Shown: positions 1 through 34,402 of the stretch, piece after piece | How the letters are laid out: each line of letters opens with the position of its first letter | Numbering within the stretch: the first letter of the stretch is position 1 | From: Welwitschia mirabilis | Lineage: Eukaryota | Length of the DNA stretch: 34,402 bases | Direction: 5' to 3' | NCBI GenBank assembly: GCA_051453625.1 | Contig: JBOZIK010000001.1 | Location: forward strand, 634,476 to 668,877 | Notes under the pieces: model-generated | Told to the model about the DNA's origin: nothing | What the model saw: only the letters and a program-made list of their open reading frames with translations | The model's database searches: none | Translations under genes and position numbers: made by a program

Positions 1-312
1 GAAAATTATACTATAGGATAAATCATAAAAGATTTTTAAAAATTAAAACAAGAAAAGGAGAAAGTGAAAATATAATAAGGACCAACAAATATCATTAAGG
101 ATTTCATAACAACATTAAAAAAGTACACTCAAATGATATTAGATGTAAAAGTACTAACTAAAAAGAGTGTGGTTCTAACTTTTAATTTGTGTGAAGACTA
201 ATATCATATAACTAAATAATATTCTTATTCAACCAAAAGTATTCAAACTTTAGAACCCAAAACTAAAATCAAATTCAAAACTAGTTTCAACCTAGAATGA
301 ATGGACAACTAT

Positions 313-1456
313 TGTAGTGTGAATTTATGTAATCTTGAAATTTTTAGGTAAACTTGTAAATCAAATAACTTGCAAAAAACACACACTAGTATAGATAGGA
401 GTCTATCTGAATGTCATAATCCCAACGAAGGCACTAGGCTAAGAGTTAGAGACTTAATTTCCAATATGTTTTTAGTCTTTTATCTTATAAAACTAAAAGT
501 AAATAAATAAGTAAATGCAATGCAAGTAAATAAAAATGAAATGCAAGTGGAAATGGAATAAACTCTCNNNNNNNNNNATAGAGTATAATGTTAAATGAAA
601 TAGAATAGCAATTCAAATCTAATACTAACCAAGGTCAACCTTAACAAAGGTTGCCCTTATGTTCTTGATAAATCATAGAATTATTACTCTAAACTATGAT
701 TAAGGTAAACCAGAAGGGACATATACATAATTAAAATGGAAATAGAAATTGTATTGATTCAAAGAGTATTTGAATTAATTCAAAAACTTTACATCCACTT
801 ATAATAGAATAACAACACCTCAATGGAAGAGACTCAGCCTAACACCAAGGAAACTCCTTTCTATAGCTCTGGATGGATCTCTTATCCTTCAATCTTCCAT
901 CATAATCATATCAGGTACAAAAGATGAAAATAGAAATGAAGGAGGGATAGGGTATTTATAGTTTTACATTGAGGTTCTAAAAACTAAACCCTAGAAGTCA
1001 GAAAAGAGACCCTAACATCCCACATGGGTTACTTAACCCCATTACAAATATAGTTCTTTCCAATCATACAAAAACACTTATTGTCTTGACTATCATGGGG
1101 ATGACATAGGAGATGTCATCCTATGTCAAAATATCTTCATGTCTTGCTATTAGCCTCGCAGCTTCTATCTATGTTAGTAGTGTCGTTGTCCTACCTATTA
1201 TTGGGATTAAATAGGGGATGTTAGTTTTCCTTATCTCCAATCTCAAAGGTAAATTAGTCTTTTGCATTATGAAGTCTTCTCCAAAATATGTAGTATTAGA
1301 ATAAGCCTGAAAAACCACCAAATATTATAAGAATTACATATTTTACTGATCATCCTATTAGATATCTATAATCATTAATAGTGCATCCAAACTTGTGTAA
1401 ATATCCTACAAAAGCACTTAAAATACATCATGAAATTCTTATAAATTGGCATCACA
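313..1456 (-). mobile_element. Probable solo LTR (~1.14 kb) of a Ty3/gypsy (Athila/Tat-like) element
   Basis: TG...CA ends with imperfect 16-bp inverted termini (TGTAGTGTGAATTTAT at 313; reverse complement of right end TGTGATGCCAATTTAT). Minus-strand TATA-like CTATAAATACC at ~951-961. Flanks ACTAT/ACATT are an imperfect 5-bp TSD. A related terminus occurs at 9914. Confidence 0.6.
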
Positions 1457-2715
1457 ACATTAAGAAAATTGGTTCCTTCACTAATGTTATTGTTGTTACT
1501 TTTGTTTTAAGTAATCACATATTTGGGTTTGAGGAGATTGAATTTTTTGAAGAATCATCTAAGTAATTTTATCAGCTTAAATTTCTATAACCCACTTGAC
1601 AATTTTAATAATCAAAGTTTCTACTTCCATATGATTAGCTTCTTATTTTGCAACATTTCTAACATCCTATCTAATACATTCTACATTTTTTCTTGCTTTT
1701 TTTTTAGCTAGAACTGAAAAAAATAGTTTTTACATTCTTTAAAAAGTTAGATCCATAAACATTGTTAAGGAATTTTAGAATCAGTATAGATCTAGAGAGT
1801 TTAGAGTAGTCAATTTTGGAAATAGCTCCCGTGAGATTGTTAAAATAAAAAAGTTTAAAACCATTGAGTTTTACCTTTAGAGAGGCTTTACAAGATGAAA
1901 TAGTGATGAAGTAAGCTTTTTGAAATTTTTTGTTAACTACAGATTAAATTTTCTCAAACTAGGCTTGCATGGCTTCTTTTGTTAAGAATCCTCAATAGAA
2001 AGCTATGGGGGTTTAACTCAAATACTATGAATAATGAGACCCTCTATGAGAAATAAATGAAGTTTTTTCTTAAAATGAGTAACTTGAGTAGTAGCATAAA
2101 GATTATTAGAGTAATCTTTGGTAGAGTTAATGATGAGAGCTTTCAGAGGAGAAGAAATATTTATAGGAGATGTAGAAGTAAATCTTACATTCTTCACTTT
2201 TTAAAGATCTACTTTTTAGATATTAAATTTGGCCCTATAGATTGCACTCTTACAAAAGATTATGAGCAATATCCTTTTAATCATGAGCATTAATCTCTTA
2301 ATGACTAGAATTGCTTTATCATTGTTAAGATGTTTATGTGTATATCCTTTTATGGGAGTTTATGTTAAAAAAAAAAAAGATGAACTACAAGGAAGGTTTA
2401 GCTATGGGGCCTTAAGCTTAATATTGAGTAAAGGGGCTTGAAGAGCTAGGGCTATTGGATATAAAACCCTAGGCCCCTAATGAATTAGAAGAATAACTAA
2501 ACTAATCCTAAAACATTTGAGATGTGATAGTATATAATCTTCTTCAAAGGTGAGAAAACATTTTAGGACTTAAAAAATTTACAAGGATTACATACTACAA
2601 TGAAGATAATAAAAATAGAACACTAAAAATAGTAAAATTAAATTCAAAGAAAAAGAATATAGAAAACACAAACTAGCAAAAATCTCTTTTGGGGAGTTAC
2701 TCCCCTCATTAGCAT
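1457..2715 (-). repeat. Inverted copy of the unclassified two-ORF repeat (hairpin block plus 5' part of ORF-A)
   Basis: Reverse complement aligns by eye with ~3862-5030, e.g. GCTCATGATTA(A/G)AAGGATATTG and CTTTGAAGAAGATT(A/T)TA. Both copies encode KVKLNGFKL (1851-1877 minus; 4619-4645 plus). Confidence 0.85.
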
Positions 2716-2759
2716 GGTTTTACAAAGCACTTGTATCTTTATCTTTGCACCCACATCTA

Positions 2760-3445
2760 TCATTTCAAGCTTTTAAATATTTCTTCAATAAAATTCTAGC
2801 ATCTAATAGATCAACTCTTTTTTACAGTATTCATTATAGCATTTGGAAGAAGAAAGGAACCCCTCTTATTTTCAAAATAAATTTTAGTCCTTTAATGAAA
2901 TCTTATAACATGGAATAAATCCAAATCCTATACATTATAGGCTTTAATGATAATATATCATGCTTATCTTAGTTATTCCAAGTATAATAATGTGCTATTA
3001 TAATCCTCATAAACTTGAAAATCTCATCATAATAGTTAATTTCATAGAGGTTCCAATTTAATCAGAGCAGTTAGGAGATCCTAGCCTTTCCCACATCTAA
3101 TTTTTATATTATGTTTTCTAGTTTCCTAAGTTAAGAATTTGAAATTTTAATTTTCTTTCCCTTTATTTAAGCCTCTTTTTATGGTTATACCTAAGACATT
3201 TTCTCTTATTTAAAGGATTGATCCTCTTGATGTATTTGAAGATTCAAGACTTAGAAATTCAAATGGATGCTAATGAGGGGTGTACTTTCCTAAAAGTTCT
3301 TTATGTTACTTTTTGTTTTCTTTATTTTTTTCTTGGAATTCATTTTTATTGTTTCTAGTATTTTTTTTTTCCTATCTTTATTGTAGTACTGGATCCTTGT
3401 AAATTTTTTAAGTCTTAATATTTTTAGGTCCTAAAGAAATTTTAA
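2760..3445 (+). repeat. Direct copy 1 of the shared block (5' end of ORF-B on minus plus hairpin region)
   Basis: Aligns with ~7045-7710 (GCATTTGGAAGAAGAAAGGAACCCCTCTTATTTTCAAAA vs GCATCTGAAAGACGAAAGGGAATCCCCTTTATTTTCAAAA) and with ~3480-3960. Confidence 0.85.
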
Positions 3446-3479
3446 GTTCTAAATCCTAAATCCTAAAATCTAAACTTTT

Positions 3480-3960
3480 AAGGATAAATCCTATACTTTC
3501 TAGGTTTTATTAATAATATCTTGTGTTTAGTTATTATAGATTCAATAATTTGCTGGTGCAATCCTCCTAAACTGAGAAAGCTTCATGGTCGATTTCACAA
3601 AGATCCTAGTTTGATCAATGTAGTTAGAAGATCTTATCCTTTTCCACACCCATGTTTTAATTTGTTACATAAGGCATTATATAATTATATCTTTATATTT
3701 TTATATTTATGTTTTTTATTTCATAAGTTGGAAATTTATGATTTTAATTTTCCCTCTTTTCTTTAGGCATCTTTTCCTACCCAAAGTTAGGGTGTGCTCT
3801 TCTATTTAAAGAACTAATATCCTTGATGAATTCCAATATTTCAAATTTAAAAATCCAAAAGCATGCTAATGAGGGGTTCAACTCCTCAAAATAACTTTGT
3901 TATACTTTGTGTTTTGTTTATTCCTTTTCTTAGAATTCATTTTTTAAGTCCTAAAATTTT
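3480..3960 (+). repeat. Direct copy 2 of the shared block, tandem with copy 1 and continuing into ORF-A
   Basis: Shares TTAGTTATT...AATAAT(T/G)TGCT...AATCCTC, GTTAG(G/A)AGATC and ATGCTAATGAGGGG with copies 1 and 3. GAGGGG motif at 3275 vs 3871. Confidence 0.85.
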
Positions 3961-3972
3961 TTTCTCTTCATT

Positions 3973-6000
3973 ATGTCTTTGAAGAAGATTTTAGACTATC
4001 ATGTCTTACATCTTTTAAGACTAGTTTGGTTACATATTATACCTGATGGTCATGGTTCTTCAAGTTTGCCTACTCAACCTTAAGCTTAAGGTCCCATACC
4101 TTAGTATTCTTGTAAATCATGTCTTCTTATTTAACATAGTCCCTTGTATAAGGAGATCCATAGAAACATCTTAAAGATGAAGAAGTAATGTATAATCATC
4201 TAGAGACTCCTGCTCATGATTAGAAGGATATTGGTCATAACCTTTTGTAGGAACATAGTCAATTAGAGAGCCAACATCAACATCTAGAAGTAAAGCTCCA
4301 TAACATGAAGAATGCAATATTTACTCTGGTACCTTCTATTAATATTCATCCTTCTTTGGAAGATCTCACTACTAACTCTATAAAAGGTTACTTTGATAAT
4401 ATTTATGCTACTATCACTCATTTTAAAAAAAACTTCATTATGTTCTTATAGAGGATCTCATTATTCATAATCTTTAGATTAAACCCCAAAATATTTTTAT
4501 TGATAATCCTCAAACTAATGAAAACATGCAAGTTAAGTTTGCTAAAAATTAGTGTGAAGCCAATTAGAAAATTTTATAGGATTACTTCACCACTATATCA
4601 TCTTATAAATATTCTATAAAGGTCAAACTTAATGGTTTCAAACTTTCTTGTTCTCAAGAAAGATGTTTTCAATATTAACCACTTCAAACTCTTTGGATCT
4701 ATAGCTATTCTATAATCTCTACTAAATGACTATGAGTTTAAGCTTTTTAAAGAATGCAAAATTATTTTTTATAGTGATAGATTAAATAGGAAGGTAAAAA
4801 AATGTAGAATCTATTAAATGGAATGCCAAAAACATTGTAGAATAATAAGTTGGTCAGATGGACATAGAATCTTTGGTTACGTAAATTATCAAGTAGGCTT
4901 AGAAGATCAAGCTAAAAAAATTACCTAGAAGGATCTCTAGAAAATTCAATATCCTTAGTCTCAAATACATGATTTCTCTAAACAAAAGCAATAGAAACAA
5001 TAACATCAATAAAGGAATCAATCTTTACAACAAGGCTAACATTCTAAATTTGCTTCTCAAACTAGCCACTAATTATAACGTTGATACTAAACACAATAAG
5101 TAGCAGATTGAAATAGTAATCATTACAGATGATAGTAGCAAATCTATTTTGAGTTAAATAAATAGAACTCATTCTATAATAACTCCTATAAATAAAATCC
5201 AACTTCCTTTAAACCATCCGTATCTAATGCTTATAGATGATTTGGAGAAGTAGCAAATCAAGGCCATCAACAGACATCACAAAATACTTGATCTACTTCA
5301 TAATCAAATACCTTTAATAAACATTCTACTTCATATGAATGGATAAATCCTTCTTCTGACTAAGCATAAATTTTTGGGATTCTATCATATGCATCCCTTT
5401 CTTCTCCCTAGTCGTTTTTCAAAGAAAGAAAATCTCTCAAGTAGAAAATAAAATTTCTAATTTGTCCATCCATAATATTTGTTTTTATTCTTTATTATGA
5501 TGAGAAAATTCTCCTTGGATATGTTCTTAAATACATTCCTGAATTCCCTCCTATGATCCTTTACCTTATGATGGATGAATTCAAAGTATTGGCTAGATGT
5601 CTTTATTTCCATGCATTTTTTGATGTTAAATCTAATTAGCTAAAAAATTCTAATCCCTTCCTTTATGCTATTTGTATTACTTGAATGAAGCTTTTACTTC
5701 AAAGTCCTTAGAATGCCCTAGCTACAAGTTCAACCCTTACCTTAAAAGAAGCATTAACCACTATCATGGTACACTTCTCTTTTCTCTCAGTTCTTTTTGA
5801 AAATTAATCATCCATCCCTAGTTACCACCTTTTGGAATGCTTAAAATGACTTTAGAGAGATGACTTTATCATAATAAGGCTAGTAGATAAAAACTTTGTG
5901 ATTGTTTTTCTTAACACCTCATAGTATATCACAGGATCTTGGAGGCAATGTTTAGATGTAAATGTTTACTAGCCAGTTGAGAAGACCCCTTGGAATCTTT
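3973..6000 (+). pseudogene. Decayed ORF-A of unknown function
   Basis: Coding-like reading broken by stops and frameshifts (KHLKDEEVMYNHLETPAHD...; DYFTTISSYKYSIKVKLNGFKL). The inverted copy reads AYFITISSCKASLKVKLNGFKL with synonymous third-position differences. May be more than one ORF; 3' limit approximate. Confidence 0.55.
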
Positions 6001-6149
6001 TGCATTTCAAGATTTTTTTTTTTTTAATCTTTTTTACTATTTTTCTCCTATTCTTTGATAGTTTAGAGATGTTATTCTTTAGGTATTATTTAATAAATCT
6101 CATGCTTGTGATTTTTATCTCATATCTAGAATCCACAAACCTAGTTTGA

Positions 6150-7361
6150 TTAGCCATCTTATTTGTAGCTACTTTGGGTATATTCTAGAATTAACCTATT
6201 AGCTCCTTTATTATTTACTCTCTTCCATCCTATTTTATCAATTCATTCATTTCATAGACTTAGTTTTTCTGATTATGAATATCATTGTTCTATCCATCCT
6301 ATAAGATCCATTCCTTTTCACCTTTGATGTGGAATTCGTATATTTCATTATTCCCATTAAAGAAAGCCTTTTTGCTATTAAATCTATGGTTCAAGAGTAT
6401 TTTATTTTGCATTCTTATCCTATTTAGAATGTTTATTATGAGATCATTATTTTTTTATTTTCTCTTATCCTCAAAGAAAACTATCTTGATCTCAACAGTA
6501 ATTTGTTTAATAAGTTCGTAGTACTATTATGAGTAGTAATTTTGTAGTAATATATGCTTACCTAGTCTTTTATTACCTAAAGAACCAAGTTTTTTCTAGT
6601 TTGAATAAAAATTTTTTTATGTACTATAAGTGATACATTGATGATTCCTTTAGTATTTAATCAAGTTCTTTGGATTCCTTATCAATGTTTTTGAAGAGTT
6701 TCAATTCCATATATCCTAGCATTTACATTACTCCTACAATATCCCAAGAGTATGTTAACATTTTAGATGTTATTTTATTCAAAGATTCTACCTTTGGTTA
6801 CATAGGAATTTTATCTATTAAATGTTAATAGAAACCATTAAAATCCTATCAATACATCTCTTTATCCTCATGGAATCTAGCTAATCAAAATAAGTCCTTA
6901 GTGATTTCATAACTTCATAGATACTTTAGTATAAAAATCTAACCTTTGGAACTACTCGTGACTAAAGTGCAACTTGTATATTTTCCTTTGTACTCATGAA
7001 TACTCTTTCAAGTCTGTTTTTCATTCCTTTAGCAAAATTTTAGCATTTGATAGATTATCTCTTCTTCATAATATTCATGATAGCATCTGAAAGACGAAAG
7101 GGAATCCCCTTTATTTTCAAAAAGGATTATAGTCCTTTAACAAGATTCTATAACATGGGAATAATCCTAAACCATATCCTTCCTAGGCTTCACCAGTAAG
7201 ATCCTATGCTAATCTTAGTTATTTTATATCCAATAATTTGCTAGCTTAATCCTCTTAAACTTGAAAAATCTTATTACACATAGCTAATTTCATAGAGAAT
7301 CTAGCTTAATCTGAGTAGTTAGGAGATCTTAGTCTTTCTCATTCCCATGCTTTTCATCCAT
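6150..7361 (-). pseudogene. Decayed ORF-B of unknown function, convergent with ORF-A
   Basis: Minus-strand reading from a candidate ATG at 7361. Segment PML*NLVKGL*SFLKIKGIPF is matched by SML*DFIKGLKFILKIRGVPF in copy 1, with conservative substitutions. Confidence 0.5.
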
Positions 7362-7710
7362 TACATGGGGTTTTGCCTAATTTTTAATCTTTTATTTCTT
7401 ATTTCTCAAGTTGAAAATTTGAAATTTTAATTTTCCTACCCTTTATTTAGACCTCTTTTCCCATCCATAGTTAGATTGTCCTCTTCTCTTTAAAAGATTA
7501 AACTCCTTAATGTATTTTAAGATTCAAAATTTAGAAATCCCAAAGTATACTAATAAGGGGTGTAACTCCCTATACGATCTTTATGCTACTTTGTGTTTTC
7601 TTTATTCCTTTTTTTGAAATTTGTTTATACTCTCTTCAGTGTTCTATTTTTCTTATCTTTATTGTAGCATGATATTTTTGTAAATTTTTTAGACCCTAAA
7701 AATTTTTACA
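7045..7710 (+). repeat. Direct copy 3 of the shared block
   Basis: Aligns with 2760-3445 and 3480-3960; hairpin motif AAGGGGTGTAACTCCCT at 7555-7571. Confidence 0.85.
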
Positions 7711-7739
7711 TCATAATTTTTTTTAAATATTATTGATTG

Positions 7740-8015
7740 AAAGAAACTTCTAGTAATATTTAACCTTACTGTTACAATAAATCTTATTGACATTAAAGAC
7801 AACATAGGAAACAACTAAAGGAAAAATAATATAAATTTTAGTTAAATGGTCTCATTTGGAAAAATAAACAATAAATTAGATATAATTATTTAAATTTATT
7901 TGTAAATAATGATGAAAACTAATGAAATATTAACTAATATAGAGGAGCACAATGAGGATGAATATTTTGAAGCTAAACCGAGCCAAGAACAAGATGCTTC
8001 CATGGAAGAACCATA
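7740..8015 (+). pseudogene. C-terminal remnant of a chromovirus (Ty3/gypsy) integrase: chromodomain-like segment and acidic tail
   Basis: LVKWSHLEK from 7838 resembles the chromodomain YLVKW motif. Reading ends IEEHNEDEYFEAKPSQEQDASMEEP* just upstream of a PPT. Confidence 0.5.
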
Positions 8016-8038
8016 ATTTTAGGATGAATAACAAGCTT

Positions 8039-8051
8039 AAGGGGGGGTGTA
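8039..8051 (+). other. Polypurine tract of the chromovirus element
   Basis: AAGGGGGGGTGTA directly before TGTGACAATCCTAAAAT. Confidence 0.75.
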
Positions 8052-10235
8052 TGTGACAATCCTAAAATATTATCTTTAAACTATTATCATTTGTTTAAAA
8101 TAATTGTAATTTGTTAAAACTATAATGGATAATGTAATAATCATTCAAGGGGTATGGCCCTTACAACAGAGTCATCTTAAAGAGTTACATTATTTCATCA
8201 ACTTTACATGAATTATTTGGAAAATAAATGGGCATGCATGTGATTTTAATAGGTTAATATTAAGTCCTTAATAATTTTGCATGATTTCATAGTAGTTTCA
8301 TAGACTTGGCCTTGAAGGTAGTATGACCTTGCTGAGCCACCATACCAAAACCTTAAATTTGATATTGATTCAGCTATCAGTCTCATTTTGAAATCCCTTA
8401 TGATATAAATATGAGTTATCTATTACTTTTTTTATTACATTTTACTTATTTTAATAATAAAGCCATCATTTATCTATTTTTATCCTTTCCAAATTGCATA
8501 CCCATTTTATCATTAAATCTTTGTGATCTTAATTTTATAAATAAAATGAGAGTATTACATCATGGCTCATGGGTTTCATTAGTCACTATTTTGATTTAGA
8601 ATAAATAATTTAATTTTACTGGCCAAAAATTCTATTAGTTTATTTCTTCGTTTCAAAAGAAAAATCACAAACTGGGCCCTATTATTCTATTGTTTGTGGC
8701 TTAAAGCTTTTTATTTCTTTGAAATTCAAGATCATCTCCTTTCTCTTTTCTTGTAAAGTCCATTACTCAAACATAATAACGTGGCTAAATTATATTAATT
8801 ATATAATTAATTAAAAGAAGATAATTATAATAACATCCATTAATTAGCTAAATCCATATTAGTTCATGAATCATAACTTATGGTGTCTTGAGTTCATGGA
8901 ACCTTGGGAAATATGGTAATTTTAGGAGAAATTGCTACAACCTGTGGCCTATGATTCTATTGCTTTAGTTTATATTTTAAGGATAGCACTTTTTATATTC
9001 ATGTTCATCAATTAATTTCAACATACTTAGAGAAAAACTTTATATCTAAAGTAAGTTGGGACTCATAACGAAACTATAATGCATGGCTTATTATCATTTC
9101 TTACAATATCAGTCCTTATTTATAGTTCATCATAGTCCATAACCCACAGCTGCCTACTCTTCTTTAATTATCTATATTTCAAGATGCTGGTTCATGACTT
9201 ATGGCTTGTAGGCTGGGTTGATGAACATCAACTTTCATGAAGAATTGTCACAGCCTAAGATGTAGTCTAATTTTTATTTTCTTAAAGTATTGAGGTTCTT
9301 CTAGTTACCATTGGTAGCTCTTCTATCTTACACTATGCATTAGCTTATTAAAATATGGTTATCAATTAATTACTATATGGTAACTATGGTAACTTTATAG
9401 ATAATTTAGATTTACATTAATTCATGGCTTGCAGTATTTCACTGGAGATTGTAATCTCTTAAAGAAGCTATCATAGCCCCCAACGTATGACATTTAAAAA
9501 CAAATACTAGCTTTGGAAAAATAACTATAAGCCTTACGTCTATAGTTCTTTTCTTATGACATAAGTTCTAAATTTTTTGGGTTGGTGGCTCTTTATTTTA
9601 GATTTAGTTCTTTAGTTAAAGTTCCTATGGCTCACATCTTAGTTTATAATAGCTTGAATCCCATGGCATTATGTGATAGCCTTATACCATAGATTTATCT
9701 TCTATGAGTTTTCATTACCATAACATTTTCATCATGATCCTCATTTTAGAATTACTTGGTATAGTTTAGAACATGGATTTTCAGTCATGGGCTTTTAGAT
9801 TGTATTTCTTTCAACCAGAACATCTCTTTTAAAAATATTTCAAAAATCACACTAACCATCATAATTCATCTTGTATAATATGAAGATTAATAAAAGATTT
9901 TATTTACCAATGTTGCAGTGTGAATTTATGCAATGTTTCATGCCTTGATTTAAATCCTGTTAATTACAAATAAGATGCACAAATATANNNNNNNNNNNNN
10001 NNNNNNNNNNNNNNNNNNNNNNNNNNNNNNNNNNNNNNNNNNNNNNNNNNNNNNNNNNNNNNNNNNNNNNNNNNNNNNNNNNNNNNNTAATTGTGTTTTC
10101 TAATTATTTTAAATCTTATAATGTGTTAATAGAGTTTAAATAGGATTTGATCCTAGGTTCCGTTATGCATGATAGTTAATAACTATATAAAAAAATATTA
10201 TGGTTAATTATGGTAATTAAAGCTGGGGTGTTATA
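8052..10235 (+). mobile_element. 3' LTR of a Tekay/Del-like chromovirus (spans an assembly gap)
   Basis: Starts TGTGACAATCCTAAAAT after a PPT and ends GGGGTGTTATA (cf. typical GGGGTGTTACA). Internal CAACTTTCATGAAGAA motif. ~8545-9910 is repeated at ~14102-15625. Continuity across the gap is assumed. Confidence 0.65.
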
Positions 10236-10238
10236 CAT

Positions 10239-13200
10239 CATCTACTTGATTAGTTTTTGGCCCTCAATCTTGTATTAATTCCTTAGTGGAAAAAATCAAA
10301 ATACTCATAAACTGGACTAGTATGCGTTACATACTACTATTCCTAAGGACTTATCTTTCAATGTAGTTATATAAGAAGTTTTAAAATAATTAAAAATAAA
10401 TAATATTACATACTTCCAAGTGTTTGAATTAAAATCTTAGATTAAATAGTTCTTAAAAAATTAGCATGTATTTAAGAATCAACAAATTGAAAGCCTACCT
10501 GAGGATAACCTTCTCATAGAATCATTTAATTCCTAGTGTTCAACTTAATTCCTAGGCATGAGCTATATTTAAAACATCAACTCTCTCAAAATTCATTCGA
10601 AAGATTCATTGAAATTAATGAATAACTTTGTTTTGAAAATAATGTGATCAATTTGTCTAAAGATGTAGAAAATCCAAGGGAGATGATAATTAGTATTCCC
10701 TACCTTATCGTCTTTGCTAACATTTTCTTAAATTGTTCTAGAATTATACTAATATTTTTACATTATCTTACAAAGAGCTAATAAATTTTAATGCAAAAGT
10801 CATAATCCATAAAATTCCCTTGAAATTAGAGATGTAGCCTTATATTCAAAAGTGTAGAGCTATAAATCCTAAATTAAAGCTTACTATGTATCAAGAGTTT
10901 AAAATACTAATTCAACATGGAATTTTTTATGTAATTGATACATCACATGGTTAAGAAATCTTTTACTTGTATTAAAGAATAATTATATTAGTGATCATAT
11001 TAATTTTTGGAATTTAAACCAAGCCTTTATAAGATAGCAATATCCGCTACCTCAGATAGATCTTATCACTTAGCATGCATCTGCTATGGGATTTATTATT
11101 TTTGGATGTATTTTTTAGATATAATTAGATCCTAACTAGTAAAGATGATCATAGTCAAATTGGTATCACCACTAAATGGGGTAATTTTTTCTTCAAGAAA
11201 ACGCCTTTAGATTTATCTAATGCCTAAGAAACTTTTCAAAGAGCCATGAATAAATCTTTCATAGGAATAATTGATAATTTTGTGATTGTTTATTTAGATG
11301 ATATTATGTATACTCCAAGAAAGGTTTAGATAATTTTAAGCACTTGTAAGTGATATTTTATAATTATAAAAATTTTAAGATACTATTAAACCCAAAAAAA
11401 TAGTATTCTATGTCTTGAAGCTGGTGTTATTTTAGGATATTGTGTTTTAAGATTTTGGGTCATAATTAATCCTATGTACATAAAATTAATTAAATAATTA
11501 GAGTTTTTAATCTTTAAGAAAGATTTAAGGTATTTATTTGGGAAGATCAACTTTTTTAAAATGCTTATTCTTAAATGATTTTTTTGAAACATTTATTCTT
11601 AGATTTACAAAAGTAACCACATCTTTGCAAAAAAATGTTGAAGCAAGATTAAGATGTTAAAAGGACATCTTAGGCACAACAAGTTTTCATTACTATTATT
11701 AAATCTATTATAAATTTCCTAATCTTATCACCACTCGATTTCCATAACGATTTCTTTCTTTATTCTTTTTCTTCTCATGATTCAATTGCATCCATATTAA
11801 TTCATAAGATAGACCAACAAAATCTTGCTATTTTTTTCTTTCACATCATATTAGATGATGCTTAATTATAGTACATTAAATTAAATAGGCATGCTTATGA
11901 ATTTGTCAAGGCTATTAAGTATTTCAAATATTACATCTATTTGAATGGATTCTACTTAGTTGTTTTTTATCATATGATCAAATAAATGCTAGTGAAGCTA
12001 AACTGTCTTTAAAGAAATCTTCATGACTGACTAAATTATAATAGTTTAATTTTACAATTATAATTAATAAGATTATTAAATCACTTATCTCAACATAATG
12101 TTTGACTTGTAAAAACCTAGAGGTATGTCATAATTAGTAGTAGATCGTAGAAAAAGGCTGTTAGGATTAGGATTGTACCATTATTTGAAAATGAAAAATT
12201 TACCAACTTTTACAAATATTTAAACAAAAATATATTTCTTATAGAACTTAAACAAATTTAAAATCATCAATGATGTTTTTATTATAATTTTTATAGAGGT
12301 GCTCATTGCAACTAGAAGTATGGGATGTTTTGAATTAGTTTCATGTCATTAAGAAATATATTATGAGAACCCACTAGTAATGACCAATGATATTACTAGG
12401 AAATAATATTAATGGCCTATAATTCATGAATATTATATGAATATAATCTAAGGATGTTATAAATGCCCAACTCATACTCCTAAGTTATCCAAAGCAATAG
12501 CCTTACTAAAGCTAGGTTTTAAATCTACCCCTTTTAACACAAGGATATTAGACATTGTTGGCATGATTCATCCACTTTATTCTAAGCCCATAAGTTTATC
12601 ATAATTTTAATTGATTATTTTACTAAATGGTTAAAGTAAGTAATCTCAAACATTATACAACTAAAGAGTTAATTTCATTTCTTAAAGAATTCATTTTAAC
12701 TTAATTTGGAATCCTAGAGATATTAGTTTATGATAATGGCCCAGCTTTTATTTTTGCTTAATTTATTAATTAGGCAAATAAACATAAGATCATCATTAGA
12801 AATTTATCTAATTATTACCCTCAAGATAATGGTTTAGCATAATCCACAAATAAAAATATTAAAGCTACCTTAAGAATATGTATAGAAGAAAACCATCATG
12901 ATTAGCACAACTAGCTCAAGTTTGCTCTTTGGGCTAATGGGATTCGCTCTAGAAAAGATATAAAATCATTAAATTTTAAACTAGTTTACATAGTGGAAGC
13001 TAAAATTTCCTTAGATATACATAGGATTTAACATAAGGTTTTAGTTAATTCTTCATTAAACCTTGCAACAAGAATGGGTTGTATTACATAAGCTAACTAC
13101 AAAAGAAATTTACTAAAAGTAGTGTGAATTTTAACTAAGTATAAAGAAAACATGGACTATCTCCTTTAAGCCAAGGAATTTAGTTAGGTTTTATAATCAT

Positions 13201-13352
13201 AAAAGGGTGAAAAAAATGGTGAATTTTATCTTTAATGGCTAGGAATTTATTTTTTTAAAAAGATTTTTAGTTTAGCTACATATCAATTGGTTAATACATT
13301 AGGGCATGTTATGGGATACCACTATACTATGCTCCATTTAAAATGATATTAT
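10239..13352 (+). pseudogene. pol: Decayed Tat-type Ty3/gypsy pol: aRH C-terminus, RT, RNase H, integrase
   Basis: HKIPLK...QKCRAINPKLK; NFWNLNQA; YPLPQID; TTKWG; TFQRAM; VYLDD (YLDD 11291-11302). RH DFFLYSFSSHDSIASIL...AYEFVKAIKYF. INT IDYFTKW, VYDNGPAF, SNYYPQDNGLA, ALWA. Many stops and frameshifts. Confidence 0.92.
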
Positions 13353-13625
13353 CATAGCCCTAACTAAGGGTATCCCTTATTAAAGAACTATAAATAGTGT
13401 ATAGTTTTCTATTTTTATTTGAAATTAGTTTATTTTTCTATTTTGGTATATAATCCATTGCTAACAATTGTAGTTATACTAGTATTATAAGAGAAGAAAA
13501 TACCATTCTTTGCTTATGAAGTATATTTTGAATTTTATATGGAGAAGATGGATAACATCCATCATCTAAAATAATTTATGAGAGTTTATTTTCCTTTTAG
13601 TAGAAATACTAATAGTGCACTTTAT

Positions 13626-14101
13626 AAGTGGGTGGACTAAATGTTGGCATCCATGAATGTTTCATAATGGACCTATGCATTTCCATATCCTAGTTTTATG
13701 AAGATCGCCATATAATCACCTCACCTCTACCTATATAATATTTACCTATGAACTAGTTAGAATAAGAATAGGTACTAGTTAAAAAGCAATGTACTCAAAA
13801 TATAAAAGGTAGAGAAAAAATAAATGTCCTCCATCTAGCCCCTCCTTCATTTTCTACTTCTATAAATAAAGGAATAATTACTTCTTCATGTGATCCATCT
13901 TTAAAAATTGTTATGGCTATTAATAAAATAAAATTGGAGATACAAAAATAGCTAGTGTACATTAGTAACATCCTCTATTAAGAAATTGAATACAATGTGA
14001 TAGCGGACATCTAAAGACTCAAGTAGATTTACTCTTACTTTCCTTTCTACTCTCTTTATTAGTAATTTATACATTTCTTTTTATGTTTTCCTAGGTATAA
14101 A
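13626..14101 (+). mobile_element. PPT and probable 3' LTR of the Tat element
   Basis: AAGTGGGTGGACTAAA followed by TGTTGGCATCC at 13642, ~280 bp after the integrase end. CTATAAATA at ~13860. Right end inferred from where homology to the chromovirus LTR begins. Confidence 0.5.
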
Positions 14102-15625
14102 ATGTTATTACATTATAAGGCTCATCACTCCCAATAGATTCGTAATAGGTTAATAGATAAAATATTATGCTTTTTCAATGGGTCCTTCTTCATGCCTCAT
14201 AGCTCGCGAGTTCTAAATGATCAAAACTAATCTCTATGCACTTTAGTATATTAGTCCCATTAGCTATCATTTTGATTTAGAATAAGTTAAATTTATTAGT
14301 CAAACATATATAAGTTAATTTATTCCTCTTAAATAAAAAATCACAAACCAGACCCTTATTTTATGATTCATAACTTGTGGTGTTTCCTTTTTTTAAAAGA
14401 CAAGATCATATTCTTTCTCTTTTCTTGAGAAGGCTATCACTTAAATATAATGATTTTATTAGATTATATTAAAAATTTAATTACTTAAAACAAAAGAATA
14501 AGAATAAAATCTATTACTAGGCTAAGAGCATATTAGATCATGAATCATAGCTTGCAACATTCTAAGGTTACAACACCTTAATAAATATGTTAGCTTTTAA
14601 GAGAAATTGTCGTGACTAGCTTGTGATTCTATTTATTCAGTCTGGATTCTAAATTTTTTTTTTAATTTTTAACCCATATCCTTCTAAAAACACTCTCTAT
14701 ATTCATAATCATTGATCAATTTTGATAGCTTTAAATAAAAACATTATATCTAAAGTAAGTTTGACCCACAACAAAACTACAACATACGTCCTGTAATGCT
14801 CACCTATAATATCAATTCTTATAAATATTTTACTATGACCCATAAACTATGGCCTACGACTCTACTTTTATGGCTTACATTTTAATATGCTAGCTCATGA
14901 CTTAACACTTGCAGTCTTTGTTAAAGGATGTTAACTTTCAAGAAGAATTGTTATGATCCATGACTATAGCCACATTTTTTCCCCTTAAAGTGCTAAGTTA
15001 TTTTAGTTAAGATTGAAAATCCTTTCACTTTACACTATGCATTAGCCTATTAAAATATAGTTACCAATTAATTAATACATGATAGCCATGATAAGTGTAT
15101 AGATAATTTGGCTCCAAATCAATTTGTATCACATAGTATTTCACTAGGGACTTTGGGCTCTCAAAGAAACTATTATGGCTTATAGCCTATATTATTTAAA
15201 TATAAATACTAGTTGCGAGAAAATGACTATAATCCTATCATATGTATTTTTTTCCTTATAACTTGAGTTCCAAGGTTTCATGACTTGTAGCTCTTTATTT
15301 TATTTTTACTTCTTTATTTGAAGTTATAATGGCCTGAATCTATAATATATATTTTATTTTTATGGCTTGTAGCTCATCATATTACATCATAGCCTTATAT
15401 CTCAGGTTTATCTTGCATGGATTTTCATTGCTACAACATTTCTATTGTAGCCCTTATTCTACACTTATCTAGTATAGCTTTGATCATGGATCTTCACTTG
15501 TGGATCACTAGATTATGTTTCTTTCAATGTGGTTACCTCTTCTATAAATATTTTAAAAATTTTTTACTAGCCATAAGTCATCATGCATCATATATAGAAC
15601 AATAAAAAATCCTAATTAGTAACTA
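14102..15625 (+). repeat. Diverged second copy of the chromovirus LTR interior
   Basis: Collinear with ~8545-9910: ATTTTGATTTAGAATAA, AAAAATCACAAAC, TTATATCTAAAGTAAGTT, CTTACACTATGCATTAGC vs TTTACACTATGCATTAGC, AGTATTTCACT. Confidence 0.85.
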
Positions 15626-15899
15626 CCATGTAACATCTCTATGTTAGAGAAAATTTTAAGGCTAATCTTCCTAATGATTCATGGAAAGTTTAATTTAGCC
15701 TAAGTCATTTTTATTTTCATTTCTACTTTTATTTTTACTGTCATTTTATTCTTGTAACTTCCCCACTTAAAACCTTTAGTAATTGTTCTTAAAACTCCTA
15801 CATAAAGGCCTACTTAGAAATACATAGACCCAAATAATAATCTATTATCAACATTTTTCACTTCAAAGTCTTTTTTCTATTTGTGATATTAGGTATAAG

Positions 15900-18150
15900 G
15901 ATCCTACTTCATTGAGTTTATACAACCTGTTACTTTAGAATTAGAGACCTTTACTTCGAATATTCCTAGATTTGAAGATGCTTGATAGATAGAAAGTACT
16001 AAAGAATTTTGAAACTTCATCATAATTAATGGATTTTATTGCTTATTTTTTGATAGTTTTTAAACTACTGCTATGACCTTTTGTCATGAATTTTCTATAG
16101 TTGCAAATAAAACCTTAATATAAATTTCATCATTCTACCTTTTGCAGCTCATCCCCCTCATATCTAACTCAACTTATCAAGTTTATAATATTTCTACCTC
16201 AAAAGATAAAGATGTAGTCCACCATACAAATTGTGACTACTATCAAGATATTTTAGTATAAAGGTTTTAGATATCTATAAGAACCATTTTTAAGTTTGGG
16301 GTTTTAGGATTTAAGGTTTTAACAATGTTATTAGTATTTGAGTTTTGATTCATAATTGAAAAGGACTAGTGCTTTCATCCTGCTTATGCTCTTAATTCTT
16401 AGCTATGAAAGCAAGCTTGAGAGCATTTCATACAAGGGTTAAACTTCAAATTCTACATGACCCCTTATTTGGTTAATTATGTCCTACATCTCTGAGACCC
16501 AATAATACTTAGAGATATTCCACTTTGCATTCATTCATAACTTGTTGCTAGAATTATCTTGACATTAATTTGAAAGTTGTTTTCAATGATATACATAATG
16601 GACTACTTTGATCACTAAGTAAATGAGGTAATTATGTATTTTCTATACCTATTTCTTTAATTCTTTATTTTTAACACAAAAATTATGAAGTTATTTCTTG
16701 ATATCATTAAGATTATTAAAGATAGTTAATTCTTCAGTCAAGCTAGTTTTCATAGTAATTTCATCATAACTCAAGTAGCTAAAACTAAGATTACTTCTTT
16801 TATACTACCTTGTTTCATTATGTCCTACTTTATATGCTAGAGGTGATTTGGCTATGGCTCAACATTAAAGCCAAATTCACTTTAATTAAGAAGCTAAAGT
16901 TGCTAATCCAATCCTTTCATACTAAGATTTAGATTTGTAGTGGAATAATCATCATAAACAAATATCTTTAATGCTCACTACAGCTTTAATCTAGATAGTA
17001 AAATTTGATTTCACAAAACTCATTTTACTCATTAGATCCACACTCATGATAAAATATATCATGGCCTCTAGGATGATTTAGAGTAAGGGATTATAAGTAA
17101 TAGTTAATGAGAATGGTTTAACTCAGAGGTAGGGAATTTTCAAGCCTATACTGTACCCATACCTAAATGCTCTATAGGAATGTTAGAGGTTTGAGGTGGA
17201 TCCTACTAATTCATATCCTCACATATATGTGTTTATTTAGTGGGATTATCTATAAGAAATTACACTCACCCATAGGGCCTGCTACTCCTTTCTGAGTAAT
17301 TCACTCACCTTATCTAGTATTCATAAGGAGGGCATAAATTTAAACTACCTAGTTGCTTTTAAAAAGATTCTAGATTATCTCAATATTCTAAAGGAGTCTT
17401 CTATCATCTTGTATCATCTTAAACATCACTTCCTATTACTTTAATATCTTGTCTTCCTCCTTTTTATCCTAGCATAACATTAGAGGCATCATCAATTTCA
17501 AAGGATCCTCCACTTAACAAAAACCCATTAGTTATAGAAACTATTAAAGTAGATAAAAGGATAATTCAGATTTCTATAGAAGGCTCTAATCTATTCCTCA
17601 AATACTTAGGATAAAAGAAAGACAAAACATCTGAAGATATGTTATTTTAATATAAGAGGCAAAGGACTGATAAACTTTGGAAATTCTTAGAGGATCCTAG
17701 AAAGTTGTACAAGGAAACAACTACAATAAATTTGAACATGTAAGTAGCTTATCTAGTAGAGGTAAGAGAAAAGAATGCCTAAAATGTAGTTTCATATGGC
17801 TTTGGATTTGGAAAAAAAATTGCATCACTTAATGATCCTAGAATTAGAGGCTCTTAGATCCAACCTATAGGTCAGGGATGTAGAAATTAATAATATAAAT
17901 AGATACATGCCAATTAGTAAGTATTCCTGTAAGATCAAGAGGAGAAACTCAATTGAGTATATAAAGACTCAGAATCTAAATAGGCTAAATTTAGTTTCTT
18001 AAGAGTATAGCTTAGGGTATAGGACTATGAGCTCTTAAGTCTATAGGAATTAAATAAGAATCGATAATAGAAAGATCTAACTTAGAAGTCATGATCAAAT
18101 ATAAAGATGAATAAATATACACCTTGATGATGATGTGGCTTACCTTGGGT
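15900..18150 (+). pseudogene. Decayed retroelement accessory-type ORF (possible Transposase_32-like N-terminus, coiled-coil-like C-terminus)
   Basis: NGFYCLFFDSF*TTAMTFCHEF...VYNI weakly recalls the LVxEFY motif of plant retroelement extra ORFs. MILELEALRSNL*VRDVEIN near 17830 looks heptad-like. Heavily interrupted. Confidence 0.3.
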
Positions 18151-18429
18151 CACATAGCAGGTGATTGACCTAAACAACATTTTAACCTTTCATTTTTACT
18201 AGAGAAGTTTTATTCCTTTACAACTAATATCACCTTCTAATTGAGCATCACAGAGGGAATTATAGCCAAAGCAAGGTTTATTTTATGAATTCCTTTATTT
18301 TATTTTAAAAAAATCATGGTCATTGCCATTTTAAACTATGAAAATTACATAGTTACCTCACTCTAAGAAGTTGACCATAGGTTTGCTAAGAATGAAATAA
18401 CCATTGATGTAGTACTTTTCAAGTTTGAT

Positions 18430-19330
18430 TAATTATCTACATCATTGTAAAGGAATCTTGTTCTAATAGGATCAACATTTTAATGAATAATTTAAGTTCA
18501 AGAATACTAGTAAATTATTGTCGAAGGAACTATAAGACATGCAGGATGCCATTAATGAGGTAACTTCTTATTTACAATAATTGGCCAGGAATCTCTAGTA
18601 TGAATTTGAGATAGTTCTTTAAATTCATTTAGATTATTTTGAATATATTGAGACCAATTTTTTTAAATATCTATAGATTAATAAATGTTTTTTATACCTT
18701 CTAAATTAGTTCTAATTTTAGTTAATAATTGTGTACCAGTTTACAACTATAAAATCATTATTTAACTACCTTTCTTACTATATATAATGAATCATGTAAT
18801 GTTTTATTTTTAAGATAAAAAATTAAAAAAATAGAGGAAGAAGAATATAATATCAAGAGGCTACTTTTTAGGCTAAAAGAAATGAAAAGATTCTATCTTT
18901 CATGTGGTATTTTTTTAATTTACATGCAATGATTAGGCTTTAGTCTTTCTTGCACAGCTATTATAAAAGATGATTTGTAATTTTTTATTTATATAATTTT
19001 AATATTTTAATTAAATTATTTTGTTAAAATAATTATTTATATTTTCATGCATTATTTTTTCATTATGGTAAAATAGATGAGTCATCTTTAAAATAGTTGA
19101 AAACTTCTTTTTCTTAGAAATTGACTCTTAGTTTCCTTAGAACTATAGTTAAATAAGTTTCTTGATTCTTCGGGTCAGTTTTCTCTATAAATACTTTATA
19201 ATATAAGGTCCTCCCACTAGTGCTTATCTTTGTTAAATTGTCTATGATGGTCAAAATATCAGCTAATCTATTAGCCTTTTTTAATTTCCTCTTTATCAAT
19301 TCTGCCATAATAGAATACATATTCAATATT
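18430..19330 (-). pseudogene. Ulp1-like (peptidase C48, SUMO protease) domain remnant
   Basis: Motifs in the expected order on minus: HENINNYFNKII...KLQIIFYNS (cf. DEVINFY...HFFNS), LDIIFF, YLKNKTLHDSL (cf. YYDSL), WPIIVNKKLPH* (cf. PQQ). Catalytic His and Cys segments are not recognisable. Confidence 0.6.
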
Positions 19331-19769
19331 TTACTGACTTTGATAAACTATTATAAGAGGTATATATATTTTTTCTCTAACCTTTAAAACCAAAATTATA
19401 TGCCTAAAATAGTAATCAAGTTTAACCTAGTGATTTAGTTTGTAGCTTAGGCCCAATTTCATAATCAATAAGTTGATCCACATATGTCTGGATTAGTCCA
19501 TTGATGTGGTATTCTTACTTTGACATTGTAAATCCATTTTATTAGGTTAGTTTAAACTTAGCACTAGTTCAATTAAATTGTTGTAATAGTGGACTTAGTA
19601 CCTAAAAGATTGATGCTTTTACCACTAGGTACTTTATCAACTGAGTGCTTCTTCAATTTGGTGTTCCTACAATTCCATCAATATGTTGTAATGATAAGGT
19701 ATAGCATTTATTTATGATTTGTTATTAAGAAGGGATTTGTTGGAAAAAATAACTCCTCTAATATAATTC

Positions 19770-21010
19770 TTTTTATCATTTCCATATAAGTGGGTGTAAC
19801 AACATATTTTCTCTTTCCCCATATATCATTAAACCTATTTTATTTAATACTTAATTAAATTCCTATAATTGTAAGCCTCTTGATTTTAACTTGTAAAAAG
19901 AGTATTTAAGAGAGTTACATATAATGAAAAATCAAAATACTTTTTACAATCCTTGGTGTATGCTTTAATGAATTATGAAGCTAATATTAAAGTTCTTTTA
20001 TTATATTTGTAAGACTTAAAGGATCTATTAGATAGAAGAAATGTATGTGAAATAAGTCAAAAAGATGTCATTTATAAAGTTACTTAAATTTTTGAGTAAA
20101 ACTTGGAATGATTTAACCAAATTATGGGATTTTAGGTTTCATTTTCTTTATATGTTATCTATTGAAGGAATTTAAGAAAGACATGATCTTCATCTCTAAC
20201 AATATTTTAGTCACAAGTCAACGTATCTACTTTTCTTGGGAAGCTTGAATTTAGTCATAAGGCAACATGTTTACTTTTCTTGAGGATCTTGAAACTATCT
20301 ACATATTTTAGTGAGGAAATAGTAAGATCCCATTTTTATCCTACAAATCTAAATTCCTAGATGAAGAGGAATAATAATACTTAAATAATTTTTCTCTATA
20401 GAAATTTCTCCTCCAGTATTATTGAAATATTATTTTTTTCTAATTGTGTTTCTCTAAATTTTTTGAAGTAAAACATTTTAGGATCATAATGATAAATTTA
20501 TTCTTAAATGTCACATTTTTTAAGACAAAAATTCCCCTAATAAAGACAATTTTCTTCTTAAGTTATACAGGACACCATTTTAGAAAATTTATCAAAATGA
20601 AATTTAGGAGATTAAGCCATAAATTGATAAATGGATTTTACCTTGAAAGGCATTAATTTAATCTTAAGAAGCATAACACCCTTTCATATTTGGTGATTTA
20701 CCTTAAATTTTTTCAAATAAAAATTATTTTTAAACTTTCCCTATTTTCTTCTAATGTTTATCTAGCAATCTAGAACCTTAAGCAATATAATCATACAAAA
20801 CTATTAGTTGAAAAATAATATAAAAGAATTCTCTATTAATATTGTAAGACAAGATTACTTCTTTTTAAATTCCATTTCAAGCCACATAAGGCTTTTACAC
20901 CTTCAATGACTCTTTGAATAATGGACTTATTTCATCTATAATAATAAAAATATTCCAATCATAAATATTTATAGAATGGAATCGTTTCAACTTTCTCATT
21001 TCCTAGTTGA
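19770..21010 (-). pseudogene. DUF1985-like domain remnant upstream of the Ulp1 domain
   Basis: TIPFYKYL; LTILIENSFILFFN**FCMIILLKV (cf. F...EFxxITGL); PLHLGI*IC (cf. PxALQxWxYE); VTPTYME (cf. LxPTxxE). Same strand and order as DUF1985-Ulp1 genes of plant Mutator-like elements. Confidence 0.45.
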
Positions 21011-23228
21011 AATAAAAATTAATATCATACAACATGCATGTTTATTTTAGATGGATGATAAAATTTAATATAAATATGTATCATATGTTATAAATATTAC
21101 TTTGTTTTAGAGCATTATACAACATTATGCAAAAAATGGTTCACATGATAGTTTCCTACTTATGTTTCTTTTTCTTCCATCCTATGGTTATGATACACTC
21201 TAAACCAACATTAAAAGCTAAATATCAATATTATAAAAAAAATTTCATTGAAGATCCACCTATAATCTAAGGTTATAGCACGCAGAATGATTTGTAAAAA
21301 TTAAAGAACAAATTTATAAAAATTATAAATGATAAGATAAACATAAATTTAAATCTTTAGAAACTTATAATACTTCTCATATTTACCTACCTAGCTTGGA
21401 AGCAACAAGATAGAAAAAAATTGAAATTACCCTAAACTTAAAATTCATCTTCTATTTAGCATGATTTAAAAAATTGTCTTTTTTAAAGAACCTTAAAAAT
21501 ATATCTAAGAAACTAAAAATCAATGTTGCATTTTTAAGAAATGAATAAGAATCATGTAAATATTGTTATCTTTATTTTTCATGAGTAAGAGATTCGGAGA
21601 TGTTATTTTTCTAATGGAAATCAACATATAATTCTTCTAATATTATTGAACATCTAGCTAAGTAATGGTATTGTTCCAATGATAAAAGAGAGATGAATAG
21701 AATTTATTATCATGTATTTCATAAGGTATCCTAATATTTGTAATAATAATATCATTTAATAATTTTCAAATGAATAATATCTCTTTTTTAACCTATCTAG
21801 ACTTAATTTCCCCATGAATGAAATGAAGCCTAAAAATTTGAAAAGTAATTATGCTTTGTTCTAGATTCTAACTTTTTTGTTCTACCTTCTAATACGATGT
21901 GTACTTAAGTGCAACATGAAATGAATTAAAGAAAGACTATAATGTTTGATTTCAACAAAGGAGAAAGTTCCTATTAGATAAAGAATTTGATAAAGCCAAG
22001 TTAGATGCTAATCTATCCATAAAACTTTAAAAAAAAAAAAAAGTATTAGCGGAAGTTCTTATGGATAATACATTACTCATTCATAAGAAGTGGTGCACAT
22101 AATTCATGAAACCTATGAATATCTCCTTCTAATTTATGTTTTTATTTGTTGTAGAATTATGTGCTATTTAACTCTATCATTTTGTATTGACTTATTTCTA
22201 AGATTTGAATAAAATTCAAAATCTTATAAAATAAGAATATTTTGGTAAATTGCTTAAGAATATTAAGCTATGACTTAAAATGGAATAGATTTTTAGCTTT
22301 ATAATTTATGTATTCTCTCATGCCATAAGTAGTTTTATTAATGTGCTTGATTCTCTAACATGGATTGGATTTTACATAAGATTAATTATTATATTATTCT
22401 TACAAAATAATGAAAGTAAAATTTTTACCTTTATGAAAAGATCCTAGTAAATTCCTGACTCATTATATCTCTTTACACATTACATTAATGACATCATTCT
22501 TTGCAAAAAATTCTAAATGCTTTTTATTAGATCTTACATTCTTACAGTGATGTTATGTCTTAGCATGTGATATTCAAGAACCAGCTTGATATTTATTTTA
22601 TTTAGAATATAGTTAGTTTATAAGAAAGATATGCCCTCGCTATTAGTGCATAGAGTAGCATTTTTAAAATAAAAACTAAAATTATTAATTATAGTATAAG
22701 AAACCTTTATCATATTTCTTTCATAAGGACAACAAGGGAGATTTATAACTTGCAATTATCTATTCAAATCAAACTTAAATAAATGAAAATAAGTAAATGA
22801 TTTCATAGATCAAAAAAAAAGATTATTAATAAATGATTCTCCTATTAAGCACTAAAAATTATCATTCATAAAATAAATAATCAAGTAGATAAAGGAAATA
22901 CTAAGAATTACCTTCATTATCTTAATCTAATATGATTAATCATTAAGCAAAAGAAGTTTAATGTATCGAGAATAAATTATTTACTATATATTTCATATGT
23001 TTTTAAATCAAATAAAAGAAATTTTGATACTAAACTATAATGCCTATTCAAAGAGGAATTATCTTACCATGCATTTTATAAAATAGAATATATAAAAAAT
23101 GTTATAGATCAAATACATGAATCATCTAATCTGACAAACACCTAATCAATCATTAAAATAACCAAACTCAAATAATAAATAATTAAAAAAATATTAAAAT
23201 GGATTATTTCCATGCTAGTAATTATAAA

Positions 23229-23600
23229 TGTAACAACAAAAAAAACAAACATACAAATACAATTAGAAATCAAATTCCCTTAGGTCGTAATGCAAATACT
23301 ATAACAATAAGTAATCAAGTATAAACTATGATATTGGAAAATACATTACCTTAGGGAATAGTCACTTTTGCATGCTTATGAAAGAATAAAAGTAGTTTAG
23401 AACCCCATGATGAGACAACCAATCCTCATAGTAATGGAAGTTATAACAAGATCACTATGTGTGAAGGGAAGGAATTGGAAATAACATAAGGTAATATAAG
23501 GATGTTAATATTAAATGACACATGGAAGAATAAGATGAAAAAATGATGCATATCCTTAAGAGTGACTTGTATTTTATAGTGTTAAATTTAGGGTATTACA
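23229..23600 (-). mobile_element. Possible short solo LTR (372 bp)
   Basis: Minus strand begins TGTAATACCCTAAATTT and ends TTGTTACA, with CTATAAAATA inside. Flanks ATAAA/TTTAA match only 3/5. Confidence 0.4.
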
Positions 23601-24169
23601 TTTAATTTTACTTGCCTACTATTTTGAAATATATTGAATTTAGTGAAAGTTTCTTTTTTATTTTTTTGGCATTCCATTAGATTTTGTAGTTTTTTAAATA
23701 TTAATTTATTACTTAATTTTATTCTAGTTTTTACAAGCCCAACAATCTTTTAGAACACTAATAACATCATGAATCTAATAAATATATTGGTCATGTAAAG
23801 GCTTAAACTTTTAATTAAAGTTTAGATAGTATATCATGATTTGCATAATAAATATTAAGCATCATTCTTTTGTAATAGTATTTTATTAATCATTAAGATT
23901 AAAATTTGATTACTTAAAAATGATTAATAAACATGTTGCTAATATCCTTATAATAATTATTTTACTAAAGTTTGTAATAGGATGGTATTCTAACTAGTGG
24001 AAATATCATCCTTCATTTAGAAGGAAATGCATTTAAACATTTAGATAGCTTTCTTAGCATAATAGAAGGCCTTGGATATAACTACATAATCATTTGAGTA
24101 CTAGTGGTATCTATACTTTTACTAATAGAAATGCTCATTAAAATTATTAAAATCTAGTGGAACCAAAAT

Positions 24170-24445
24170 TGTAAAATTTAAGTTATAATGAGATGATCAT
24201 CTTCTATATCATGAACCTTGTATATTTTGAAAGCGTTTATACATTTCATAGGTATTTACTCTATTAGTTGAACATCATCTTTGTTCTTTATTTATGTATA
24301 ATAATCATTCATAAATTCAAAGGTTTTAATGCCTTTGAGATAAGATTTATGGCCTTCCCACAATGTATATGAAATACTTATGTGTAAAGATAGTTTATTT
24401 AGAACCATCTTGTATTAGTAACTTCTTCCCATTATATTACCTCCA
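24170..24445 (-). pseudogene. Ty1/copia integrase C-terminal fragment
   Basis: WEEVTNT / VLNKL...SYTLWEGHKSYLKGIKTFE...MKCI...YKVHD matches copia WxEA..TA..LN..PYELWxGxKP..FG..KC..Y. Confidence 0.7.
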
Positions 24446-24899
24446 TTTTATTAATAGTTGCCAAAAATGTGAAATAGAATATAAGAAATGCTGACAAAAT
24501 TCAAAATAGATATAGAAATATATAGAAATTAAAAATAGGGAGAACACTTTTATAGCCAATAGAATTCATAAATTGAATGAATTAGAATTAGATTGCATAC
24601 AATTAATTTAGCTTGATGTAAATTAAACATTATATGAAAAGGTATGACTTTTTAAAAAGTAATTATGAATAGTTATGATGTTTCATTAGATTCATTAACT
24701 AGTTGGTTTATATTATTTATTATTATTTTAATATATGAAAATTCATTTTGTTAAGGTAAAATACAATGGAAACGAGATATATTAGTTATAATACATTTCA
24801 TCTTTTTTATTTTATCAAGCACTCTTTCTTAAACTTATAAGTCTTTATCTTTGATTTTTAAAGCTTCTAAATATTGCTAAAATTTTATTTCTATAATTA

Positions 24900-25400
24900 T
24901 TTTCATGATTCTATTTGCTATCTGCCACTAGTATTGATGTAGCTTACATTGATGAATTTCTTGAAATACATATCTCTCATAGAGTAAAGTTTGACTTTAG
25001 CATGCTTTATTCATTCATGAAATATAGAAATTTTCATAAGTTTATTTATAATATGATGATTACAATATACAGAAATTAGAATTTTAGTGTCTTTGCTAAG
25101 ATTACTTTGAACTTAATAGATCTATTTTAATTAACATAATGTTGCTATTACATCGTACGCTACTTCAGTAGAAGAAAGTGTAGTAGGTTTTTATTTTTAG
25201 CCTAACTATAAAATGGTATTTTCATTAAACTAAATGATGTAACAAATGGTTGATCCATTATGTTCAGCACTAGTCTAATCTAAATATGTATAGCTGACTA
25301 AAATTTCTTTTTTTTTTAAAGAGTATGCCATGTTTTATAATTTTAGATAAACTCTATAGTATATTGATTCCAACTTTGTTTGGAGAATGCATGGCTCTAG
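24900..25400 (-). pseudogene. Ty1/copia RT end and RNase H fragment
   Basis: AMHSP...HGILF; K*KPTTLSSTEVAY; VYCNH; IFHE*IKHAKV; INVSYINT. Confidence 0.8.
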
Positions 25401-25468
25401 TTAGTTTTTTAATAGTAAATGTGATGTCTAATACTATATCTATTACATATATTTACTTGCTAATTAAC

Positions 25469-26857
25469 TATAGGATCGAGAACCTTGGAAATGTAGGGCG
25501 ATGAATAGGTTTCTAAAAATATTCAAATAACTTCATAGTATCAACTTGCTTGAAATGAATCACTAAAAACTTGGAAAATAAAAATAAAACTATTATAAAA
25601 ATATAAAATGATAGAAAACACAAAAATACCCATCAAAAGCACACAATATTTATAGTGATTTAAGAAAACCCCCTCCTCCACTCTTGACAATTAGCTTCTA
25701 TCTAAGCCTGGTCTAGATCTCTATTAATCTCTTCTAGGTATTGCAGGTTTATCTATAGCCTTTACAAATGGACTTTTTCCAAAGGCTTAGTCTCAACCTT
25801 TTGCAAGAAAATATAGTACTAATGATAGTATGTCCAAATGCATAGGTATCACTTGATCTTTGGCTTAATGAAAGTATTGAAATGCTTCTCCTAAAGATGA
25901 TATAATTTAGAAATAAGAGGTGCTATAGATCTGACCATGTATGCAAAGATATCATAGTTTTTTATTCATCTTTAGTTAGGAATACAATGCTAAATGAGTA
26001 CCATGATAAATCCACAAGATTCAAAAGTTTGATAAAATATGTAATGGTGATTTGATTCTTGGCTATATATAGTAGAAGACTTTTAAGGTTTTTACAAGTG
26101 AAAAAACTCTTCTAATAATCATAAAACATATACATAGTGGCTATAAAATTTTCATTTCCATCATGACTAGTTGATTATTCAAATATTTAGTTAACTCCTC
26201 TTGATGCTGTCACTTAAATCAGTCGTGCTTGTGTTTTTTGGTCGATTCAGTTCTTATCGCTTCATGTCTAGTTGATTCCTCATGATCCAATCGACCACTT
26301 ATCTAGTTGCCTACATATTTATCTAGTTGTCTGCTTAGTCTAGATAAAATCCATTATAGTTTTTCTACTCTAGATTTGATCAACCTCTCATAAATCTGGT
26401 CAATTTTTTATTGATCGACTGTGAAGTATTGATGCTCAGTTCTCAAGTTCGATCAATCCCTTAGATGTCTAGTCTATCCCTTGATGATTGTCTAGGAAGT
26501 ATTGGGTGCATAGTGCTTAGGTCTTATCAACTCTTAGATGTCTGGTCAACCCCTTGATAATTAGTTTAGAAGTACCAGTGCTAAGGTTCATAAGTCTAAT
26601 GGATCCCTAAAATGTCTAGTTAACCCCTCTAAAATTGATTCATTTCTAAGTATTCACTTTAAATGTGGTCGACCCCTTAGAAGTATTGTTAACCCCTCAA
26701 GGGAGTAAAAAACTTGACAAGTTTCAAGATCAAAATGTGACTAATATTGTGTTATCTTCTAACTTATAAGTGATCAATATTTTTTGCACAAATTACAACA
26801 AATTTATGTACATAGAAAACATTAGTTTAACATCAATTAGTAAATAATATTTTAACA
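25469..26857 (-). mobile_element. 3' LTR (~1.39 kb) of a minus-strand Sirevirus-like copia
   Basis: On minus: PPT AAAGGGGGATAT, then TGTTAAAATATTATTTACTAATTGATGTTAAACTAATGTTTTC, ending CCTATTCATCGCCC...GGTTCTCGATCCTATA. Homologous to 27503-28967. Confidence 0.85.
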
Positions 26858-27338
26858 ATATCCCCCTTTGACATTGATGATAAAAGTTTTTTAGTAGTTG
26901 AGGATATTAGATTTGGAAAATCTCCTCCTTACAAAATGCTTATTAACTTTTGCAAAAATATTAAACATTTTATATTAAGTAAGACATTTTAAAAGTTCTC
27001 AAATTGTGACAATATTTAAAAACAATTTGAAGTGCTAAAATATATATGATAGACAACATTTTGATTATGAATTATTAAATAATAATAAGATATACTAGTA
27101 ATTAGAGTTCATAGTAAAAATAAATGTGCACTAAAACATTTGAGATACAAATTATAAAACATGAAAACAAGTGAATTTCTATTACTAAAAAATAAACATT
27201 ACAATGAAAAGTACTCATTAAGACTAGATACATCTGAAATAAACATAAATAGCTAACTAATTATTTTCCTTTTAATATCAATAATAAAGAAGAGAAGAAA
27301 CATAAGCATGAAAGAAAAACATAAACATAGAAAGAGAC
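26858..27338 (-). mobile_element. Pre-LTR region with multiple PPT-like motifs of the minus-strand element
   Basis: Purine tracts at ~26858-26869, ~26919-26931 and a decayed one at ~27260-27275. Collinear with ~33560-34074. Confidence 0.75.
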
Positions 27339-27500
27339 CTAGTCAAATTCCTCTGCTACCTTCTCTTCTGATTCTTCTTCAGAATCTTCTTCGTTTTCCT
27401 CTTCCTCTTCTCTAAATACCTTCCTCGATGAGATTCTGGCTTCCTCTGAAGTATTAATAATCTCATACCTAGCTATAGTTAGAGCTTCCTTCATATGCCT
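27339..27500 (-). pseudogene. C-terminal acidic end of the extra (env-like) ORF of the minus-strand element, truncated by insertion
   Basis: Open frame RHMKEALTIARYEIINTSEEARISSRKVFREEEEENEEDSEEESEEKVAEEFD*, in the position of the Sirevirus extra ORF (upstream of the PPT region). Env-like identity is inferred from position only. Confidence 0.6.
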
Positions 27501-27502
27501 AG

Positions 27503-28967
27503 TATTGGATTATGTTTTGCCAATTGATGTTAAACTAATGTTTTATCTATAGCAAATTTTGTGTTTTTTTTGCAAAAGATGTTAAATTACTTATAGGTTT
27601 AAAGATATAACTTAAATACTAAATTTCTGAGATTATAATCCTATTAGTTTATTTACCTTCCAGATGGGGGGTCGGCCACACCTGAAGCAGATAGAAAATA
27701 AACTGCATCTAGAGGGGTTGACTGGATTTTTAATGGGATTGACCAGACCTATAACCTCGAGAAGGAGTGTCCCTAAACTAAATGGAAAGCGGACTAGAAC
27801 TATATGAGGTTGATCAGATTTGAGAACCTAATAAATAGTATCCTGATACTAAATAACAATGGGTCGAATTGACTTATGATGAGGCCAACTAGACCTAAGC
27901 ACTATGTAGTTGATACACCTAAGCTGATTATCATGAGGTCGACCAAACCTATAATGGGATCTACCGGACTCAATGCAAGAAACTAGAAATAAATTCTATT
28001 AAAAGAGCAGGTGACTAAATGAATAGTAAGTAACCAGACTGGGGTCAACTGGACCCACATGGGGTTAAGCAGACAAGAAGCCAGAAGAAATTAGAGCAAC
28101 CAAATTTCTCACTCAGGTGACCTATGTAACTTATAGCACCACATGGGGTCGACCAGATTTTTGTGAAGTCGACCAGACAGAGTAGAAATAAAATTTTTCT
28201 AAATGTTATGTATCTATTATGTAGCTGTTAGATAGCCATTTATGGCCTGGGGAACGTATTTCAAATGTACTAAACTCTAAAAGCCTTCTAATAGCTAAGC
28301 CATAGATAATAAAGGCATCCTTTTTGTAATCATTCTCATTTTGATCAAATCTATTGGATCTGAAGGATCAAGTATTGGATTTTTATATGATTATCAATTT
28401 TGTATCTTAGCATCCTTATATTTGACTGAAGGAGATATACTATTGACATACTCTCTACATTCAAGGTCAGATCTAGAGTTCAATTGTTTTACTACTATAG
28501 AACAAGAGCTCCATCAAATGTGCTGATTCTAGAATGAGTGATATCTATGCTTTCGAGGCATCATTTCATCACTATGCTATTATCTAAAGGTTAAGACTAA
28601 GCCTTGAAAAGTCCATTCAAAAGGTTGAAACTAAGCCTGGAAAAGTCCATTTTATAAAGGTTATAGGTAAACCTGGAATATCTAATGAAAAAGTAACGAA
28701 GATTTAAGATCTAGCTTGGGGCTAGGCTGATCATCAAGAGTGGAGTAGGGGATTTTTCAAACCACTATAAATCCAACTTGCATAAAATTGGTATTTTTAT
28801 GCTTTCAAGTTTTTATTTTCTTAATTTCATTATTTTCACATGTTGTGCACTTTCTAGATTAGTTTACTTTTATATGCAATTTTTATTAGATTAGATTGAT
28901 TTAGAATATTATGTTGAATTTTTTTAAGAACCTATTCATCCACCCTCTAGGGTTCTTCATCCTATCA
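27503..28967 (+). repeat. 5' LTR (1465 bp)
   Basis: Start matches 34075 onward; ends CCTATCA before the PBS. C-rich CCTATTCATCCACCCTCTAG at 28931-28950 resembles the Sirevirus LTR-end motif. Array of GGTCGACC-type palindromes. Confidence 0.9.
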
Positions 28968-28969
28968 TT

Positions 28970-28981
28970 TAGTATCAGAGT
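28970..28981 (+). other. Primer binding site, initiator tRNA-Met type (decayed)
   Basis: TAGTATCAGAGT vs canonical TGGTATCAGAGC, 2 nt after the LTR end. Confidence 0.85.
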
Positions 28982-29029
28982 AGGTTAAGTCTGTTCTTAG
29001 ATCTTAACTGATCTGGACTTTAGGACCAC

Positions 29030-29930
29030 ATAATGTTTGTCCTATTTGATAATTTTTAAAACATGCCCTTCCTCTATACTTATGCATTTATTTGTATATG
29101 TTAGATAGCATATGGATATATTTTTAAAAATATTGTAGCCATTGGAAACACTCAAGGAACAAGTGAAAAAGACAAAAGAAATGCTCAAAAATAAGACAAA
29201 GATAGGAGATTTTCCTTTATAAAAATTATGCCCTCATTGCAAGATACGTTGAACACATTAGATCATGATAATCATGATATGGAAAATAAAGAACAAGAAG
29301 AGTTAGAAGACATCTATCAAGAGTTGTACTAAGAATATAAAAAGCTAGCTAGGAGGATAAATGATCTGAATAAGATTATAAAATCCCTTACAAAGGAAAA
29401 GAAGGAAATAAAATTAATTTTCAAAGATTCAAATCTGAAAACTCTGATCTCACTTTATAGGTAAACGAATTATCTTATTTTGTTAATAAACTTTTAGATG
29501 AATATAAAAATTTTTAGATGGATCTAAAAACTCCGATCTCACTTTACAGGTAAAAGAATTATCTTATTTTGTTAATAAATTTTTAGATGGATCTACCAAA
29601 TTGAAACAAATGCATGGAGTTTATAAACCTATTAGTAACAAGTCAGGCATTGGTTTCATCTCTTAAATTCTTAAAAACAGCAAAGTCAGGTAACTAGTGA
29701 TGGTAAGTTCCTTTCAAAAATCACTTGTCATTTCTATGAAAGAATAGATCATTCAAAACTCATATGTAATGCTATAAAATTAATGTTATTTTCAAACTTA
29801 GTTTGTACCTTTCCATTTAAGTTTAATCCTAAAGAAAATATACCATGTAAGTCTAGAAAGAATATGTGGGTAAAAACTAATGATCTTAAAAGTTTGTTAA
29901 TTTAGATAGCTTTCAAGATTTTAAATAACA
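29030..29930 (+). pseudogene. gag: Short, decayed gag remnant
   Basis: KFLDGSTKLKQMHGVYKPISNKSGIGF; decayed zinc knuckle CHFYERIDHSKLIC; MWVK (cf. WVPK). Confidence 0.65.
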
Positions 29931-29932
29931 AA

Positions 29933-32900
29933 AGCTAGTATCTTAATAGTGGATGTTCAAGTCACATGATAGAAGATAAATCCAGATTCCAAAAACTAAG
30001 CCACTTTGATGGAGGAGAAGTGACTTTCATGGATAGTGGAAGAGCAAAAATAGAAGGAATTGGAAGCATTGATGAAGGTAACATTCCTAGAATTAATGAA
30101 GTTTTGTATGTAAGTGGTTTAAAGAATAATTTACTAAGCATTAGTCAAATTTTTAACAAAGGTCACAAGATAGTTTTTAATAAATTAAAATGTGAAATTT
30201 TGCATAGAAAATCAAATGATGTGATTCTTAGAGCTAGTCGAATAGATAATGTTTATAGCATAGATCAATCATTTTTTGCATGTTATTTTTCGAATGTTCC
30301 TCAAGAAAAGTTGTGGCATAAACATCTAGGTCATGTTAATTATGATCAATTAAAAATGATTATTCATAATAACATTGTTAAATAAATTCCTAAGATAAAT
30401 ATAAAAAAACAATATTTGTGTGATGCATGTCAAAAGGGAAAACAAATCAGGACCTCTGATAAAATAAAAATTCAAGCTTCCACATCTATGCCATTAGAGC
30501 CTATTCATATGGATTTAATAGGCCTTGCTCAAACTCAAAGTCTAGGTAGTAAATGTTNNNNNNNNNNNNNNNNNNNNNNNNNNNNNNNNNNNNNNNNNNN
30601 NNNNNNNNNNNNNNNNNNNNNNNNNNNNNNNNNNNNNNNNNNNNNNNNNNNNNNNNNNNNNNNNNNNNNNNNNNNNNNNNNNNNNNNNNNNNNNNNNNNN
30701 NNNNNNNNNNNNNNNNNNNNNNNNNNNNNNNNNNNNNNNNNNNNNNNNNNNNNNNNNNNNNNNNNNNNNNNNNNNNNNNNNNNNNNNNNNNNNNNNNNNN
30801 NNNNNNNNNNNNNNNNNNNNNNNNNNNNNNNNNNNNNNNNNNNNNNNNNNNNNNNNNNNNNNNNNNNNNNNNNNNNNNNNNNNNNNNNNNNNNNNNNNNN
30901 NNNNNNNNNNNNNNNNNNNNNNNNNNNNNNNNNNNNNNNNNNNNNNNNNNNNNNNNNNNNNNNNNNNNNNNNNNNNNNNNNNNNNNNNNNNNNNNNNNNN
31001 NNNNNNNNNNNNNNNNNNNNNNNNNNNNNNNNNNNNNNNNNNNNNNNNNNNNNNNNNNNNNNNNNNNNNNNNNNNNNNNNNNNNNNNNNNNNNNNNNNNN
31101 NNNNNNNNNNNNNNNNNNNNNNNNNNNNNNNNNNNNNNNNNNNNNNNNNNNNNNNNNNNNNNNNNNNNNNNNNNNNNNNNNNNNNNNNNNNNNNNNNNNN
31201 NNNNNNNNNNNNNNNNNNNNNNNNNNNNNNNNNNNNNNNNNNNNNNNNNNNNNNNNNNNNNNNNNNNNNNNNNNNNNNNNNNNNNNNNNNNNNNNNNNNN
31301 NNNNNNNNNNNNNNNNNNNNNNNNNNNNNNNNNNNNNNNNNNNNNNNNNNNNNNNNNNNNNNNNNNNNNNNNNNNNNNNNNNNNNNNNNNNNNNNNNNNN
31401 NNNNNNNNNNNNNNNNNNNNNNNNNNNNNNNNNNNNNNNNNNNNNNNNNNNNNNNNNNNNNNNNGAAAGTAAATGCTATATGCTAAAATATAAAGAATAC
31501 TTAAGCAAATTTGAATCAAAAGAAGATGAAGTTATCTTCTTAGGTTATTCAACTAGAAGTAGAGCCTATTGTGTTTTTAACAAAATAAGCTTAATAGTTG
31601 AAGAATCAATAAATGTGCAAATTAATGATATTGACATAAAAACAAATTACACAATTAAGGAGGAGGCCATAACCATAAGTATTCCCATAACCAATGAAGG
31701 CTCTACTGAAATAAATGAAGTTCAAATAAAAGAAGGAACACCAAAAAAGCCCAAAATTCTTAAGATCATCCTTTAGAATCCATTATTAGAGAAGTAAACT
31801 CAAAAATAAAGATAAGAGGTTCTATGAAAATTTTATGTGCTCATGTTTCTTATGTCTTGAAGATAGAGCTCAAGAAATTTGAAGAAGTAGAAATTCATGA
31901 AGAATGAATGATGGAAATGCAAGATGAGCTACAACAATTCAAATAAAAACGATATTTGAAAGCTAGTAGAAAGGCCAAAAGATAAGAATATCATTGGACC
32001 TAAATGAATATTTAAGAAAAAATGTGATGAAAAAATAATGTCATTAAAAACAAAGCAAGATTAGTAGCTTAAGACTACAATCAAATAAAGGCCATTGATG
32101 TAGGAGATAATTTTGCAAGAGATACTTTTACTCTTGTTGCAAGGTTGAATAGCATTAGAATGTTTTTGTCTTTTATAGCTTTTAATAATTTCAAAGTGTA
32201 TCAAATGAATGTAAAAGTGCTTTTCTAAATGACACATTAATTAAAGAAAACTATGTAGAACAACCATAATGTTTTATTGATCCTCATAAAACTAATCATT
32301 TATATAGACTTAAGAAAGAATTAAATGAATTAAAACAAGCACTAAGAGCTTAGTATGAAAAGCTAGCTACATTTTTAAATGAAAATGGATATATTCAAGG
32401 AACTATAGATAAAACTTTATTTGTAAAGAATATGAAAAATGATTCCATTATTATACAAATTTATGTAGATGATATTATCTTTAGTGCCTCATGAAAAGCT
32501 ATCAAAAGAATTTGCAAATATCATGATAAAAAAATTTGAAATGAGTATGCTCGATGAAGTTAAGATGTTTCTTGAACTTCAAATCAAGAAAAGTAAAGAT
32601 GAAATATTTTTTCTCAATCAAAATATGCAAGAAATTTAATTAAATAATTTGGTTTAGAAAATCCAAAAACAACTGACACTCCTATGTCTACATCATATAA
32701 AGTAAGTTTAGATGAAAAAGGTAAACCAGTAGATCAAAAACTTTACAGAAATATGATTAGTAGCTTATTATATCTAACTATAAGTAGACAAGATATCATG
32801 TTTAGTGTTGGCATTTGTGTAAGATATCAATCCCAACTAAAAGAATGACATCTTCAAGTAGTGAAACATATAATTAAGTATGTAAAAGATACATGTGATC

Positions 32901-33410
32901 ATGGCTTATGGTATCCCACCAAGACATCTTTTAAACTGACAGGTTTTAGTAATGCAGATTGGGATGGATGCAAATATGATAAAAAAAGTACAAGTGTAAA
33001 TTGCTTTTTTCTAGGTTCATATCTAGTAGGATGGCTGAGTAGAAATAAAACTCTATTTTTCTCTCTACTATAGAAGCTGAATATATTGCAGCAGATAGTT
33101 ATTACATCATCTTTTATGGATGAAATAAATGGTAAAAGATTTTGGTATTAATTTTGAACAAGTTCCTATTATTTGTAATAACACAAGTGCTATTAATATA
33201 TCAAAAAATATAGTTTAGCATTCAAGAATAAAGCATATTAAACTTATACATCATTTCTTATGAGATCAAGTTGGAAAAGGACACATATCTATGAATTTTA
33301 TAACTATAGACTAATAATTGATAGATATTTTTACTAAACCCCTAAACTTTGATACTTTTCTTTGTCTCAAAAATGAACTTGGGGTTCTCTCACCATCCTA
33401 TGTTGATTAA
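29933..33410 (+). pseudogene. pol: Decayed copia pol: protease, GAG-pre-integrase, integrase (core in gap), RT, RNase H
   Basis: *YLNSGCSSHM; NLLSISQ; LWHKHLGH; CDACQKGKQ; IHMDLIG; IFLGYSTRSRAY; KNKARLVA; QIYVDDIIF (YVDD 32462-32473); NADWDGCKYDKKSTS; EAEYIAA; DIFTKPL. Confidence 0.95.
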
Positions 33411-33590
33411 AAGATAGTCAAACAAATTTGTTATTTGATTAACTAAAATAAGTCAATCGTTCAGCTTTTAATTCAGTCGTCTAGTCGATCCAGGTTCTAT
33501 AGCTATCATAGCAACAGTACAGAATAGCAAATTATCATTTATATTTTGATTTTTTGGTAACTGTTTCTTCTTTTGTCTGTTATTAATGTC

Positions 33591-34074
33591 AAAAAAGGGA
33601 GAATTAGTTGGTTGTTTGTTACATATTTATTTTATTGTTTGTTACATATTTATGCATAAAATTATTTGTTAAATATTCATGCACAAAATGGTATTTCATT
33701 TGGTATCTTAAAACTATTTGTGCTTTTTCAAATCGTATATGCTAACAATATTTTTCCTTTGACAATATAAGTGATAAACTAGAAAAGTTTAGAGTCTTTT
33801 TAACATTTAGAAATAAATCATCATTTCTGACATCTGATTTAATGTTAAATATGTGTTTATGATCACATTATGTCTATTATAAAGTTGTGCCTTTTTAAAC
33901 TATCATATTAAATTATTTCATTTAGAGCATAAAATTTTTTGTTCAAAATACTTTCACTTTTTTTAAATTAGAATATTATTTTGCAAATAGGCATTTTGTA
34001 AGGGGGAGTTTTTCTATGAGTTGTAAGTTTATCACAACTAACTAGTATTTGCCATCAATGTTAAAGGAGGAGAT
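33591..34074 (+). other. Multiple polypurine tracts
   Basis: AAAAAAGGGAGAA (33591), AAGGGGGAG (34000), AAAGGAGGAGAT (34063-34074) abutting the LTR. Confidence 0.8.
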
Positions 34075-34402
34075 TATTAGATTATGTTTTATTAATTAAT
34101 GTCAAATTAATGTTTTCTGTGTAGTAAATTTTGTGTAATTTGTATAGAAAATGTTAAATTTTTTGCAGGTTGAAAGATAAAACTAAAATGATCAACTTCT
34201 AAGCTTAGAAACCTGTTAGTTCATTTACCCTTAAAATGGGGAATCAACTAGATTTTCAAGGGGTTAACCACACCTAAAGTAGACAAAAAATAAACTACAT
34301 CTAGAGGGGTCAACCAGATTTTTTGTAGAGTTCATGGTACCTATAACCTTAAGAACCAGTGTTCCTAAACCAAATGGAAAGGGGTTAACCGGACCTATAT
34401 AG
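34075..34402 (+). repeat. 3' LTR (partial)
   Basis: TATTAGATTATGTTTT... matches 27503; shared AAATAAACT(G/A)CATCTAGAGGGGT and ACCTATAACCT. Confidence 0.9.

Follow-up and report, generated by a model that had tools for sequence, protein, structure and literature searches.

The model given for Coprina-1_Alen of Ascochyta lentis, as that element is presented in PMC13159263, includes DKN, a coil-ORF1, an NLS, a thumb, flanking direct repeats and telomeric repeats. From Selaginella, Penelope-like elements (PLEs) that lack an endonuclease (EN-minus) and carry hammerheads have been reported, going by the account in PMC4209133, in which hammerhead-cut PLE RNA is also proposed to circularise and to template more-than-unit cDNA (Cervera and de la Pena 2014). 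PLEs are described with a pseudo-LTR arrangement that includes partial tandems and an inverted copy (Craig et al. 2021, PMC8557442). Where among these does the repeat at 1465-7716 of the window belong, the window being the whole 34,402-nucleotide stretch analysed, and the DNA around the repeat being AT-rich, CpG-depleted and of plant character? It is very probably a composite, long-dead insertion of an EN-minus, Coprina-like PLE, an element of an ordinary kind, if one little noted in seed plants. The Coprina-like placement itself, also quite likely, is drawn from motifs and architecture, with Coprina, Athena, Dryad and Chlamys compared by description and not through reference sequences.

The reverse transcriptase (RT) homology of ORF2, and its strand, are seen directly. 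With phmmer the + frame at 6250-7149 matched 729 proteins at E<=1e-3, of which 31 reached <=1e-10 (best 1.1e-29); residues 7-515 of the related protein P0001 are collinear with 5399-6924, and the matches of P0004, P0169 and P0171 extend to 7262. Cryptomeria, Ginkgo and Selaginella supply the closest named relatives, and the matches also include the streptophyte alga Closterium. Decay is extensive, with 18 stops in 558 aligned codons and at least 4 frame changes (frames 1,2,1,0,2), and across the six frames of the window Pfam reported no domain at all, RT included; among the relatives RVT_1 was found in 8 of 15 (3 above the curated cut-off), and a profile of 22 of them matches solved RTs, the best being 8bgj at 1.1e-05. 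In a tree of a 137-aa fragment, four rows of which are badly cut, the window copy falls in a polytomy. A sequence-only reading had recognised no RT motif here, but YIDD is present at 6634-6645, with NLSIHN (5459-5476), LKYIPEFPP (5526-5552), VDKNF, which includes DKN (5883-5897), RIHKP (6128-6142), FDVEF (6323-6337) and SSNFVV (6532-6549) ahead of it and ILDVI (6760-6774) and GIPFIF (7101-7118) after it. That reading had also proposed an ambisense gene pair, its ORF-B on the minus strand converging with ORF-A at a T-rich stretch near 6000-6150. However, the + strand carries both ORF1 and the RT ORF2, and on it lie all tblastn HSPs of 168 related proteins and 139 ORFs of relatives; the supposed ORF-B peptide LKIKGIPF is the reverse-complement reading of + strand KGIPFIFK (7101-7118), which matches the relatives' PLVFKL motif, and the T-rich stretch is inside the collinear RT match, spanned by P0001 residues 38-250 on 5490-6095 and then 241-378 on 6095-6514.

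The pseudo-LTR and inverted layout is likewise a matter of direct alignment (Table 1). On the + strand there is one full unit of ~3.7 kb, comprising upstream pseudo-LTR (T2), ORF1, ORF2 and a 3' UTR that is the downstream pseudo-LTR, and 5' of it come T1, a tandem copy truncated at its 5' end, and an inverted copy that meets the next copy head-to-head at 2716-2728.

Table 1. Features of the composite insertion, in window coordinates
Feature	Position	Strand	Basis or content
Part of the unit's 5' body, inverted (ORF1 region; counterpart of 3939-5025)	1465..2578	-	Nucleotide match
Pseudo-LTR fragment of the inverted copy	2555..2721	-	Hammerhead-like block; one TCCTAAAA unit (~2562-2569)
T1, 5'-truncated tandem copy (last ~745 bp of the unit)	2729..3434	+	Block at 3264-3308
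YYYTAAA tract, ~5 units (TTCTAAA TCCTAAA TCCTAAA ATCTAAA)	3440..3481	+	TRF, motif count
T2, the full unit's upstream pseudo-LTR (counterpart of 7168-7647)	3485..3963	+	Block at 3860-3905; TCCTAAA at 3949-3955
Decayed ORF1 region (ORF-A of the sequence-only reading)	3977..5380	+	Weak profile match; position 5' of ORF2
Decayed ORF2, PLE-type RT	5399..7262	+	Protein homology
Downstream pseudo-LTR	7168..7716	+	End of ORF2, 3' UTR, block at 7544-7588, CCCTAAA at 7694-7700

T1 contains the ORF2 C-terminus (P0001 residues 550-592 match 2784-2912), 3' UTR and hammerhead-like block, and is 71% identical to 6972-7716 (E 9e-103; 76.3% in aligned positions). T2 passes straight into the unit body, its 3485-3937 matching 7168-7621 at E 8e-59 with 73.6% identity in aligned positions (repeats D1-D3 and D6). 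The inverted copy, 1465-2578 against 5025-3939, matches at 71% across 1135 nt (E 1e-151) and at 75.8% when 1064 aligned positions are counted, shows no further homology beyond 1465 within the window, and is without its 3' part, for which 5' truncation alone cannot account. The repeat families found were direct D1-D3 and inverted pairs I1, I3, I6 and I7, and D1 carries the spacing of 3684 bp, start to start between the second and third blocks, that had been noticed before. Also as noticed before, there are four block copies, at ~3275, ~3871 and ~7555 on + and ~2700 inverted (mean column identity 76%); the core in the inverted fragment is CTAATGA, the reverse complement of 2707-2713, and in the downstream pseudo-LTR, where the unit's 3' end is at ~7716, CTAATAA at 7550-7556. 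As the head-to-tail period is that of the PLE pseudo-LTR arrangement, the repeats are explained without a circular concatemer. The earlier view of a decayed, once-coding mobile unit in a head-to-tail array is borne out, and the unit does not belong to the LTR, CACTA or MULE elements. A decayed LTR retrotransposon adjoins the element.

In the ORF1 region the relatives' ORF1 profile weakly matches 4427-4543 (motif ...HSLRIKPP..., in the frame of KVKLNGFKL) and, in the inverted copy, 1982-2158 on the minus strand, both copies matching the same region of the profile (a search of 6 sequences gave E 0.039 and 0.089, or 1.4 and 0.2 bits); tblastn of the 139 relatives' ORFs gave no match to this region, whose position 5' of ORF2 is that of ORF1 in relative L007. 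The KVKLNGFKL pair is as quoted in the sequence-only reading (4619-4645 and the reverse complement of 1855-1881), but the synonymous pattern taken from it does not hold for the copies at large: the 258 differences in 1064 aligned positions are split 76/86/96 (chi-square p = 0.31), with no third-position excess between the two ORF-A copies. Since there is no codon-position bias between copies, the decay was neutral, and every copy is now a neutral relic, at 73-76% mutual identity.

What the element was like when intact can be seen directly in its relatives, whose architecture was scored in 49 metagenome contigs. They have ORF1 and an RT ORF2, overlapping in different frames. A strict hammerhead descriptor, located after ORF2, is matched on the + strand of 31 of the 49 loci and on the minus strand of none, and this minimal hammerhead covaries (96% of cells are paired and 8 of the 10 pairs have changes on both sides, a level that 0 of 500 shuffles attain); at the Rfam gathering threshold a hammerhead was reported in 0 of 20 relatives' loci. 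Arrays of (CCCTAA)n or (CCCTAAA)n are on the sense strand in 21 of the 49, and G-strand arrays in none.

The recurring block of the window occupies the site of the relatives' ribozyme, with matching architecture: a 6-bp helix I, CTAATGA, a GGGG..CTCC helix II, YAAAA, palindromic GATC, TTT and the helix I 3' strand. It is ~290 nt past the ORF2 homology (126-1060 nt in the relatives) and ~145 nt ahead of a CCCTAAA unit (~170-215 nt in L011, L015 and L019). G5 and G12 read A in all window copies. The majority sequence of the four copies passes a relaxed descriptor, as do 0 of 300 window shuffles and 0 of 4 individual present-day copies, so that the ribozyme reading requires two G-to-A reversals common to four copies. 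Rfam gave no hammerhead in the window at E<=10, and the covariance model R1, built from the relatives, gave none of the four sites more than 1.1 bits. From its place and order of parts, we infer that the block is the relatives' ribozyme, inactivated via G-to-A at G5 and G12. The YYYTAAA tract, short and within AT-rich DNA, separates the 3' end of T1 from the next copy, which is truncated at its 5' end; TRF reports 3449-3467 at period 7 with 100% matches, and the telomere-like motif has 6 matches where 0.49 are expected, a count attained in 0 of 100 shuffles, with 4 of the 6 overlapping the tract. This points to a decayed telomeric spacer, a C-to-T altered reverse-complement plant-type telomeric repeat, and the locus was presumably once a chromosome end.

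How would such an element have moved? Going by the literature, the pseudo-LTR would, in the window copy too, drive transcription of the element, whose RNA could be cut by the minimal type-I hammerhead in the repeat. Close to its 3' end the RNA would carry a stretch of telomeric repeat in reverse complement, which would anneal to the G-rich overhang of a chromosome end, and the RT would extend the overhang's 3'-OH, which would make an endonuclease dispensable. Telomerase would then re-cap the new end, to which the next copy could attach.

Could the element instead be a canonical EN-bearing PLE, such as conifer 'Dryad' or Penelope/Poseidon, with its C-terminal GIY-YIG decayed past recognition? 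Dryad PLEs are in conifers (Lin et al. 2016, in the citation of PMC8557442), the distant relatives P0049 and P0243 (PF01541, precomputed) have a C-terminal GIY-YIG, and, Pfam missing even the RT in the window copy, the missing EN proves little. Nevertheless it is very unlikely, though first among the alternatives: just the ~290 nt from 7262 to 7544 would be left for the domain, the closest relatives end ~97 residues past RGY, GIY..YIG is in 0 of 48 relatives' RT ORFs and Pfam GIY-YIG in 0 of 16 ORFs, GIY-YIG-bearing matches are the farthest by tblastn (57-64 bits vs 378 for Cryptomeria), and the relatives' sense-strand telomeric repeats are a hallmark stated for EN-minus PLEs (PMC8557442). Next, and very unlikely as well, comes the Naiad/Chlamys group, especially the EN-minus, hammerhead-bearing 'PLE-X' of Chara, Selaginella and mosses, a plant form hinted to be wider in early-diverging plants (PMC8557442), to which the Selaginella and Closterium matches would be congenial. 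But CxC, said to mark the group except Physarum_Pp1, is upstream of the GxKF/Y-like motif in 1 of 27 relatives; DK is followed by a conserved N (DKN) in 44 of 48, where the description of Chlamys gives DK with no conserved residue in third place; and PLE-X units are 5.2-7.4 kb, those of Selaginella within 28S rDNA, against 3.7 kb here (PMC8557442). A weak further point, long sequences there being cut, is that four motifs from the RT family's own proteins (GTAMGSNFAVVYAC, KPADKNLG, FTFDVESLYPSI and LPKIHK), and the sub-strings RYIDD, PADKN and TAMGS, have 0 occurrences in the PMC8557442 supplement. A retrotransposon of LTR or DIRS type, bounded by genuine terminal repeats, might be suggested by the ~450-550 bp direct repeats flanking an RT-coding body and by the neighbouring LTR retrotransposon, but is highly improbable: the 3' repeat starts inside ORF2 (at 6972 and 7168, T1 taking in the last 290 nt of the ORF2 homology, which ends at 7262), no integrase, RNase H, protease or tyrosine-recombinase domain was reported in matches to the RT family, an inverted copy adjoins head-to-head, and the RT carries DKN and GxKF/Y-like N-terminal motifs. 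The integrated circular virus- or plasmid-like concatemer with an ambisense pair, or DNA-transposon cargo module, first proposed from the fixed head-to-tail period and unrecognised integrase, transposase and Rep motifs (the six Pfam frames being domain-free), can practically be set aside, as both ORFs are on +, ORF2 is an RT with hundreds of relatives, the searches made gave no Rep or capsid match, and the PLE pseudo-LTR layout accounts for the repeats. One faint echo of the circular idea persists in the proposed circularised PLE RNA.

The EN-minus, Coprina-like PLE is thus to be set beside named systems. With Coprina-type elements, e.g. Coprina-1_Alen and Repbase Sm1/Sm2 of Selaginella moellendorffii, it shares an RT with DKN, RT1-7 and thumb, an upstream ORF1, absence of GIY-YIG, short flanking direct repeats with a hammerhead in the repeat, and telomeric repeats, reverse-complement at the 3' side and also between copies (Coprina features as given in PMC13159263, PMC8557442 and PMC4209133). 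Unlike them, the window copy is dead and, in the window's view, interstitial, in a seed-plant-like host with its closest named kin in Cryptomeria and Ginkgo; Coprina, compared by description, typically has one ORF in the account of PMC13159263, whereas the relatives here have two. Rotifer Athena elements are also EN-minus, pair ORF1 with an RT ORF, combine telomeric repeats with hammerhead motifs and attach to chromosome ends (as presented in PMC8557442 and PMC13159263), but are described as rotifer-specific and basal, the hosts here being of the green lineage. EN-bearing PLEs (Penelope/Poseidon including Dryad, Neptune, Nematis) are similar in their partial-tandem pseudo-LTRs, their 5' truncation and neighbouring inverted copy, a unit of 3-4 kb, and minimal type-I hammerheads whose helix III is palindromic; they differ in their C-terminal GIY-YIG with CCHH motif, unseen in close members here, and in genome-wide insertion. 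Plant retrozymes, as far as their accounts go, similarly have hammerhead ribozymes within direct repeats of a plant retroelement, but are non-coding, non-autonomous and LTR-type, of 600-1000 nt, whereas the window unit encodes its own RT.

What kind of element lies behind a block that recurs four times in DNA this decayed? With a G+C content of 27%, CpG at 0.15 of expectation and no open frame of at least 100 codons outside its N runs, the window reads as repeat-rich, heavily deaminated eukaryotic DNA; its assembly gaps (1017 N in total) are at 568-577, about 9990-10090 and about 30390-31480. Pfam, given six frames of 3850-7751 with stops as X, finds no family there, reverse transcriptase (RT) included. 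A phmmer search with the plus-strand frame of 6250-7149, stops treated likewise, retrieves 729 proteins at E ≤ 1e-3, the best at 1.1e-29. In all likelihood the repeat at 1465-7716 is the fossil of a Coprina-like Penelope-like element (PLE) of the endonuclease-lacking (EN-minus) sort, an ordinary kind of mobile element, of modest interest for its taxonomic position.

One of the protein relatives, P0001, aligns collinearly with the plus strand in tblastn, its residues 7-33, 38-250, 241-378 and 379-515 matching 5399-5479, 5490-6095, 6095-6514 and 6514-6924; the matches of P0169 and P0171 extend to 7262, and the P0001 C-terminus matches a 5′-truncated tandem copy, T1, at 2784-2912. The path through this RT frame, ORF2, has 18 in-frame stops in 558 codons, passes through frames 1, 2, 1, 0 and 2, and carries in order NLSIHN, LKYIPEFPP (5526-5552), VDKNF (5883-5897), RIHKP, FDVEF, SSNFVV, YIDD (6634-6645), ILDVI and GIPFIF. 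Among all tblastn HSPs of 168 proteins and 139 ORFs of relatives, none is on the minus strand. The sequence-only reading had envisaged a head-to-tail repeat of an ambisense gene pair, ORF-A on plus and ORF-B on minus. Head-to-tail it is, but ambisense it is not, and ORF-B falls away, as all the homology is on the plus strand and to RT. LKIKGIPF, taken for an ORF-B peptide, comes from the reverse complement of KGIPFIFK (7101-7118); the latter is the coding reading and corresponds to PLVFKL, a motif of the relatives. The T-rich stretch at which the two frames were thought to converge falls within the collinear plus-strand RT match.

The motifs common to the closest relatives are G-L-x-F/Y-IP, IIKPADKNLG, LPKIHKP..GRPI, FDVESLYPSIP, GTAMGSNFAVVYAC, KRYIDD, ILDI, QK.LNAYQY and RLRARGYP. 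PMC8557442 names GxKF/Y and DKG-type motifs, placed before the RT core, as PLE hallmarks; by definitions taken from papers, such N-terminal motifs before RT1-7 and thumb are present in the window. The Coprina clade is characterised by ‘DKN, RT 1-7 and thumb’, with DKN conserved in Coprina-1_Alen (PMC13159263); the window has this feature in its VDKNF, as do 44 of the 48 RT ORFs of relatives. Pfam reports RVT_1 in 8 of 15 relatives, and 3 of these pass the curated cut-off. A profile of 22 relatives matches generic solved reverse transcriptases in the PDB (best 1.1e-05) and telomerase RT (TERT), the sister of PLE RTs, only at E 0.13-0.16. Precomputed Pfam annotation assigns PF28514 and PF26215 to almost every member of the family, including P0001 and P0169, and these two may already describe the flanking domains of the RT family; the Pfam scan of the present analysis reported neither in P0001.

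Where the matches listed carry a species name, they are uncharacterised proteins from Cryptomeria japonica (63% identical to P0001), Ginkgo biloba, Selaginella moellendorffii and Closterium, the closest of them from land plants; there is no angiosperm name among the 120 best. Summed tblastn scores to the window descend from Cryptomeria (378 bits) through Ginkgo (189-195) and Selaginella (132) to Closterium (99), and for GIY-YIG-bearing forms they are 57-64 bits. A tree leaves the window unplaced and no clade is drawn from it; P0001, P0175 and P0243 fill less than half of its columns because one matched stretch was kept per protein. The supplement of PMC8557442 may bear on whether the Selaginella matches are a named family; within at most 400 characters per sequence of it, the peptide motifs of the family and the word ‘Coprina’ are absent.

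Intact relatives, at 49 metagenome loci, have RT on the plus strand in all cases. At one of them, L007, an ORF1 of about 640 codons overlaps the RT ORF2 in a different frame, and of 39 long non-RT ORFs in the loci, 37 form one set of related ORF1s. At L037 (445-3171) the ORF upstream of the RT ORF has a match to RVT_2, the copia-type RT (E 1.1e-16); it probably belongs to an adjacent or chimeric element and is not the ORF1 of a PLE. Might the family be Naiad/Chlamys, PLE-X included? That group is marked by CxC between the N-terminal region and GxKF/Y, and by an N-terminal GIY-YIG or, in PLE-X, a CxCX1-8C extension. The window being highly decayed, it is the relatives that speak against this: CxC occurs within 150 aa upstream of a GxKF/Y-like motif in 1 of 27, and Pfam finds no GIY-YIG in the seven ORF1s scanned. 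Pfam likewise finds none in the whole set of 16 ORF1/ORF2 translations. After RGY the tail has a median of 97 residues in the 48 RT ORFs, none of which has a GIY..YIG pattern there. In 3850-7751 of the window no domain of any kind, GIY-YIG among them, is detectable by Pfam, and the ORF2 homology and the recurring block are about 290 nt apart.

That the block recurs four times, with a 3684-bp head-to-tail period, was correctly seen from the sequence and is borne out by repeat search and self-BLASTN. Three copies are direct, at spacings of 596 and 3684 bp, and have inverted partners at about 2555-2721; the mean column identity of the four-copy alignment is 76%.

Repeat copies of the probable PLE composite, in window positions
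Feature	Position	Matched by	Orientation	Self-BLASTN
Inverted copy	1465-2578	3939-5025	inverted	71%, E 1e-151
Inverted block fragment	2555-2715	7547-7707, 3267-3425, 3857-3937	inverted	
T1, tandem copy	2729-3434	6972-7716	direct	E 9e-103
T2, upstream pseudo-LTR	3485-3937	7168-7621	direct	E 8e-59

The stretch 3485-3963 resembles 7168-7647 and then continues into the body, and the inverted copy, 1465-2721 in all, adjoins T1. Partial-tandem pseudo-LTRs with an adjacent upstream inverted copy, a feature of PLE layout, are thus present in the window. The inverted copy consists of a pseudo-LTR fragment and the 5′ 1.1 kb, and stops at 1465; its 3′ part, absent from the window, was perhaps lost to a later insertion or to the 10-N gap at 568-577. 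That gap sits 0.9 kb upstream of the point where the inverted copy breaks off. In the block alignment the junction of T2 with the body is without about 40 nt that are kept in the inverted copy and at both 3′ ends, which recalls the variable 30-40-bp ‘tail’ of PLE insertions (PMC8557442). An LTR retrotransposon would also have direct repeats around a body, outside its coding region, but these repeats start inside ORF2, and Pfam finds no integrase, RNase H or protease in the family. A Rep-encoding circular replicon, with Rep and capsid genes in ambisense, is dismissed by the plus-strand homology to RT, beside which Pfam finds nothing else.

The recurring block resembles a hammerhead ribozyme, and here too the relatives are instructive. 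In most loci a pattern search finds, downstream of ORF2, a single CTGANGA-helix-GAAA motif on the sense strand, and a strict hammerhead descriptor is matched on the plus strand in 31 of 49 and on the minus strand in 0 of 49; Rfam at the gathering threshold has no match in the first 20 of the 49. In 25 distinct examples 96% of the cells are paired and 8 of 10 pairs are changed on both sides, a level reached by 0 of 500 shuffles, while slid controls pair at 29-39%; the core was fixed by the selection of examples, the helices were not. Helix III in relatives is a palindromic tetranucleotide (CUAG, CAUG, UGCA, CCGG), and palindromic helix III has been described for minimal PLE hammerheads that act as dimers (PMC4209133). 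Telomeric arrays of at least two units of CCCTAA or CCCTAAA are on the sense strand of 21 of 49 loci and on the G-strand of none, and in L011, L015 and L019 they start about 170-215 nt after the hammerhead. Since C-strand repeats of both TTAGGG and TTTAGGG type occur among the loci, the hosts of the family differ in telomere motif. Three loci (L019, L024 and L027) are arrays in which ORF1, ORF2, hammerhead and telomeric repeats are followed by further ORF1/ORF2 on the same strand. Together the 49 intact relatives supply minimal hammerheads that covary cleanly and are tied to telomeric repeats.

In the window the block reads AGCATG, CTAATGA, GGGG-loop-CTCC(C), YAAAA, GATC, TTT and ATGCT, an order and spacing that match those of the relatives: helix I 5′ strand, core, helix II, core, palindromic helix III, U-run and helix I 3′ strand. 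It lies about 290 nt after the ORF2 homology, and in each copy a CCCTAAA-like unit follows it after about 145 nt. A occupies the places of the essential G5 and G12, G12 at a former CpG and G5 at a CTG site. Searches of the window speak against a ribozyme: Rfam at E ≤ 10 on the whole window has three chance matches, none within the composite; R1, a covariance model built from the hammerheads of relatives, has 22 weak matches in the window and none at the four block sites, reaching 0.4 and 1.1 bits at best on the two of these sites that were searched alone; and 0 of 4 present-day copies pass a relaxed descriptor, in which A is accepted at G5 and G12. The four-copy majority sequence does pass it and has a helix I of 6 bp; when the whole window is dinucleotide-shuffled, 0 of 300 shuffles match. 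From its sequence the block is likely to be a ribozyme relic. For the shared G-to-A changes there would be two explanations: a source copy that had lost its activity beforehand, or parallel loss at hypermutable sites.

What, then, is ORF-A? The region, 3977-5380, is upstream of ORF2, in the same place as ORF1 in relatives, and a profile of 37 ORF1s has its two best window matches at 4427-4543 (plus) and at the equivalent place in the inverted copy, 1982-2158 (minus); they are weak, at 1.4 and 0.2 bits, and both fall on one profile region, around HSLRIKPP. Because of this position and of weak matches at the same region of both copies, ORF-A is probably decayed ORF1, in the frame originally proposed. 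With ORF1s of relatives tblastn gives no match in 3977-5350. An N-terminal GIY-YIG in ORF-A, suggested by 4190-4260, was unsupported by any search.

A pair of KVKLNGFKL copies that differ by three synonymous changes had been taken as a sign of past selection. The pair is as quoted, but the changes are a sampling accident: the 258 differences of the ORF-A copy pair fall 76/86/96 on the codon positions (p = 0.31). For the ORF2 C-terminus, main copy against T1, the distribution is 30/26/24 (p = 0.71). Copy-pair identities are about equal (75.8, 76.3, 73.6 and 72.9%) and transitions predominate. The copies are thus much the same age, and their decay has been neutral.

Between T1, whose 3′ end is at 3434, and the next copy, which begins truncated at 3485, there is TTCTAAA TCCTAAA TCCTAAA ATCTAAA, for which TRF gives period 7 with 100% matches. 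Three units of YYYTAAA with at most 2 mismatches occur six times in the window against 0.49 expected, with 0 of 100 shuffles reaching 6, and 4 of the 6 overlap in the tract, 3440-3481. If copies added one after another had been separated by a short (CCCTAAA)n stretch, C-to-T decay would have left something like this tract. EN-minus PLEs (Athena, Coprina) are characterised by absence of an endonuclease, a hammerhead and reverse-complement telomeric repeats (PMC8557442), and in the mechanism proposed for them the element anneals to an unprotected telomere, whose 3′-OH serves as the primer (PMC13159263). Coprina-like elements would further be expected at chromosome ends or close to them, with the telomeric repeats on the 3′ side beside the hammerhead and also between copies. 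Because the tract is short and within AT-rich DNA, we give even chances to the locus having been a chromosome end. The fuller history is doubtful. Telomere-attaching EN-free PLEs of a green-lineage clade (Closterium, Selaginella, Ginkgo, Cryptomeria and the Welwitschia mirabilis genome) would have been vertically inherited into seed plants, copy after copy would have been added at chromosome termini, and an internalised array of copy, short telomeric spacer and copy would since have decayed via cytosine deamination.

The PLE composite has a decayed neighbour. A second retroelement on the plus strand, 8577-15618, has direct repeats at 8577-9906 and 14258-15618 (67.7% over 1374 nt, E 9e-128) and in its body an RT_RNaseH_2 domain at about 11668-11952 (E 2.1e-07, 31.3 bits, above cut-off); it looks like a Ty3/gypsy-type LTR retrotransposon with LTR divergence about that of the PLE copies. 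Self-BLASTN also gives inverted pairs at 25581-25803/28618-28836 (72%) and, at 69-72%, at 26540-26944/33986-34394 and 27503-27792/34075-34384.

An ‘unclassified repeat’ has become a classifiable element. Pfam and Rfam are blind in such deaminated DNA, and what they miss comes to light through a full phmmer scan together with intact relatives. In plant genomes that are giant and evolve slowly, internalised copies with telomere-like spacers could mark where chromosomes anciently ended or fused. Within the literature searched, that of one library, no description of Coprina-type PLEs in seed plants was found, and an EN-free PLE clade there appears to be undescribed within that literature. In the available parts of PMC8557442 and PMC13159263, a horizontally acquired EN+ lineage, Dryad, is alone reported from conifers, and Coprina among plants from Selaginella alone; if the present family is confirmed as Coprina-like, gymnosperm-type genomes join the hosts of telomere-attaching PLEs.
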